Of a stretch of DNA of 64,000 bases, positions 1 to 64,000 are shown in pieces. Where the stretch lies: positions 249,652 to 313,651 of the forward strand of contig JADJPQ010000009.1 of NCBI GenBank assembly GCA_016713175.1, in the 5' to 3' direction. The position numbers were made by a program, and so were the translations under genes. The first letter of the stretch is position 1. The number at the start of each line of letters is the position of its first letter. This stretch comes from Planctomycetota bacterium (lineage in GTDB: Bacteria > Planctomycetota > UBA1135 > UBA2386). The notes beneath the pieces were generated by a model. It ran no database searches, was not told the DNA's origin, and worked only from the letters and a program-made list of their open reading frames with translations.

Positions 1-1
1 G

Positions 2-178
2 TGGGACACCGCGATCAACAAGATCATGTTTCTGGGGTCGTTCCTGTTCCTGTCGCTGCTGTTCGCGTTCACGTTGGCTGATCAGGCGACGCGCTCCTGG
101 GACGGTCCGATCTCGGTGCAGAGAGCCCCGGTCGCTGAGCAGTGGCATCACCCGGCGCTGGCCGACAAGAAGCCCTAG
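2..178 (+). CDS. 3' end of a membrane protein, probably cytochrome c oxidase subunit IV (COX4_pro/CoxD) family (partial)
   Basis: Frame 2 reads WDTAINKIMFLGSFLFLSLLFAFTLAD...KKP* (stop 176-178); hydrophobic helix resembles the C-terminus of prokaryotic COX IV. Confidence 0.5.
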   Translation, partial: WDTAINKIMFLGSFLFLSLLFAFTLADQATRSWDGPISVQRAPVAEQWHHPALADKKP

Positions 179-3042
179 TCCTGGACGCCGCCTACCTCCA
201 CGCCCGCCAGCCCGCGGACGCTCGGATCGCCCTGTGGTGCGATCCCGATCGCCAGGCTTTGCTCGCCGCGCTGCCTCCGGAACTGGCCGCGCGGTCGGAG
301 CCATTGGACCTGCAGATCCTGTTGGGTAGTGAAGAGTCGTCGCTGCGGCCGGTCCATGCGGCGCGCGAAGACGACGACGACGAACGCAGCCAGGCACGGA
401 TCGCACCCGCACTGTGGACGATCCCGGCCACCGGCCTCCACCTCGTCGATGCGATCGCGTGGCTCTGCAGCCTCGACCCCGCTGCAGCCTCCCCGAGCCT
501 ACGCGTGCTGATCGGCGCCGCCCGACTCGCGCGCGCGTTGGTCAACCGTGGCGACTTCGGCCCGGCGCCGCAACCCGGAGTGCTCCGCTGGGCAGCGCAC
601 TGGCAGACCGACACGCAATGGGCGCTCGCTGCCCTTGCCGAGATCATGCCGGGCTCGCTGACGACCGCTCGTAACGCCGTCCCCGACGATCCGGTCTATT
701 CGGTCACACCGCGCAATCTGCTGGTCAGTCTGATCGGGCACGCCGTCGACCAGCTCGCCGCGACCGCCAGCACCCAGCCGGGTCGCTTCCCGAAGGCCGA
801 GCGGCTGCCGAAGGAGTTCTGGCAGACCCAGATGTCGCCGGTCCTCGAGATCCTGGTGCCCGAACGGCCGCTCGAAGAAGGCGTGCCGTGGGCGCTGCAG
901 ATTCTGGTCCGCCCGATCCCGACGATCCCGCTGACCGAGACCGCCGAGTCCCTGCACCAGCGCATCGCCAGCTGTCCGTTCCCGAGCGAGCTGGCGCGTG
1001 AGTCCCTGCAGCGCGTCGAACTGACCATCGAACGGATGGCCGAGAAACTGCCGCCACTGCGTCGCGCCAAGAACATGAGCGACGGCAAGGCGAGCCTGAC
1101 CCGGCAGGAGCTCGACCAGATCCTCGACCACCTGCCGATGCTCGAATCCGAGGGTTTCGAGCTGTTGCTGCCGGGCGTCGAGTCGATGCAACGGCTGACG
1201 GCCCGGGTGACCCTGTCGGAGGTCAAGGGCCAAGGCGACACGCCGCGGCCGTGGTTCGAGTTCAAGTGGAGCCTGGCCATCGGCGATGTCGAGCTCAGCA
1301 CCACCGAATTCAACCAGCTCGTCGATGCGCGCACGCCGCTAGTGTTCCTCGACCGCCGCCCGGTGCTGTTGTCGCCCAAGGACCGGGAAGCGCTGCAGGA
1401 GTTCAAGAAGCGCCTGAAGGAAGGCGGCGAACGGATCAGCTTCTTCGAGGCTCTCCGCCTGCGGCTCGGCGGCGCCTCGCACCTGCACGGCCTGGCGATG
1501 GAGACGATCGCCAGCACACCTCGCCTGGAAGCGCTGCTGCAGAACCTCGAACGCGCCCGCGGCGTCGAGAACCGCGAACTGCCGCCGACGTTCGTCGGCG
1601 AGCTGCGCCCGTATCAACAGCGCGGCCACGCCTGGATGTACTACCTGGTCGACCAGGGCTTTGGCGCCTGCCTCGCCGACGACATGGGTCTGGGCAAGAC
1701 CGTCCAGGCGATCGCCGTGATGCTCGACTGGCGGCGCAAGGAAGGCCGCACCGGCGCGCTGCTGATCGTCTGCCCGGTCTCCGTCCTCGGCAACTGGCGG
1801 CGCGAGATCAACCGCTTCGCGCCCGAACTGCGCGTCGTGCTGCACCACGGCAAGACCCGCGCCGAGACCACCGAGGACTTCCACAAGACCCTCGCCAACT
1901 CCGACATCGTGCTGACCAGCTACAACCTGCTGCAGCGCGACGAGGAGATGATGACCTCGGTGACCTTCGAGGGCGTGTTGCTCGACGAAGCGCAGAACAT
2001 CAAGAACCCGACCACCAAGCAGTCCAAGGTCGCCCGCACGCTCAAGGGCAACTTCCGGATGACGCTGACCGGCACGCCGCTCGAGAACCGGCCGCTCGAC
2101 CTGTGGTCGATCATGGACTTCCTCAACGAAGGCCTGCTCGGCTCGCGCACGCAGTTCCTGCAGACGCTCGAACACCCGATCGTCAAGCAGCGCAAGGCCA
2201 GTTCGATGTCGGCCTTGGCGCGCCTGGTGCGGCCGTTCGTGTTGCGCCGCCTGAAGACCGATCCGGAGATCGTCGCCGACCTGCCGGAGAAGACCGAACA
2301 GATCGTCGCCGCGACAATCAGCCGCGAACAGGCGATCCTCTACGAGTCCGTGGTCCGCAAGGGTCTGCAGGAGGTCGAGAAGGCCGCTGAGGGCATCCAG
2401 CGCCGTGGCGCGATCCTGACGACGTTGCTCCGCCTGAAGCAGGTCTGCAACCACCCCGCGCACTACCTGATGGACGGCAGCGCGTTGCACGCGCGCTCGG
2501 GCAAGCTGGATCTGTTGTCCGAGATGCTCGAGGAGGCGATCGAGGAGGGCGACCGCTGCCTGGTGTTCACGCAGTTCAAGGAGATGGGGTCGTTGCTGAA
2601 GACCCACATCGAGGACTCGCTGAAGCAGTCGGTGTTGTTCCTGCACGGCGGTGTCGCGCAGAAGGACCGCGACGACATGGTCGCCAACTTCCAGGAGTCG
2701 CGGCCCGACGGTCCGAAGGTGTTCGTGTTGTCGCTGAAGGCCGGCGGCACCGGCCTGAACCTGACCGCCGCCAATCGCGTGTTCCACTACGACCGGTGGT
2801 GGAATCCGGCCGTCGAGGATCAGGCCACCGACCGCGCGTTCCGCATCGGTCAGCTGCGCAACGTCTTCGTGCACAAGTTCGTCTGCACCGGCACGCTCGA
2901 GGAACGCATCCAGCAGATGCTCGAACGCAAACGCGAGGTCGCTGACAACCTGCTCGCCGCCGGCGAGAACTGGATCACCGAGCTCAGCAACGACGAACTG
3001 AAGCGGCTGCTGACGCTCGATCGCAAGGAGGCACTGGCGTGA
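142..3042 (+). CDS. SNF2/SWI2-family helicase-like ATPase
   Basis: Motifs LADDMGLGKT, LDEAQNIKN, LTGTPLEN, LRRLK, LLRLKQVCNHP, SLKAGGTGLNL, DRWWNPAVEDQATDRAFRIGQ; start uncertain (overlaps upstream gene). Confidence 0.95.
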   Translation: MASPGAGRQEALVLDAAYLHARQPADARIALWCDPDRQALLAALPPELAARSEPLDLQILLGSEESSLRPVHAAREDDDDERSQARIAPALWTIPATGLHLVDAIAWLCSLDPAAASPSLRVLIGAARLARALVNRGDFGPAPQPGVLRWAAHWQTDTQWALAALAEIMPGSLTTARNAVPDDPVYSVTPRNLLVSLIGHAVDQLAATASTQPGRFPKAERLPKEFWQTQMSPVLEILVPERPLEEGVPWALQILVRPIPTIPLTETAESLHQRIASCPFPSELARESLQRVELTIERMAEKLPPLRRAKNMSDGKASLTRQELDQILDHLPMLESEGFELLLPGVESMQRLTARVTLSEVKGQGDTPRPWFEFKWSLAIGDVELSTTEFNQLVDARTPLVFLDRRPVLLSPKDREALQEFKKRLKEGGERISFFEALRLRLGGASHLHGLAMETIASTPRLEALLQNLERARGVENRELPPTFVGELRPYQQRGHAWMYYLVDQGFGACLADDMGLGKTVQAIAVMLDWRRKEGRTGALLIVCPVSVLGNWRREINRFAPELRVVLHHGKTRAETTEDFHKTLANSDIVLTSYNLLQRDEEMMTSVTFEGVLLDEAQNIKNPTTKQSKVARTLKGNFRMTLTGTPLENRPLDLWSIMDFLNEGLLGSRTQFLQTLEHPIVKQRKASSMSALARLVRPFVLRRLKTDPEIVADLPEKTEQIVAATISREQAILYESVVRKGLQEVEKAAEGIQRRGAILTTLLRLKQVCNHPAHYLMDGSALHARSGKLDLLSEMLEEAIEEGDRCLVFTQFKEMGSLLKTHIEDSLKQSVLFLHGGVAQKDRDDMVANFQESRPDGPKVFVLSLKAGGTGLNLTAANRVFHYDRWWNPAVEDQATDRAFRIGQLRNVFVHKFVCTGTLEERIQQMLERKREVADNLLAAGENWITELSNDELKRLLTLDRKEALA

Positions 3043-3752
3043 ACGAACGCAAAGCCGTGTCCCTGGGCGAACGTTGGCGCCGCGAAGCGACGCGCGGGAT
3101 CGACGACAAGCGCTTTGCCGCGGCTCTGGAAGCGCTACCAGCGATCCGCAAGCCGATGGTCCGCATCCGCCCCGGTGGCATCCGCGCCGAGATGGAGGGC
3201 GCGATGGGCAGCATCCACGAGGTGGCGCTGCACATCCGGACGTTGCCCAACAAGGACCTGCCGACCGTCATCCGTGTGCTCCGCCGCAGCCGGTCGATCG
3301 TCGACGCGCTCGAGAACGGCCGGGTGACGCGATCGTTCGATCGCCTGGTCGCCCGCATCGTCGGCGAACCGTTGTTCCCGGACTCCCGCCGGGTCACCTT
3401 CGGGTGCTCGTGCGATCTGCCGGACAAGCCGTGCCGGCACGTGCTGGCACTGCACGAACTGTTTGCCCGGCGCCTCGATGAGAAGCCGTGGGAACTGCTG
3501 ACGCTGCGCGGTCTCGATCTGCACGACCTGCTGGCCAAGGTGAAGCAGTCGGCGCCGGATCCGGACCAGCCACCGCTCGCCTTCGGCGCACCGGAAGAGC
3601 CCGTCCTCTACCCGGAAGCCGAGGACGCTGACCTGGAGTCGCCGATGACGCCAGCGCAGGTCCGCTGGCTGCTCGGCACCGTGCCGCAACGGTTCGTCGA
3701 TGCGGCATTTGCGGCGCTGCAGCGTCTGGAGTCGCCGCCACCGGCCAAGTAG
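3039..3752 (+). CDS. SWIM zinc-finger protein
   Basis: CSCDLPDKPCRH (CxC-xn-CxH) motif; GTGA overlap with the SNF2 stop; SNF2-SWIM gene pairs are well known. Confidence 0.88.
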   Translation: MNERKAVSLGERWRREATRGIDDKRFAAALEALPAIRKPMVRIRPGGIRAEMEGAMGSIHEVALHIRTLPNKDLPTVIRVLRRSRSIVDALENGRVTRSFDRLVARIVGEPLFPDSRRVTFGCSCDLPDKPCRHVLALHELFARRLDEKPWELLTLRGLDLHDLLAKVKQSAPDPDQPPLAFGAPEEPVLYPEAEDADLESPMTPAQVRWLLGTVPQRFVDAAFAALQRLESPPPAK

Positions 3753-3775
3753 CGTCTTTCGCCACATTCTCGCTC

Positions 3776-3832
3776 AAGGGTGCAGCTCCGGCATGGGCGC
3801 TGCAGGTTTCCGGATGGTCGGGCCGCCATCCG
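3776..3832 (+). promoter_or_regulatory. Riboswitch candidate, nhaA-I-like (Li+/Na+) motif
   Basis: GGGTG leader; P1 TGCAGC(3781-3786)/GCTGCA(3799-3804); AGGTTT linker; P2 CGGATGG(3811-3817)/CCATCCG(3826-3832) with loop TCGGGCCG; directly 5' of RBS GGAGG (3838-3842) of a cation/H+ antiporter. Match to nhaA-I is from memory. Confidence 0.62.
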
Positions 3833-3847
3833 AACCCGGAGGCTCTC

Positions 3848-5254
3848 TTGATCGGTCTCGACCCCTCGACCGTGACGGCAACCGTCACTGCCGGCGAACT
3901 GCAGCGCTTGGACTTCACCGCGAGCGGCCTCGGCCTGGCCGCCCTGGCGATCTTCGTGTTCGCCTATTTGCTCGTCGTGCTCGAGGAACGGCTGCATCTG
4001 CGGAAGAGCAAGCCCGTGGTCATCGCCGCCGGGGTGCTGTGGATCCTGGTCGCGATCGCCTACGCCGGGCACCCGGACGCCGCGTCGATGCCGCACAACC
4101 ATCTCGAGCAACGCGTGCTGCACTACGCCGGCGAGTACGGCGCGCTGTTCCTGTTCCTGATGGTGGCGATGACCTACATCTCGACCATCGCCGCCCACAA
4201 CGTGTTCTTGTGGCTGAACGGCTGGCTGGTGTCGCGCGGCTTCTCGCTGCGCGCGGTCTACTGGGCGACCGGCACGCTGGCGTTCTGCATCTCACCCGTC
4301 GCCGACAACCTGACGACCGCGCTGTTGATGGGCGCGGTCGCGATCGCGGTCGGCCATGGCAATGTCAAGTTCCTGGCGGCAGCGTGCACCAACATCGTGA
4401 TCGCGGCCAACGCCGGTGGCGCGTTCTCGCCGTTCGGCGACATCACGACGCTGATGGTCTGGCAGGCCGGCAAGGTGCACACGATGGAGTTCTTCAAGCT
4501 CCTGGTGCCGTCGTTGGTCAATTGGCTGGTGCCGGCGGTGATCATGCACTTCACGGTTCCGCAGGGCCGACCCGCAGCCCGGCAGCAGAGCGTTCCTCTC
4601 GAGCCTGGGTGGTGGGTGGTGATCGTGTTGTTCCTGGCGACGATCGTCACTGCCGTGACGTTCCACGCCGCGCTCCATCTGCCGCCGTTCCTGGGGATGA
4701 CCACCGGGCTTGGCTACTTCTTCCTCTACGGCTGGTTTCGCCATCTGCAGCACAAGCGCAACCTGACCGACCGGCCCTTCGATGCGTTCAAGGCCGTGGC
4801 CGAGGTCGAGTGGGACACGATGCTGTTCTTTTTCGGTGTGATCCTGTGTGTCGGCGCCCTGCAGGAGCTGATGTTCCTGCACAAGGCCAATGCCTGGCTC
4901 TATGACCCTGTCGCGGGCCTCGGCGCAACCTGGGCCAACATCGGTATCGGTCTTCTCAGCGCCCTGATCGACAACGTGCCGGTCATGTTTGCGGTCCTGG
5001 GCATGAGCCCGACCATGGATCCGCTGGCCCCGGGTCTTCTGCACACCCCCATGGCGGACTACCAGTGGTTGCTGGTGACCCTGACCGCCGGTGTCGGAGG
5101 CTCCCTGTTGTCGGTCGGTTCGGCCGCCGGCGTGGCGCTGATGGGCTCGGCTCACGGCATATACACCTTTGGCCGTCACCTCCGATTCCTGCCCGCCATC
5201 GCGCTCGGCTACGCTGCTTCGATTGCCACGCACTGGTGGATGAACGCGCCCTGA
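3848..5254 (+). CDS. nhaD: Na+/H+ antiporter, NhaD family (copy 1)
   Basis: Multi-TM; KSKPV, SPVADNLTTALL, ANAGGAFSPFGDITTLMVW, DNVP, GGSLLSVGSAAGVALMG; TTG start with GGAGG RBS. Confidence 0.92.
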   Translation: MIGLDPSTVTATVTAGELQRLDFTASGLGLAALAIFVFAYLLVVLEERLHLRKSKPVVIAAGVLWILVAIAYAGHPDAASMPHNHLEQRVLHYAGEYGALFLFLMVAMTYISTIAAHNVFLWLNGWLVSRGFSLRAVYWATGTLAFCISPVADNLTTALLMGAVAIAVGHGNVKFLAAACTNIVIAANAGGAFSPFGDITTLMVWQAGKVHTMEFFKLLVPSLVNWLVPAVIMHFTVPQGRPAARQQSVPLEPGWWVVIVLFLATIVTAVTFHAALHLPPFLGMTTGLGYFFLYGWFRHLQHKRNLTDRPFDAFKAVAEVEWDTMLFFFGVILCVGALQELMFLHKANAWLYDPVAGLGATWANIGIGLLSALIDNVPVMFAVLGMSPTMDPLAPGLLHTPMADYQWLLVTLTAGVGGSLLSVGSAAGVALMGSAHGIYTFGRHLRFLPAIALGYAASIATHWWMNAP

Positions 5255-5331
5255 TCCGGTGAAAATTCGACCGCGGCCCAGGTCCGCGGCACGGAATGTG
5301 AACAGTGGCTGATGAACGTTCGTAACGGCGC

Positions 5332-6801
5332 GTGTCGATCCTGGACTGCGCGGCTCCGGCGCCGGATCCTTCCGCGACCCCTCTCCGGTCCGGCGCTCCC
5401 AGCCAGACCCTGTTCAGCCCTTCCGGTCGCGTGCTCAACTCCCTGGTCGACGGTGCCCAGTTCGACCTGACCAACACGCCGCTCGGCATCGCCGCGCTGA
5501 TCGTGTTCGTCGGGGCCTATTTGTTGGTCGTGCTCGAAGAGCGCATCAAGCTCCGGAAGTCGAAGCCGGTGCTGCTCGGGGCCGCGATCCTGTGGATCCT
5601 GACCTCGATCGGCCTGCAGCAGCAGCCGAACGTCACCGGCGAACTGATCGAACAGAGGGTCAGCCACTACATCGCCGAGTACGGCGCACTGTTCCTCTTC
5701 CTGATGGTGGCGATGACCTACATCTCCGCCATCGCTGCGCACAATGTGTTCTTGAAGCTGAACGCGTGGCTGGTGGCCTCCGGCTATGGCTACCGCGCGG
5801 TGTTCTGGGCCACGGGCATCCTGGCGTTCTGGATCTCGCCGGTCGCCGACAACATGACCACTGCACTGCTGATGGGTGCGGTCGTCGTCGCCGTCGGCAA
5901 GGGCGACATGCGCTTCATCGCGCCGAGCTGCTGCAGCATCGTGATCGCCGCGAATGCCGGCGGCGCGTTCTCGCCGTTCGGTGACATCACGACCCTGATG
6001 GTGTGGGCCGAGGACAAGGTGCACACGGCCGAGTTCCTCAAACTGCTGCCGGCGTGCATCGTCAACTGGCTGGTGCCGGCCGCGATCATGCACTTCTGGA
6101 TCCCTGACGAGAAACCCAAGCCACTGCAACATGAAGTCCAGCTGAAGAAGGGCTGGGCCGTCGTCATCGGCCTGTTCCTGGCGACGATCGTCACCGCCGT
6201 GCTCTTCCACATGTACCTGCACCTGCCGCCGGCGCTCGGCATGACGATGGGGCTGGGCTACTACTTCATCTACGGCTGGCTGAGCATCCGCGCCTACCAC
6301 AAGAAGCGCATTGCCGAACCGCTCGACGTGTTCAAGAACGTTGCCGAGGTCGAGTGGGACACGATGTTGTTCTTCTTCGGCGTGATCTTGTGTGTCGGTG
6401 CGCTGCGCGAACTGGGCTTCCTGGCGCTCGCCAGCCATGCGCTCTACGACCCGGTGTCAGGCGTGGGCGCGACCTGGGCCAACATCGGGATGGGGGTGCT
6501 ATCGGCGGTGGTCGACAACGTGCCGCTGATGTTCGCGGTGCTCAGCATGAATCCGCCGATGGACCCGGCGATGCCAGCGGACGTCACGCACACAGCGACC
6601 TCGGTCTACCAGTGGCTGCTGATCACGCTGACCTGCGGCACCGGCGGCTCCTTGCTATCGGTCGGATCGGCCGCGGGTGTTGCCTTGATGGGCAGTGCCC
6701 ACGGAATGTACACGTTCGTCAGCCACTTGAAGTGGCTGCCGGCGATCGCTGCCGGGTATGCCGCCAGCATCCTGGTGCACTGGCTGCTGAATGCGGCATA
6801 A
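5332..6801 (+). CDS. nhaD: Na+/H+ antiporter, NhaD family (copy 2)
   Basis: Same motif set (SPVADNMTTALL, ANAGGAFSPFGDITTLMVW, VDNVP, GGSLLSVGSAAG); start uncertain. Confidence 0.92.
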   Translation: MSILDCAAPAPDPSATPLRSGAPSQTLFSPSGRVLNSLVDGAQFDLTNTPLGIAALIVFVGAYLLVVLEERIKLRKSKPVLLGAAILWILTSIGLQQQPNVTGELIEQRVSHYIAEYGALFLFLMVAMTYISAIAAHNVFLKLNAWLVASGYGYRAVFWATGILAFWISPVADNMTTALLMGAVVVAVGKGDMRFIAPSCCSIVIAANAGGAFSPFGDITTLMVWAEDKVHTAEFLKLLPACIVNWLVPAAIMHFWIPDEKPKPLQHEVQLKKGWAVVIGLFLATIVTAVLFHMYLHLPPALGMTMGLGYYFIYGWLSIRAYHKKRIAEPLDVFKNVAEVEWDTMLFFFGVILCVGALRELGFLALASHALYDPVSGVGATWANIGMGVLSAVVDNVPLMFAVLSMNPPMDPAMPADVTHTATSVYQWLLITLTCGTGGSLLSVGSAAGVALMGSAHGMYTFVSHLKWLPAIAAGYAASILVHWLLNAA

Positions 6802-6876
6802 CGCCTCACTTCGCGCCTGACTGTCGGTCGATAGGTCACCCGGCTGCGCCAACCGGCGCATCGACGAGGGAGACCA

Positions 6877-8235
6877 GTGTTCGGATTCTTCTACGACATG
6901 ATGGCGGTGGCCGGCTCGCCGCACGCGTGGTTCGCGGTGGGCGTGTTCGCCGTCGCGTATCTGCTGGTGGTGCTCGAGGACAAGATCCACCTGCGCAAGA
7001 GCAAGCCGGTGCTGGCGGCCGCGGGCGTCATCTGGGTGCTGGTCGCCTACGCCTTCCGGCACGTGCCCGACGTCGACGAGCACTACCTCGAGGACCGGCT
7101 GCTCGGACATGTCGGTGAGTACGGCGCGCTGTTCCTGTTCCTGATGGTGGCGATGGCCTACCTGTCGGCGATCAGCAAGCACAACGTGTTCCTGCGGTTG
7201 AACGCGGTGCTGATCTCCGCCGGCTTCGGCATGCGAACGCTGTACTGGACGCTCGGCGGCCTGGCGTTCTTCATCTCGCCGATCTGCGACAACATGACGA
7301 CCGCGCTGCTGATGGGATCGGTCGCGATCGCCGTCAGCCAGGGCAACAAACGCTTCGTCGCTGTTTGCTGCAGTAGCATCGTCGTCGCTGCCAACGCCGG
7401 CGGCGTGTTCTCGCCGTTCGGCGACATCACGTCGCTGATGGTCTGGCAGGCTGGCAAGGTCGACACCGGACACTTCCTGAAGCTGTTCGTGCCGAGCCTG
7501 GTGAACTGGTTGGTGCCAGCCATCGTGATGAGCTTCACCGTGCCGAAGGACAAACCGGCGCCGTTGTCGGAACGGGTGTCGCTGAAGCCTGGCTGGTGGG
7601 TCGTGTGCAGTCTGTTCCTGGCAACGATCGGCACCGCGGTGTTCTTCTACCACTCCTTGCACCTGCCGCCGTTCCTCGGCATGACGTCGGGACTGGCCTA
7701 CTACTTCGTCTACGCCTACGTCCGCAACTGGAACCACAAGCACAAGCAGCTCGGCGAACCGCTGGATGTGTTCGCCGACGTCGCCACCGTCGAGTGGGAT
7801 GCGATGCTGTTCTTCTTCGGCGTGATGATGTGTGTCGGCGGTCTGACCGAGCTCGGGGTGATGGCGAAGCTGTCGGGCTGGCTGTACTCGGACCAGGTCG
7901 GGCCGTTCTATGCCAACGTCGGCATCGGCGTCGCGTCGGCGTTGATCGACAACGTGTCGTTGATGTTCGCGGTGCTCAACATGGACCCGAACATGGGCAC
8001 CGGCGAGCGTGGTCAGTACTACTGGGAACTGCTGACCCTGACTGCTGGTACCGGCGGTTCGCTGCTGTCGATCGGCAGTGCCGCCGGCGTCAGCCTGATG
8101 GGCCTCAGCAAAGGCAGGTTCACCTTCGGCGATCACCTGCGCTGGTTCCCGGCGATCCTCGCGGGGTTCTGCGCCAGCGTGATCGTACACTGGTGGCTCA
8201 ACTCGCCACCCTCGCTGCCCGGCGGCGCGCAGTAG
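6877..8235 (+). CDS. nhaD: Na+/H+ antiporter, NhaD family (copy 3, most divergent)
   Basis: SPICDNMTTALL, ANAGGVFSPFGDITSLMVW, IDNVS, GGSLLSIGSAAG; RBS GAGGGAG before GTG. Confidence 0.9.
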   Translation: MFGFFYDMMAVAGSPHAWFAVGVFAVAYLLVVLEDKIHLRKSKPVLAAAGVIWVLVAYAFRHVPDVDEHYLEDRLLGHVGEYGALFLFLMVAMAYLSAISKHNVFLRLNAVLISAGFGMRTLYWTLGGLAFFISPICDNMTTALLMGSVAIAVSQGNKRFVAVCCSSIVVAANAGGVFSPFGDITSLMVWQAGKVDTGHFLKLFVPSLVNWLVPAIVMSFTVPKDKPAPLSERVSLKPGWWVVCSLFLATIGTAVFFYHSLHLPPFLGMTSGLAYYFVYAYVRNWNHKHKQLGEPLDVFADVATVEWDAMLFFFGVMMCVGGLTELGVMAKLSGWLYSDQVGPFYANVGIGVASALIDNVSLMFAVLNMDPNMGTGERGQYYWELLTLTAGTGGSLLSIGSAAGVSLMGLSKGRFTFGDHLRWFPAILAGFCASVIVHWWLNSPPSLPGGAQ

Positions 8236-8262
8236 CGCGGCCGCCCGCGCCGCCCTCGCGCG

Positions 8263-9660
8263 CTACTTGCCGAGTTCCTTGACTTCCTTGACCATGCCCT
8301 CGAGCGCTTCCTTGGCATCGAGGAACACCATCAGGCAGTTGTCGCGCTCGAACAGCGGGTTCTTGATGCCGGCATAGCCCGGCGCCAGCGAGCGCTTGAT
8401 GACGACGACCGTGCGCGCGTGGTCGACATCGAGGATCGGCATGCCGGCGATCGGGCCGGTGGCCTCGCGCGCGGCGGGGTTCACCACGTCATTGGCGCCG
8501 ACGATGATCACGACGTCGGTGTTCTTGAAGTCGCTGTTGATGCGATCCATCTCCCACAGCTGGTCGTACGGAACGTCCGACTCGGCGAGCAGCACGTTCA
8601 TGTGCCCGGGCATGCGTCCGGCGACCGGGTGGATCGCGTAGCGGACGTTGGCGCCGCGTTTGATCAGCAGTTCGCCGAGTTCGCGGATCGTGTGCTGCGC
8701 CTGCGCGACGGCGAGGCCATAGCCGGGCACCATGATCACCGACGCGGCGCCGTCGAGCAGCATCGCGACCTCCTCGGGCGTCGTCGACTTGATCGACTTG
8801 TAGTCCTTGGCATCCTTGGCGACCGACTCCTCGCCCATGCCGCCGAGCAGCACGTTGCCGAGCGAACGGTTCATCGCCTTGCACATGATCTGCGTCAGGA
8901 TGATGCCCGACGTGCCGACCAGGGCGCCGACGACCACCAGCATCGGGTTGCCGATCACGAAGCCCGAAGCAGAGCCGGCCATGCCGGAGTAGCTGTTGAG
9001 CAGCGACACGACGACCGGCATGTCGGCGCCGCCGATCGGCATGACCAGGAACACACCGAGAACGAGCGCCAGCACGCTCAGCAGGATCGTCGCGGTGGTC
9101 AGACCGGCCGCTGACGTCGCGATCACCTGCCAGTAGGAGCAGCCGATGATACCGACCGCGATCGCCGCATGCAGATAGTGTCGGGCCGTGCCTTTCAACG
9201 GATGGGACAGCTTCTTGCCGCCGAGTTTGAAGAACGCGATGAAGCTGCCCGTCAGCGTCACCAGGCCGATCAGGATCGTGATCGGCGTGCTGATCGCGTT
9301 GACCAGACCGGTGTCGGCCAGACACTTGTCCGCCTGGTGCATCACCGGATGCTCGAGGATCGCCGCGAGCGCGACGAACGCCGAGGCGGCGCCGCCCAGG
9401 CCGTTCAGCGCCGCAACCATCTCGGGCATCTGCGTCGTCGGGGTCTTGACCGCAACCCAGACACCGACGCCGCCGCCGACCAGCAGACCGCCGATCAACG
9501 CCCACCAACTGATGTTGCCGGTCGCCGCCAGCACCGTGACGACCGCCAGCAGCATGGCGATCTCGGAGATCTTGTTGCCGCGCTGACAGGTCTTGACGCT
9601 GGTCAGGTTCTTGATGCCGACGACGAACAGCAGCGTGGCCAGGAGATAGAGGTAGTCCAC
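8263..9660 (-). CDS. pntB: NAD(P) transhydrogenase beta subunit
   Basis: MPEMVAALNGLGG, IGGADMPVVVSLLNSYSG, VPGYGLAVAQAQ, HPVAGRMPGHMNVLLAE, GANDVVNPAA. Confidence 0.97.
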   Translation of the reverse strand: MDYLYLLATLLFVVGIKNLTSVKTCQRGNKISEIAMLLAVVTVLAATGNISWWALIGGLLVGGGVGVWVAVKTPTTQMPEMVAALNGLGGAASAFVALAAILEHPVMHQADKCLADTGLVNAISTPITILIGLVTLTGSFIAFFKLGGKKLSHPLKGTARHYLHAAIAVGIIGCSYWQVIATSAAGLTTATILLSVLALVLGVFLVMPIGGADMPVVVSLLNSYSGMAGSASGFVIGNPMLVVVGALVGTSGIILTQIMCKAMNRSLGNVLLGGMGEESVAKDAKDYKSIKSTTPEEVAMLLDGAASVIMVPGYGLAVAQAQHTIRELGELLIKRGANVRYAIHPVAGRMPGHMNVLLAESDVPYDQLWEMDRINSDFKNTDVVIIVGANDVVNPAAREATGPIAGMPILDVDHARTVVVIKRSLAPGYAGIKNPLFERDNCLMVFLDAKEALEGMVKEVKELGK

Positions 9661-9661
9661 G

Positions 9662-9946
9662 TCACTTCCCCTTCTTCTTGAACGAGCCGAGCATGCGGTC
9701 GGTCACCATGTAGCCGCCGACGACGTTGACCGTCGCGCAGGCGATGGCGAGAAACGCCAGGATCTGGGCGAAGATGCCGCCGGAGGCCGTCGCGACGATG
9801 ATCGCGCCGACGATCGTGATCCCCGAGATCGCGTTCGATCCGGACATCAGCGGCGTGTGCAGCGTCGGCGGCACCTTGTTGATCAGCTCGAAACCGAGCA
9901 GCGAAGCGATGACGAACACGAAGATCGTCAGGAAGATCGGGTCCAT
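9662..9946 (-). CDS. pntA: NAD(P) transhydrogenase alpha subunit, part 2 (membrane)
   Basis: VPPTLHTPLMSGSNAISGI, NVVGGYMVTDRML. Confidence 0.95.
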   Translation of the reverse strand: MDPIFLTIFVFVIASLLGFELINKVPPTLHTPLMSGSNAISGITIVGAIIVATASGGIFAQILAFLAIACATVNVVGGYMVTDRMLGSFKKKGK

Positions 9947-9961
9947 GGTTCGTTCCTCGCT

Positions 9962-11098
9962 CTAACCGGGGTTGGCGGCCAGCGCCTGTGCCGTCGCTTC
10001 GTGACACACCTGGCCATCGTGGGTCACCGTAACCGCCGCGAGGATCTCCGCTTTGATGTCCACGTTCGGCTGACCGTTCTTGACGAACTCACCGAGGAAC
10101 GCGAGCACGTTGCGCGCGAACATCCGCGAGCTGTCATTGGCGCACTGCGCCGGCAGGTTGGTGTCGCCGAGGATCGTCACCCCGTCGACCACCACGCGCT
10201 GCCCCGACACCGAACCCTCGACGTTGCCACCCTGTCCGGCGGCCATGTCGACGATGACCGACCCTGGCTTCATGCCCTTGCGCATGTCGGCGGTCACCAG
10301 CACCGGCGCCTTGCGACCCGGCACCAGCGCGGTCGTGATCAGCACGTCAGCCTGGGTGATGTGCGACGTCAGGATCTCGCGCTGCTTGCGCAGGAACTCC
10401 GCCGTCGTCTCCTTGGCGTAGCCGCCCTTGGTCTCCGCATCTGGCGGTGCGCCGGTGTCGACGAACTTGCCGCCCAGCGATTCGACCTGTTCCTTGCAGG
10501 CGGGCCGGATGTCATTGGCTTCGACCACCGCGCCCAGCCGCCGCGCCGTCGAGATCGCCTGCAGGCCCGCCACCCCGGCCCCGAGTACCAGCACGCGCGC
10601 CGGCGTGATCGTGCCGGCCGCCGTCATCAGCAGCGGGAACATCTTCGGCAACGTCGCCGCCGCCAGCAGCACGGCCTGGTAGCCGGCCACAGTGGCCTGC
10701 GAACTCAGGATGTCCATCTTCTGCGCCCGGGTGATGCGCGGCATCAGTTCGAGCGCCATGGCGGAGACCTTGGCGTCGCGCAGCGCCTTGACCTGCGACA
10801 GCCGCGAGGTCGGCGTCAGCGAACTGATCAGGATCGAGCCGGACTTCTGCGCGCGGCATTGCTCGACGTTCGGGGTCTGGATGCCGAGCACCAGGTCGGC
10901 CTGGCCGCGCGCACTCGCGTCGACCAGTTCGGCACCTGCGCTGGCAAAATCCGCGTCGGCGAAGCCGGCGGCGAGTCCGGCGCCGCGTTCGACCTGCACC
11001 TTCAGACCGGCCTTGAGCATGCCTTTGACGGTCTCCGGGATCGCGGCTACCCGCGTCTCGCCCGGCTCCGTCTCCTTGGGCACGAAGATGACTGCCAT
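9962..11098 (-). CDS. pntA: NAD(P) transhydrogenase alpha subunit, part 1 (NAD-binding)
   Basis: Start set at ATG 11098 (MAVIFVPKE); GETRVA, PRITRAQKMDILSSQ, GAGVAGLQA, DMAAGQGGN. Confidence 0.95.
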   Translation of the reverse strand: MAVIFVPKETEPGETRVAAIPETVKGMLKAGLKVQVERGAGLAAGFADADFASAGAELVDASARGQADLVLGIQTPNVEQCRAQKSGSILISSLTPTSRLSQVKALRDAKVSAMALELMPRITRAQKMDILSSQATVAGYQAVLLAAATLPKMFPLLMTAAGTITPARVLVLGAGVAGLQAISTARRLGAVVEANDIRPACKEQVESLGGKFVDTGAPPDAETKGGYAKETTAEFLRKQREILTSHITQADVLITTALVPGRKAPVLVTADMRKGMKPGSVIVDMAAGQGGNVEGSVSGQRVVVDGVTILGDTNLPAQCANDSSRMFARNVLAFLGEFVKNGQPNVDIKAEILAAVTVTHDGQVCHEATAQALAANPG

Positions 11099-11246
11099 GG
11101 TGGGGATCTGTTCTCGTCGTGGGGGGCGGACAACGAAACCAGGAAGGGCCGCCCAGCGCCACAGCGAACTGCTCCGGTACGCGACCGCGACGACGCGCGA
11201 CCGCACTCGGATTCCGCGCCGCCGTCGCTAGGCTTGACAGCGCCCG

Positions 11247-12119
11247 ATGATGAGCTTCACCCAAGACCTCGCCGAACGGATCCTGCGCGGCGCCGCGCCG
11301 GCGGTGGTCGGACTCGATCCCCGCGTCGATGCGCTGCCGGCGAACCTGCGCCCGGATGCGCCGCCACCTGAGCGGATCCTCGCGTTCTACCAGGCTGCCC
11401 TGCCTGGACTGGCGCCGCACGTCGTCTGCGTCAAACCGAACATCGCGTTCTTCGAGTGCTTTGGCGCCGCTGGTTATCGCGTCTACGAACAAACCTGCGC
11501 GCTGGCGCGTTCGCTCGGCATGCTGGTGCTCGGTGACATCAAGCGCGGCGACATCGGCAGCACTGCCCAGGCCTACGCCGAGGGACATTTCCAGGTCGCC
11601 GACGCGGTGACGCTGCATCCGTATCTGGGACGCGACTCGGTGGACCCGTTCCTGCACCACTGCCGGGAAGAACGCGGCGGCAAGGCGGTGTTCGTGCTGG
11701 TCCGCACCAGCAACCCTGGCGCCAAGGACTTCCAGGATCTGCCGATCGCCGGCCAGCCGCTGGCCGAACATGTCGCCAATGCGGTCACCGCCTGGGGCGC
11801 TGATTTCCCGCGCCACCACGGCTACTCGCCGGTCGGCGCCGTCGTCGGTGCCACCTGGCCGAAAGAACTGGCCCGACTGCGCGAACTGCTGCCGCACGCC
11901 TGGCTGCTGCTGCCCGGCGTCGGTGCCCAGGGCGCCAAGGTGCAGGACCTGGCCGCCGCGTTCGACACCCGAGGTCTTGGCGCCCTGGTCAACCAGAGCC
12001 GCGGCGTCATGCAGGCATTCTCCCCGACTGATCCGCAGTGGCTGTCGCGGCTGCAGCAGGCCGCGATCGCCTTCGCCGACGAGTGTCGCACCGTCGCCCA
12101 GAGCCGCCGCCATGTCTGA
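11247..12119 (+). CDS. pyrF: Orotidine-5'-phosphate decarboxylase (subfamily 2)
   Basis: VGLDP, KPNIAFFE, DIKRGDIGST, PYLGRDS, RTSNPG, GAVVGAT, LLPGVGAQG, NQSRG. Confidence 0.95.
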   Translation: MMSFTQDLAERILRGAAPAVVGLDPRVDALPANLRPDAPPPERILAFYQAALPGLAPHVVCVKPNIAFFECFGAAGYRVYEQTCALARSLGMLVLGDIKRGDIGSTAQAYAEGHFQVADAVTLHPYLGRDSVDPFLHHCREERGGKAVFVLVRTSNPGAKDFQDLPIAGQPLAEHVANAVTAWGADFPRHHGYSPVGAVVGATWPKELARLRELLPHAWLLLPGVGAQGAKVQDLAAAFDTRGLGALVNQSRGVMQAFSPTDPQWLSRLQQAAIAFADECRTVAQSRRHV

Positions 12120-13683
12120 ACCCGTCCGCACCCGCCCGACGCTGCGCCACATCTCGTTCCGTCGCCTCGGTACTTCCGATGTGCATCAGCGCTATCTCGA
12201 AGACGATCGCGACATCGCCAGCCTGCTCGGCAAGCGGCCGCGCACCGTACAAGAACTGCTGAAGCGCGCGCCCACCGGGGCCGGCCGGCTGGTCGGTCGC
12301 GAACAGATCGCGCAGGCGATGCTGACTTATGCGCAGCGCTTCCAGGCCCCCGAAGCCGTGCTGGCCGCCGCCCGCTCGCTGGCGGAACCCGACGTCCAAG
12401 TCGTGATCACCGGGCAGCAGCCCGGCATCTGCGGCGGCCCGCTGTTCAACCTGCACAAGGTGGCCACCGCCATCCGGCTGTGCCGCGAGATCAACGCGCA
12501 ACCCGGCGGACCGCGGGCGGTGCCGGTGTTCTGGAACCACAGCGACGACCACGACCTCGAGGAAGCCAACCGGCTGTTCATGGTGTCGGCCGCGCAGGAA
12601 CTGCAGAAGTTCCGGCTCGACATCGATCGCGGCGGCGAACCGCTGCGCGCGATCCGCGCCGGCCGCGAGATGGAGAAACTGCTGACCGAGATCGACGGCC
12701 TGGTGCCGCAGAGCGAGTTCCGGGACTGGGCGCTCGGTCTGTTCAAGCCGCGACACCCCAACGAACCGCTCGGCGATGCGATGGCGCGCATGATGTTCGA
12801 GTTGTTCGGCAAGCATGGGCTCCTGGTGATCGAACCGCGCGACCTGCCGGCCGAGGCGTTTCCGCCGCTGCAGCGGTGGTGGGGCCAATCCAACCAGATC
12901 CGCGACAAGATCCGCCAGACCAGCGACGAACTGAGCGACCTGGGCCTCGACATCACGATGGACCCGGCGGCGACGATGATGTTCCAGATGGTAGGCAACC
13001 GGCGCGAGGCGCTCGCCGACGGCGAGGTCGCCGGCAACCCCGCCGACCTCAGCCCGGCGGCGCTGTTGCGACCGTTGTGGCAGGATGCGTGCCTGCCAAC
13101 CATCGCGTTCGTGGTCGGTCCCGGCGAACTGGCCTACCTTGCGGTCGTCGCGCCGCTCTATCGGACGCTCGGCGTGCCGCAGCCACTGCTGGTGCCGCGC
13201 GCCTCGTTGACGCTGGTCGAACCGTCGCTGCAGCGCTTGCTGGCGCGCTTTGGCTGGGATCTGCCCGACCTCGAACCCGGTCCCGACAAGCTCGCCGCTT
13301 CCGTGCAGGGCGATGAAGGCTCGGGCATCGAGGATGAGATCGACGACCTGGCCACCAGGTTGCGCGCCGACCTCGACGCGATCAGTTCGCGGCTCGAGAA
13401 GCTCGATGCGTCGATGCTGTCCGCCCTCGACCGCGCCCGCACCAAGGCCCTCGAGGAGATCACCCGGCTCGCGGCCAAGATCCGCACCGCGCGCGAGAAC
13501 CGCGAAGGCACCGGCCTGCGGCAGATCCGCCGCCTGTGCGCCAACCTGCGCCCGCGCGGTCGCCTGCAAGAACGCGTGCTGTCGCCGCTGCTGGCCTTGG
13601 TCGCGCACGGCAAGGAACTCGGCGACATCCTGGTCGACGCCGCCGATCCGTTCTGCATCGAGCACGGTGTGCTGGAGCTCTGA
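12112..13683 (+). CDS. bshC: Bacillithiol biosynthesis cysteine-adding enzyme BshC
   Basis: VITGQQPG..GGPLFNLHKV, PVFW...DDHDLEE, SPAALLRPLWQD..LPT..FVVGPGELAY, LQERV; ATG 12112 overlaps pyrF end. Confidence 0.88.
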   Translation: MSEPVRTRPTLRHISFRRLGTSDVHQRYLEDDRDIASLLGKRPRTVQELLKRAPTGAGRLVGREQIAQAMLTYAQRFQAPEAVLAAARSLAEPDVQVVITGQQPGICGGPLFNLHKVATAIRLCREINAQPGGPRAVPVFWNHSDDHDLEEANRLFMVSAAQELQKFRLDIDRGGEPLRAIRAGREMEKLLTEIDGLVPQSEFRDWALGLFKPRHPNEPLGDAMARMMFELFGKHGLLVIEPRDLPAEAFPPLQRWWGQSNQIRDKIRQTSDELSDLGLDITMDPAATMMFQMVGNRREALADGEVAGNPADLSPAALLRPLWQDACLPTIAFVVGPGELAYLAVVAPLYRTLGVPQPLLVPRASLTLVEPSLQRLLARFGWDLPDLEPGPDKLAASVQGDEGSGIEDEIDDLATRLRADLDAISSRLEKLDASMLSALDRARTKALEEITRLAAKIRTARENREGTGLRQIRRLCANLRPRGRLQERVLSPLLALVAHGKELGDILVDAADPFCIEHGVLEL

Positions 13684-13685
13684 TC

Positions 13686-14387
13686 ATGCTGCCGTGCGAC
13701 GTCCTGCTGATCGGTCCGCACCCCGACGATGTCGAACTCGCGGCTGCCGGCACGATCCTACGGCTCATCGCCGCCGGCCACACCGTGTCGATCGTCGACC
13801 TGACCCGGGGCGAGAAGGGCTCGCGCGGCACCGTGCAGGATCGCGATGCGGAAGCCGGCGACGCCGCCAAGGCACTCGGCCTGCGCGAACGGCACAACCT
13901 CGGGCTGCCCGACACCGGCGTCAGCGCCGACGATGCCGCGACTGGTCTGCTGGTCGCCGCCATCCGTTCGGCAAGGCCCAACCTGTTGTTCTCGCCGCAT
14001 GCCCGCGACGTCCACCCCGACCACGTCGCCGCCGCCGCGCTGGCCGAACGTGCGTTCTTCCTCGCTGGCCTGGTGCACTGGGAACCGGCGGCCGGGCCGC
14101 CGCATCGACCGCGCCTGCACATCCGCTACCCCGGCAACACCCCGGTCGAACCGAGCTTCGTCGTCGACATCGCCGACCTGCAGGAACGCAAAGCCGACGT
14201 CATCCGCTGCTACCGCTCGCAACTGCGGCCGGCCGATCGTTCGCACCTGACCCAGGGCCTCGACATCCTCGAACGGACCCAGGTCCGCGACCGTTTCCAC
14301 GGCACCCGGATCGGCTGCGCCGCGGCGGAAGCGTTCTGCCTGGATGGACCTTTGCCCCTGCGCGATCTGCGGCCTCTAATGGGCTGA
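13686..14387 (+). CDS. bshB1: Bacillithiol N-acetylglucosaminyl-malate deacetylase (PIG-L family)
   Basis: GPHPDDVE, DLTRGEKGSRGT..R..E, HPDH motifs; immediately after bshC. Confidence 0.88.
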   Translation: MLPCDVLLIGPHPDDVELAAAGTILRLIAAGHTVSIVDLTRGEKGSRGTVQDRDAEAGDAAKALGLRERHNLGLPDTGVSADDAATGLLVAAIRSARPNLLFSPHARDVHPDHVAAAALAERAFFLAGLVHWEPAAGPPHRPRLHIRYPGNTPVEPSFVVDIADLQERKADVIRCYRSQLRPADRSHLTQGLDILERTQVRDRFHGTRIGCAAAEAFCLDGPLPLRDLRPLMG

Positions 14388-15256
14388 TGCAGCGCATCGC
14401 GGTGATCAACCAGAAGGGTGGCGTCGGCAAGACCACCACGACCGTCAATCTCGGCGCCGCCCTGGCGCAACGCGGTTATCGGGTGCTGCTGCTCGATCTC
14501 GACCCGCAGGCCAACCTGACGGTGCATGTCGACAAGCGCCCGGATCTCGAGAGCAACACGCTGACCAACCTGCTGATCGAAGACGCGCCGCTGGCCGAAC
14601 TGGTGCAGCCGACGTCGAGCGCCAACCTGTTCGTGGTGCCGAGCGACACCTCGCTGGCCGGCGTCGAACAGGTGCTCGCCAACCGGATCGGGCGCGAGAC
14701 GATCCTGCGCGAGGCGCTCGACGCGTTCCCCGCCGCCAAGGACTTCGACATCCTGCTGATGGACTGCCCGCCGTCGCTCGGTGTGCTGTCCGCCAACGCG
14801 CTGGTCGCCGCGCACCACGTGTTGATCCCGATGCAGGCCGAATACCTGTCGCTGCAGGGCATGGCCAAGCTGATGGAGGTCGTGCAACTGGTGCAGAAGC
14901 GGCTGAACCAGCAGTTGAAGATCGCCGCCGTGCTGCCGTGCATGGTCGACGCGCGGACCAACCTGTCGGTCGAAGTGCTGCGCGAAATCGACACCCACTT
15001 CGGTTCGCTGCTCTGCAAGAGCCGGATCCGCAACAACGTCAAGCTGGCCGAGGCCCCGAGCTTCGGGCGGACCATCTTCGAGCATGCGCCGGATTCCAAT
15101 GGCGCGCGCGACTATGAGCAGTTCGCCGACGAGTTCCTCGCGATGATCGGTTCGCCGATGCCGGCAACACGGTCCACGAACGCCGGCGGTAGCCCGACAC
15201 CGACGGTTGCTCCGCAAGCGCCGGATGACGACGCCGCGGCCGAAGGATCGGCCTAG
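14387..15256 (+). CDS. ParA/Soj-family ATPase
   Basis: NQKGGVGKTTT deviant Walker A, DLDPQANLT, DCPPSLG, IRNNVKLAEAPSFG; ATG overlaps bshB1 stop. Confidence 0.93.
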   Translation: MQRIAVINQKGGVGKTTTTVNLGAALAQRGYRVLLLDLDPQANLTVHVDKRPDLESNTLTNLLIEDAPLAELVQPTSSANLFVVPSDTSLAGVEQVLANRIGRETILREALDAFPAAKDFDILLMDCPPSLGVLSANALVAAHHVLIPMQAEYLSLQGMAKLMEVVQLVQKRLNQQLKIAAVLPCMVDARTNLSVEVLREIDTHFGSLLCKSRIRNNVKLAEAPSFGRTIFEHAPDSNGARDYEQFADEFLAMIGSPMPATRSTNAGGSPTPTVAPQAPDDDAAAEGSA

Positions 15257-15260
15257 CGCC

Positions 15261-16508
15261 GTGACCACGCGCCTGTTGCTGCTCTGGCAATCGGTGGTGT
15301 TGGCGCTGGCGTTCGTGGTCCTGTGGTCGATCTGGGGCTCGCTCACCGCCTTCGGCGAACGCTTCGACGCGACGCATCCGATCCTGTTCTGCGATTTCGA
15401 CCGCCACTTCCATCCGGTCGCCGTCGCGATGCTCAGCCATCTCGACCCGAGCGCCGCAGCCAACCTGCCCCCGGGCAATCCGTTCCTCGGCTACTTCTAC
15501 CCACCGACCACGGGCCTGTTGTTGATGCCGCTGGGCTATCTGCCGGTGGCGAGCGCCAAGGTCGTCTACGGCGCACTGCAGTTCGCCGCTGCGCTCGTGC
15601 TGTGCCTCCTGCCTGCTCACCTGATCCGCGAACGACCAGCCTGGATCGGCCTTGGCACCACGGCCCTCACGGCGCTGTCGGTACCGGTCCTGCAGTGCTG
15701 CAAGTGGGGCCAGGTGTCCACCCCATCGCTCGCCCTCGTGCTGTTGGCGTTCGCGCTCGACGCGCGCGGTCGGCAGTGGTTGGCCGCCGGGCTGCTCGGA
15801 CTCGCCATCGCCATCAAGCTGTGGCCTGGCATCTTTGTCCTGCCGTTCGTGGTGCAGGGCCGCTGGCGCTTCCTCATCGGCACCGCCGTCAGCACCGTCT
15901 CATTCCTGCTGCTCTTGCCGATCGCCCTGTTCGGTTTCGACGTCACGATGGCGTTCTATCGCGAAGCGACGGGGCAGATGCGGTTGGCGGCCGAGGTCTG
16001 GTACGCCGACGACGGCTCCCAGTACTTTGCCAACGCCGTGGCGCGGTGGCTGAGCCATCTGGGCATACCGTTCGCGACCACGCGGCCACTGTTGGTGCCG
16101 GTCGCCTTCGGTCTGGTGGGCGGCGCCGTCGTGTTGTTGGCCATGGCGCTGCGCCGCGGCGTCGCCGACCGGGCGTGGTCGCTGGCGGTCCTGGCGTGCT
16201 GTCCGGCGCTGCTGGTGGTGACGTCCTGGCTCAACTACTTCGTCCACTTGCCGTTGGTCGAAGGCTTCCTGGTGTTGGCGATCCTGCAATCCGGTCATCG
16301 ACGGACCAGCCGGGCCATCCTGCTGGTGACGACAGCAGTGCCAGCGATGCTCTGCACCGACATCCTGTTCCTGCAATGGGTCGCCGGCGGCGATGCCCGG
16401 CGATTCGCAGCCCAGGGTTGGCTGGCCGCCGCCAACCTGCTCGTGTTGGTCGGACTCTGCGTGCTCCTCGCGGGCCGGTTGAGTTGCCCGCGCCGCGCCG
16501 CGAACTGA
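15261..16508 (+). CDS. Glycosyltransferase family 87 (DUF2029)-like polytopic membrane protein
   Basis: DF..H near N-terminus, YFYPP, WGQVS, AIAIKLWPG; about 10 TM helices; GT-C style. Confidence 0.7.
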   Translation: MTTRLLLLWQSVVLALAFVVLWSIWGSLTAFGERFDATHPILFCDFDRHFHPVAVAMLSHLDPSAAANLPPGNPFLGYFYPPTTGLLLMPLGYLPVASAKVVYGALQFAAALVLCLLPAHLIRERPAWIGLGTTALTALSVPVLQCCKWGQVSTPSLALVLLAFALDARGRQWLAAGLLGLAIAIKLWPGIFVLPFVVQGRWRFLIGTAVSTVSFLLLLPIALFGFDVTMAFYREATGQMRLAAEVWYADDGSQYFANAVARWLSHLGIPFATTRPLLVPVAFGLVGGAVVLLAMALRRGVADRAWSLAVLACCPALLVVTSWLNYFVHLPLVEGFLVLAILQSGHRRTSRAILLVTTAVPAMLCTDILFLQWVAGGDARRFAAQGWLAAANLLVLVGLCVLLAGRLSCPRRAAN

Positions 16509-16556
16509 CGGACACCGCCTCAGTCCCGGACACCGTCCGTCCGATATCGGTACGTC

Positions 16557-17165
16557 ATGGCCGAGCGCGACCCCGATCTCGAGGAACTCACGACCCTGCT
16601 GGGACAGTGCCTGGGCCGCATCGACGAACAGGCCTATCGGCTGCAGCGGTCCGGCGACGACGGTGAGGAAGCTGACGACGCCGGCGACGTGCTCGAACAG
16701 GAAGCCGCGCGCCTGCAGGAACTCGTCAGTTCGATGCTGGCGGCGACCGACCCGCGCGAGATCGACCAGGCCGACCTCGATCGCACCGTCGAGCGTGCCG
16801 TGCAGGGCTGTCTGCGTGAACTCGGGTTCCCGTTGGTCGTCCGCCTGCAGCTCGCCGGCAGTCTGCCGCCGGTCGCCTGCAAGCCAGGTCAGCTGGCCTA
16901 TGCGGTGCAACGGGCACTGCTGCTCGGCACTTCGCACGCCGGATCCGGCGGCGAGATCGCGATCGCGACCCGCGCCGGTGGTGAAGACGTGGTGTTCGAG
17001 CTGGCGGCAATCGGCAACGGCGGCGACCGTCATCTCGCCGAACGGGTGACAACCTTGCAGGAGTTCGTGCAGGATCTGTCGGGGCGCTGCCGCACCCATG
17101 CCAGCGGGCACCAGTTGTCGATCGTGTTCGAGCTGCCATGTTGCATGCTGCCGAACGATCGCTGA
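16557..17165 (+). CDS. Hypothetical protein with a degenerate histidine-kinase/HATPase-like fold
   Basis: Coiled-coil N-terminus, DLDRTV, QLAYAV, GGEIAI, final beta strand IVFELP; no H-box, N-box or G-boxes. Confidence 0.5.
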   Translation: MAERDPDLEELTTLLGQCLGRIDEQAYRLQRSGDDGEEADDAGDVLEQEAARLQELVSSMLAATDPREIDQADLDRTVERAVQGCLRELGFPLVVRLQLAGSLPPVACKPGQLAYAVQRALLLGTSHAGSGGEIAIATRAGGEDVVFELAAIGNGGDRHLAERVTTLQEFVQDLSGRCRTHASGHQLSIVFELPCCMLPNDR

Positions 17166-17260
17166 CGACGGCGAACGTCAGAATCCGGGATGTGGGGGCG
17201 GACGGCGCGACCCACCGTCCATCAGGCAACACACCGGAGTGGCGTGACGGGTCCGTGCGC

Positions 17261-17266
17261 TAGGAT
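17261..17266 (+). promoter_or_regulatory. -10 hexamer TAGGAT of probable leaderless bshA transcript
   Basis: 6 nt before ATG 17273; no Shine-Dalgarno. Confidence 0.6.
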
Positions 17267-17272
17267 CGCGCC

Positions 17273-18418
17273 ATGCGCATCGGCATCGTCTGCTATCCGA
17301 CCGTCGGCGGCAGCGGCGTAGTCGCCACCGAGATGGCCCAGGAGCTGGCTCAGCGTGGTCACGAGATCCATCTGCTGAGCTACGACCGCCCCGGCCGTCT
17401 GCGCCGCGGCATCTCCGGCCTTCGCTTTCACCAGGTCCAGGTCTCCGCCTACCCGCTGTTCCGCTACCCGCCGTACGACCTGGCGCTGGCGACGCGGATG
17501 CTCGAGGTCCGGGAAGAGGCCAAGGTCGAACTGTTCCACGTCCACTACGCGATCCCACACGCGGTGTCGGCGTTCCTGGCCCGCAGCATGTGTGCCCCGG
17601 AAGCCTGCCTGCGCTTCGTCACCACGCTGCACGGCACCGACATCACCGTGGTCGGCGCCGACCGCGCCTACATGCGACCGACGCGCTTTGCGATCGAACA
17701 GTCCGACGCGGTGACGACCGTCAGCCAGTTCCTCGCCGACGAGACACGGTTGGTGTTCGGCGTCCGTTCGCCATTGCACGTGATCCCGAACTTCGTCGAC
17801 ACCGAACGCTACAAGCCGGGAACGAACGGTCGCTGGTACCAACGTGCGGACGAGGAGCGCATCCTCGTCCATGCTTCCAACTTCCGGCCGGTCAAGCGGG
17901 TTGCCGACGTGGTCCGCGCATTCGCCGCGATCCAACGCCAGGTCAAGGCCCGGCTGCTGCTGGTCGGCGACGGTCCCGATCGCGAACACGCGCTGGCGGT
18001 GGCGAGTGATCTCGGTGTGCAGCACCGGGTCGAGCATCTGGGGGTCCGCGACGGCATCGAAGACGTGTTGGCGGATGCGGACTTGTTCTTGTCGGCGTCG
18101 GAAACAGAGAGCTTCGGTCTGTCGATGCTCGAGGCGATGAGCTGTGGCGTGCCCTGCGTCAGCACGCGCGTCGGCGGCGTCGCCGAAGTGCTCGGCGACA
18201 CCGGCATGCTGACGGCGTTCGGCAATCCGGATGCGATGGCGCAGGCGGCGCTGCCGGCCCTGACGGATGCCGAACGGCACCGGCGGCTCAGCGATGCGGC
18301 GCGGCGGCGTGCGGTGGAGTTGTTCGGGGTCGATCAGGTGCTCCAGACCTATGTCGATCTCTACCAGCAGGTGATCGCGCAACCAGCACGCCCAGCCGTT
18401 GGTGGTGCCACGAGATGA
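17273..18418 (+). CDS. bshA: N-acetyl-alpha-D-glucosaminyl L-malate synthase (GT4)
   Basis: MRIGIVCYPTVGGSGVVATE, HVHYAIPHA, TTLHGTDITVVG, HASNFRPVKR, ESFGLSMLEAM. Confidence 0.95.
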   Translation: MRIGIVCYPTVGGSGVVATEMAQELAQRGHEIHLLSYDRPGRLRRGISGLRFHQVQVSAYPLFRYPPYDLALATRMLEVREEAKVELFHVHYAIPHAVSAFLARSMCAPEACLRFVTTLHGTDITVVGADRAYMRPTRFAIEQSDAVTTVSQFLADETRLVFGVRSPLHVIPNFVDTERYKPGTNGRWYQRADEERILVHASNFRPVKRVADVVRAFAAIQRQVKARLLLVGDGPDREHALAVASDLGVQHRVEHLGVRDGIEDVLADADLFLSASETESFGLSMLEAMSCGVPCVSTRVGGVAEVLGDTGMLTAFGNPDAMAQAALPALTDAERHRRLSDAARRRAVELFGVDQVLQTYVDLYQQVIAQPARPAVGGATR

Positions 18419-19542
18419 GCGGAGCGGAAACGTTCGATCTCGACCACAACGCCACGACGCCGGTGCTGCCGGAGGTGCTGGATCGTTTCGTCGCGGTCGA
18501 GCGCGAATGCCCTGGCAACCCGGCAAGCCTGCACGCTGCCGGTCGGCGCGCCCGAGCCGTGATCGAGGCCGCGCGGCAGCAGGTGGCGAACGCGTTGCTG
18601 GTGCCGACCGACGATGTGTTCTTTGTCGGCAGCGCCACCGAAGCGGACAACCTGGCAGTGCGCGGTGCCGGCGATCCTGACCGGCCGGTTCTGCTGGCCG
18701 AAACCGAACATGCGGCGGTGCGCGAAGCGGCGATGGCACGTGGCGTGCGCTGGTGGCGCGTCGATGCCCAGGGTCGAGCCGAGATCCTCGCCCCGCCGGA
18801 GCCGGTCGGGATGCTGACCCTGGTGCACGCGCAGAGCGAGGTCGGCACCGTACAGCCGGTGGCGGCCGCGGCGGAACTCGCGGCGGTACTGCACGTGCCG
18901 TTGCATGTCGATGCCGCGCAGTCGCTCGGTCGGCTGCCGCTGCATGAGATCGTCCGTCTGGCCGACAGCGTCGCCCTGTCTCCGCACAAAGCCGGTGGTC
19001 TGCGGGGTGTGGGCATCCTGATCGCGCGGCGGGCAGGGCAACGGCTGCGGCCGCTGTGGTTCGGTGGTGGTCAGGAACGCGGGCTGCGACCCGGTACTCA
19101 GAGCGCAGCCGCGATCGCCGCGGCCGCACTCGCGATCGAACTCGCCGTTGCCGGCACGGTGCAGCGCGCTGTCAGCATGGCAGCAGCACGCGACGCCTTC
19201 CTGACGACCTTGCAGGTGCATGTTCCTTCGCTGCGAGCACTGACACCACGTGCGGAGTCGCTGCCGAACACGTTGTTGTTGGCGTTCCCGGACGTGGACG
19301 GGCGAAACCTGCTGCCGGCGCTGGATCTGCAGCGTGTCGCGGCGTCGTCGGGATCTGCGTGTTCCTCGGGTTCGTCGCAGCCGGCGCGGATCCTGTTCGC
19401 GATGGGACTCGACGACGCGATCGCTCGCACGTGCATCCGCTTCTCGTTCTCGCACACACACTCGCCGGAGTTCGCCGCGCGCGCCGCGCGCGTGGTCGGT
19501 GAAGTCGTGAGTCGCTTGCGAAAAAATTTTGCTCGACCGTGA
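18415..19542 (+). CDS. Cysteine desulfurase family protein (IscS/NifS-like)
   Basis: DHNATTP, GNPASLH, HVDAAQ, SPHK (PLP Lys), RPGT, SSGSACSSG (catalytic Cys). Confidence 0.88.
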   Translation: MSGAETFDLDHNATTPVLPEVLDRFVAVERECPGNPASLHAAGRRARAVIEAARQQVANALLVPTDDVFFVGSATEADNLAVRGAGDPDRPVLLAETEHAAVREAAMARGVRWWRVDAQGRAEILAPPEPVGMLTLVHAQSEVGTVQPVAAAAELAAVLHVPLHVDAAQSLGRLPLHEIVRLADSVALSPHKAGGLRGVGILIARRAGQRLRPLWFGGGQERGLRPGTQSAAAIAAAALAIELAVAGTVQRAVSMAAARDAFLTTLQVHVPSLRALTPRAESLPNTLLLAFPDVDGRNLLPALDLQRVAASSGSACSSGSSQPARILFAMGLDDAIARTCIRFSFSHTHSPEFAARAARVVGEVVSRLRKNFARP

Positions 19543-19827
19543 GCATCGTGGCGTGTTCGAGACATCGCTCCAAGTCGTTGTGTCGCGGACGCGAGCGACG
19601 ACGCTTCGGTGCGACTTCGCGATCGTCGGTGGAGGAGCTGCGCAAACTTGTTCGCGGTCTCTTGGCAAGTCGCTCCGCCATCGTTAAGAGACGAGACCTC
19701 ACGAGGAGCTCCGAGTCGGCCGCCTAACCGATTCGAAGACGTGTCGTCAGCCCAGCCCCTTCGACCGCGACCGACGCTCTGCGCCCGAGGTCTGTACCGG
19801 TCGAGAACCCTTACCGGTCCTCTGTCC

Positions 19828-21381
19828 ATGCCCGATGCCCAAGTTCCCGACCCGGTCGTCGCCACCGATCGGGTGCTGCTGCAAGCCGTGTTGCAGCAGA
19901 TCCTTGCCCGCGTTCGTCGCGAGCAGTTCGAGACCTGGTTCCGATCGATGACCCTGGTCCGTGGCGACGATCGGGAGATCGAACTGTCGGTCACCAGCCA
20001 GTTCGTTCGCGACTGGCTGCACAAGAACTTCCTCGCCACGCTGCAGGAGTCGGTGGTTGCCGCGGTCGGCAAGCGCCGCGTCGTGCTGAGTCTGCGCGAA
20101 GAAGATGGGGTGGACAACCTGGCCCTGGTCGAACTGCCGAGTCTCGGCAGCGAGGCCGCCAAGATCGTCGAGAGTGCCCGGCCGCGGACGCCAACGGATC
20201 GCGGCTCGGATCGCCCAGCGGATCACCCAGCAGGTCGAACGGGCGGGCGCGTCGAGTCGGACCGTCCGGCCTCGCTGGATCGTTCGGTGCCAGCATCAGC
20301 CCTCCCGGCGCACGGACCGCTGTCGAGCTCCAGGCGCCTGCAGCCGTCGCAGCTGAACCCGAACTACACGTTCGACAAGTTCGTGGTCGGTCCATGCAAC
20401 CGTCTGGCGCACGCCTCCGCGCTGGCGATCGGTGAGAACCCCGGTTGTGCCTACAACCCGTTGTTCATCCATGGCAACGTCGGCCTCGGCAAGACCCACC
20501 TGTTGCAGGCGATCTGCCACACGGTCATGCGCCGCGATCCGACCGCGCGGGTGCTCTATCTGAGCTGCGAGGACTTCACCAACGCGTTCATCCACGCGAT
20601 CCAGAACGGCGGTCTCGACGAGTTCCGTGCACTGTATCGCAACGTCGATGTGCTGGTGGTCGACGACATCCAGTTCCTGGCGCAGAAGGAGAAGACGCAG
20701 GACGAGTTCTTCCACACCTTCAACACGCTCTACGACGGGCAACGGCAGATCGTCATCTCGTCGGATCGCCCGCCGATCGAGATTCCGACCGTCGAAGAAC
20801 GGTTGGTGTCGCGCTTCAAGTGGGGCCTGGTCGCCGAGATCGAGGCGCCGTGTCTGGATACCCGGGCAGCGATCGTCCGTCGCAAGGCGAAGGGGCGTGG
20901 TGCCGACATCGGCGACGATGTCGCGCTGTTCATCGCCGAACGGATCACCGCCAACATCCGCGAACTCGAAGGCGCAGTCATCAAAGTCGTCGGTGTCGCG
21001 TCGATCACCGATCGACCGATCACGCGGCAACTCGCCGAGGAAGCCCTGCGCGGCGTTGCCCTGCATCGCCATGCCCAGATCTCGGTCGATGATGTGATCA
21101 CGCTGATCACCGGCGAATTCGCGATCTCGGCCCGCGACCTGACCGGCAAGAGCCGCACGCAAGCCGTTTCGTTGCCAAGGCAGATCGCCATGTATCTGAT
21201 CCGCCAGCACACCGAACTGTCCCTCGAGGACGTCGGTCGCTTCTTCGGCAACCGCGATCACACGACCGTGCTCTACGCCGTCACCAAGATCGGCGAACGG
21301 GCAACCAAGGACCGGATGTTCCACGAACTGCTGTCCGGCCTGAGTTCGCGCCTGGTCACGCGTTCGTTCCGGCAGAATTAG
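19828..21381 (+). CDS. dnaA: Chromosomal replication initiator DnaA
   Basis: NPNYTFDKFVVG..NRLA, YNPLFIHGNVGLGKTHLL, DDIQFL, ELEGA, RQIAMYL, RDHTTVLYA; start chosen at ATG 19828. Confidence 0.97.
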   Translation: MPDAQVPDPVVATDRVLLQAVLQQILARVRREQFETWFRSMTLVRGDDREIELSVTSQFVRDWLHKNFLATLQESVVAAVGKRRVVLSLREEDGVDNLALVELPSLGSEAAKIVESARPRTPTDRGSDRPADHPAGRTGGRVESDRPASLDRSVPASALPAHGPLSSSRRLQPSQLNPNYTFDKFVVGPCNRLAHASALAIGENPGCAYNPLFIHGNVGLGKTHLLQAICHTVMRRDPTARVLYLSCEDFTNAFIHAIQNGGLDEFRALYRNVDVLVVDDIQFLAQKEKTQDEFFHTFNTLYDGQRQIVISSDRPPIEIPTVEERLVSRFKWGLVAEIEAPCLDTRAAIVRRKAKGRGADIGDDVALFIAERITANIRELEGAVIKVVGVASITDRPITRQLAEEALRGVALHRHAQISVDDVITLITGEFAISARDLTGKSRTQAVSLPRQIAMYLIRQHTELSLEDVGRFFGNRDHTTVLYAVTKIGERATKDRMFHELLSGLSSRLVTRSFRQN

Positions 21382-21877
21382 CCGTTCCGGCTGACGCCCG
21401 GCCGCGCGGCGCGGTGTGCCGGGGAAGAGGGTATCGGCGACGCTGAGTCTTCTCGGCCTTCCGGATGTTCATGCCACTCCGATCTTTTGACGTGGGTTGC
21501 TGGTCTCGCTGCCGACCAACCACATGTTGGGCCGGCAATCGTCACGACTCCTGTCAGCAGTCATGGGGCAGGCGGCGGGGAAGCGGCGAGGATCTCTGGA
21601 TGCGGTTCCCCGTGCTGGGAGTAGCCTCGGGCGATCGCTCCTTCCGGGGAAGTCCTGGGGACAGATCCGCGATGTTTTTCGCCGCCTTTCCCCGAGTACC
21701 CGAAACCGCAGCGCAGCGCGCAGCCAGGCTGTTTGGACGTCGAACTCGATGGGTCGAACGGGTAGCCTTCCACACTCGCGACGCCACGGATGGCTTGGAC
21801 GAAGAGATGTACTCTCCAAGTCCTGAATCACCGTGTCGGTCAGCCTCCGTGCCCACTCTCACGTTCACCGCCGCCCG
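21382..21877. other. Probable replication origin (oriC) region
   Basis: About 500-bp non-coding dnaA-dnaN spacer with 5 TTCCCCG copies on both strands, variants TTCCACA and GTCCCCA, and dyads; no canonical TTATCCACA. Confidence 0.55.
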
Positions 21878-22975
21878 ATGAAGATCCTCTGCGACCGCAC
21901 CCAGCTCCAGGAAGCCGTCGGCGTCGTCAGCTCGGTGGTCCCGACCAAGTCTCCCAAGCCGATCCTGCACAACCTGCTGCTGCGGGTCGATGACGAGGGC
22001 ATCACCTTGTTCGCAACCGACCTCGAGATGGCGGCCAAGACGCGCCTGGATGCCGTCAAGGTCAGCCGCAAGGGCTTGTTGCTGTTGCCGGCGCGCGAAG
22101 CTTCAGCGCTGTTGCGCGAGCTGTCCGACCCGACCGTGACGATGGACAGCACGGATCAGCGCTGCCGGATCGAGAGCGGTGGCGGCTCGTTCGTGCTGCT
22201 TGGCGAGGACCCGAGCCAGTTCCCCGAAGAGATCAAGCTGGTCAGCAACAAGCGGGTCGAACTGCCCGCGGGTCGGCTGCTCCGGATGATCCAGGAATCG
22301 GCATTCGCGGCGGCGCGCGAGGAGACCCGCTACGCGATCAACGGCGTGCTGTTCGATCTGGCCGCTGGTTGCCTGCGCCTGGTTGCAACCGACGGCCGTC
22401 GGTTGGCCCTGAGCTACCAGAACATCGATGCCGCCCAGGCCGAGTTCAAGGTGGTGGTGCCGCTGCGGGCGCTGACGACGCTGTCGCGCGCGATCCCGGA
22501 GGGCAGCAAGGATCCGCTGCAGATCGCCGTCGGCGACAAGCAGATCGAGTTCACGTTCGGCAAGACGCAGCTGATCAGCCAGTTGCTCGAGTGCCGGTTC
22601 CCCGACTACGAGGGCGTCGTGCCCAAGGCGGCGGACACCTCCGTCGAGATCCAGAAAGCCGTGCTGGAGAGCGCGCTGCGCAAGACTGCGATCCTGTGTT
22701 CGGATGACCTGCGGATGGTGAAGTTCGAGGTTGGCGACCAGGCACTGCGGATCACCGCCGAGAGTTCGGCCCGCGGCCGCGCCGACGTCAGCGTCGACGT
22801 CAACGTCAAGGGCGCCGGCGGATCGATCAACTTCAACCCGGACTACATCCTGGAAGCGCTGCGCGTCTGCCAACTCGACCAGGTGCGCCTGGACATGTCG
22901 GACGATTCGATGCCGGCGAAGTTCACGCTCGGCGAGTCGTTCACCTATGTCGTGATGCCGATCAGTGGAACCTGA
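21878..22975 (+). CDS. dnaN: DNA polymerase III beta sliding clamp
   Basis: ATDLE, RYAINGVLF, VATDGRRLA, FPDYE, FNPDYILEAL, YVVMPI. Confidence 0.96.
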   Translation: MKILCDRTQLQEAVGVVSSVVPTKSPKPILHNLLLRVDDEGITLFATDLEMAAKTRLDAVKVSRKGLLLLPAREASALLRELSDPTVTMDSTDQRCRIESGGGSFVLLGEDPSQFPEEIKLVSNKRVELPAGRLLRMIQESAFAAAREETRYAINGVLFDLAAGCLRLVATDGRRLALSYQNIDAAQAEFKVVVPLRALTTLSRAIPEGSKDPLQIAVGDKQIEFTFGKTQLISQLLECRFPDYEGVVPKAADTSVEIQKAVLESALRKTAILCSDDLRMVKFEVGDQALRITAESSARGRADVSVDVNVKGAGGSINFNPDYILEALRVCQLDQVRLDMSDDSMPAKFTLGESFTYVVMPISGT

Positions 22976-23005
22976 GGTGGGGGAACCTGAGGTGGGGCAC
23001 CTGAA

Positions 23006-23009
<4 letters not shown>
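22967..23009 (+). repeat. Three tandem 14-15 bp repeats GG(A/C)ACCTGA(G/A)GTGG
   Basis: Units at 22967-22980, 22982-22995 and 22996-23009, spanning the dnaN stop and the next start codon. Confidence 0.85.
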
Positions 23010-25802
<2,793 letters not shown>

Positions 25803-25838
25803 CGACAACCCGCGGCCCGATCCGGCCACGCCTGCCCG

Positions 25839-27311
25839 ATGCATCGCATCCGCTACCTCGTCGGCTTGTTGACGCTGGCTCTGGCCGTGGGCGGCACCTG
25901 GGTGCTGCTGTGCTGGTTGCGGGCCGGCGAAGAACGGCCCGGTCTGCAGCTGCGGGTCGAGTTCCGCGATGCGCGCGGGTTGCGTGGCGGCGCCGATGTC
26001 CGTTATCGCGGGGTCACGGTCGGCACGGTGCGATCGGTGCAGATCGGCGAGGACGGCCACAAGGCGGTCGCCAACCTGGTGCTGGATCCGATCGGCGCGC
26101 GCCAGGCCGCGGTCAACAGCGCGTTCTGGATCGTGTCGCCGCGCTTTGCCGGGTTGACTGGCGGTGCGAGCGGCCTCGATACGCTGGTGCGCGACACCTA
26201 CGTCGCGTTCGTGACCCAGGACCCGCGTGGCACCGAACTGGTGCACGGCAGCCTGATCGCCGGCAGCGAACGACCGCCGGCGAACGTCGAACCGGAGAGC
26301 CTCGAGCCGATCGAGCATGGCGACCTGCTGATGAGCGTGCTGGTGCCGGAGAACCACGGCCTGAAGCCGGGGTCGGCGGTGATCTTCCGCGGCACCCAGA
26401 CCGGCGACGTGCGCGCGGTCGAACTCGCCAGCGATGGCAGCCATGTGCAGGTCCGGCTGCGCGTCGCGCGCCGCTTCCGTGCCACGGTCACCGACAAGTC
26501 GGTGTTCTGGATCGCCCGGCCTCACCTGTCCGGGGCGCTGTTCTCCGGCTTCACCGTCAGCGATGTCGGCTCGCTGTTGTCGCCGTTCGTCAACTACTGG
26601 ACGGAACCTGGGCAGGGTCTGCCCGCCGAAGATGGCCTGCGTGTCGCTGCGGTGGCGTCGCGGCCGGAGGTGCGGATCCCGGAAGTTCCGGCGGCGGCGT
26701 TGCAATCGGCGCAGCCGGCGCCGGCAGTCCGTGGTGACCCCCTGGTCCTGGTGCGGGTCATCTACGCCGCCCAGGAGGAAGACACCTTCAGCGCCAACGA
26801 CGCGATCCGCCGCGAGGGCACCGGAGTGTTGTTCCTCGACGCCTCCGGGCGTCCGGTGGTGGTGACGGCGCGCAGCCTGGTCGATGGCGCCTGGACCGAG
26901 GAGGACACGTTCGGCGGCGATCCCGAGATCATCGACGAACACATCAAGGTCGTCGTGCCGCAAGGACCGGTGCTGCGCGCCGGCCGGGTGTGGACCGCGC
27001 CGGGCGACCGCGACCTCGCAGCCTTGGTGCTGGAAGACGCGCCGCCCGATCTGCGCAGCACACCGGCGAATCTGCTCGACTTCGCGATCGAACCGACGGC
27101 CGGCCACGTGCATGCGCTGCAGCCGGATGGCCTGGCAGCACCGGCGCAGGAGGCCACAGCACCGCCAGCGGACGTGGCGGCCGTTCGCGGCGCCGCGCTG
27201 GTGCACGATGGCCGCGTTGGCGCGATCTGTGGTCAGGCCAGTGGCCGTGACGCGACTCCGGCCTGGGCACCGCTGGCGTTGCTGCCGGTCGACCTACGCC
27301 CGGGGAACTGA
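25839..27311 (+). CDS. MlaD/MCE family protein: N-terminal TM, two MCE domains, C-terminal trypsin-like domain lacking catalytic residues
   Basis: FRDARGLRGGADVRYRGVTVGTV and GLKPGSAVIFRGTQTGDV; FWI motif in both repeats; C-terminus GTGV..VVTARSL..DLAALVL..GRVGAI. Confidence 0.8.
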   Translation: MHRIRYLVGLLTLALAVGGTWVLLCWLRAGEERPGLQLRVEFRDARGLRGGADVRYRGVTVGTVRSVQIGEDGHKAVANLVLDPIGARQAAVNSAFWIVSPRFAGLTGGASGLDTLVRDTYVAFVTQDPRGTELVHGSLIAGSERPPANVEPESLEPIEHGDLLMSVLVPENHGLKPGSAVIFRGTQTGDVRAVELASDGSHVQVRLRVARRFRATVTDKSVFWIARPHLSGALFSGFTVSDVGSLLSPFVNYWTEPGQGLPAEDGLRVAAVASRPEVRIPEVPAAALQSAQPAPAVRGDPLVLVRVIYAAQEEDTFSANDAIRREGTGVLFLDASGRPVVVTARSLVDGAWTEEDTFGGDPEIIDEHIKVVVPQGPVLRAGRVWTAPGDRDLAALVLEDAPPDLRSTPANLLDFAIEPTAGHVHALQPDGLAAPAQEATAPPADVAAVRGAALVHDGRVGAICGQASGRDATPAWAPLALLPVDLRPGN

Positions 27312-27312
27312 C

Positions 27313-28845
27313 GTGACGGCTGCCGTGGTGCCGACCGGGTCCGGCTTGCCGCCGTTCTGGGCCTTCGAGCAGTTCTCGCTCGCGCATCGCCGGGCGGACA
27401 GCGAGGAAGTGCTGCTGGCGAACGTCCCGCTGTCGGTGCCGGCCGGCGGGTTCTTCCTGTTCGTCGGTCCAAGTGGCGGCGGCAAGTCGTCGCTGCTGCG
27501 CCTGTGCGCCGGTCTGGTCGAAGCGCGCGAGCCGGCACCACGATTGGGTGGCGGATTCCGCTGCCTCGGCCTCGATCTGTGTGCCGACTATCCGGCAGAG
27601 CTGCACGGCAGGGTCGCTGCGATCCTGCAGGACGAAGGGTTGCTCGACGAACTGTCGCCGCGCCAGAACGTCGAACTGGCGCTGCGCGCCGCCCAACGTT
27701 CGCCGAAGTTGGCACCCGGCCTGCTGGCCCAGGTCGGCCTCGAGCATGCACCGGAACGGGTGGCCCAATTGTCCGGCGGCATGCGCAAACGCCTGGCTGT
27801 CGCCCGGGCGCTCGCCGCGGACCCTGAAGTGATGCTATGTGACGAACCGACCGCCGGCCTCGATCCCGAGGCCGCGCGTCAGGTGGCGGCGCTGCTCCAG
27901 CAGAGCCACGACGGCGGTCGCGGTCGGACCACGGTGATCATCACGCACGATCAGGCGGCGTTCGATGGGCTCGTCGACGGCATCCTGGTGCTCGATCGCG
28001 GCAATCGCACATTGCGCCTGGAGCCGCCGACGTTCCGCTGGCAGCCGGACGGCGGACGGGCTCGCGCACCGGAGGCACAGGAAGGCGAGGGGCCGGCACT
28101 GCATGGCCTGCGCCGGCAACTGTTGCGGCTGGCGTCGGTGCTGGAGACCGTCGTCGAGTCCCTGGTGCGGCTGCCACCGGTGGAACCGGGTCAGGTGGCC
28201 AGGACGACCCTGCGTCTGCTGACCGAGTCGATCGCGTTCATCGCCGTCGCCGGCGGTGTGATCGGCGGCATGGCGACGTTCTTCGCGCTGCGCAACAACC
28301 CGATCCAGGGTGGCTTCGAGACGGCGCTGCTGACCGGCACCGGCAAGGTGCTGACTGCGGTACTGGTGCCGCTGCTCAGTGGGTTCTTCTTCACCGCGCG
28401 GATCGCCGCCGGCGCCGCGGCCAGGTTGGGCACGATGAAGCGCAACAACCAGATTGCCGCGCTGCAGATGATGGGCATCCGCCCGGCGGACTACCTGCTG
28501 ACGCCGCTGATCTGGGGCATGGTGCTGGCCATGCCATTGGTGACCCTGGCCGGTGTCGTCGCGTCCGCGTTCGCCGGGCTGTTCGCGGCCCAGGGAGTGT
28601 CGGGGATCACGACAATCGGCTGGGCCACGGCGTGGTTCCAGGCCGTCGACCTGCGTGATGTCGAGATCGTCGCGCTGAAGTCGGCGCTGTCGGGCTATCT
28701 GGTCGCAGTGACCACGTGGCATCTGGCGACCGGTCCCAAGCGTTCCGGCGGCGAAGTCGGGGAAGCGGTCAATGCCGCGATCGTGATCGGCATGGCGGCG
28801 GTGCTGGCGGTGCACGCCGGGTTGACGTTCCTGGTCTACGCCTGA
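27313..28845 (+). CDS. MlaF-like ABC ATPase fused to an MlaE-like permease
   Basis: GPSGGGKS, LSGGMRKR, CDEPTAGLDP, ITHD, then TM region with RLGTMKRNNQIAALQMMGIRPADYL (MlaE EAA-like) and GEAVNAAIV, all in one frame. Confidence 0.85.
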   Translation: MTAAVVPTGSGLPPFWAFEQFSLAHRRADSEEVLLANVPLSVPAGGFFLFVGPSGGGKSSLLRLCAGLVEAREPAPRLGGGFRCLGLDLCADYPAELHGRVAAILQDEGLLDELSPRQNVELALRAAQRSPKLAPGLLAQVGLEHAPERVAQLSGGMRKRLAVARALAADPEVMLCDEPTAGLDPEAARQVAALLQQSHDGGRGRTTVIITHDQAAFDGLVDGILVLDRGNRTLRLEPPTFRWQPDGGRARAPEAQEGEGPALHGLRRQLLRLASVLETVVESLVRLPPVEPGQVARTTLRLLTESIAFIAVAGGVIGGMATFFALRNNPIQGGFETALLTGTGKVLTAVLVPLLSGFFFTARIAAGAAARLGTMKRNNQIAALQMMGIRPADYLLTPLIWGMVLAMPLVTLAGVVASAFAGLFAAQGVSGITTIGWATAWFQAVDLRDVEIVALKSALSGYLVAVTTWHLATGPKRSGGEVGEAVNAAIVIGMAAVLAVHAGLTFLVYA

Positions 28846-28885
28846 GGGCGCTGCTGCGGCGGCATCGGTGGTTCGTTCAAGCCGG

Positions 28886-29566
28886 ATGCAGCGTCGAACC
28901 GATGATCGAGCCGTGAAGGGCCTCGACAAGCTGACTTCGGTGCGCCTCGCGGAAGTCCTCACCCAGAAGGGTGTGGTGCCGGCCGAGGTGATCACCGATG
29001 CGCTGTACGCGCAGGACAAGAACGGCGAACCCTTCGTGCAGGTGCTGATCGGCGGCGGTCACATCACCGAGTGGGATCTCGCCAAGCTGGTCACCGAGAA
29101 CTTCCAGCTGCCGTTCCTGATGGCCGGCAACTACCAGATCTCGGAAGCCGCGCGCGACCGGCTGCCCAAGGAGCTGCTGTTCCGCCACATGCTGGTGCCG
29201 CTGGATGCGATCGACAACGTCGTCTGCGTGTCGATGCCGGTGCTGACGCCGTTCGAAGTGCTGATGAAGATCCAGAAGGAGCACAATTGCGATGTGTTCC
29301 CCTATGTCGGCCTGATCACCGAGAACAAGAAGGTCTTGTCCGACCTGTTCAAGGACTTCCCGCAGTGGTTGGAGGACGACCAGAAGCGACGTGAGGCGGG
29401 TGCGGCGAAGCGGGCGACCCAGAAGGACAGCAAGGACAAGGTCGGCGACTGGATGAGCGTGTTCGACGCCGGCGACCAGGCGATCAAGGACCGACCCTCC
29501 GTGCGCAAGCCGGTGACGCCCCCACCGACGTCCAGCACGGCCCTGCCGCCGAAGAAGCCGGGCTGA
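28886..29566 (+). CDS. Stand-alone MshEN/T2SSE-N domain protein
   Basis: RLAEVLTQKGVV...ITDALYAQ, then FVQVLI..GHITEWDLAKLV; no ATPase domain; start ATG 28886 or GTG 28913. Confidence 0.65.
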   Translation: MQRRTDDRAVKGLDKLTSVRLAEVLTQKGVVPAEVITDALYAQDKNGEPFVQVLIGGGHITEWDLAKLVTENFQLPFLMAGNYQISEAARDRLPKELLFRHMLVPLDAIDNVVCVSMPVLTPFEVLMKIQKEHNCDVFPYVGLITENKKVLSDLFKDFPQWLEDDQKRREAGAAKRATQKDSKDKVGDWMSVFDAGDQAIKDRPSVRKPVTPPPTSSTALPPKKPG

Positions 29567-29569
29567 GTC

Positions 29570-29959
29570 TCAGCCGGCCGGTGGACCCGCCGTGCCGTTT
29601 GGATCGACCGCTGGTGGCGCCGACGGCTCGGGCGCCGGATCGGCTGACGACAGCGCCTCGTTGGTCAGATCGCGCAGCATCCTTTCGGGCTCGCGCCGGA
29701 CCTGATCGATCATCGCGGTCGGCTGTTCCGCCGCCCGCCGAACGTCCTGGACGGTGTCCTGCAACGCTCGCTTGGCGTCGCGCAACGACCCATCGGCGTC
29801 CATCTGGCTCTTGAACTCGGCCATGCCGCGCTTCAGCTGGGCAACGGTGCGGCCGAGCGAACGGCCGACCTCGGGCAGGTTGCGGCCGTAGAGCAGCAGG
29901 CCGATCCCCAGCAGGATCACCATCTCCGTGAAACCGAGTGTCGGCAGGAACGCGAACAC
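29570..29959 (-). CDS. Twin-arginine translocase TatA/TatB family subunit
   Basis: GFTEMVILLGIGLLLYGRNLPEVGRSLGRTVAQLKRGMAEFK. Confidence 0.85.
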   Translation of the reverse strand: MFAFLPTLGFTEMVILLGIGLLLYGRNLPEVGRSLGRTVAQLKRGMAEFKSQMDADGSLRDAKRALQDTVQDVRRAAEQPTAMIDQVRREPERMLRDLTNEALSSADPAPEPSAPPAVDPNGTAGPPAG

Positions 29960-30044
29960 GGCAGCATCCTATCGGCCGAGGCCCATCGTTGCTCGCCCGC
30001 ACCTGGAACCGACGGAGCCCGTTCCTTACCCTGTTCGCCCCCTC

Positions 30045-31637
<1,593 letters not shown>

Positions 31638-31670
31638 GCGACGTCGTCCGTCGCGGCGCGACCGGTTCGG

Positions 31671-32198
31671 TCAGTGTCGCTTCAGACCGACCGACAGCCC
31701 CAGCAGCGCGAGGCCGGCCGCCGGCAGGCTGCCGGTCATGAAGCGCTGGAAGTCGCCCCACTCGTGCTCGACCGCGGCGGCGAAGCGATCCCACACCGTC
31801 TGGATCGCGTTCCAATCGACGTTCACCAGCCCGAAGTACGAAAGCAGGAACGTCATGAACAGCCAGAAGCCGAGCGCGATGCTGGCGACCTTCACCATCG
31901 TGCGGATGAAACTGCCGATGCAGAAGCCGGCGAGGAACGAGAAGCCGAGGCGGAAGACCCCTTTGCTGGCCGGTTCGGGCGCCGCACTGGTCGATCCGCC
32001 GCCGAGGCCAGGCACGAAGGCGGCGCCGGCACCGCTCTCGCCGGTCGGCGGGTGCGCGCCGTGCGATGCGGACAACACACCGCCTGCGGCGGCGGCAAGC
32101 GTCGCACCGGCGACGAGGGCCTTCTTCCAGCCCGGCATGGCCTTCAACCAGCCGGAGAACGAGCGACTCGGGTCGGGTGAGGTCTTCGGATCGGCCAT
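31671..32198 (-). CDS. FUN14 family membrane protein
   Basis: GFSFLAGFCIGSFIR..VK...LLSYFGLVNVDW pattern; start chosen at ATG 32198. Confidence 0.7.
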   Translation of the reverse strand: MADPKTSPDPSRSFSGWLKAMPGWKKALVAGATLAAAAGGVLSASHGAHPPTGESGAGAAFVPGLGGGSTSAAPEPASKGVFRLGFSFLAGFCIGSFIRTMVKVASIALGFWLFMTFLLSYFGLVNVDWNAIQTVWDRFAAAVEHEWGDFQRFMTGSLPAAGLALLGLSVGLKRH

Positions 32199-32345
32199 GG
32201 GTGCGCGAAGAGGGGCGCAGAGACTAACCGCTGCAACCGCTGCGTGCGGTGCGGCGAACGGCACAAAACGCCTGAATCTGCTTGAGGCACCCAGGTAGGC
32301 CCGCTTTCTTCCGACATACCTCACTTTTTCGGAGTCCAGAAACGA

Positions 32346-33371
32346 ATGCGCATCCCTCTCGCAGTCCTGCTGGCTGCAACCGTCGCCTCGGTTGCCAGCG
32401 CGCAGGACAAGGTCACGTTGTCCAACGGTGACGTGGTGACCGGCGCCATCAAGACGATGGCCGATGGCAAGTTGACGATCTCGTCGCCGCTGGTCGGCGA
32501 CATCACCATCCCGCTGGCCAACATCGCCAATCTGTCGACCGGCGCCCCGGTCGACCTGCTCAACACCGACGGTGAACGGTTCAAGCGCCGCATCGCCGGT
32601 ATCGAAGGCGGTGACCTGAAGCTCGAAGGCGACATCCCGAGCCTGGCACTGTCGCGGCTGGGCCAGATCAATCCCCCCGCGAAGGTGCCGGAGAGCTGGA
32701 CCGGATCACTGACCGCCGGTGGTTGGATCACCAGTGGCAACACCGAGCGTCGCGCCATCGGCCTCGCGTTCGAGGCTGTACGCCGATCCGAGATCGACCG
32801 TATCACCGCCGATGCGTCGTGGGACTACTCCGAGGACAAGGCGACCGGTGACTGGGTGCTGAACCAGCGCCGCGCCGGCGGTGGCCTCAAGTACGACTAC
32901 TTCCTGACCAAGAAGTGGTACCTGATCGCGACCGCGCGCGTGCTCGGCGACACGCTGGCGAACATCAACCTCCGGTTCACCGGCGGTTTCGGCCTCGGCT
33001 ACCAGTGGGTCGAGAACGACACGACCAACTTCTCGACGGAAGCCGGTCTGTCGTACTTCAACGAGAACTACCGCCGGGATCCGGTCCTCAACGTTGCCGA
33101 TCCGAGCGTCGACTACCTCGCGGCTCGGGTGGCCTACAAATTGAGCCACAAGCTCAGCGACACGACGAAGCTGCTGCACGGCACCGAGGCGTTCCCGAGT
33201 CTGGAAGACGCCAACGACGTCTACTTCCAGATGAAGACCGAAGTGCAGACCAACTTGACCGCGAGCATGATCGCTTCGCTGGGCTGGGTCTGGGACTACG
33301 ACAACACGCCGGCGACGGGTCGCGATCGTTCCGACCATCGCGTGTTGCTGGCGGTCGGCTGGACGTTCTGA
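32346..33371 (+). CDS. DUF481/YdiY-like outer-membrane beta-barrel protein
   Basis: Signal peptide; L.NGD.VTG N-domain; SGNTE; alternating beta strands ending VGWTF. Confidence 0.8.
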   Translation: MRIPLAVLLAATVASVASAQDKVTLSNGDVVTGAIKTMADGKLTISSPLVGDITIPLANIANLSTGAPVDLLNTDGERFKRRIAGIEGGDLKLEGDIPSLALSRLGQINPPAKVPESWTGSLTAGGWITSGNTERRAIGLAFEAVRRSEIDRITADASWDYSEDKATGDWVLNQRRAGGGLKYDYFLTKKWYLIATARVLGDTLANINLRFTGGFGLGYQWVENDTTNFSTEAGLSYFNENYRRDPVLNVADPSVDYLAARVAYKLSHKLSDTTKLLHGTEAFPSLEDANDVYFQMKTEVQTNLTASMIASLGWVWDYDNTPATGRDRSDHRVLLAVGWTF

Positions 33372-33387
33372 TCGAACGGTTTCCGCG

Positions 33388-34143
33388 TCAGCGCCGCGGT
33401 GGACGCGGCGCGCACACCGACGCCGGCAGTGGCGCCGGTCGGACCACCAACCGCGGCAGCGGCATCAGGCCGAGCTGATCCAACAGTTCGCCGATCGCGC
33501 GGTGACCTGCCGCGGTGTGGCGGATCAGCAACAAGCCATTCTGATCGTCGATTGTTGCCGCGTCGGCCCACGCATCGGGCGTGACGTTCTGCTTGATCAA
33601 GCGCTCGACCAGTTCGGCGGTGAAGCCGCTGACCGTCGTGCCCGAGTCCTCCTCCGGCGGGAACAGCACCTCGCCGCCGTCCTCGCCGAGACCGAGCTTC
33701 GGCCCCGGGAAGTTCTTCAACCGGACAAACTGCGATCGCAGGTTGTAGGCCACCAGATACGTCAGGGGTCGGACCTCGTCCTTGCCGACCAGGAACACGA
33801 CGCCGTCGCGCCAGACGAAGCGCAGGCCGGTGCGCGCCTGGGTCGCCGCCATCACCGACCACGGCGTGGTCTTGCCGAGCGCGAGGTCGAACGCTGGCGT
33901 CGTCGCCGCGTCGCCCTTGCCGGCGAACAGGAACGTCAGTTTGTCGCCGGTCATCGCCGACAGCTGCCGACACAGTTCCTTCGCTGTGATCGCTTCGATC
34001 GTGAAGTCGACGCGCGTGCGCTTCAGCAGCGCCGTGGCCCGATCGCGGGCGCGTTGATCCTCGCGTTTCTCGACCACCAGAACCTCGTCTTGCGCCGCGA
34101 CGGCAGCGGCCAGCCAGAGTCCCAAGAGGCATCGTGCGAACAT
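33388..34143 (-). CDS. Secreted hypothetical protein, possibly secretin-N/STN-like domains
   Basis: Signal peptide MFARCLLGLWLAAAVAAQ; IKQNVTPDAW and LLIRHT..HRAIGELLDQL segments. Confidence 0.6.
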   Translation of the reverse strand: MFARCLLGLWLAAAVAAQDEVLVVEKREDQRARDRATALLKRTRVDFTIEAITAKELCRQLSAMTGDKLTFLFAGKGDAATTPAFDLALGKTTPWSVMAATQARTGLRFVWRDGVVFLVGKDEVRPLTYLVAYNLRSQFVRLKNFPGPKLGLGEDGGEVLFPPEEDSGTTVSGFTAELVERLIKQNVTPDAWADAATIDDQNGLLLIRHTAAGHRAIGELLDQLGLMPLPRLVVRPAPLPASVCAPRPPRR

Positions 34144-34234
34144 GCCCCCATGGTAGCCATCGTCTGCTTCCCCGGTGGCGCCGTGCCCGCTACCCTGGCC
34201 GCCCCATTTTCGAGCGCAGCCAGGAAATCCGCCC

Positions 34235-36259
34235 ATGAGCTTCTCGCACGCAGGTCGCACGCTTCGCAAGGTCGCCGTGATCGGCAGTGGCCAGATCGGT
34301 CCGGACATCGCCCTCTACTTCAGCAAGGTGTTGTCACCGGATGGCGTCAAGATCGTTGTCGTCGACGTCGCCGCGGACGCGATCGCCAAGGGCCGCGGCA
34401 AGTTCGAGAAGAAGGTGCAGAAGGGCGTCGAGAGCGGCGCGTTCACGCCGGAGCAGCAGCAGCAGATGAATGCGGCGATGACCTGGACCACCGACTACCA
34501 GGCGATCGCCGGCGCCGATCTGGTCGTCGAGGCAGCAACCGAGAACAAGGACCTGAAAGGGCGCATCTTCACGCAGGTCGAAGCGCTGGTCGGCGAGGAC
34601 GCGATCCTGGTCAGCAACAGCAGCCATCTCGAGCCCGAGGTGATCTTCGCCGCCAGCAGGAAGAAGGACCGCACCGGCGTCGTGCACTACTTCTTCCCGG
34701 CCGAACGCAACCTGATGGTCGAGGTGGTGCCGGGCAAGGACACCGCGGCGGCGACGACGCGCTGGCTGATGTCGTTCTACGAGGCGATCGGCAAGGTGCC
34801 GATCCAGGTGAAGTCGCGCTACGGCTACGCGCTCGATCCGGTGTTTGAAGGCCTGTTCTACGCCTGTGCGCTGCTGGCCGAGGCCGGGATCGGCACCACC
34901 AAGCAGATCGACCAGGTCTGTCGGCAGACGTTCAAGATGGGCGTCGGTTCGTTCACGGCGATGAACCTGACCGGCGGCAATCCGATCACCGCGGTCGGGC
35001 TCGACAACTACACGACCAAGATCAACGCGTGGTATCGCACGCCGCAGTCGCTCAAGGACAGGGTCGCGCAGAAGGCCAACTGGGAAGTTCCGGGCCGCGA
35101 CGAGAAGATCGAAGTTCCGGAGGCGCTGGCCGCGCAGATCCGCGATGCCCTGCTCGGCGCCTACTTCGGCATCTGCGGCGAAGTGCTCGACGCCGGCCTG
35201 TGCACTCTGGCCGACCTGAACCTCGGCATCGAGACTGCGCTCGACATGAAGCCGGCGTTCACCTACATGAACGAGATCGGCACCGCCAAGGCTTTGGCGC
35301 TGGTACAGGCCTATGCGAAGTCGCAGACGGGCTTCCCGGTGCCGCGCTGCATCGAGGAGCACGGCCGCAGCAACAAGCCGTTCGAGATCCCGGTGGTGCT
35401 GCGCGACGACCGCGACGGCGTGGCGGTGTTGACGATCCGACGGCCGAAGGTGCTCAACGCGCTCGACCAGGGCGTGTTCGAGGAACTGCGCACGCGCTTC
35501 CAGCAGTGCGCCGCCGATCCGAAGGTGGCAGGCATCGTGTTGACCGGCTTCGGCAAGAAGGCCTTCGTCAGCGGCGCCGACGTCAACTTCCTGGCCAAGA
35601 TCACCGGCCCGGCCCAAGGCGAACAGACGTCTCGCGCTTCGCAACTGTGTGTCGATGCCATCGAAGACGTGCAGAAGCCGACGGTCTGCGCGCTGAACGG
35701 CCTGGCGTTCGGCGGCGGCATCGAGACCGCGATGGCGTGCGAAGTGCGGATCGCCCGAAAAGGCCTGAAGGTGCTTGCCGGGCAGCCGGAAGCCAATCTG
35801 GGGATCATCCCCGGCGCTGGCGGCACGCAGCGATTGCCGCGCCTGATCGGCATCGAGGCGGCAGCCGGAATGCTGCGCACGTGCCGGCCGGTCTCTTCGG
35901 AGCAGGCGTGCAAGCTCGGCCTGATCAGCGAGGAGGTCGACGGTGACCTGGTGGACCGGGCGATCGCGATCGCCAGGGAACTGGCAGCCGGCAAGAGGAA
36001 GCGCCAGAAGCTGGCGATGGGTCCGATGGCCAACGTGCCGACGTCCCTGCCGACAGTCGAGATCGGTCATCTGTCGCGCAGAGTCGACGAGATCCTGGGC
36101 AAGGCGATCCTCGGAGGTGCCCGGATGGAACTGCGCGCCGGCATTGCGTTCGAAGCGAAATGCTTCGGCGAGGTCTGCGGCACCGAGGACATGCGGATCG
36201 GCGTCGACAACTTCGTCAAGAACGGCCCGAAGGCGAAGGCCGCGTTCGTCCATCGGTGA
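34235..36259 (+). CDS. 3-hydroxyacyl-CoA dehydrogenase / enoyl-CoA hydratase fusion (HADH-ECH order)
   Basis: VAVIGSGQIG, VVEAATEN, His-Glu (HYFFPA..VEVV); C-terminal NALDQ, AFVSGADV, GGGIE, PEANLGIIPGAGGTQRL. Confidence 0.9.
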   Translation: MSFSHAGRTLRKVAVIGSGQIGPDIALYFSKVLSPDGVKIVVVDVAADAIAKGRGKFEKKVQKGVESGAFTPEQQQQMNAAMTWTTDYQAIAGADLVVEAATENKDLKGRIFTQVEALVGEDAILVSNSSHLEPEVIFAASRKKDRTGVVHYFFPAERNLMVEVVPGKDTAAATTRWLMSFYEAIGKVPIQVKSRYGYALDPVFEGLFYACALLAEAGIGTTKQIDQVCRQTFKMGVGSFTAMNLTGGNPITAVGLDNYTTKINAWYRTPQSLKDRVAQKANWEVPGRDEKIEVPEALAAQIRDALLGAYFGICGEVLDAGLCTLADLNLGIETALDMKPAFTYMNEIGTAKALALVQAYAKSQTGFPVPRCIEEHGRSNKPFEIPVVLRDDRDGVAVLTIRRPKVLNALDQGVFEELRTRFQQCAADPKVAGIVLTGFGKKAFVSGADVNFLAKITGPAQGEQTSRASQLCVDAIEDVQKPTVCALNGLAFGGGIETAMACEVRIARKGLKVLAGQPEANLGIIPGAGGTQRLPRLIGIEAAAGMLRTCRPVSSEQACKLGLISEEVDGDLVDRAIAIARELAAGKRKRQKLAMGPMANVPTSLPTVEIGHLSRRVDEILGKAILGGARMELRAGIAFEAKCFGEVCGTEDMRIGVDNFVKNGPKAKAAFVHR

Positions 36260-36310
36260 CCGCGGCGGCCAGAGGTCGGCGGTATGCTGTCTCGCCGCCC
36301 CACCACCCCG

Positions 36311-37363
36311 ATGCGCATCGCCAACTGGTCCGTGCTGCCCTTGCTGGCAGCCATGTCATCCGCTCAGACCACCCTCACGATCGCTTGCGATCGCGACAAC
36401 ACGCTCTACCAGAGCACCAACGGAACGCTCAGCAACGGCAGCGGCAGCTACCTGTTCTTGGGCCGCGATGGCAACAACACCAGGAAGCGCACACTGCTGC
36501 ACTTCCCGACCACCGCGATCCCGGCCGATGCCCGTTTGCTGCGCGTCGAGCTAGAGCTGAATGTGTCGCGCACCGCCGCGTTCGCCAACCTCGGCATCGA
36601 TGTGCACCAGGTGGTGGCCGACTGGGGCGAAGGCTCGTCCAACGCCGCTGGCGAAGAGGGGCGTGGCACGACGGCGACCAGCGGCGATGCGACGTGGTTG
36701 CACCGGCGCTACCCGAACATGCCATGGACGACGGTTGGCGGCGACTTCGTCTCACTGCCGAGCGCCAGCGTCGCAGTGCCGCCGTTCGGGGCGGCGTTGT
36801 TCAGCAGTGCCGGCATGCTGGCCGACGTGCAATCGTGGCGTGACACGCCAGCGAACAATCATGGCTGGCTGTTGAAGAGCGACGAAGCCGTCGCCTATGC
36901 CACGCGCCGCTTCGAGAGTCGAGAGAACGCGACGACCATCTGGCGTCCAGTGCTCCGAGTCACGTTCGTCCGACCCGGGCAGTCGGCGGCGACCGGCGCC
37001 GGCTGCGTCGGTGCTGGCGGCCAGCCGTTCGCGTTGACGATCGGTGGTGCACCGCAGAGCGGTGGCTCGATCACGATCACCCACGGCAACGGGGTGCCTG
37101 GAGCAATGGCGGCGAACCTGCTGGCGCTGGTCTGGGATGGTGCCTCGCTGCCGGTCTGGTCTGGCTGCAATCTGTTGCTGCCGCCACCGGACCTGGTGAC
37201 GCACAACCTGCTGAACCTGGATGGGAGTGGCGGCAGCGCCACCAACCTGCCGATTCCACCTGGGTTCACCGGGACGCTGTTGGCGATGCAGGCGGCGGCG
37301 CTCGATCCGGGGATCGCCACCGGGTTCGTGCTGTCGAACGCCGGCGTGATCATCGTACAGTAG
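36311..37363 (+). CDS. Secreted DNRLRE-domain protein with a Gly/Pro-rich C-terminal beta domain
   Basis: Signal peptide; DRDNTLYQ, RTLLHF, WGEG, NHGWLLK, RRFESRE, PVLRVTF. Confidence 0.7.
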   Translation: MRIANWSVLPLLAAMSSAQTTLTIACDRDNTLYQSTNGTLSNGSGSYLFLGRDGNNTRKRTLLHFPTTAIPADARLLRVELELNVSRTAAFANLGIDVHQVVADWGEGSSNAAGEEGRGTTATSGDATWLHRRYPNMPWTTVGGDFVSLPSASVAVPPFGAALFSSAGMLADVQSWRDTPANNHGWLLKSDEAVAYATRRFESRENATTIWRPVLRVTFVRPGQSAATGAGCVGAGGQPFALTIGGAPQSGGSITITHGNGVPGAMAANLLALVWDGASLPVWSGCNLLLPPPDLVTHNLLNLDGSGGSATNLPIPPGFTGTLLAMQAAALDPGIATGFVLSNAGVIIVQ

Positions 37364-37395
37364 CCGCGAGACGAGTGCCGCCGGCCGGTTCGCGA

Positions 37396-38595
37396 TCAGG
37401 GCGCGGCAACCACGAGTCTGGAGCCATCCGGATCGAACTTGCGGATCGGCAGGGAACGCCACTCGCCGTCCGCGCGCACTTCGAACTCCGCTGATTCGGC
37501 GACGGCCTGAACACTCGCGAAGCCATCGGCGTCGGTCTGCGCGATGCCGCGTCGCAGGCCGGCAAACGAACTGGCGACATACGCCCGGGCCACCGGTGTG
37601 CCGTTCTCCTGCACGACCTGCAGTCTTCGACTGCTGGTGGAGCGGAGCTGGACGTCGCAGTCGACGACGGCATCCTGGATGTCGACCGGCTGCACGTTGC
37701 CGCAAGCGCCGCGCCAGGCGAACACGAACAACTCGTAGTTTCCCAACGGCAGCCCAGACATCCGGAACGACCCGTTGTCGGTCGTGGTCACGAAGCGGCG
37801 GAAGCCATTGCCGGTGATGCGCAGTGGCACCCCGCCGACCGGTTGTCCGACGGGATCGCGGACCGTGCCGCGCAGCATCGCGGCGCGATCGACCACCAGA
37901 TCCGGCAGCGGCACGATTCCGCGGTTCCTGGAAGCTTGGAACGGTTCGGCGGTGGCGCTGAAACCCGAGCCGTCGGGCCCACCCTCGACGTGGCAGAGCA
38001 GCGTCGCCGGACCAGCCGGCAGAGCGATTTTGTAGCGCCCCAGCTCGTCGGTGATGGCAAGTTCTCCGGTCTCTCGCACCTGGACCGTGGCAGCGGCCAG
38101 CGGCTTGCCGGCGTGATCGCCGACGATGCCCTCGCCGAACAGGGTGGCTGGCTCCGGTGAGGGCGGGGCGTCGAGCGGGGGATCCCACGGTGCGGCCGGT
38201 TCGAGGGCGAGTACCACGGGTTCTCGCATGGCGGCGAATGCGCGCAGCAGCGCGGCGCGATGGCCGTTCGCCGCCACGGTCAGATCCGCGGTCGGCTGTC
38301 GCAGCAGGAACTGGAAACGGCCGTCGGCATCGGTCCGCGTCCCTTCGCCTCCGGGCGCGCGCACGTCGGCCCCGACGATCCGGAATCCGAGCGTGTCCAG
38401 AACAGCGCCCTGCAACAGCGCAGTGGTCGAGGGCACGGATCGCGGCGCCTTGTCTGAACGGACCACCACTGGTTCGTGCGGCCGCGTCCGCGGCTCCGAA
38501 CGGCCGACACGGAGGTGCCCGCTGGCCGTGAATCCGATGAGGATCACACCAGCCCAGAGCACCACGTAGAACGACGGGCGACGGACCAACCGCAT
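37396..38595 (-). CDS. Carboxypeptidase-regulatory-like (prealbumin-fold) repeat protein, N-terminally anchored
   Basis: Repeated G.V.D..G..I.GA.V...TD..GRF/Y units; N-terminal TM. Confidence 0.75.
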   Translation of the reverse strand: MRLVRRPSFYVVLWAGVILIGFTASGHLRVGRSEPRTRPHEPVVVRSDKAPRSVPSTTALLQGAVLDTLGFRIVGADVRAPGGEGTRTDADGRFQFLLRQPTADLTVAANGHRAALLRAFAAMREPVVLALEPAAPWDPPLDAPPSPEPATLFGEGIVGDHAGKPLAAATVQVRETGELAITDELGRYKIALPAGPATLLCHVEGGPDGSGFSATAEPFQASRNRGIVPLPDLVVDRAAMLRGTVRDPVGQPVGGVPLRITGNGFRRFVTTTDNGSFRMSGLPLGNYELFVFAWRGACGNVQPVDIQDAVVDCDVQLRSTSSRRLQVVQENGTPVARAYVASSFAGLRRGIAQTDADGFASVQAVAESAEFEVRADGEWRSLPIRKFDPDGSRLVVAAP

Positions 38596-38664
38596 GCTGG
38601 CAGTATACGAGTGATCCGCTTGGCGAGGCCCGGATAAGTCATCGGGTGGGCCGGCAGCAGGACC

Positions 38665-39213
38665 TCAGGCGCACCAGCGTTGTTCGAGCCCGGACAGCAA
38701 CGGCAGCCATTCTTCGCGCGAACTGCGGTCGTGCTGAATCGCAGCGAACGCATTCGGCCAGTCGAGGCGGTCATCCGCCGGCACGCGTGTCATCGCGACC
38801 GCGAAAAGCCCATGTTCTTCCAGGTCCACCATGCGTTCGCAGAGTCCGGCAAGGGACTGGACGGCATCGGCGAAGCCTGCGCATTCGGCCGGAGTCAGAT
38901 CCCCACTCGGTTCCCAGAACAGCACCAGCGAGTGCACGATGGAAAGCGCCTCATCCTGCAGCCGCAGCGCGAGCCCGACCTGTTCGGCGTCGTGGTCGGA
39001 GCCGTGCATCGCAATGGCGGGGAACACCACCTCGCCTTCCTTCCGGAAGTGCACGGCGACGACGAACTCACGCAGGTAGCGAATGGCGCTTGCGCAGTCA
39101 GCGACCGGGAACTCACCGCCGAGTGCGACATGGCGGGCCATCGCGAGCAGCGACACCAGGAGCCTGCGCACGTCGGCATGCTCGTCGCGCAGGGTCTGCG
39201 TTGGCTGGGTCAT
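38665..39213 (-). CDS. Hemerythrin/HHE-like domain protein (degenerate)
   Basis: TLRDEH, HFRKEGEVVFP, LEE..LF; start chosen at ATG 39213. Confidence 0.65.
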   Translation of the reverse strand: MTQPTQTLRDEHADVRRLLVSLLAMARHVALGGEFPVADCASAIRYLREFVVAVHFRKEGEVVFPAIAMHGSDHDAEQVGLALRLQDEALSIVHSLVLFWEPSGDLTPAECAGFADAVQSLAGLCERMVDLEEHGLFAVAMTRVPADDRLDWPNAFAAIQHDRSSREEWLPLLSGLEQRWCA

Positions 39214-39360
39214 CCAGAGTCTTGGCCGCGAGATGCCGGACCGGTGCATGGGAAGGCAACCAACTTCCGTCCTGCCCCCAAAGTTTCGGCACAGGGGCTT
39301 CATGGGGTTGAAGTTGCCCCTGCGACGACGACTCCCCAGACTTTCGTGTTGCGTTAGGTT

Positions 39361-39394
39361 GAACAAAAAGCTAACGTGCTAACAAAACCTGAAC
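39361..39394 (+). promoter_or_regulatory. Candidate operator: GAAC-N7-TAAC and TAAC-N7-GAAC
   Basis: GAAC 39361, TAAC 39372, TAAC 39380, GAAC 39391; same spacing as the repeats in front of lexA. Confidence 0.45.
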
Positions 39395-39408
39395 ACGGAG
39401 CCACAAGC

Positions 39409-39663
39409 ATGACCACGGCCATTTTCCCGCAAAGCCCTCAGTTTGCTGCTTCAACCGCCAGTGTTGCGAAGAGGCGCAGGGTGCCGCTCGTCGGGGCTCG
39501 GCCGGAAGCCCGAATCGCGGCCGTAGTCGCGCCGGCACAGGTTGCCATCTGCGACGTGGCCGCGCCCCATGGCTTTGCGGCAAAACGAGTTGGCTATGCG
39601 CTCGAGACGGTCGCCGCAGGTATCATGATCGCGGGCTACTTGGTTCTGGCCTTGTTCGGGTAG
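39409..39663 (+). CDS. Small hypothetical protein with C-terminal TM helix
   Basis: 84 aa; GGAG RBS 39397-39400; C-terminus VAAGIMIAGYLVLALFG. Confidence 0.6.
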   Translation: MTTAIFPQSPQFAASTASVAKRRRVPLVGARPEARIAAVVAPAQVAICDVAAPHGFAAKRVGYALETVAAGIMIAGYLVLALFG

Positions 39664-39751
39664 CCCGCCTGCTGGCCTGCCATCGACCGCTCGATGCGCA
39701 GCCGGTGGGACTGCGCAGCCCAGTGGGACATCGCCGCCGGTCAGCACGAAC

Positions 39752-39777
39752 GAACGACAAACCAACGGAACGCGAAC
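39752..39777 (+). promoter_or_regulatory. Candidate LexA operator: GAAC-N7-CAAC-N7-GAAC
   Basis: 11-bp periodic half-sites at 39752, 39763 and 39774, just upstream of RBS AGGAGG (39782-39787). Confidence 0.5.
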
Positions 39778-39792
39778 GATCAGGAGGTTCTC

Positions 39793-40416
39793 GTGGAGCT
39801 GATGCTTACGGAGAAGCAGATTCGAGTGTTGCGGTACTTTCGCGACTACCGTCGCGAACGCGGTATCGCACCAACTCTGGACGAAGCGGCGCAAGCGCTC
39901 GGGGTCAGCAAGATCACCGTTCACGAACACTTGAAGCAGTTGACCAAGAAGGGCGCCATTCATCGCGACCGGGCCAAGGCTCGCGCTGTCGCGATCCTGC
40001 TCGACCCGGATGCGGTCGCCGAGCCGCGCACGGCTGGGATGCCGACGTTGCCGTTGGTGGGCATGATCGCGGCAGGTCGCCCGATCGAAGCCGTGGAGGG
40101 TCGTGAGGATCTCAGCCTGTATGACCTGGTTCCGACCGGCGACAACATCTACCTGTTGCGGGTTCGCGGCAAGTCGATGATCGAGGACCACATCGACGAT
40201 GGTGATCTGGTCGTGGTCGAGCGCTGTGAGACAGCGCGCGATGGCGACATCGTCGTTGCGATCCTGGCCGACGAGGAGGCCACGCTGAAGCGGTTCTACC
40301 GCGAGCGCAATGGCCTGATCCGGCTGCAACCCGCGAATGCCGCGATGGAGCCGATCTTCACCGCGGAGGTGCAGGTCCGCGGTGTCGTCCGCGGTGTCAT
40401 CCGCCGCTTCCGCTGA
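39793..40416 (+). CDS. lexA: SOS repressor LexA
   Basis: LTEKQIRVL wHTH, Ala-Gly cleavage site (IAAGRP), catalytic Ser (GKSM) and Lys (TLKRF). Confidence 0.95.
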   Translation: MELMLTEKQIRVLRYFRDYRRERGIAPTLDEAAQALGVSKITVHEHLKQLTKKGAIHRDRAKARAVAILLDPDAVAEPRTAGMPTLPLVGMIAAGRPIEAVEGREDLSLYDLVPTGDNIYLLRVRGKSMIEDHIDDGDLVVVERCETARDGDIVVAILADEEATLKRFYRERNGLIRLQPANAAMEPIFTAEVQVRGVVRGVIRRFR

Positions 40417-40443
40417 CCCTGAACCAGGCAACCCTGAACCAGG
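40416..40443 (+). repeat. 13-bp direct repeat ACCCTGAACCAGG x2 (15-bp period)
   Basis: 40416-40428 and 40431-40443, immediately after the lexA stop. Confidence 0.8.
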
Positions 40444-40456
40444 TAGACGTGGGCCG

Positions 40457-40726
40457 ATGGATGAGCCGCACGAACCTCCACAACCGCTGCCGCCGCCAGG
40501 CCGTGTGCAGAAAGGGCCGTTCGTGACCTGCTGCAATCCCGGCAAGTACGCGTGGTGCCGGTGCCAGCGGAGCCAGTCGTTTCCTTACTGCGACGGAACG
40601 CATCGCGGGACTCCGGCCACACCACTCAAGGTCGTCTTCGACGCGACCACGACGGTGATCTGGTGTGCCTGTGCCTGCACCAAGACCCCACCGTTCTGTG
40701 ATGGATCACACGCGCGGTTGGTCTGA
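40457..40726 (+). CDS. CDGSH iron-sulfur domain protein (two motifs, MiNT-like)
   Basis: CRCQRSQSFPYCDGTH and CACACTKTPPFCDGSH. Confidence 0.88.
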   Translation: MDEPHEPPQPLPPPGRVQKGPFVTCCNPGKYAWCRCQRSQSFPYCDGTHRGTPATPLKVVFDATTTVIWCACACTKTPPFCDGSHARLV

Positions 40727-40731
40727 AGGAT

Positions 40732-42606
40732 TCATTCCGGTCTCGTGCCGCTCGTAGGCTGCTCCCCGCTGCCGGGTAACGTCACCGGCGATGGGCCGGG
40801 ACCCGGCGCCGACTTGCGAGAACTGCGATCCGGCCAGTCCAACCATTGCCGTCGCAACCGCACGGCAGGTTCGGGCGCCGCATCGAGAACCTCGAGCCCG
40901 ATCGTGCCGACTGGTGGTTCGGTTGGCGTGACCACACGCTCGAGGATTCGACCACGCGACGCGATCAGGACGCGGAGGCTCCTGCCCACCGCGGCGATCG
41001 TGCCAAACACCTCGGACCAGGAAGCGGACTGAACGCGAATCCCATCCAAGCCGAGAATCTCGTCGCCGGGCGCCAGCCCGGCGGCAAGAGCGGGTCCATC
41101 GTCGTTGACGAAACTGATCCTCGTCGAGTCGTCGGCGAAGGCGAGCCCAAGGTACGGCCGGTCGCGGTCGCGGTTCGTCAATTCGATGCCGAACGACAGC
41201 AACAACGGTCGCAGTTCCGGGTCCAGACTGCCCCGAACCAGCGAATCGACCGTGGTTGCCATGTCGCGACGAGCGGCTTCGGACAACGCCGCCACGACAT
41301 CGGCATGAGTGTAGCCACGCCCGGCAAGGAACGTCGTCCGGTACAGGATGCGCAGGGCGTCGTCGAGGCTCGCACCGCCGTCGGTGGCCTGGCGTATCAT
41401 CAGGTCGAGAACCAGCGCGGCGATCGAGCCGTTGACGTAGTAATTCTGCGTCGAGTTGCGCGTGTTCTCGTCGGGGCGATACAGCCGGATCCAGGCATCG
41501 AAACTCGAATCTGCCAGCGACTGCTTGAAGCGGCCCATCGAACCGAACACGGTGCCGATGCTCTTGGCCAGCAAGGCCAGGTAATCACTGCGCGAGATCA
41601 CGCCGGCGCGCAGACACAGCAGGTCGTCGTAGTACGCCGTGAAGCCTTCGGCGAGCCACAGCATCGGCGTGTAGTTCTCGACTTCGTAGTCGTAGTCCCA
41701 CAACTCGCGCGGTCGCATCCGCTTCACGTTCCAGACGTGGAAGAACTCGTGGGCGCACAGCGACAGGAACTGTTGGTATCCCTTGCCTGGCCGCATCGCC
41801 GTGCGCGCGGCCAACAGCGTCGTCGAATCGGCGTGCTCGAGGCCGCCGTGGCCACTCTCGGTGAACAAGCAGTGGAACTGGTAGCTTGCGTACGGCAATT
41901 GGCCGCCGAACACGTCACTGGCACGCTCGAGGATTGCGGTCAGGTCGTCGAGGAATGACGCCGGCGCGCACACCCCGTTCAGGCCCTCGAGGATCACGCT
42001 GTGCGGAACGCCGCGCAGCAGCCAGTCGAGCCTGGTGAAGACTCCAGCCAGGCACGGCGAATCCATGGCGTGATCGAGGTCGTTCGCCGACAACACGATC
42101 TCGTCGCGATGGGCGGCCGGGCCGTCGATCCGCGACAGGCTCGTCGCGAGTTGCCAGCCGGCTGGCAACAGCAGCGTGATCCTGGCCTTGCAGTCGCGTT
42201 GGCCGAGCGGCCAGAGCAGGACGCAGGCGTGGTTCCAGTACGCATGTTCTGGCGTTACGTCCGCGGTCCGGACCGACAGTTCGTGGGCGTAGACCTGGTA
42301 GGTGACGCGGATGCGGCGGACTTGTCCTGGCAGCGTCAATCGGAACCGGTTCTTGCTCACCTTCTGACACGGAATCGCGACGCCGGTGTGCGCGTCGGCG
42401 GCGGTCACTGCACTCAGATGGCGCGCATACTCGCGGATCAGATAGCTGCCTGGGGTCCAGGTTGGCAGGAACAAGGTCGCCTCGCCATCGGCAAGACCGG
42501 CAACCAAGGTATCCCGGCCGCATTCGAGCGTGACCAGGATCCGTCGCCGTTCGGGAGCTCGGAGGTCCAGCCTGAAGCTGAGTGGTTCCAAGGTCTTGGA
42601 TGGCAC
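40732..42606 (-). CDS. M61 family metallopeptidase with PDZ domain
   Basis: PTWTPGSYLIREY, GGLEH, HEFFH.WN.KR, WLAEGFTAYY, YYVNG, PDZ (AGLAPGDEI); start is GTG 42606 (inside tRNA) or TTG 42591. Confidence 0.92.
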   Translation of the reverse strand: MPSKTLEPLSFRLDLRAPERRRILVTLECGRDTLVAGLADGEATLFLPTWTPGSYLIREYARHLSAVTAADAHTGVAIPCQKVSKNRFRLTLPGQVRRIRVTYQVYAHELSVRTADVTPEHAYWNHACVLLWPLGQRDCKARITLLLPAGWQLATSLSRIDGPAAHRDEIVLSANDLDHAMDSPCLAGVFTRLDWLLRGVPHSVILEGLNGVCAPASFLDDLTAILERASDVFGGQLPYASYQFHCLFTESGHGGLEHADSTTLLAARTAMRPGKGYQQFLSLCAHEFFHVWNVKRMRPRELWDYDYEVENYTPMLWLAEGFTAYYDDLLCLRAGVISRSDYLALLAKSIGTVFGSMGRFKQSLADSSFDAWIRLYRPDENTRNSTQNYYVNGSIAALVLDLMIRQATDGGASLDDALRILYRTTFLAGRGYTHADVVAALSEAARRDMATTVDSLVRGSLDPELRPLLLSFGIELTNRDRDRPYLGLAFADDSTRISFVNDDGPALAAGLAPGDEILGLDGIRVQSASWSEVFGTIAAVGRSLRVLIASRGRILERVVTPTEPPVGTIGLEVLDAAPEPAVRLRRQWLDWPDRSSRKSAPGPGPSPVTLPGSGEQPTSGTRPE

Positions 42607-42677
42607 GCCCGAGAGGATTCGAACCTCTGACCTGCGGCTCCGGAGGCCGCCGCTCTATCCAGCTGAGCTACGGGCGC
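42601..42677 (-). tRNA. tRNA-Arg(CCG)
   Basis: GCGCCCGTAGCTCAGCTGGATAGAGCGGCGGCCTCCGGAGCCGCAGGTCAGAGGTTCGAATCCTCTCGGGCGTGCCA; anticodon loop CT-CCG-GA, TTCGAA T-loop, encoded CCA. Confidence 0.97.
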
Positions 42678-42897
42678 AGCCTGGGGAGACGTTCTTATCG
42701 ATGCGACCGAGCGAACACAACCCGTTCTTGCGGTTGTTGGCGACACGCTACGGCAACCCGGCGTCCCGCATCGGCCGGACTTCACAACTTGGCACCGCGG
42801 GGGGTTGTCGTTTGCCCGTTCCCACGGTTGGATATGCGGTGTGGTCCTTGAAACCTGGACCAACGGTGTGCCTATTCACCGAGGCATCTGTTTTCCC

Positions 42898-43785
42898 ATG
42901 TCGCAACGAGCGGTCACGGTTCTGGTCGCTGCCTGCCTCGCTGGCGCATTTTGCAGCCAGCTGGGTTCGCCGCGCGGTCAAGTCCTGGAGGCGGACCCCC
43001 CAGAAGCTTTCCGGGACAGCGACTTCGATTTCCTGCCAGACGACATCGAATGGGCGGTGCTGACCGACGCGCTGCGCCCGGACACCGACGGTGATGGGGT
43101 CGGTGACTTTGTCGAGGTCGTGCAACGCGGTTCACCGCGGGCTGTCGGTGCGCCGCGGCCGGCGGACCACGAGATGCGGATCATCGTCACCAGCTCGAGT
43201 TCACCCCTTTTGGGTGACGAGACCTGGCTGCACCTGTTGTTCCGGTTCGTCGATCAGCCGTCGTCGATGACGTCGTTCCGATCCTGGATCGAGTTCGGTT
43301 TGGCTCCTGGACTGCAGATTCCGCTCGACTCACTGGCGAGCGGTGGTGTCGTGTTCCGGTCTCGTTCGGTGCCGACCGAAGGCGAGCTGGTGTCGGTGTC
43401 GGTGCCGTTGGTCTCGTCCGCGACACTGAACCTGCTGTTGCCGTGCACGATCGTTGCTGAGGCTGGTTTCGGCACTCGTACGGTGCGGCATGGCGTGAAG
43501 TTGTTCGACCTGAACGGCACGACTGCGACTCTGGTGCCTTGGGACGATCGCTTCGCCGTCCAGACGTTGGCACCGTCACCATCCGAGCCGGGGTCCGACC
43601 CCAACAAGGTCTGCGTCCTGAGCCTCAGACCGGTGAGCGTGACTCCGGGCGGAATCGCCTTCGAAGTCGACGACGCGGATTGTGTCGACTGCAACGACCT
43701 GGAATGCGGTCAGGCGTGCGCGGACACCGAAGGCTGGGTGTTCATCGTCCCTGGCGGTCTGGGCACCATCACTGGCGGCGGCTGA
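42898..43785 (+). CDS. Secreted hypothetical protein with a DxDGDG Ca-binding-like motif and Cys-rich C-terminus
   Basis: Signal-like N-terminus; PDTDGDGVGDFVE; CVDCNDLECGQAC. Confidence 0.65.
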   Translation: MSQRAVTVLVAACLAGAFCSQLGSPRGQVLEADPPEAFRDSDFDFLPDDIEWAVLTDALRPDTDGDGVGDFVEVVQRGSPRAVGAPRPADHEMRIIVTSSSSPLLGDETWLHLLFRFVDQPSSMTSFRSWIEFGLAPGLQIPLDSLASGGVVFRSRSVPTEGELVSVSVPLVSSATLNLLLPCTIVAEAGFGTRTVRHGVKLFDLNGTTATLVPWDDRFAVQTLAPSPSEPGSDPNKVCVLSLRPVSVTPGGIAFEVDDADCVDCNDLECGQACADTEGWVFIVPGGLGTITGGG

Positions 43786-43806
43786 ACACGCGAGAGTCGC
43801 CATCGG

Positions 43807-44490
43807 TTGCAGATCCAGGGAACCCGCCAAGGCCCTGCGGACGTCGATCACCACGTGGAACTGGTTCGAGATCCGGATGCCGAACTGGTCGCCGCCTGCC
43901 GTCACCCCGAGTCGGACGGTTTCGAGGTGGCTTTCGAGGCTCTGTACACGCGTTATCGGGACCGCGCCTATTCGATCGCGCTGCGAGTCACCGGTTCATC
44001 CGCCGACGCCATGGACGTCGTCCAGGAGGCGTTCGGGCTGATCTTCCGCAAGTTGGACGGGTTCCGCTCGGACGCTCTCTTCAGCACCTGGTTGTTTCGG
44101 ATCGTGGTCAATTGCAGCATCGATCATCGCCGTCGCGAACGGGTCCGGACCCGCGTTGCGGAATCGGTCGACGAACATGGACTCGATCCGGAGGACCTGG
44201 CGGCCGGACCCCTGGAGGCGGCCGCCACGATTGAGCTCGCCGACCAGGTGCAGCACGCGATCCGGATGCTGAGCCCAAAGCTCAGCAGCATCCTGGCGCT
44301 GCGTTACCTGGAGGAAATGAGCTACGAACAGCTTGCTGCCACGCTCGGGTTGTCGCTCGGGACCGTGAAGTCGCGTCTGGCGCGCGCCCACCTCGCTCTC
44401 GAAAACGTCGTCCGTGAACACTTCCCGCAGCTCGACCTGGGCGCGGCAGCTGATTTGACCGGTGGTAACGTGGAAGGCGGTGCTGCATGA
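43807..44490 (+). CDS. ECF RNA polymerase sigma factor (RpoE-like)
   Basis: AFEALYTRY, DAMDVVQE, FSTWLFRIVVNCSID, SYEQLA..LGLSLGTVKSRLARA; start TTG 43807 or GTG 43855. Confidence 0.92.
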   Translation: MQIQGTRQGPADVDHHVELVRDPDAELVAACRHPESDGFEVAFEALYTRYRDRAYSIALRVTGSSADAMDVVQEAFGLIFRKLDGFRSDALFSTWLFRIVVNCSIDHRRRERVRTRVAESVDEHGLDPEDLAAGPLEAAATIELADQVQHAIRMLSPKLSSILALRYLEEMSYEQLAATLGLSLGTVKSRLARAHLALENVVREHFPQLDLGAAADLTGGNVEGGAA

Positions 44491-45083
44491 GTTCCGTTCG
44501 TCCGGATATGTCCCCGGAGTGTCGGCGCATTCTGGCCGAGCTGCCGGAGAGCCTCGTCGCGCTGGAGATGCCTGGGCACGCCCGGATCTGCGTGAGCTGC
44601 GCGGCCCGATGGCAGGCCGCGTGCAGGTTGGCGGGCTGGCTGCGCCAACGACCGCCGATTCCGGATGCCCTGCTGGGTCCGGCTGGCTTTGAGGCCGTCG
44701 TCGACCGCCTCGTTGCGGAGGCCGAACGGGCGCCGCTTGGGCGGACATTGGCGACGGTTCTGGTGCAAACGCCGGCCCCAACGACCGAATCAGTGCCGGC
44801 GACCGAGTTGTGCCGGCGTCTTCTGGCGACACCGGTTCCAGCCCCGGCGCAGCTTTGGCCCAGGGTTCGTCATGAAGTGAACCGCCAGGTTGCCGGGCAG
44901 CTGTGGCCGATGCGCCGTCTGTGGCTGGCGGGAGTCGCCGGTGCTGCAGCCTTGGTGTTTGGCCTGCTGGTTCTCGATCGCCAGGGAACCCAAGTGCAGG
45001 TGGCAATCGTCTTTGAGGACATGACCGTCGCGCCGGACATCGCTATCATGCCGGTGTCCGTGCTGCGGTCGAACCTGCGCTGA
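44487..45083 (+). CDS. Anti-sigma factor, ZAS type, single TM
   Basis: HARICVSC (HxxxCxxC); TM LWLAGVAGAAALVFGLLVL; ATGA overlap with the sigma gene. Confidence 0.75.
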   Translation: MSSVRPDMSPECRRILAELPESLVALEMPGHARICVSCAARWQAACRLAGWLRQRPPIPDALLGPAGFEAVVDRLVAEAERAPLGRTLATVLVQTPAPTTESVPATELCRRLLATPVPAPAQLWPRVRHEVNRQVAGQLWPMRRLWLAGVAGAAALVFGLLVLDRQGTQVQVAIVFEDMTVAPDIAIMPVSVLRSNLR

Positions 45084-45114
45084 TCGTCCGTTATCCTCCC
45101 CGTCCACCCGTTCC

Positions 45115-46239
45115 ATGCTGAGTCCGCGAGCCAAATCCGCGATTGTCCCGATCTTGTCGGGCTTGCTGGCTGGGGTGGCCATGGCTCCAGTCGGTGTCGG
45201 TCAGGCTCCGGTCGTGGCGGCAACGGAGCAGGCGCCGGCCATCCAGCAGGCATCCGACATCACGTTGGATCTGCTGCAGCGCGTCATGCAAGGGACGCCG
45301 TTCCGGGTCCGGCAGGTGCGCCGGTTCTTGCAACCCGACGACACCATGGTCGGCGTCATCGAGGATCTGACCTGCAACGGCGATCCGACGCAGCCGCGCT
45401 TCGACATCGACTTCATCAGCGTGGAGGGAACGGCGCCCTCGCCGCAGGCGACCGGTCAATGGAGTGCTACCTACGCGACGAACGGTTCGCTGCTGCACGA
45501 ACACGGCGGCTTCCGGGTCCGTGATCTCCGGGCTGCGCGCATTCACTACTCGATGAACCACTTCGGTCGCTCGATGCGGGGTGGCCAACCGGTTTGGTGG
45601 GTGGTGATCGCCCCGAACTCGCGGGACAAGGCGAGTTGGGTACTGGCACTCGACGAACAGTCCGCATTGCCGGTCTACCAGGCGCAGATCGATCCACGTG
45701 GTCGGTTGTTGGGTGAAATCGACGTTCGTCAGTTGAGTCTGACGACTTCACCTCAGGCCAGCTGGTGGACGCCGGTGCTGGCCGTCTCCAGGTTCAGTAC
45801 GGCCGAGGCGGCCAGGGTCGCGATGACCGCGCCGCAAGCCCGCGGGGTCGGGTCGGGGTTGCTGGTTCCGGCGATCGACCAGGTGATGCCCGAGTATTCT
45901 CTGTACCTGGCGCAAGTCACCGCGGATCCGGCGAATGGACAACAGACGATGGTACTCGGCTACACCGATGGCATCGATGAGTTCTTCGTGCTGCAGAGTC
46001 CCGGCGTCGCCGATCCGTTCGCCGGCCTGCCGGTCGGGACCGCCCGCCCGACGACCAAGGCTAGCGGTCCGATCCGTTCCGACCGTGAGATGGCGATCGC
46101 GCGGTACGAGGATTCGAGCCTGCGCGTGTATCTGTTCCAGCGGAACAGCGTAATGGTCCGGATCGCCGGCAACGGCAGTCTGGTGCGACTGAACGACGTT
46201 GCGCTCCGGATCGCCCAGCAGGCAGTCACCGGCGTATGA
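45115..46239 (+). CDS. MucB/RseB-like periplasmic protein
   Basis: Signal peptide; WVLALDEQSALPVYQAQIDPRGRLL and LGYTDGIDEFFV recall RseB N- and C-domain motifs; follows sigma/anti-sigma. Confidence 0.6.
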   Translation: MLSPRAKSAIVPILSGLLAGVAMAPVGVGQAPVVAATEQAPAIQQASDITLDLLQRVMQGTPFRVRQVRRFLQPDDTMVGVIEDLTCNGDPTQPRFDIDFISVEGTAPSPQATGQWSATYATNGSLLHEHGGFRVRDLRAARIHYSMNHFGRSMRGGQPVWWVVIAPNSRDKASWVLALDEQSALPVYQAQIDPRGRLLGEIDVRQLSLTTSPQASWWTPVLAVSRFSTAEAARVAMTAPQARGVGSGLLVPAIDQVMPEYSLYLAQVTADPANGQQTMVLGYTDGIDEFFVLQSPGVADPFAGLPVGTARPTTKASGPIRSDREMAIARYEDSSLRVYLFQRNSVMVRIAGNGSLVRLNDVALRIAQQAVTGV

Positions 46240-46304
46240 CGGTCCCCGACGTCAGGTGCTGGCGCCGTCCACCCGCAACTGCCGCTTGACCTGCCCCATG
46301 CTCG

Positions 46305-46365
46305 TGGTCGCTTGCTTGCGACCAAGTCCGGCGCCAAGGACGGTTGGCGTCGCGATCTTGCGACG
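46305..46365. promoter_or_regulatory. Two dyad sites GTCGC-N6-GCGAC (candidate enhancer/UAS)
   Basis: 46307-46322 and 46349-46364; centres 42 bp apart. Confidence 0.5.
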
Positions 46366-46460
46366 ACCGTCGTCGACCGAGGTCGACCTCGGGCCTCCAA
46401 GCGGCTCGGGGATCCCATCGCACCGGCGGTTCACTTCGCAGCCGCGGTTGCCACGGAACC

Positions 46461-46476
46461 TGGCACGCGTGGTGCT
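46461..46476 (+). promoter_or_regulatory. Candidate sigma54 -24/-12 promoter
   Basis: TGGCACGCGTGGTGCT: GG-N10-GC, close to TGGCACG-N4-TTGCW; 32 nt before ATG 46508. Confidence 0.55.
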
Positions 46477-46507
46477 CCTGGTTGGCACCAACCCGAACAC
46501 CGAGACG

Positions 46508-46936
46508 ATGGAATCCAACAACGACAAGTCCAACCAGCCCGAGGCCCTTGGTTCCGCGGAATACCGCGCGCGACTGACGACCAAGCTGAACTGCCTGATC
46601 GCGGTCCTCGAGGTGGCGATCTCCAAGATCTCGAAGAGCATGGATTTGCCGGGTGCGAACGAGGAGCGGCTGCTGAAGATCCGCAGCAACCTCGAGAACA
46701 CCCTGTCCATCTGCCACCGCGCCAAGCAGACCCTCGAGCGGACCGGCGCCACGGCCACGCGTTCGCTGACCAACCGTTCCGCCAACGGTGATCGCGCCAA
46801 GATGACCGCGCGCGACTACGTCGAACTGTCGAGCATCGACGAGTATCGGAAGTTCAAGCGGATGACGCCGATCGCCAAGGGCGAAGTCGAGAGTGTCGAC
46901 TTCGACGAACTGGCGCGCCGGCTCAGCGACATGTGA
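46508..46936 (+). CDS. Hypothetical helical protein
   Basis: Strongly biased codon usage; 142 aa; predicted helical hairpin plus C-terminal ELSSIDEYRKF segment. Confidence 0.75.
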   Translation: MESNNDKSNQPEALGSAEYRARLTTKLNCLIAVLEVAISKISKSMDLPGANEERLLKIRSNLENTLSICHRAKQTLERTGATATRSLTNRSANGDRAKMTARDYVELSSIDEYRKFKRMTPIAKGEVESVDFDELARRLSDM

Positions 46937-46946
46937 ACCGCGGGGA

Positions 46947-47978
46947 CTACTTGCCTTGGCCCGGCGCCTGCAACCGTTGCCGTAGGCGGCCGGCGGTCTC
47001 CTCCGAAAGCCCGCTCTCGCGAGCGATCAGCTTGCCCTCGGCATCGAACAACAGCAGTGTCGGCAGCGCCGCGAACAGGTGCACCTTGCTGCTGAACGCC
47101 AGATCGGCCGCGAACAACGTGTAGCCGATCTTCTGTTCGCTGCGAAACGCCGTGAGCGCTTCGCGACGCTTGCCGGGATCTCGTGTGCGTTCCATGCAGG
47201 CAGCGACGATCTGCAGGCCTGCGTGGTCCTTGCGCAGACCCTCCAGCAGGGCCGCGGTCCGTCCCGCCTCCTGATCCCAGGTCGTGGTCAGCGCGAGCAA
47301 CACCGGCTTGCCACGCATCGCTTTGAACGCCACCGGCTTGCCGTCGAGGTCCTCGGTCTCGAAGTCGAAGCCGGTGTCGCCGTTCCCCGGCATGAAGATC
47401 TTGCCGTCCGGAACCTGTTCCTTGGCGACCGCAGCCTTTTCTTTGTCATCGTCGCGCTGTTTCTGGGTCGTGTCCGGCTTGTCGAGTTCGAGTGCCTTGC
47501 GGATCCAGCCTTCGATCTGGTCCTCGTCACCGTCCTGGAAGCCCACCCGGGTCTCGTCGTGCACGAGCCCCTTCTTGAACAGCAGCAGCGTCGGGTAACC
47601 GCTGAAGCCGGGCACCTGATCGCGCACCGCCGCTTCCCCGATCGCCAGCGAGTAGGTGATGCGGTTGCCGACAGCGAACTCGCGCACGGTCTCGACCGCC
47701 TCGCCACCGCCATCGGCCTGGTAGTTGAACCCCATGATCTCGACGCCGTGGTGCTTGTAGCGCTCGTACAGGTCGACGAGTTTCGGGATCGCTGCCCGGC
47801 ATGGCGGACACCAGGTGCCCCACAGGTCGACGATCAGTACGTTGTCCTTGAACGTGTCCTGGGTGATCGCCTGGCCACCGAGTGTGCGACAGGAGAACGC
47901 GAAGTTGGTCAGCTTGGCGGGTTCCTGGGCTGGCAGCGCGGCCAGGCCCAGCATCAGCACGAAAAGTCGAACGTGCAT
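46947..47978 (-). CDS. TlpA/redoxin family protein with two thioredoxin-like domains
   Basis: Signal peptide; DLWGTWCPPCR in domain 1; domain 2 (LALTTTWDQE...LPTLLLFDAEGK) lacks CxxC. Confidence 0.85.
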   Translation of the reverse strand: MHVRLFVLMLGLAALPAQEPAKLTNFAFSCRTLGGQAITQDTFKDNVLIVDLWGTWCPPCRAAIPKLVDLYERYKHHGVEIMGFNYQADGGGEAVETVREFAVGNRITYSLAIGEAAVRDQVPGFSGYPTLLLFKKGLVHDETRVGFQDGDEDQIEGWIRKALELDKPDTTQKQRDDDKEKAAVAKEQVPDGKIFMPGNGDTGFDFETEDLDGKPVAFKAMRGKPVLLALTTTWDQEAGRTAALLEGLRKDHAGLQIVAACMERTRDPGKRREALTAFRSEQKIGYTLFAADLAFSSKVHLFAALPTLLLFDAEGKLIARESGLSEETAGRLRQRLQAPGQGK

Positions 47979-48089
47979 CGTGGGGATTCCTCTGGCGCCA
48001 TGATCCCGGTGCCGTCACGGGTTGCAACCCACCCTGCCGCGGAGCTTCACCGCAGCATGCCGATTTGCCGATCCAGGAATGGGAGAGGC

Positions 48090-49421
48090 ATGACCACAGC
48101 ACTGGCAGTCGGAAGGGTGAACCAGGTGGCCAATCGGGCCCGGGTCCACGTCGTGGCGAGCGCCGGCAACTTGACGGCGATCGTGGAGAATCTCGGGCGG
48201 CTGGGGCACGAGGTCTTCGAGTTCCCCGACGTCGCGACCGCGGCGCAGGCGGCGCAGGCTGCGGCGCCCGATCTGCTGTTGATCGACCAGGCGGTGGCCA
48301 AAGCGATGACCGCACGGCCGGAATGGCCGACCCTGGTGGTCACCGACGAACCACGCCACGGCCAGGACGACGGAGGCTTCGGTGTCGTGTCGCGTGGCGC
48401 CGGCATCGAGTTGCTGGCGCCCCTGGTCCATCTTGCGATCGAAGTCCACCAGCGTGACTTGCGGTTGGCCGAGCTGGAACGGCTGACGGAAGGCATGCGC
48501 GACGGCGGGGCCCTGGTCGGCCGCAGTCCGGCCGTGCGGCGGCTGCAGGGCGTCATGCGACGTGCCGCGGACAGTGATGCGACGGTGCTGATCGAGGGAC
48601 CGGCAGGCGCTGGCAAGTCGCTGGTGGCGCGGATCCTGCACTGCAAGAGTCGCCGCGGGCACCGGGCGCTGGTCGTGGTCGACGGCGGGTCCGCGGACGC
48701 CGACGGGATGGCCGCAGCGATCGAGCAGGCCCGGGGCTCCACGCTGGTGATCGAGGACATCGGTCAGTTGCCGCAGCCGGCTCAGGCACTTGTCGTGCGC
48801 CACCTGAAGGAACGTCCGCCGTCCGGTTCACCGGATCAGATCGCGCGCGTGATCGCGACCACATCGGCGCACCTGCCGGAAATGGTCGCTCGCGGCGCAT
48901 TCCGCGAGGATCTCTACTACCGCTTGCACGCCCTGCCGATCGTGGTGCCGTCGTTGCGCGAGCGACCTGAAGACGTTGGCGTGATCGCCAGCGCGATTCT
49001 CGACAGCTGCGCGCCTCGCGGCGGGCAACGCCCGGCCGGGTTCACCGCCACCGCGTTGATCCTGTTGGAGAGCCTGCCATGGCCGGGCAATGTCGCGCAG
49101 CTCGAGAACGTCATTCGCCGGGCTCACGCGCTGGCCGGCGGCGGTCCGATCGATCGCGTGCACCTGCTCGGTCCGTCGACCGGACTGGACGCCGATGGTG
49201 AACCCCGCGCACGCCGGGCGGCCCCCACCCAGGAAGCCGCCGACGACAGCGGGGAGATCGGCGAGGACGCGATCCGACCGTTCGACGAGGAAGAACAACG
49301 ACTGCTGTCTCGCGCACTGCGCGCCACCAAGGGAAATGTCCGGCGTGCCGCGCAGCTGCTCGCGATCGGCCGGGCGACGCTGTATCGGAAGATCCAGCAG
49401 TACAAGCTGCGGCTGCAGTAG
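48090..49421 (+). CDS. NtrC/Fis-family transcriptional regulator, atypical (no GAFTGA)
   Basis: LVGRSPAVRRL, GPAGAGKS, FREDLYYRL, PSLRERPEDV, WPGNVAQLEN, Fis HTH (GNVRRAAQLLAIGRATLYRKI); RBS GGAGAGG. Confidence 0.88.
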   Translation: MTTALAVGRVNQVANRARVHVVASAGNLTAIVENLGRLGHEVFEFPDVATAAQAAQAAAPDLLLIDQAVAKAMTARPEWPTLVVTDEPRHGQDDGGFGVVSRGAGIELLAPLVHLAIEVHQRDLRLAELERLTEGMRDGGALVGRSPAVRRLQGVMRRAADSDATVLIEGPAGAGKSLVARILHCKSRRGHRALVVVDGGSADADGMAAAIEQARGSTLVIEDIGQLPQPAQALVVRHLKERPPSGSPDQIARVIATTSAHLPEMVARGAFREDLYYRLHALPIVVPSLRERPEDVGVIASAILDSCAPRGGQRPAGFTATALILLESLPWPGNVAQLENVIRRAHALAGGGPIDRVHLLGPSTGLDADGEPRARRAAPTQEAADDSGEIGEDAIRPFDEEEQRLLSRALRATKGNVRRAAQLLAIGRATLYRKIQQYKLRLQ

Positions 49422-49448
49422 GCGTCGTCTGCCGGTATCCTGTCCGGC

Positions 49449-50093
49449 GTGGCGGCCCCGATTCCCATCGTCCACACGGACGACCACCTGCTGATCGTCG
49501 CCAAGCCCGCCGGTCTGCTCACCGTGCCTGCGCCGGGGCGACCGGGGGTCAATCTGATCGATCGGCTGCGCGGAGAGACTGGCTTGCCAGTCCAGGCCGT
49601 GCACCGGCTCGACCAGGACACCACCGGTGCGCTGGTGGTGGCGATCACCGATGTCGGTCGGGCCGGCCTCGAGACATTGTTCCGAGAGCATCGGATCGAG
49701 CGTGTCTACCTGGCTCTGGTGGCGTCCATGCCGTCGCCGGCGGCGGGGCGCATCGAAGCGCGCCTCCAGGAGGATGACGGGGTCATGCGGGTGGTGCCTC
49801 ATGGCGGCGAACTGGCGATCACCGAGTACCGCGCACTCGATCGGCGACGCGCGGGGGTGTTGGTCGAGTGCCGCCTGCACACCGGCAAGCGCAACCAGAT
49901 CCGCGCCCACCTTGCGGCGCTCGGTTGTCCGCTGGTCGGCGACCGAAAGTACGGCTACCGCGCTCGCAGCGGCACGGCGCGGTCGCGTTACCTGCTGCAC
50001 TCCTGGCGACTCGCGTTCACGCACCCGGTGACGGCGACACCGATCTCGGTGACGGTACCACCGGAGGAAGGCGAGTTGCGCCCCACCACGTGA
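49449..50093 (+). CDS. RluA-family pseudouridine synthase
   Basis: KPAGL, HRLDQDTTG (catalytic Asp), TGKRNQIRAHL, PLVGDRKYG, LHSWRLAF.HP. Confidence 0.93.
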   Translation: MAAPIPIVHTDDHLLIVAKPAGLLTVPAPGRPGVNLIDRLRGETGLPVQAVHRLDQDTTGALVVAITDVGRAGLETLFREHRIERVYLALVASMPSPAAGRIEARLQEDDGVMRVVPHGGELAITEYRALDRRRAGVLVECRLHTGKRNQIRAHLAALGCPLVGDRKYGYRARSGTARSRYLLHSWRLAFTHPVTATPISVTVPPEEGELRPTT

Positions 50094-50157
50094 CTGCATG
50101 AAGTCTTGCTGGCATGGGTTGTTGAACACCCTTGCGGACGACTAGAATGGCTGCCCG

Positions 50158-51510
50158 GTGCGCGTCCCACCTCGCGTCTCCCAGAGGTCGTTGTTCGACT
50201 TCTTGTCGACCACCGGACTGCCGCTGGTGTCCAGCCTGGCGTCGTCCGTGCGGTTGACCGCTTCGTTGCTCGCGGTTGTCGGCGGTGCCTACGGGGTTTT
50301 CGCCTTGTTGTGGTTGCCGGACGGCTGGTGGAACGCGGAACTGCCGTGGTCAGGCGCGCTGCCTTCCCTCGCGGCCACCCCGTTCTATGTGCTGGCCTGG
50401 TCATGCGCTCGGCAGGAACGGATTCAGGCTGCGGGCAAGGCTCTGTTCACCGCCCTGTTCCTGCTGTCGATGCTCGCCACCTGGCCGCGGGGCGCATTCT
50501 GCCCGGCCTGGTACATGCAGCCGTTCCTCGCCCTGATGGCGACGTGCAGCCTTGGCGTCGTCCCGGGTCTGTCGGCGACGCTCCTGGTCGTCGCCGCAAT
50601 GCTCGCCGCCGGGTTCGCGGCGCCGCAAGATGCGCTGTCGAGCGTGCTAGCGCCGGATCTGTGGACGCACACGCTGAGCCTCGCTGCGGTGACACTCGCT
50701 TCCGCGCTGGCGGGGGCGATGCTGCACAAACTGCTGCTGGCGGCGTTGCTGGCGGCGGAGGCACAGCGACTGGCAAACTACGATTCGCGGCGTGCCCTGC
50801 GCTATCGCGAACGGCTGCTGCGACATGCGATGCGGGTCGAGACCGTCGGCGATCTGGCCGGCATGGTGTCGCACCAGCTGCGCAACACGTTCCAGATCCT
50901 GGGCGGTCACGTGGCGTTCGGAATCAGCGGAGATGACGGCGAACGCAACCAGCGTCTGTTGGCGATCGGGCGCACCCTCGAGGACTCGCGGCCGCTGCTG
51001 GATCAATTGATGACCCTCGCCCACACGGACGAAGGCCGGGCTGAGCCGGTCGATCTTGGCGAAGTGGTCGAACAGTTCTGCGCGCAGGCGCACCTGGTGA
51101 TGCCCTCGTCCATTGCGCTGGAACATCGGCGGTCGCCGCAGTCCCTGCCAGCCTTCCTGAATCCCCGTGGGCTCGAGCACGCGCTATGGAATCTGGTCAT
51201 CAACGCTCGCCAGGCCATGCCCCACGGGGGACGCATCGTCGTGGCAACGGCCGCGGATGGTGGCTGCGCGCGAGTCGAGGTCAGCGACAGTGGCACAGGC
51301 ATTCCGCCCGAGATCCAGAGCCGCATCTTCGACCCCTACTTCACGACGAAACCTCCCGGTCAAGGAACGGGCCTGGGCCTCGCGGCGGTGACGCGGTTCA
51401 TGCGTGCGAGCAGTGGTGCCATCCAACTGGAGAGCAGCTCAGAGCAAGGCACCCGGTTCTCGTTGGCATTTCCGCTGCGCCAGGAACAGACCGAGCGCCA
51501 GAGTGCCTGA
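50158..51510 (+). CDS. Membrane-bound sensor histidine kinase (orphan)
   Basis: About 6 TM; H-box VSHQLRN; NLVINARQAM; DSGTGI; IFDPYFTTK; GTGLGL. Confidence 0.92.
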   Translation: MRVPPRVSQRSLFDFLSTTGLPLVSSLASSVRLTASLLAVVGGAYGVFALLWLPDGWWNAELPWSGALPSLAATPFYVLAWSCARQERIQAAGKALFTALFLLSMLATWPRGAFCPAWYMQPFLALMATCSLGVVPGLSATLLVVAAMLAAGFAAPQDALSSVLAPDLWTHTLSLAAVTLASALAGAMLHKLLLAALLAAEAQRLANYDSRRALRYRERLLRHAMRVETVGDLAGMVSHQLRNTFQILGGHVAFGISGDDGERNQRLLAIGRTLEDSRPLLDQLMTLAHTDEGRAEPVDLGEVVEQFCAQAHLVMPSSIALEHRRSPQSLPAFLNPRGLEHALWNLVINARQAMPHGGRIVVATAADGGCARVEVSDSGTGIPPEIQSRIFDPYFTTKPPGQGTGLGLAAVTRFMRASSGAIQLESSSEQGTRFSLAFPLRQEQTERQSA

Positions 51511-51571
51511 AATCGTGATCTCCGGCAGTGGGTGCGGTGAGATCGCGGTTCCGACGCCGAAGCGGGGTCGA

Positions 51572-51895
51572 TCAGATGGCGATCTGACGGCGCAGTCGGC
51601 GGCTGAGAACCTCGGACAGCACCCGCCGCAAATCACCGCGTCCCTTTGTGTCCAGCCAGCCGCCCGTAGCCTGATCCCAGGCGAAATGCCAAGCCGACGC
51701 TCCTTCTGCCAGCCAGATCTGCTGGGCGGCGGTCTGCCGATTCATCACGCAGACTTTGCCGTCGCCGAACCGGATCTTCAGCACGCCGCTCGACAGGTCG
51801 GCTTCGATTTCGTCGGGATCGAAGGCGTCCAGCACGCCCAGAACCTGGACCATGGCGTTGTCAGCCCGGTGCAGGAAGTCTGGCTCAAGAGTCAT
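51572..51895 (-). CDS. cyaY: Iron donor protein CyaY (frataxin)
   Basis: GVLKIRF, VMNRQTAAQQIWLA, GAWHFAW; start chosen at ATG 51895. Confidence 0.88.
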   Translation of the reverse strand: MTLEPDFLHRADNAMVQVLGVLDAFDPDEIEADLSSGVLKIRFGDGKVCVMNRQTAAQQIWLAEGASAWHFAWDQATGGWLDTKGRGDLRRVLSEVLSRRLRRQIAI

Positions 51896-52024
51896 CGACG
51901 AGTGGATCGACCAGAAGAGCGCTGGTGTCGGCTGCAACAGGGTAGAAAACAAGAGCGAAATTCCGGGCAAGGAAGCGACAACCACTGGACAAGATCCAGG
52001 CGCCGGACTAGAAGCGGTGTTGCC

Positions 52025-52065
52025 AAAAAAGAGCGGCCGGCGACCCTCTCCCAGGATCGCCGGCC
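52025..52065 (-). terminator. Rho-independent terminator
   Basis: Minus strand GGCCGGCGA-T-CCT-GGGAG-AGG-G-TCGCCGGCC followed by GCTCTTTTTT. Confidence 0.85.
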
Positions 52066-52069
52066 ACAG

Positions 52070-52258
52070 CTAGGGTCCTGACCGCCAAGTGCCCTCTCGT
52101 GCGTCTCGCCTCCCTGCAGAGGCTTCTCGTTCGGCTTCCCGGTCGCCTTGTCGCTCGTTACCGCTTCCCAACCCTTGCGGGTCCGGTTGCGATCGCGGGC
52201 GGAGCAGGCTTACGGGTCACCTGGCGAACTGAGACGCGGGCGGTCAGGACCGCTCGTC
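52070..52258 (-). ncRNA. Structured ~180-nt ncRNA, 6S RNA (SsrS)-like candidate
   Basis: Perfect 13-bp closing stem 52074-52086/52239-52251; inner stem GCGTCTC/GAGACGC; central unpaired region; apical ACCC-GCAA-GGGT GNRA hairpin; -10 TACTGT (52265-52270); A-tract upstream; terminator downstream. Confidence 0.6.
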
Positions 52259-52402
52259 CCATGCACAGTAGTAGACGCACAAGAGCGTAGAACTTTCCAA
52301 GCTAGTGCATTTTTTTTCTGCGTGGCACAGAGTTCGGTTGGTCGGCAAACAGGCTGGTCCGACCGAAAGGGAACCGAAGCTGCTGGCGACCGGCTAGTTG
52401 CG

Positions 52403-53401
52403 TTAACGCTTGGCGAGTCGATGAGCCCGCTGGACCCAGCCATCCACCAGATTGGCCACCTGGATGCCCTCGGCATCGGCCTCGAACGCAAGTAGAACGC
52501 GATGTCGCAGGGCCGCAACTACGGAGGCTTCGACATCTTGCTGGGTGACAGCGGCCCGACCTGACAACAGGGCCCTGGCCTTCGCAGCCAACACGACTGC
52601 CTGTCCCGCACGCGCACTTGCGCCATAACGAACGAATCGCTTCGTTCGTTCGTCGACATCGGATCCATCCGGGTGGGTCGCGTGCACGAGCTCGGCGACA
52701 AACCGGACGAGGTGGGACGCGCACAGGACCTGGCGTACCAACAGCTGCAGCGACAGCAGCTCGGCCGCGGTCAGCATCGGTCGGATCTCAGGCGACGGTT
52801 GGCCGGTGGTGGCTTCGAGGATCCGGACCATCGCGTCAACCGACGGCGTCTTCACTTCGAGCTTGAACAGGAACCGGTCGAGTTGGGCTTCCGGCAGCGG
52901 GTAGGTGCCCTCCAGCTCGATCGGATTCTGCGTGGCTACCACGTGAAACGGCACCGGTAGGCGATGCGATGTGCCGGCGACGGTGACCGACCCCTCCTGC
53001 ATCGCCTCCAGCAACGCCGATTGGGTCTTGGGGGTCGCCCGATTGATCTCGTCGGCGAGCACCAATCCAGCGAAAATCGGGCCCTGCTGGAAACGGAACG
53101 AGCGGTGGCCGTCGCGTTCGTCGACGACCAAGGTACCGGTCACATCGCTCGGCATCAGGTCGGGGGTGAACTGGATGCGGGACCAGTCGAGGCCGAGTCC
53201 GCGACCGAGTAGCCGGACCAGCAGGGTCTTGCCAAGGCCCGGCAGGCCTTCCAGCAGGATGTGCCCGCCCGCAAGCAAGCCGACCAAGAGATCGTCGACG
53301 AGCGCTTCCTGGCCGATCAGTTGGGAACACACCGTCTGGCGCAAGCCGTCCACGCGCCTGAGCAGGTCTTCGGTCGCCTGTTTGAGTCGCGCGCCGTCCA
53401 T
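52403..53401 (-). CDS. MoxR-family AAA+ ATPase
   Basis: HILLEGLPGLGKT, RIQFTPDLMPSD, DEINRATPKTQSALLEAM, QNPIELEGTYPLPEAQLDRF. Confidence 0.95.
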   Translation of the reverse strand: MDGARLKQATEDLLRRVDGLRQTVCSQLIGQEALVDDLLVGLLAGGHILLEGLPGLGKTLLVRLLGRGLGLDWSRIQFTPDLMPSDVTGTLVVDERDGHRSFRFQQGPIFAGLVLADEINRATPKTQSALLEAMQEGSVTVAGTSHRLPVPFHVVATQNPIELEGTYPLPEAQLDRFLFKLEVKTPSVDAMVRILEATTGQPSPEIRPMLTAAELLSLQLLVRQVLCASHLVRFVAELVHATHPDGSDVDERTKRFVRYGASARAGQAVVLAAKARALLSGRAAVTQQDVEASVVAALRHRVLLAFEADAEGIQVANLVDGWVQRAHRLAKR

Positions 53402-53453
53402 GGAGACACGCAGGATACGTCGACTGCCTTCCCACGGCCACGTCGAGTCCCGA

Positions 53454-54377
53454 TCAGGCTTCCGGCTGGAAGGCGCGGTGATCGAGGTAGCGCTCGCCTC
53501 GATCGGGCAGGATCGCCACGATCATCTTGCCGTTCGATGCCGGTCGCCGCGCGATGCTGACGGCGGCGGCGATGACCGCGCCACTGGCTGGTCCGACCAG
53601 GATCGCCTCGTCACGCGCGAGAACGCGTACTCCCAGCGCGGCTTCCTGATCCTCGACGGCGACAACCTCCGTCAGGGCCCTGGCATCGAGGATCTCAGGG
53701 ACGAACCCGGCACCGATCCCCGGGATGTCGTGTGCCCCGGGCATGTTGCCGGACAACACCCGGCTGCCGGCGGGCTCGACACCGACGACGGCGACGTCGC
53801 GCTCCTCGAAGAACTGGCAACAACCACCGGCCGTGCCGCCGGTGCCCACGGGGCAGACCACGATCTGCACTTGGCCGTCAGTGTCTTCCCAGATCTCACG
53901 CGCCGTGGTGTCGGCATGCTGCCGGCTGTTGGCGCGGTTGGTGAACGCCTGCAGGCACAGGGCCCCGGGGGTCTGGCGGGCGATCTGCTCGGCTCGGGCC
54001 ATCGCGCCGCGCATGCCTTCGACGGCGGGTGTCTGCACGACCTCGGCGCCGAGCGCGCGCAGGATGTTGCTGCGGTTCTGCGGCAGCCATTCTGGCATCG
54101 TCAGCACGACCCGATAGCCGCGCCGGCGCCCGACCATCGCGATCGCGACGCCGAGGTCACCACCGCTGCATTCGACGATCGTGCCGCCCTGTTGCAAGAG
54201 GCCGCAGCGTTCGGCGTCCTGGATCATCCCGAGCGCGGCGCGGTCCTTGTTGGAGCCGGATGGGTTGTCCCCTTCCAGCTTGGCCAATACCCGGGTTCCA
54301 GGCGGCGACAGCCGGGCCAGTTCGACCAGCGGCGTGCGCCCGATCAGCCAGGTGACGTCGGCGGCTATGCGACCCAT
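53454..54377 (-). CDS. PLP-dependent cysteine synthase (CysK/CysM) family protein, divergent substrate loop
   Basis: IGRTPLV, KLEGDNPSGSNKDR, GTGGT, GIGAGFVP; canonical TSGNT loop reads SGGDL. Confidence 0.85.
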   Translation of the reverse strand: MGRIAADVTWLIGRTPLVELARLSPPGTRVLAKLEGDNPSGSNKDRAALGMIQDAERCGLLQQGGTIVECSGGDLGVAIAMVGRRRGYRVVLTMPEWLPQNRSNILRALGAEVVQTPAVEGMRGAMARAEQIARQTPGALCLQAFTNRANSRQHADTTAREIWEDTDGQVQIVVCPVGTGGTAGGCCQFFEERDVAVVGVEPAGSRVLSGNMPGAHDIPGIGAGFVPEILDARALTEVVAVEDQEAALGVRVLARDEAILVGPASGAVIAAAVSIARRPASNGKMIVAILPDRGERYLDHRAFQPEA

Positions 54378-54415
54378 GTGCGCAGCGTAGCTTGGACGGA
54401 GGGCCGGAGAAGACC

Positions 54416-55585
54416 ATGATTGCTGCCATGGCTCGAACTGCGCGTGGCTGCGCGCTTCTCGGTGTGGCGTTCCTGGCCGGCTGCACCGGCGTCTCGCCCC
54501 GGCCGGAAGACCTGGCGGCGGTGCTGCCGCCGGCGCGGCAAGTGACCGGCGACGAACGCGCGGCCGTCGAGCGGAACGTGGGGGAGGCTCTGCATGCGTT
54601 GGAACTACGTAGGTTCGAGGTTGCCGGTGAGTTTGCGGCCGCAGCGTTGAGAATCGATCCGGCGTGTGCGCGGGGATACGCGGTACGCGGCATGGTTCGT
54701 CGACACCAGGCAAGTGCGATGGTGCCGGCGGATCCGTACACGCTGCATCGAGCCGACGGCGACACGCAGCTCGCGATGCGGCTGGCGCCGGCCGATGCGA
54801 CCGTCATGCGTCTCCGCGCCCAGTTCCTCGCGGCATCCGGGCACCTTTCCGCAGCGGCCGCGGCACTCGAAGCGTGGTTGCTGGCGCACCCGGACGCACC
54901 GCTCGACGACTCGGCACCGCTGTACGCACTTGCCGGCGAGTGGCGCTACGAACTCGGCGAGGAACGCGCGGCGTTGCCGCACTTGCGCAATGTGGTCGGC
55001 CAGCGCGAAGACGCGACGACGTGGTTCCGGATCGGCATGTGCGAACTGCGGGTCGCGATGGCAGTGGTCGATCCGGCCGCAGCGGCGAACGCGCGTTCGG
55101 TTGCTGAGTCGGCGGCCAAGGCGTTCGCCCGCTGCGCCGAGCTTGCGCCCGGCGATCGCGATGCGCACTACGCGGTCGCGACGGCGCTGGCGCACGCGGC
55201 CGAACGCGCTGGTGAACAACGCCGGACCGAAGATCGCGCGGCGCTCTGGCACAAAGCAGCGCAGCGGCTGCGGGATGCCTCGAGCCGGTTCGCGGACGAT
55301 CCCGAACCGCTGTTTCGGCTGGGCGTGGTCCTCGAGGCAGTTCGCGATCGGGAAGCCGCGATCGCCGCTTACGAGCAGGCCCTGCAGCGGCATGGCGAGC
55401 ATCTCGGCAGCCTGATCAACCTCGCGACAGCGCTGACCGCGGGGCCGACGGTGGATGCCGCCGTGCAGCAGCGGGCGCGCTCGCTTCGCGAACGGGCGCT
55501 CGCGATCGATGCCCGGCGCGGTGGTCTTGGCAAGCAGGAGCGGCAGCGCCTCGCCGAGGCGGTCGGGGCGACCGCCGGCCAGTGA
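54416..55585 (+). CDS. TPR-repeat lipoprotein
   Basis: Lipobox FLAGC; helical repeats (PLFRLGVVLEA...AIAAYEQAL, SLINLA). Confidence 0.75.
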   Translation: MIAAMARTARGCALLGVAFLAGCTGVSPRPEDLAAVLPPARQVTGDERAAVERNVGEALHALELRRFEVAGEFAAAALRIDPACARGYAVRGMVRRHQASAMVPADPYTLHRADGDTQLAMRLAPADATVMRLRAQFLAASGHLSAAAAALEAWLLAHPDAPLDDSAPLYALAGEWRYELGEERAALPHLRNVVGQREDATTWFRIGMCELRVAMAVVDPAAAANARSVAESAAKAFARCAELAPGDRDAHYAVATALAHAAERAGEQRRTEDRAALWHKAAQRLRDASSRFADDPEPLFRLGVVLEAVRDREAAIAAYEQALQRHGEHLGSLINLATALTAGPTVDAAVQQRARSLRERALAIDARRGGLGKQERQRLAEAVGATAGQ

Positions 55586-55598
55586 GCGTCGGCGTCGG

Positions 55599-56372
55599 TC
55601 AGGCGCCCATGATGCTGTAGCCGGCGTCGACGTAGAGCGTCTGGCCGGTGACCCCGGCGGCGAGCGGCGACAGCAGGAACAACGCGGCATTGCCGACATC
55701 GCCCTGATCGACGTTGCGCCGCAGCGGCGACTTCTGCGCCATGTTGTCGAGCAGCGAACTGAAGTCGGCGACACCCATCGCCGACACCGTCTTGATCGGG
55801 CCGGCCGAGATCGCGTTGACGCGGATGCCGCGCGGGCCGAGATCGTTCGCCAGGTACCGGGTGCTGCACTCGAGCGCCGCTTTGGCGACGCCCATCACGT
55901 TGTAGTTGGGAACCACTTTCTCGGCGCCGTAGTAGCTCAGGCACACCATCGCGCCCTGCCGTCCCTCCATCAGCGGCGCCGCGCCCTTGGCCAGGCCGAC
56001 CAGGGACCAGGCCGAAACCTGCTGCGCGAGCTGGTAGCCCTCCCAGCTGGTGTTGACGAAGTTGCCGCCGAGCTCTTCGTGCTTGGCGAACGCGATGCAG
56101 TGGACCATGCCGTCGATCGGCCCGAACTCGCGACCGAGCCGGTCATAGAAGCGGTCGATGTCCCCCGCGACGGTCACGTCGCAGGCACCCAGGAACGTGT
56201 CCGCCGGCAGATCGGCGGCCAGCTTGCGCACCGAGCCTTCCATCCGTTCGTTCTGGTAGTTGAGCGCCAGCTGAGCGCCTTCCCGCTGCAGCGCCTGGGC
56301 GATGCCCCAGGCGATCGATCGCTTGTTGGCGACGCCGAAGATCACCACCTTCTTGCCGGACATCAGTCCCAT
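55599..56372 (-). CDS. fabI: Enoyl-ACP reductase
   Basis: GVANKRSIAWGIA, YNVMGVAKAALE, VNAISAGPIKT, VDAGY. Confidence 0.95.
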   Translation of the reverse strand: MGLMSGKKVVIFGVANKRSIAWGIAQALQREGAQLALNYQNERMEGSVRKLAADLPADTFLGACDVTVAGDIDRFYDRLGREFGPIDGMVHCIAFAKHEELGGNFVNTSWEGYQLAQQVSAWSLVGLAKGAAPLMEGRQGAMVCLSYYGAEKVVPNYNVMGVAKAALECSTRYLANDLGPRGIRVNAISAGPIKTVSAMGVADFSSLLDNMAQKSPLRRNVDQGDVGNAALFLLSPLAAGVTGQTLYVDAGYSIMGA

Positions 56373-56444
56373 CGTCGGTACCTCGTTGCCTCTGCGTTCA
56401 CGTTCTTGGATCAGCGCCCACCATAGCTATCTGGGCGGCGGCGT

Positions 56445-57527
56445 TCATCGGTCTTCCGCGGCGCTGCCGGCACCTGGCAGCGCCAGCCGCGAGAACGCCT
56501 TCCTGGCGGTCGTCGTCCATGGCACGTCGGGGTCATGCGGGGCGAACGGCTGCAGCCGGCCGCGCCTGCGCACGATAGCCGGGTGCACGTGCAGGGTGAT
56601 CCGATGACGCGTGATCGCGTGGCGGATCACCGCGACCGCCGATTGCACTTCCGCGGCGCAGCCGAATCGCTGCTGCAGCGCCGGGGTCAGGTCGCCGATC
56701 GCGCAGTCCACCAGCGCACCCGGACCGGGCAGGTCGATCTGGCCGCCATTGATGCCGCCTTCCGGCAGGCGGTGGCCGAGCACCGCCGGACCGGCGAACG
56801 CGACGATTGCCCTGGCCTGCACGTCGACCGGCGCAGGGCGCGGCGGCAGCACCGGCAGCAACAGCTGTCGCCCCTGATTCTGCGCGACGCAGTCGGCGGC
56901 CACCGGACAGCGGTCGCACTCGGCGCGTTTGGGCGTGCAGATCACCGCCCCGAGTTCCATCAGTGCCTGGTTGAAGTCACCTGGCCTTGCCGCCGGCTGC
57001 CAAGCTGCGACCTGTTCGCGGATTGCCTTCCGCGTCGCCGCCGCGCGGACACAGTTGCTCAGCCCGCGGTGGCGCGCCAACACCCGATCGACGTTGCCGT
57101 CGATTGCCACTTCGCGCTGGCCGAACGCGATCGACGCGATCGCGCCGCGCGTGTAGTCGCCGATGCCCGGCAGTGCGCCGAGCTGCGCGACCTCGGCCGG
57201 CACCGCACCACCATGCACCGCCAAGCACTGCCTGGCACCCTCGCGCAACAGCCGCGCCCGACGGTAGTAGCCAAGCCCCCGCCAGGCAGCTTGCAGCTCG
57301 TCGTCGCCGGCGGTGGCGAAGTCGGCCGGCCGCGGGTAGCGTTGCAGGAAGCGCGACCAGGCATCGCGAACCGCCTCGACGCGCGTTTGTTGCAGCATCA
57401 CTTCGCTGACCCAGATCGCCCACGGATCCGAAGTCTTGCGCCACGGCAGATCGCGACGATGGGCGTCGAACCACGCCAACAGCCGGGCGGCGAACGGCGA
57501 ATCCGCGCTGCCCGCCCGCCGCGTCAA
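56445..57527 (-). CDS. mutY: A/G-specific adenine glycosylase
   Basis: RDLPWR, WVSEVMLQQT, WRGLGYYRRAR, LPGIGDYT, DGNV.RV, FNQALMELGA..C......C..CPV...C. Confidence 0.93.
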   Translation of the reverse strand: MTRRAGSADSPFAARLLAWFDAHRRDLPWRKTSDPWAIWVSEVMLQQTRVEAVRDAWSRFLQRYPRPADFATAGDDELQAAWRGLGYYRRARLLREGARQCLAVHGGAVPAEVAQLGALPGIGDYTRGAIASIAFGQREVAIDGNVDRVLARHRGLSNCVRAAATRKAIREQVAAWQPAARPGDFNQALMELGAVICTPKRAECDRCPVAADCVAQNQGRQLLLPVLPPRPAPVDVQARAIVAFAGPAVLGHRLPEGGINGGQIDLPGPGALVDCAIGDLTPALQQRFGCAAEVQSAVAVIRHAITRHRITLHVHPAIVRRRGRLQPFAPHDPDVPWTTTARKAFSRLALPGAGSAAEDR

Positions 57528-58357
57528 TCGCCGATCCGGCCGGCGTCGGTCGGTCGGCCATGCACCTCGATGCCCAGCGCATCGCGCAGTCCGGCCTCGG
57601 CGCGGTCGAGCAGTTCGGACAGCGCCACCGCATCCTCGTTCTCGGACACCAGCGTGATCCGGATCGTGCGGCCCTCTTCGGTGCCCTGCACGCGGGTCCG
57701 GAACGACACGTGCGGATGCGCCTTGACGATCTCACCGAGCGCCTTGCTGATCGCCGATTCATCGTGGCCGTGGTAGTCGACCTGCCGTTCGCTGCGGACC
57801 GTGTTCGGGCCCTCGGCGACCATCGCCGGCATCACGTGCAAAGTGAACAGCCGCTGCATCTCCGCCGGCACGCCGGGCAGCAGGAAGATCGTAGTCGCGC
57901 CATGGCGCAACTGGACGGCCGGCGCGGTGCCGATCGGGTTCTCGTGGCAGATCGAGCCCTTGGGCACGCGTGCCATCCGCGCCCGCTCTTCGGTCAGTTC
58001 GGGATCGTCGATCAGGCCCTTGGCATGCATCCTCCGGTAGGAGGAACGCACGAACTCGAGTGCCTTGCCGTCGTCGATCAGTGGCAGCCCGGTGGCCTTG
58101 CCGGTGATGTTGCGGGCGTTGTCGTCCCAGTTCGGTCCCATGCCGCCGGTCATCAGCACGAACGCAGGCTTCTGTTCGAGGGCGCAGATCAGCGCGGCGA
58201 CCATCTCGCTCTCGACGCGGTCGACCACCTGGATGGTGCGGACCCGATAACCGACGTCGTCGATCCGGTTGGCGATGAACGCGGCGTTGCGGTCCACGAC
58301 CGTGCCTTCGAGGATCTCGCGGGAGACGACGATCAGAATGACGCTCTTGTCGAACAA
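57524..58357 (-). CDS. CinA-like/molybdopterin-binding domain protein (no C-terminal PncC domain)
   Basis: TTG start with AGGAG RBS; EILEGTVVDRN, TGGMGP..DD, NPIGTAP, LPGVPAEM; C-terminal part of the long track ORF 57524-60874. Confidence 0.8.
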   Translation of the reverse strand: MFDKSVILIVVSREILEGTVVDRNAAFIANRIDDVGYRVRTIQVVDRVESEMVAALICALEQKPAFVLMTGGMGPNWDDNARNITGKATGLPLIDDGKALEFVRSSYRRMHAKGLIDDPELTEERARMARVPKGSICHENPIGTAPAVQLRHGATTIFLLPGVPAEMQRLFTLHVMPAMVAEGPNTVRSERQVDYHGHDESAISKALGEIVKAHPHVSFRTRVQGTEEGRTIRITLVSENEDAVALSELLDRAEAGLRDALGIEVHGRPTDAGRIGD

Positions 58358-58501
58358 AGTGGGCTCCTGGCGCGCCGCGGGACTTGACTTGCGGCGTCCG
58401 CCGGCCCGCCACGATAGCACCCGCGGAGCATTGTTGAAGGCTGCCGTCCGGACTCCGAGAATGGCCGTTTTCGACCGCACCCGGCCCGCAGACCCAAGCT
58501 C

Positions 58502-60970
58502 ATGACCGACAAGCAACCGCCCGCTTCCGGCGGCCGCATCACCGATCTCCTGCTCGAGCGGGAGATGCGCGAGAGTTACCTGAACTACTCGATGAGCGTG
58601 ATCCTGAGTCGCGCTCTGCCGGACGCCCGCGACGGCCTGAAGCCGAGCCAGCGCCGCGTGCTGGTGGCGATGGACGACCTCAACTTGGGGCCGCGCGCCA
58701 AGCACCGAAAGTGCGCCAAGATCTGCGGTGACACGTCCGGCAACTACCACCCGCACGGCGAGTCGGTCGTCTATCCGACGCTGGTCGGCATGGCGCAGTG
58801 GTTCTCGACGCGCTACCCGCTGGTCGATTCGCAGGGCAACTTCGGCGCCATCGACGGCAGCCCACCGGCGGCGATGCGTTACACCGAAGCACGGCTTGGC
58901 TGGCCGGCGACGCACCTGCTGGAGAACCGCGACGAGGAGACCGTCGACCTCGTCCCCAACTACGACAACACGCTGATGCAGCCGGTCGTGCTGCCGGCGC
59001 GGTTCCCCAACCTGATCTGCAACGGCTCGACCGGCATCGCCGTCGGCATGGCCGCGAGCCTGCCGCCGCACAACCTGCGCGAGGTCGCCGCCGCGATCGG
59101 CAAGCTGCTCGACAAGCCCGAGATCACGATCGACGAACTGCTCGAACTGGTGCCCGGCCCGGACTTCCCGACCGGCGGCACGATCATGGGCCGCAGCGGC
59201 ATCCGCAATGCCTACGCCACCGGTCGCGGTTCGGTGTCGGTGCGCGCCAAGTACCACGTCGAGGAGAAAAAAGGCCGCAAGCTGCTGGTGTTCACCGAAG
59301 TGCCGTTCCAGGTCAAGATCGGCACGATCCTCGAGCGCATCGAGACGCTGGTGAAGAGCGACCAGATCGACTCGATCGCCGACGCCAATGACGAGTCCAA
59401 CGACCGCGTCGGCCTGCGGCTCGTCGTCGAACTGAAGAAGGGCGTCGAGGACGAGACCGTCACGGTCAACCAGCTGTTCAAGCTGTCGCCGCTGCAGAGC
59501 ACGTTCTCGATCATCAACCTGGCGATCCTGGACAACCGGCCGCGCACGCTCAACTTCAAGCAGATGCTGGAGTGCCACCGCGATCACCGGATCGACGTGA
59601 TCACGCGGCGCACGCGCTTCCGGCTGCGCAAGGCACAAGAACGACTGCACGTATTGGACGGCCTGCTGATCGCCGTCCGCAACATCGATCAGGTCGTCGA
59701 GATCATCAAACGGTCGGCCAACGTCGAGGACGCGCGCCAGCAGTTGATGGCGCGGTTCTCGCTGTCCGACATCCAGGCGCGCGCGATCCTGGACATGCGG
59801 CTGGCGCGGCTGACCGGCCTCGAGATCACCAAACTCGAAGCCGAACATGCCGAGGTCGTCGCCGAAATCACCTACCTCAACACGATCCTCAATGACCGTT
59901 CGGTGCTGATCGGCCTGATCAAGCAGGACCTCGCCGAGATGGTCAAGCTGTACGGCGACGACCGCCGGACGGTGATCTCCGACGAAGAGGTCTCCAACTT
60001 CATCGCCGAGGACCTGATCCCGGTCGAGATGATGGCGGTCACCGTCACGCACCAGGGCTACATCAAGCGCACGGCGCTCGATCAGTACCGGACGCAGGGC
60101 CGCGGCGGCAAGGGCGTCAGCGGCGCCGAGACCAAGGAAGGCGATTTCCTCGCCAACCTGTTCGTCGCCAGCACGCACGACTTCCTGTTGTTCTTCACCG
60201 ATCGCGGGCGCTGCTACTGGAAGAAGGTCTACGAACTGCCGGCGCTGGGCCGCACCGCCAAGGGCCGCGCGCTGGCCAATGTCGTCGAGACGCAGGAAGG
60301 CGAGAAGATCACCGCGATCCTGCGCGTCGAGTCGTTCGACGAACGCTTCCTGGTGACCGCCACCGCCAAGGGGCTGATCAAGAAGACGGCGCTCGAACAG
60401 TACAGCCGGCCCCGTTCGGGCGGCATCATCGCCGTCGGTCTCGAAGAGGGCGATCGCCTCGTCGGCGTCAACCTGTGCAAGGCCGGCCAGAGCATCATCC
60501 TCGGCACCCGCGATGGCATGTCGATCCGCTTCGAGGAAGCGGAAGTGCGCGCGATGGGCCGTTCGGCGGTCGGCGTCTGGGGCATCAAGCTCGAGGCCGG
60601 CGACGAGGTCTGCGACATGGTCGTCACCGACGGTTCGGGCACGCTGCTGACCGTGTGCGAGAGCGGCTACGGCAAGCGGACGCCGGTCGAGGAGTACCGC
60701 GCCCAGGGCCGCGGCGGCAAGGGCATCATCGACATCCGCACCAGCGACCGGAACGGCAAGGTCGTCAACCTGCTCGCGGTCAAGGACGACGACGAGGTGA
60801 TGATGATCACCAAGGACGGGCAGATCGTCCGCACGCGCGTGGATGGCATCTCGGTGTTCGGTCGCAACACGCAAGGCGTGCGCTGCATCGGCCTCAACGA
60901 CGGCGACAAGCTGGTGTCGGTCGCGCGGATCCCGAAGGACGAACCGGAAGCCAACGGCAAGAAGGAGTGA
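58502..60970 (+). CDS. gyrA: DNA gyrase subunit A
   Basis: [26 protein letters not shown] (catalytic Tyr), GIAVGMA, GyrA-box QGRGGKG, beta-pinwheel repeats. Confidence 0.97.
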
Positions 60971-60972
60971 TC

Positions 60973-61419
60973 ATGGGAACCCATCTCGACAAGTTGCAGG
61001 CGGACATGAAGGCCGCGATGAAGAGCGGTGACAAGCCGCGGTTGGAGGTGATCCGGATGGTCATTTCCGACCTGAAGAAGAAGGCGATCGACACGCAGGT
61101 CGACTCGCTGCCGGATGCAGACGAGGTCGCGATCCTGCAGAAGGCGCTGAAGACGCGTTCGGATTCGGTCGCGCAGGCGACGGCGGCGGGGCGGGCGGAC
61201 GTGGTCGCCAAGGAGCAGTTCGAGATCGAGGTGATCACCGGCTACATGCCCAAGCAGATGTCGGCGGCGGAGATCCTGGACAAGGTCCGGGCGGTCGCGG
61301 CGGAGATCGGCTACGGCGGGCCGAAGGACACCGGGCGGTTCATGAAGGAGTGGTTGGCGCGCTACAAGGGACTTGCCGATGGCAAGCTCGTGCAGGATGC
61401 GCTGAAGGCGTTGGGCTGA
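60973..61419 (+). CDS. GatB/YqeY domain protein
   Basis: DMKAAMKSGDK.RL.VIR, E..E..VITGYMPKQMS, KDTGRFM. Confidence 0.88.
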   Translation: MGTHLDKLQADMKAAMKSGDKPRLEVIRMVISDLKKKAIDTQVDSLPDADEVAILQKALKTRSDSVAQATAAGRADVVAKEQFEIEVITGYMPKQMSAAEILDKVRAVAAEIGYGGPKDTGRFMKEWLARYKGLADGKLVQDALKALG

Positions 61420-61421
61420 CC

Positions 61422-62234
61422 GTGGCCACGGCCGAACACCTGGGGCCGGCGTTGTCGTCGGTCCGGTTGGCCGACGCCGATGCCGTGCAAGCCCTGCTGC
61501 AAGAGCAGCGGGCCCGATTGCAGGTCGTCCGCGACCATCGGATCTGGCATTGGTTTGGCGGTGTGCCGTCGGGATTTGGCAGTCCGGGGGCGCCGCTGCA
61601 GGCGCTCTATGCCCGGTTTGCCGGCTTTGCGCTGATTGCGCTGGCCCTGATCGTCGCCGGCTTCACGCGCGGACCGGTGCTGTGGGTGATCGCGGCGCTG
61701 GCTGGCGCGGCGTTCTTGCGCGCGTGGCTGGTGATCGGGCCGCCGTCGCGGCGAACCCTGCAGCTGTTCGAACGCGCCGTCCTCGTTCCGGGCATCGTGA
61801 TCGCCTACGAGCCGGAAGCGACCGAACCCGACAACGAACTGCTGCGCGGCGTCTGGGCGCTGGTCGCATTCGACGTGAAGTCGGTCGATGGCCTGCAGCG
61901 CCTCGATGCGGCGGCGACACGGCTGCGCACGATGCTCGCGGGCACCGGCGGCCCGGAGGCGTTCTTGCAGTCGGTTCGCGGTGCCATCGCTGCCAAGAAG
62001 GCCGATGGCAGTCGGATCCAGGTGCCGGCCGAACTCGGCCAGAACCTCGAATTGGCGCGGCTGCGCGTCAGCCCCAATCTGCTGCCCGGCGGCGTGCTGA
62101 GTTCGCGTCTGCTGTTCGTGTTTGCCGATCCGCAGGAACGGCAAGCCGGTCATTCGCGGGTGCTGCAGAGCAGTCTGTGGGGATCCGGTGTCGACGATCT
62201 GTGCGAGGACTTTCCTTTGGCGCCCTCCGCATGA
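61422..62234 (+). CDS. Hypothetical two-TM membrane protein
   Basis: Hydrophobic hairpin (FAGFALIALALIVAG / VLWVIAALAGAAFL) followed by a soluble domain. Confidence 0.65.
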   Translation: MATAEHLGPALSSVRLADADAVQALLQEQRARLQVVRDHRIWHWFGGVPSGFGSPGAPLQALYARFAGFALIALALIVAGFTRGPVLWVIAALAGAAFLRAWLVIGPPSRRTLQLFERAVLVPGIVIAYEPEATEPDNELLRGVWALVAFDVKSVDGLQRLDAAATRLRTMLAGTGGPEAFLQSVRGAIAAKKADGSRIQVPAELGQNLELARLRVSPNLLPGGVLSSRLLFVFADPQERQAGHSRVLQSSLWGSGVDDLCEDFPLAPSA

Positions 62235-62947
62235 ACCCGCTCGAGATCCGCCAGCGTTTGGATGAACTCGAGCGGGCGAGCAAGCTCGAAAAAGCGCTCG
62301 ATTCGGGCGGCGGCGGTGCGCCGTGGGCCGAGATCGTCTGGATGCTGCAGTTCCCGGCGATCATCGGGCTGGCGATCCAGGTCACCACCATGGCGCTGGC
62401 GGTCAAACCGGACGATCCCGGGCCACCGCCGGCCGAGATGGTGTGGTCGGCGGTGCTGGTGCTGCCTGTGTTGTTGTTCCGCTTCGGGTGGAAGATGGTG
62501 CGTTCGCCGCGGGAGCGGACCCAGGTGCGGCTGCGCCGCAAGGGGTTGGTGGTCCTCGGGGCGATCGTGCAGGCAAACGACCGGTTCTTCGACGACGACA
62601 ACGAAGACTGGTTGCCGGGCTCGGTGCTGGTGTCGTTCGATCCGAAGGCGCGGCCGGAGGCGCTGGCGGCTGGCGCACAGAAGATCAATGCCCTGAAGCG
62701 GCAGGACCGGCGGACGTTACCGCCGGCGCAGGCGGCGCTGGCGTGGGAGCTCTATCACGAGATGGGGCCGACGTCGTCGCTGCCGGTGCCGCCGGAGCTG
62801 GTGGGTGGGTTGCGGGATTGTCTGCTGGTTTCGGCGATGTTGCCGCCAGAGCCACTGGGTGTGGATGGGTGTTTCTGGGTGCTGGCGTTGTCGGGGGAAC
62901 GTTCGGCGGATGCGGTGGCGGTGCTGCCGGCAACTCTGGTCGGATGA
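62231..62947 (+). CDS. Hypothetical two-TM membrane protein, probable paralog of the upstream gene
   Basis: ATGA overlap; same layout; shared VxxG.(V/I)...N/D..(L)V(A/S)FD and VP.EL motifs. Confidence 0.65.
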   Translation: MNPLEIRQRLDELERASKLEKALDSGGGGAPWAEIVWMLQFPAIIGLAIQVTTMALAVKPDDPGPPPAEMVWSAVLVLPVLLFRFGWKMVRSPRERTQVRLRRKGLVVLGAIVQANDRFFDDDNEDWLPGSVLVSFDPKARPEALAAGAQKINALKRQDRRTLPPAQAALAWELYHEMGPTSSLPVPPELVGGLRDCLLVSAMLPPEPLGVDGCFWVLALSGERSADAVAVLPATLVG

Positions 62948-63148
62948 GTCAAGGCGGGCTGGGTTGCCCGCAGACTCGCGGATCATTCGGTTGTCCTATG
63001 AAACACAAGATGCACACCGCGGCCCGGACTGCTCAGGCTCCATCCGACACTCGGAGCCTTCGGTCTCATTTGCGTTGACAGCTACCGGTGCGCGATCGGG
63101 ACCACCGTGTGCGACGAATCAGATTCCGAACAGCGCAACACAGCCGGA

Positions 63149-63775
63149 TCAGTCCTCGACCCACGTCCCGACGAACCGATACGCCACATAACTGGCGAAC
63201 TTCGTCGGCGCCAACGTGTTCATCTCCCACCCATGCAGCGTCCCATCCGCCGCCGACACCCGCTCGTGGTAATGCCGCAAATCACTGACCGTCGCCCGAT
63301 CCGACGAGTCATACATCGCATCCACCGCCCACACCGTCGACCCCGAATGCACCGACAACAACTGCGTCCGCAGCCCCAGATGCGGCGGCAGGTACGGCCG
63401 CCACGCCGTGATGTTGCCGACGTAGACCCCATCCAGGTTGTAGCGATTGCACAGCTTGACGAACGCATCGGTCGACAGCTTGCCGCGCCGCAACGACGCG
63501 TTCAGCGTGTCATCCTCATCCGCGCGTTCAGGCAGCGGCACGATCTCGAACCGGCGCAGTTTCTGCAGTTCGTTGACGAACGAATCGCGGATCCGTTCGC
63601 GGTCGGCGAGCACGCCGTCCTCTGACGTGAACGGCAAGATCATGATCCGGCGGACGTTGGCCAGATCGCGTTCGTCGGCCAGATAGGAATTGATCGAACG
63701 TCGCTCTGGCGCCCGTTCGAGCTGGCAGCCGCACAGCCCGAGCGCGAACAGGGCCAGCAGCGCCCGCGTGGTCAT
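63149..63775 (-). CDS. Lipoprotein with a FlgO/CsgG/GNA1162-like alpha-beta domain
   Basis: Lipobox LGLCGC; RIMILPF, LDGVYVGNITAWRPY, GSTVWAVD. Confidence 0.65.
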   Translation of the reverse strand: MTTRALLALFALGLCGCQLERAPERRSINSYLADERDLANVRRIMILPFTSEDGVLADRERIRDSFVNELQKLRRFEIVPLPERADEDDTLNASLRRGKLSTDAFVKLCNRYNLDGVYVGNITAWRPYLPPHLGLRTQLLSVHSGSTVWAVDAMYDSSDRATVSDLRHYHERVSAADGTLHGWEMNTLAPTKFASYVAYRFVGTWVED

Positions 63776-63999
63776 TGCCGGCCTCCGTTCGGCGGTGCCG
63801 CCGCTTCGACGGTTCCGGTCGTCGGCGCCAGATCTTCGAGCGAACGCTGCATCTCCTGGATCTTGCTGACCAGCGTCATCTGTTCGAGCTTCGCTTTCTC
63901 GATCGACAGGCTGAGGATCCGCGCCCGCAGTTCATTGCGTTCGGCCAGCAGCTTGTTGACCTCGGCTTCGTACTGCGCCCGCGCCCGCTTCTCCTTGTC
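63772..63999 (-). CDS. 3' end of a coiled-coil protein (partial, begins beyond window)
   Basis: ...RARAQYEAEVNKLLAERNELRARILSLSIEKAKLEQM...GGRQ*; ATGA overlap with the lipoprotein start. Confidence 0.65.
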   Translation of the reverse strand, partial: DKEKRARAQYEAEVNKLLAERNELRARILSLSIEKAKLEQMTLVSKIQEMQRSLEDLAPTTGTVEAAAPPNGGRQ

Positions 64000-64000
64000 G

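Follow-up and report, generated by a model that had tools for sequence, protein, structure and literature searches.

A conserved direct repeat, probably a LexA operator, at the lexA operon and recA of an uncultured order of Planctomycetota

Introduction

The locus described here raises the question of which DNA element is read by the LexA repressor of Planctomycetota. For Planctomycetes, the sole statement found in the literature searched is that the E. coli motif is not used by their LexA (PMC3108266), and no paper on a Planctomycetes LexA box was found. A LexA box built as a direct repeat, GTTC-N7-GTTC, is established in Alphaproteobacteria including Caulobacter crescentus, Rhodobacter and Rhizobium (PMC8565304, PMC9578287). 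Several independent origins of direct-repeat recognition have been proposed (Verrucomicrobia, Patescibacteria and Acidobacterium), and a new direct-repeat motif was described in Balneolaeota (PMC7739468). For Patescibacteria (Sanchez-Osuna 2017) and Acidobacterium capsulatum (Mazon 2006), LexA evolved direct-repeat recognition according to the work cited in a passage of PMC7739468.

The DNA analyzed (hereafter, the window) is a stretch of 64,000 nt, positions 249652–313651 of contig C9, in the 7.95-Mb genome (69% G+C) of a Planctomycetota bacterium (hereafter, G000). All feature coordinates below are those of the window, on the forward strand. A reading made from the letters alone (hereafter, the sequence-only reading) had listed NAAC words in front of lexA and of its upstream neighbor and proposed that NAAC-N7-NAAC is an SOS operator common to both genes. 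All listed words were confirmed in the sequence: GAAC at 39361 and TAAC at 39372 (11 nt apart) and TAAC at 39380 and GAAC at 39391 (11 nt apart) before the neighbor, and GAAC at 39752, CAAC at 39763 and GAAC at 39774 in the lexA leader.

The lexA gene and its probable operon

The gene at 39793–40416 begins with a GTG codon that lines up with the ATG of its relatives. Its 207-aa product contains a LexA DNA-binding domain (Pfam PF01726 LexA_DNA_bind, 5e-14) and an S24 peptidase domain (PF00717 Peptidase_S24, 7e-27), and it matched NCBIfam TIGR00498 at 167.8 bits (cut-off 110.95). Inspection of the translation located the self-cleavage apparatus, i.e., the A-G of the AAG cleavage motif (…MIAAGRPIEA…), the serine of GKSM (…RGKSMIED…) and the lysine of LKRF (…EATLKRFY…). 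Judged by these features, the gene is a bona fide lexA with a predicted cleavage apparatus. The recognition helix of the protein is SKITVHEHLKQL (SKITVHEH in the comparisons below), and its close homologues are all from metagenome-assembled genomes (MAGs) of uncultured Planctomycetota. The genomes used in this work are MAGs throughout.

Upstream of lexA lies a small ORF (39409–39663) that encodes 84 amino acids, ends in a C-terminal membrane helix (…AGIMIAGYLVLALFG*), matched no Pfam family and has atypical codon usage. A small or medium-sized ORF with the same tail-anchored C-terminus directly precedes lexA on the same strand in 23 of the 23 family genomes examined, and such an ORF is also found before lexA in other families of the order. 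A scan of positions 39150–39900, including the region between the two genes, found neither a terminator-like site nor a strict sigma-70 match, and folding of the spacer between the small ORF and lexA gave no significant RNA structure (z = −0.39). Because the small ORF always adjoins lexA on the same strand with no terminator between them, the two genes most likely form a two-gene operon, for which positions 39349–39394 would be the main promoter-operator. The proposal of an operator shared by lexA and its neighbor thus stands as far as the sharing is concerned, with the correction that the two genes appear to be one operon controlled mainly from 39349–39394. The conserved tail-anchored protein encoded under the box may act in the cell cycle or at the envelope and be induced by damage; FtsZ is missing from many members of the phylum.

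Direct repeats at the operon promoter

The predicted core promoter of the operon (39349–39377) consists of a −35-like TTGCGT (39349–39354), a 17-nt spacer and a −10-like TAACGT (39372–39377). It received no score in a strict sigma-70 scan; the layout TTG(ACA/TGT/CGT)-N16/17-TAAC(A/G/T)T recurs at the orthologous position in at least 23 family genomes. Two direct repeats are superimposed on this promoter. Box A (GAAC-N7-TAAC, 39361–39375) lies within the spacer and overlaps the −10 element. It scored 17.0–18.9 bits with matrices built without G000, is among the top noncoding matches of the 7.95-Mb genome, and has its counterpart in most family genomes, where GAAC stands 11 nt ahead of the −10 TAAC. 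Box B (TAAC-N7-GAAC, 39380–39394; 16.3–18.5 bits with matrices built without G000) lies just 3′ of the −10 element, with its end 2 nt ahead of the small ORF's GGAG, and [GA]AAC-N7-GAAC is present at this position in relatives. The four words are spaced by 11, 8 and 11 nt in the window, and four NAAC words at exact 11-nt steps were found at loci L003, L006, L007 and L009.

An inverted word, GTTA (39353–39356), occupies the −35 region and forms GTTA-N4-GAAC with box A. About half of the family promoters show TGTT(C/A)G-N1-2-C(G/T)AACA across this region (e.g., GCGTTCGTCGAACAG in L005), and the inverted word is absent from family promoters in which the −35 element is TTGACA. A further repeat, GTTC-N7-GTTC, lies in the last codons of the small ORF (39643–39657), where it matches the motif on the minus strand at 15.0 bits. 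It could represent an additional site or simply result from the codons used for VLALFG, and it was not present in the relatives viewed by eye (e.g., L004 and L007).

Spacing and conservation of the repeat

Within the window, KAAC-N7-KAAC occurs 8 times, compared to 2.5 times expected from shuffled sequences, and three of the eight occurrences are in the small-ORF/lexA operon. Evidence from the window by itself is modest and suggestive only. The orthologous promoters from the family provide strong evidence. In the 130 nt 5′ of the small ORF, a distance of 11 nt between two [GT]AAC words was counted 30 times over 23 family genomes, whereas each other distance up to 20 nt was counted 1–3 times; distances of 22 and 33 nt between words are mildly over-represented. 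An unbiased count of 4-mer/gap/4-mer dyads ranked GAAC-N7-TAAC and its frame-shifted readings at the top, in up to 11 of the 23 sequences, compared to a maximum of 4 in shuffles. The word is preceded by C in 24/28 and 26/28 sites, giving the consensus C[GT]AAC-N6-C[GT]AAC (TGTT[CAT]G-N5-TGTT[CA]G on the opposite strand) with a period of 11 bp. The first position of NAAC is degenerate, with G the commonest base, followed by T and then A.

The short words alone are conserved at the promoter, for which blastn against relatives returned no DNA similarity. The same promoter arrangement was observed at approximately 25 more Planctomycetota loci. In some relatives, GAAC words also lie in phase 5′ of the −35 element, 22 nt before the spacer word, with the −35 hexamer filling the slot between them. 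Three more distant family members (L016, L017 and L024) carry the box at the lexA operon in reverse orientation.

The possibility that A/C-rich leaders or promoters are a general habit of this genome was rejected, given that 1354 ordinary upstream regions of G000, defined by Shine-Dalgarno-supported starts, showed neither an 11-nt peak nor an enrichment of GAAC in leaders (0.93-fold). The regular expression C[GT]AAC-N6-C[GT]AAC was uninformative at the scale of G000 (90 matches, mainly in coding sequence), and triple 11-nt tandems elsewhere in the genome amounted to one, which equals the chance expectation.

The motif at recA and a DNA polymerase IV paralog

The recA promoter contains a near-invariant element, aTGTTTGGnTTTTGT(TC/AA)GG, in 28 of 29 family genomes. 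When recA upstream regions were scanned with a matrix derived from the lexA-operon sites only, with G000 left out, this element (also written TGTTTGGnTTTTGT(TC/AA)GG) was the best match in 28 of the 29 regions. Mean scores were 12.2 bits, compared to −0.6 bits for shuffles, and 86% of the regions exceeded the 95th percentile of the shuffles. A TAGnnT hexamer resembling a −10 element follows about 8 nt past the recA element. Read on the other strand, the element is CCGAAC-AAAAGC-CAAAC, i.e., the operon motif in the opposite orientation, and its spacer resembles the GAACAAAAAGCTAAC of the window. The recA promoter of G000 contains …CATGTTTGGATTTTGTAAGGG…; in 15 of the 28 recA sites, that of G000 among them, GTAA takes the place of GTTC or GTTA as the second word.

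A second Y-family polymerase gene has TGTTCG-N5-TGTTAGG at a distance of about 30 nt upstream of its start codon in each of the 13 family genomes that contain the gene, with scores of 15.7–31.7 bits against a matrix from whose construction these sites were left out. The encoded protein scores below the equivalog cut-offs of the NCBIfam DNA polymerase IV models that it matches, and the gene was not found in G000. Several of these polymerase IV paralogs have a TTGnnn-N16-TATAGn promoter with the box occupying its spacer. The sites are orthologous within each gene family, and the counts given here are therefore not independent.

We scanned G000 with a matrix that weights the two promoter classes equally and leaves out G000 itself. 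Top noncoding matches were those of recA (30.1 bits), the lexA-proximal boxes (20.5 bits) and the two operon boxes (18.5 and 17.0 bits), interleaved with unrelated matches. The latter included C13:153797 (19.2 bits; enoyl-CoA hydratase/outer-membrane protein), C12:298464 (18.1 bits; before a TIR-like gene), C1:1159659 (pseudopilin) and C9:176353 (GntR-aminotransferase); considered as SOS targets, these four were rejected as probable chance matches, none of them being at an SOS gene. Matches of at least 15 bits numbered 31 per 15.9 million positions in G000, corresponding to about 0.001 per 330-nt region.

Other repair genes of G000 were located by tblastn, and no box was found at uvrA, uvrB, uvrD, ssb, ruvB or dinB. 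Likewise, no box was found at uvrA in 30 family loci or at the first dinB group in 28 family loci. The absence of the box from these genes points to a small regulon, which in G000 rests on the lexA operon and recA. The sequence-only reading had suggested looking for the motif upstream of recA, uvrA, ssb and imuA; it is present at recA and missing from uvrA, ssb and the imuA cassette.

Turnover of recA boxes in other families of the order

Outside the family, 7 of 16 genomes in the order have a recA box of at least 15 bits, at varied positions and in both orientations. The box is in reverse orientation in G028 and G036 (27.5 bits), in the leader in G032 (23.6 bits), 5′ of the −35 element in G040 (20.4 bits) and over the promoter in G039 (19.1 bits); G030 and G025 scored 17.4 and 16.7 bits, respectively. 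Such independent placement and turnover is expected of transcription-factor targets and would not be shown by inherited promoter sequence. The recA box is absent from four LexA-bearing genomes of other families, and from three of the four genomes without a lexA match (G026, G035 and G027). At lexA itself, promoters in two other families of the order carry GTTCGG-N5-GTTCGG, and one family (G031, G038) has an inverted CTAAC-N12-GTTAG at lexA and no recA box.

Probable binding protein and proposed mode of repression

The motif exists, is conserved, recurs at three SOS-type gene families and is absent from ordinary promoters. The sequence-only reading had named the lack of such a motif at recA or other SOS genes as an outcome that would count against it; the motif was found at 28/29 recA promoters of the family, at recA in several other families and at 13/13 polymerase genes, and the operator proposed in that reading for lexA and its neighbor is supported. 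We consider it highly probable that the NAAC-N7-NAAC repeats are the direct-repeat operator (SOS box) of the LexA encoded at 39793–40416. An SOS system is characteristically marked by autoregulation of lexA and by control of recA and an error-prone polymerase, and LexA is the inferred binder.

Boxes A and B span the operon promoter from its spacer across the −10 element into the presumed first transcribed bases, where bound LexA would block RNA polymerase. At recA and the polymerase gene, LexA would cover the −35 element and the spacer and would likewise exclude RNA polymerase. After damage to the DNA, LexA would cleave itself under stimulation by RecA, which would free the operon and recA from repression, as well as the second DNA polymerase IV of relatives. 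This reading provides a testable motif for LexA binding in the order, together with a putative minimal SOS regulon made up of the membrane-protein/lexA operon, recA and the DNA polymerase IV paralog.

The box has been assigned to LexA from sequence comparisons, and it could be a genuine operator of damage genes to which another regulator binds, either a second LexA paralog or a factor of the PafBC/DdrO kind. LexA-independent damage regulons with promoter-embedded motifs occur in other phyla and provide a precedent, and G000 does encode a second lexA (34% identity) at the head of a lexA2-imuA-imuB cassette. However, only some 8 of 24 family genomes yielded this second lexA, in contrast to the near-universal presence of the box, and the lexA2 promoter bears a different, perfect palindrome (ACCACACAAATGTGTGGT). 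As expected under autoregulation, every lineage has the box at the promoter of its primary lexA, the half-site of the box equals that of LexAs with a similar recognition helix, and three of four genomes that lack a lexA match also lack the recA box. We therefore regard binding by another regulator as improbable.

A second explanation is that the words are promoter architecture, i.e., spacer, −10, UP-like or alternative-sigma elements common to the lexA, recA and polymerase promoters. Some overlap is evident, given that TAAC is the likely −10 element of the operon, the first recA word overlaps the likely −35 element, and the additional in-phase GAAC words of some relatives lie 5′ of the −35 element, 22 nt before the spacer word. 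Against this explanation, the words of the polymerase gene are 11 nt apart, too close for a −35/−10 pair, and the 1354 ordinary regions show neither 11-nt phasing nor GAAC enrichment. Furthermore, the box occurs in both orientations and, depending on the lineage, 5′ of, within or 3′ of the core promoter; a repressor site tolerates such variation in position and orientation and a sigma element does not, which makes promoter architecture very unlikely as the source of the words.

If LexA is the binder, as we favor, the spacing of the words bears on its binding stoichiometry. The four-word 11-nt runs, the GAAC words 22 nt upstream and the excess of 22- and 33-nt distances would fit a phased array, in which a cooperative LexA oligomer, as opposed to a dimer on a dyad, would lie head-to-tail along one face of the helix and contact each word with a single DNA-binding domain. 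We put this forward as a speculative and rather doubtful model. If true, it would account for the reading of direct repeats by a symmetric repressor, which is equally at issue in the Alphaproteobacteria, and repression could be graded by the number of words.

The lexA-proximal boxes

A second cluster of words (39745–39777) lies between the small ORF and lexA. In addition to the three words of the lexA leader given above, it contains GAAC at 39748, AAAC at 39759 and GAAC at 39768, and these additional AAC words create two interleaved 11-nt series, GAAC(39748)-N7-AAAC(39759) and GAAC(39752)-N7-CAAC(39763)-N7-GAAC(39774). The match at 39745–39765, scored with the matrix lacking G000, is second among the noncoding matches of the genome. 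A clean GAAC-N7-GAAC just 5′ of lexA was found only in the closest relatives (at −32 in L003, L004, L005 and L007, at −67 in L009 and at −88 in L006) and is absent from 16 other family genomes. Because these boxes are inside the transcription unit, simple promoter occlusion is inapplicable to them; they probably add control over lexA, possibly as a roadblock or through a weak internal promoter.

The sequence-only reading had offered an alternative operator at the end of this cluster, the palindrome GAAC-N9-GTTC (39774–39790; GAAC at 39774, GTTC at 39787), which would resemble a stretched Gram-positive box and make the direct repeats incidental. It has the right half-sites, four close relatives carry GAACCTGGGAGGGTTC unchanged, and AGAAC-N4-GTTCT occurs near lexA in other Planctomycetota (L073). 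We nevertheless rejected it as a most improbable operator, since its spacing varies (N9 in the window, N8 in L004, L005, L007 and L009, and N12 in L019), it is limited to close relatives and missing from most of the family, neither the operon promoter nor recA nor the polymerase gene has anything similar, and the Shine-Dalgarno AGGAGG (39782–39787) that it brackets is another cause for its conservation.

Comparison with known LexA boxes

As a direct-repeat SOS box, the proposed switch belongs to a known kind, of which we found no description for Planctomycetota. The sequence-only reading had compared it to the alphaproteobacterial box, and that comparison agrees with the literature cited above as regards the established GAAC-N7-GAAC repeat. 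Both are GTTC/GAAC direct repeats with a 7-nt spacer and an 11-bp period, located on lexA, recA and translesion-polymerase promoters. The two systems differ in that the planctomycete LexA appears to fall outside the alphaproteobacterial clade, its extended word is TGTT(C/A/T)G with one position free, and its regulon is smaller, without uvrA and ssb. The planctomycete recognition helix, SKITVHEHLKQL, is similar to that of the type found in Gram-positive bacteria, Chloroflexi and Patescibacteria, whereas alphaproteobacterial LexA has SKSGIHRLITAL.

Among the loci compared here, lexA promoters of Patescibacteria type and of Bryobacteraceae agree with the planctomycete box in period, core and placement within the promoter spacer. 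Across 29 Patescibacteria-type lexA promoters, TTCG pairs are 11 nt apart 11 times and at none of the other distances between 4 and 18 nt, the remainder being almost only at 20–22 nt. Two Bryobacteraceae lexA promoters carry (G/T)TTCGG-N5-(A/G)TTCGC. The recognition helices of these groups (SLATVHEH and SLATVHKH) resemble the planctomycete SKITVHEH, although the proteins belong to other phyla and share 42–46% identity with the planctomycete LexA.

The Gram-positive Cheo box of Bacillus subtilis is CGAAC-N4-GTTCG (PMC9578287). The same sequence was found in the spacer of Chloroflexi (Limnocylindria) lexA promoters among the fetched loci, and AGAAC-N4-GTTCT was found near lexA at a Planctomycetaceae locus (L073). 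The Gram-positive/Chloroflexi type shares with the planctomycete box the half-site CGAAC, a similar helix (…VH.HL…) and the location of the operator in the promoter spacer. Its half-sites are inverted and 8 nt apart from start to start, whereas those of the planctomycete box have the same direction and are 11 nt apart. The CGAAC half-site and a similar helix are thus combined with two arrangements, a palindrome in Chloroflexi and other Planctomycetota and an 11-bp direct repeat in the order studied here, in Patescibacteria and in Bryobacteraceae. This adds a clean case to the shifts of LexA between palindromic and direct-repeat operators.

Within the same superphylum, a Verrucomicrobia LexA motif, TGTTC-N4-GAACA, was reportedly described by Erill et al. 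in 2016. It shares the word TGTTC with the planctomycete sites and recalls the inverted arrangement across the −35 region in about half of the planctomycete promoters. The Verrucomicrobia motif is a palindrome, whereas the element common to the planctomycete lexA, recA and polymerase promoters is a direct repeat.

In a maximum-likelihood tree of LexA proteins, those of the order form their own clade (98% support), apart from other Planctomycetota LexAs. This clade is part of a polytomy with the LexAs of Patescibacteria, Bryobacteraceae and Chloroflexi; the sole sequence standing for Alphaproteobacteria in the tree is on a long branch. The polytomy neither affirms nor denies an independent origin of direct-repeat recognition in the order. 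The suggestion that the box evolved independently, made in the sequence-only reading, is accordingly not established, and two of the groups in the polytomy share the 11-nt TTCG repeat. One LexA match labeled as the alphaproteobacterium “Vitreimonas” was rejected as an alphaproteobacterial representative, as it is a Patescibacteria-type sequence that was probably mis-binned.

Small membrane protein encoded upstream of lexA

A gene encoding a tail-anchored membrane protein lies directly 5' of lexA (window 39409-39663; loci L003-L031) and was found across the family as well as in other families of the order. The length of the protein is highly variable (about 56 to >200 aa), with a conserved C-terminal helix (…LVLALFA/G*). 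Its gene is positioned under the SOS box (the putative LexA operator, a direct repeat C[GT]AAC-N6-C[GT]AAC), and the protein is a candidate for a division or envelope factor that is induced by damage.

Possible operator variation and a second lexA

In one family of the order (L029 from genome G038 and L030 from genome G031), an inverted CTAAC-N12-GTTAG replaces the direct repeat at the promoter of the lexA operon, and no box was found at recA of either genome. A further switch of operator architecture may have taken place in this order. The source genome (G000) contains a second lexA (34% identity), which is the first gene of a lexA2-imuA-imuB mutagenesis cassette (contig C26:114849-116900, corresponding to positions 1456-3566 of locus L002). 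The lexA2 promoter contains a perfect palindrome, ACCACACAAATGTGTGGT (L002 1446-1463), flanked by TTGTAA and TATAGA, that is presumably a separate operator for LexA2. Just 5' of this promoter, the 8-mer CGAGTTCC is tandemly repeated in about six copies (L002 1355-1410). A contig labelled Vitreimonas (Alphaproteobacteria; L086) is probably mis-binned: its encoded LexA and the promoter are both of the typical Patescibacteria type.

Features of recA, uvrA and a box-like site

RecA of the source genome has an N-terminal extension containing five tandem KPEVV repeats ahead of the conserved core (C7:371770-371990, at the 5' end of recA), and the extensions in relatives are shorter and lysine-rich. 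The recA upstream region is partly present a second time (C6:37780-37870: …GATCCGATGCAACCGG…GAGCGAGATCCATGTTTGGATCCGGCAAGGG), with the second word of the box destroyed; this partial copy is a duplication or strain variant within the assembly. The uvrA gene of the same genome (C7:195628-201309) comprises two complete UvrA copies fused head-to-tail in a single open frame of about 2000 aa, an arrangement that is maintained across the family (loci L157-L183). A box-like site, ACTGAACATAAGCCAAAACAA (C12:298464; 18.1 bits against a matrix of box sites built without G000), is located immediately 5' of the start codon of a gene with an apparently TIR-like N-terminus. The surrounding region, a possible mobile or defence island, shows atypical codon usage.

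Follow-up and report, generated by a model that had tools for sequence, protein, structure and literature searches.

A conserved, structured small RNA between moxR and cyaY in one family of uncultured Planctomycetota

Background

The intergenic region between moxR and cyaY in this planctomycetotal genome raises a simple question: does it encode a divergent 6S RNA, or does it represent a class of noncoding RNA that has not been described before? A sequence-only reading of the window (the whole stretch of 64,000 nucleotides that was analysed) had placed here an unannotated, stand-alone, rod-shaped RNA of ~180 nt and had left both answers standing. To our knowledge, hardly any work has been done on regulatory RNAs in Planctomycetota. 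A full-text literature search combining Planctomycetes with small RNA and 6S RNA returned nothing on such an RNA, and a search for a cyaY-associated RNA motif was likewise without result.

Structure of the RNA in this genome

The locus is flanked upstream by a gene for a MoxR-type AAA+ ATPase (52403..53401, minus strand; Pfam AAA_3, E = 1.2e-60) and downstream by cyaY, whose product is frataxin-like (51572..51904, minus strand; Pfam Frataxin_Cyay, E = 2.2e-18) and whose likely start is the ATG at 51904. Between the two genes, the minus strand folds from 52263 to 52025 into an inner stem closed by a 13-bp helix, with a strong intrinsic terminator behind them. For 52290-52025, the MFE is -144.2 kcal/mol, compared with -112.9 +/- 5.6 kcal/mol for dinucleotide shuffles (z = -5.6), and none of the 200 shuffles was as good, which upholds the proposal that this region is structured.

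The inferred 5' end is occupied by the segment CAUGGGACGAG (52253..52263, minus strand), which is invariant among the homologues, unpaired in the MFE fold of 52263-52025 and a candidate seed. The closing helix, P1, follows; here, GGTCCTGACCGCC (52251-52239) and GGCGGTCAGGACC (52086-52074) pair perfectly over 13 bp on the minus strand. As RNA, the 5' strand of P1 is GGUCCUGACCGCC (52239..52251), supported by covariation in 51 sequences, and the 3' strand is GGCGGUCAGGACC (52074..52086), likewise supported by covariation. The inner stem, P2, has a 7-bp base in which GCGTCTC (GCGUCUC in the RNA; 52237-52231, minus strand) is folded onto GAGACGC (52107-52101, minus strand). Its 5' strand carries a rod-like expansion of 107 nt (52124..52230, minus strand) with purine-rich internal loops, and its tip is the GCAA-capped hairpin GCCUCUGCAGGGAGGC (52108..52123, minus strand), equivalent to the P2 loop of the relatives, which is of the GCAGGGA or GCAA type. 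The one-sided internal loop J2/1, ACGAGAGGGCACUU (52087..52100, minus strand), contains the nearly invariant GAGAGGGC at 52098-52091. The intrinsic terminator (52025..52067, minus strand) consists of a 15-bp hairpin at 52067-52033 with the loop UGGGAGA, followed by U6 at 52030-52025. Since the hairpin includes two G-U pairs, only the minus strand can form it, as had been claimed, and a terminator scan called it on that strand alone. The other elements that had been picked out from the letters (the A8 tract, the 13-bp helix, the 7-bp stem, the purine-rich loops and the GCAA tip) also lie on the minus strand where they had been placed.

Conservation of the RNA within one family

A key question is how much of this structure is shared by related genomes. 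BLAST comparisons of the region revealed that its two ends are conserved and that the central 110 nt are missing from the relatives, in which the conserved unit is an RNA of ~125-150 nt without the rod. The conserved layout runs from CAUGGGACGAG at the 5' end through P1, a variable hairpin P2, the GAGAGGGC loop on the 3' side and a short linker to the terminator. A covariance model, R1, was made from ten sequences and detected exactly one strong copy in 82 of the 91 family members; among the 31 high-quality genomes, 30 have it. A few weak R1 matches in sister families of the order were rejected as homologues and represent similar GC-rich terminators only.

The helices are maintained by compensatory changes. 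P1, with the consensus GGUCCCGRCCGCS plus its complement, comprises 13 pairs, in which 92% of the cells are paired and 10 of the 13 pairs show compensatory changes (51 sequences). In the model from the relatives, the terminator comprises 14 pairs, 98.5% of them paired and 11 of the 14 compensatory. Taken together in the model alignment of 51 sequences, P1 and the terminator are 95.6% paired, with compensatory changes in 21 of 27 pairs and 117 double-change cells; none of 500 shuffles reached the observed values, and slid partners paired in 27-48%. The covariation that had been named as a check on the structure is thus present in both helices. A P2 hairpin is predicted for practically every one of the 51 homologues (median z = -4.1), despite unrelated sequences and variable length, and its loop motif varies, being GCAA or UUAC in many species and GCAGGGA in some. 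Of the 51 homologues, by comparison, 49 have GAGAGGGC and most have UGGGAGA as the loop of the terminator, which begins 2-12 nt past P1.

The most conserved part of the RNA is formed by its first 11 nt. The first ten bases of CAUGGGACGAG were the same in 14 of 14 sequences, and the whole segment is the same in ~50 homologues. This segment is unpaired and shows no covariation with P1, so that something else must keep it invariant: it might be a seed or a protein site, or be constrained by its nearness to the promoter. One might also think of a leaderless mRNA, in which the AUG at position 2 of the conserved CAUGGG end would open a small peptide; the first residues, MGR(V/A)VP, are indeed common to the homologues, owing to the conservation of the RNA sequence. 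Against this, there is no conservation past the P1 strand, and substitutions track base pairing rather than codon position. In 50 homologues, the open frame is anything between 8 and 198 codons long, and therefore the RNA is not regarded as coding; we consider a peptide-encoding role extremely improbable.

A private rod and the 6S question

Another important question is whether the RNA could be a divergent 6S RNA that would hold the RNA polymerase holoenzyme via a promoter-mimicking bubble. The likeness to 6S RNA (SsrS, RF00013) in size and in the rod with its long closing stem, internal loops and tip is found in this one genome only; the RNA further resembles 6S RNA in being abundant, single-copy and near-universal in the family. 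However, the closing stem, bubble and terminal stem that had seemed to fit 6S geometry stem from the 107-nt insertion (52124-52230), which was absent from the aligned loci of all ~50 relatives compared. The insertion point corresponds to the place of a 2-nt bulge in relatives (e.g. G015), and strain-variant metatranscriptome contigs are identical to the present sequence as far as 52123 and diverge exactly there. The restriction of the rod to this genome and the divergence of the strain variants at 52123 indicate that the "6S-like rod" is a lineage-private expansion segment of P2. A repeat or mobile origin of the rod was considered and rejected, the rod sequence being unique in the genome. Nor can ~180 nt of rod be taken as a property of the RNA: the transcribed unit in this genome measures ~239 nt or longer, and that of the relatives is shorter and rodless. 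In the 51 homologues, P1 runs straight into P2, with only a loop of 9-19 nt on the 3' side and no two-sided central bubble. A lineage-private expansion can thus make an unrelated RNA resemble 6S RNA, which calls for caution in annotation based on shape.

Searches against known families gave a concordant picture. With Rfam 15 at gathering thresholds, the whole window yielded only a tRNA and an nhaA-I riboswitch, both elsewhere; at E<=10, the interval 51900-52450 yielded only terminator look-alikes (E>0.5) and no RF00013; and at E<=1, the homologous loci of ten relatives yielded no match. The Infernal/Rfam check that had been suggested therefore assigns neither the locus nor its ten relatives to a known family.

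Moreover, genomes that carry the RNA have 6S RNA at other loci. G018 has a full-length RF00013 match at C3:1449739 with 50.7 bits, above the gathering score of 46.4 bits, and its moxR-cyaY RNA is at C5:903765. In G020, a full-length RF00013 match of 45.5 bits is at C1:920925 and the moxR-cyaY RNA is at C1:4131147. Separate loci for the two were likewise found in G012, G007, G006 and others. The present genome holds a 6S candidate of its own (G000:C16:8642-8763), which is its only RF00013 signal (C16:8642-8756) and the best BLAST match of the G018 6S RNA, and which shows the typical 6S bubble flanks UUGAACC...CCCACCUG...GGUUCAA. Unlike 6S RNA, the RNA described here has no match to the 6S model, a core without a two-sided bubble and terminal stem, and an intrinsic terminator, and it shares its genomes with a separate 6S RNA. 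We therefore give the 6S reading next to no credence.

Transcripts in public metatranscriptomes

Is this RNA present as a discrete species? Its exact sequence was found in public wastewater and sludge metatranscriptomes. Contigs covering the RNA region extend over 51976-52315 in run X1, 52064-52315 in run X3, 52041-52299 in run X4, 52009-52233 in run X5, 52089-52243 in run X14 and 52075-52214 in run X25, the last with a depth of 176, although contig depth is a poor gauge of abundance. In six of the seven matching RNA runs, the contigs span only ~51976-52315 and do not include the bodies of moxR or cyaY; run X17 alone provided an unbroken contig from the 3' end of moxR (52477) into P1 (52229). 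This shows that the RNA is a discrete species that outlasts or outnumbers the transcripts of the flanking genes. At the other end, the contigs stop near the terminator, and one extends 50 nt beyond it. In the X25 contig, an adapter is joined at 52075, the foot of P1, which hints at an RNA 3' end at this position. Two further runs searched as raw reads, X42 and X43, contained no matching reads.

With its covarying helices, its discrete signal in RNA runs and no Rfam family, the locus bears out the claim of a stand-alone, unannotated, structured noncoding RNA. Of the two alternatives originally offered, the new class is favored by the same three observations, and the divergent 6S RNA is disfavored by the lack of an RF00013 match and by the separate 6S loci. 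We are highly confident that the RNA between moxR and cyaY exists as a conserved, structured, single-copy small RNA and that it constitutes a new family of one uncultured Planctomycetota lineage.

A candidate promoter upstream of the invariant segment

Conservation does not end at the 5' end of the RNA. A -35-like element, TTGGAAAGTT (52291..52300, minus strand; core GGAAAG at 52298-52293), is conserved in 49 genomes, and a -10-like element of the ECF-sigma (CGTC) type, CGTCTAC (52271..52277, minus strand), is nearly invariant and located 6-8 nt upstream of the invariant CATGGG. All 49 genomes compared have exactly 15 nt between GGAAAG and CGTCTAC, with a spacer of variable sequence. Farther upstream lies the A8 tract (52310..52317, minus strand), which may be an UP element; a tract of A4-A8 at 10-15 nt from GGAAAG was found in 44 of 49 relatives. 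ECF promoters have an AAC-type -35 and a CGT-type -10 element ~16-17 nt apart; an A-tract upstream, a -35 rich in AA, a CGTC -10 and a spacer that varies in sequence but not in length are typical of them. By analogy, GGAAAG-N15-CGTCTAC looks like a putative ECF-sigma-type promoter. The -10 hexamer originally proposed, TACTGT, falls in the one non-conserved 6-8-nt spacer of the region upstream of the RNA and gives way to the conserved pair GGAAAG (52298-52293) and CGTCTAC (52277-52271).

Other sigma factors were considered by sequence inspection. A sigma-54 reading was rejected for want of conservation at -12 in the spacer, and a sigma-70 reading on the grounds that TTGGAA and TACTAC are 19-21 nt apart. 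A position weight matrix (PWM) scan of the whole 7.9-Mb genome with the promoter motif returned only its own site, with all other scores at control level; within the window, GGAA-N16-18-CGTC occurs at chance level, and the ECF operon 6 kb away does not have the motif. As the motif is unique in the genome, there is no regulon or autoregulated sigma gene that ties it to an ECF sigma factor.

The 5' ends of the metatranscriptome contigs add a complication. They were located at 52315, 52315 and 52314 (in the A8 tract), 52306 and 52299, i.e. 36-52 nt upstream of CATGGG, and so some transcripts at least begin upstream of the proposed promoter, contig ends being imprecise. The contigs ending in the A-tract conflict with a single start at ~52263.

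It could be, then, that there is no independent gene and that the RNA is a stable, structured 3' part of the moxR transcript, or of one that begins no later than the A-tract, freed by an endonuclease in the A-rich tract; GGAAAG...CGTCTAC would in that case be an element of the RNA and not a promoter. The recurrence of 5' ends in the A8 tract and the unbroken X17 contig are what such processing would produce. In addition, complementarity flanking the A-tract and TTGGAAAGTT modestly exceeds that of cross-genome permutations (p<=0.0004), and the invariant 5' segment contains GGACG, which can form pairs with CGUCU; the rare variants CGUUC, CGUUU and CGUCC preserve them. The flanking helices are missing in many genomes, however, and the effect is small (~1-1.7 kcal/mol). 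An invariant 15-nt spacing over a variable spacer is typical of sigma recognition and not of RNA linkers, moxR is uncovered in all matching runs but one, and low-level read-through can lengthen contigs whose ends are imprecise in any case. We regard a purely processed product as rather unlikely.

The reconciliation that we prefer is that the RNA would have an ECF-sigma-type promoter to itself (A-tract plus GGAAAG-N15-CGTCTAC) and start at or next to CAUGGG, and that read-through from moxR may add a longer form, presumably cut in the A-tract, which is the only A/U-rich stretch.

A fixed position between moxR and cyaY

The genomic position of the RNA is strikingly constant. A moxR gene lies upstream on the same strand at 50 of 50 loci, and cyaY lies downstream on the same strand at 49 of 50, the exception being cut by a contig end. 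In the family genomes without the RNA (G043, G014, G086 and G008), moxR and cyaY are 55-85 nt apart, and G023 has a divergent copy; in the sister families, cyaY occurs in other contexts and is not accompanied by such an RNA. Given RNA-less gene pairs at 55-85 nt and RNA-free cyaY elsewhere, the RNA gene looks like an insertion into the moxR-cyaY pair.

The same synteny raises the possibility of a role in cis, in which the RNA would be a leader or attenuator of cyaY, riboswitch-like or controlled by a protein. Transcription would begin at the conserved promoter, an aptamer-like domain (5' segment, P1, P2 and GAGAGGGC loop) would govern the formation of the terminator, read-through would lead to frataxin, and the short RNA would be the terminated leader. 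Its place directly upstream of cyaY across many genera is consistent with this, as is the gap between the U-tract and the ATG of cyaY in some loci: it ranges from ~15-35 nt (e.g. L019, L013 and L008), where little room is left for a separate promoter, to more than 200 nt. Terminating riboswitches and attenuators share with the RNA its fixed location upstream of one gene and an aptamer-like layout, in which the junction nucleotides are conserved, the peripheral hairpin varies and the closing helix is directly followed by a terminator (2-12 nt past P1). The ends of the contigs near the terminator, with one running 50 nt past it, would also fit. An alternative hairpin could form between GGGAC of the 5' segment and GUCCC in the 5' strand of P1; this pairing, however, is not upheld by covariation, because the 5' segment stays invariant while P1 changes. 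Inspection revealed no convincing antiterminator, the 3' strand of P1 and the 5' strand of the terminator both being G-rich. Unlike in known riboswitches and attenuators, the invariant segment lies outside P1, on its 5' side, and the RNA belongs to no Rfam class. The downstream gene, moreover, does without the element in sister families and in the four RNA-less genomes of the family. A CATCATC-like motif is conserved 10-14 nt before the cyaY ATG; it may be the -10 element of a near-leaderless cyaY mRNA, which suggests that cyaY has its own promoter and weakens a leader role. On balance, we consider control of cyaY in cis unlikely, while still giving it some weight.

A possible base-pairing RNA with a 5' seed

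What, then, might the RNA do? Our preferred reading, to which we assign a probability of about one half, is that of a new small RNA that has its own (ECF-type) promoter and acts in trans by base pairing, with a seed at its 5' end. It would pair with mRNAs in trans through the invariant 5' end and perhaps through the GAGAGGGC loop, in a manner similar to that of the sigma-E-dependent RybB and MicA. Seed-like traits are present, in that CAUGGGACGAG is invariant and unpaired and the covarying terminator is Rho-independent. Strict moxR-RNA-cyaY synteny (49 of 50 loci) speaks against a trans-acting RNA insofar as it could mean a role in cis.

The comparison with RybB, MicA and MicL, small RNAs of the sigma-E/ECF type, is instructive in both directions. 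Like these, the RNA has a stand-alone intergenic gene, a conserved promoter of alternative-sigma type with rigid -35/-10 spacing, an extreme 5' end that is its most conserved part and is single-stranded, and a Rho-independent terminator. It differs from them in having no sequence or structural homology, in being larger (125-240 nt) and in possessing a long closing helix; furthermore, no Hfq was detected here, the promoter motif is unique and the contigs suggest extra 5' ends upstream. The search for Hfq in this genome was made by tblastn, which is a weak test.

Candidate targets were sought in this genome. A 10-nt complement, TCGTCCCATG, was found on the start codons of an HU-like and a CinA-like gene. 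HU mRNA was rejected as a target, the TCGTCCCATG site not being kept at 49 metagenome HU homologues. The conserved motifs of the RNA had no complement in 16S rRNA and the sequence downstream of it.

The unpaired G-rich motifs of the RNA invite a different comparison, with CsrB, RsmY and RsmZ. As in CsrB/RsmZ, three such motifs (UGGGAC at the 5' end, GAGAGGGC in its loop and UGGGAGA in that of the terminator) could titrate an RNA-binding protein. Throughout the family, conserved GGGA/GAGGG-like motifs are indeed found in unpaired positions, the P2 loop of some species has GCAGGGA in addition, the rod of this genome contributes more motifs, and the RNA, like the CsrB group, combines repeated G-rich motifs in loops and single strands with a terminator; it is also single-copy, near-universal and found in RNA runs. 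However, the motifs are GGGA/GAGGG rather than A(N)GGA, they form only about three sites, GAGAGGGC does not have a GGA core and many species have GCAA or UUAC in place of the motif in the P2 loop. CsrA (PF02599) was not found in the 7.9-Mb genome, which is 90% complete, whereas control genomes were positive, and no candidate partner protein was found. Protein sequestration of this kind appears improbable to us.

Implications

In one family of uncultured Planctomycetota, the spacer between moxR and cyaY encodes a small RNA that had not been described before. Beyond the trans-acting reading, it might represent an attenuator of a new class before cyaY, responsive to a ligand or a protein, with the 5' segment and the GAGAGGGC loop as the sensor that controls terminator read-through, or else a family-wide "housekeeping" protein-binding RNA; we think this broader proposal rather doubtful. 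If it is a cyaY attenuator, it would be the first RNA switch dedicated to the control of frataxin and Fe-S cluster assembly. The fixed site between the MoxR ATPase gene and the frataxin gene raises a testable link to Fe-S cluster biology. A well-supported RNA in a family represented by MAGs only provides an entry point to small-RNA regulation, and possibly alternative-sigma regulation, in these bacteria.

Ends and variation of the moxR-cyaY RNA

Metatranscriptome contigs from runs X3 and X31 match the window identically from the terminator to position 52123 and then pass into unrelated sequence (junction 52123/52124, minus strand); therefore, the rod-like expansion of hairpin P2 varies between strains. 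In a contig of run X25 (depth 176), the junction with the Illumina adapter coincides precisely with the final base pair of helix P1 (window 52075, minus strand). This junction suggests either an abundant form of the RNA whose 3' end lies at the foot of P1 and which lacks the terminator hairpin, or else a fragment duplicated by PCR.

At its other extremity, the RNA has an invariant 5' end that is complementary to ten bases of AGTCGTCCCATG, the sequence that opens both an HU-like gene (G000:C4:509308, minus strand) and a CinA-like gene (G000:C29:183792, minus strand) of the same genome. The complementary site is not kept at the HU homologues from metagenomes.

A divergent copy of the RNA was also observed in genome G023 (locus L130, G023:C6:3990580-3991180). 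Its -35 region differs, and its terminator is long and GC-rich but followed by a weak U-tract. At locus L129 of genome G085, degenerate GCATGGGACGG and GGGGGACGAGCGAACCCCC elements lie 5' of cyaY, and moxR was not seen within the 600 nt examined.

Flanking regions of moxR and cyaY

Directly past the moxR stop codon, the minus strand of the window carries a direct repeat, TTCGGT-N5-TTCGGT, with an 11-nt period (52361-52378); the same position in other genera is occupied by GTTTCGTCAC...TTCTTCACG. The element may be bound by a regulator, or it may represent the 3' structure of moxR. In the segment that follows (52305-52330, minus strand) and at the homologous sites, the A-tract tends to occupy the loop of a short hairpin, the arms of which vary by genome (for example, CACCAC/GTGGTG or GCTGCTGA/TCAGCAGC), and in some genomes complementary arms also surround TTGGAAAGTT. 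The excess of complementarity relative to permuted genome pairs is significant but small, and not every genome has such hairpins.

On the cyaY side, a CATCATC-like motif recurs 10-14 nt 5' of the ATG in the window (here ATCCAC, about 51905-51920, minus strand) and at the homologous sites of relatives (e.g., loci L029, L043, L010 and L012). This motif may be the -10 element for a cyaY mRNA that is leaderless or nearly so.

Other structured RNAs and a 6S RNA candidate

At the Rfam gathering level, the whole window yielded nothing beyond an nhaA-I riboswitch (3778-3831, plus strand, 55.6 bits) and a tRNA gene (42604-42677, minus strand). Outside the window, a partial match to RF00013 (15.7 bits) was found at G000:C16:8642-8763 (minus strand), where typical 6S bubble flanks are present. 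The same locus was the best blastn hit in this genome when the above-threshold 6S RNA of relative G018 was used as the query. It is probably the true 6S RNA of the window genome.
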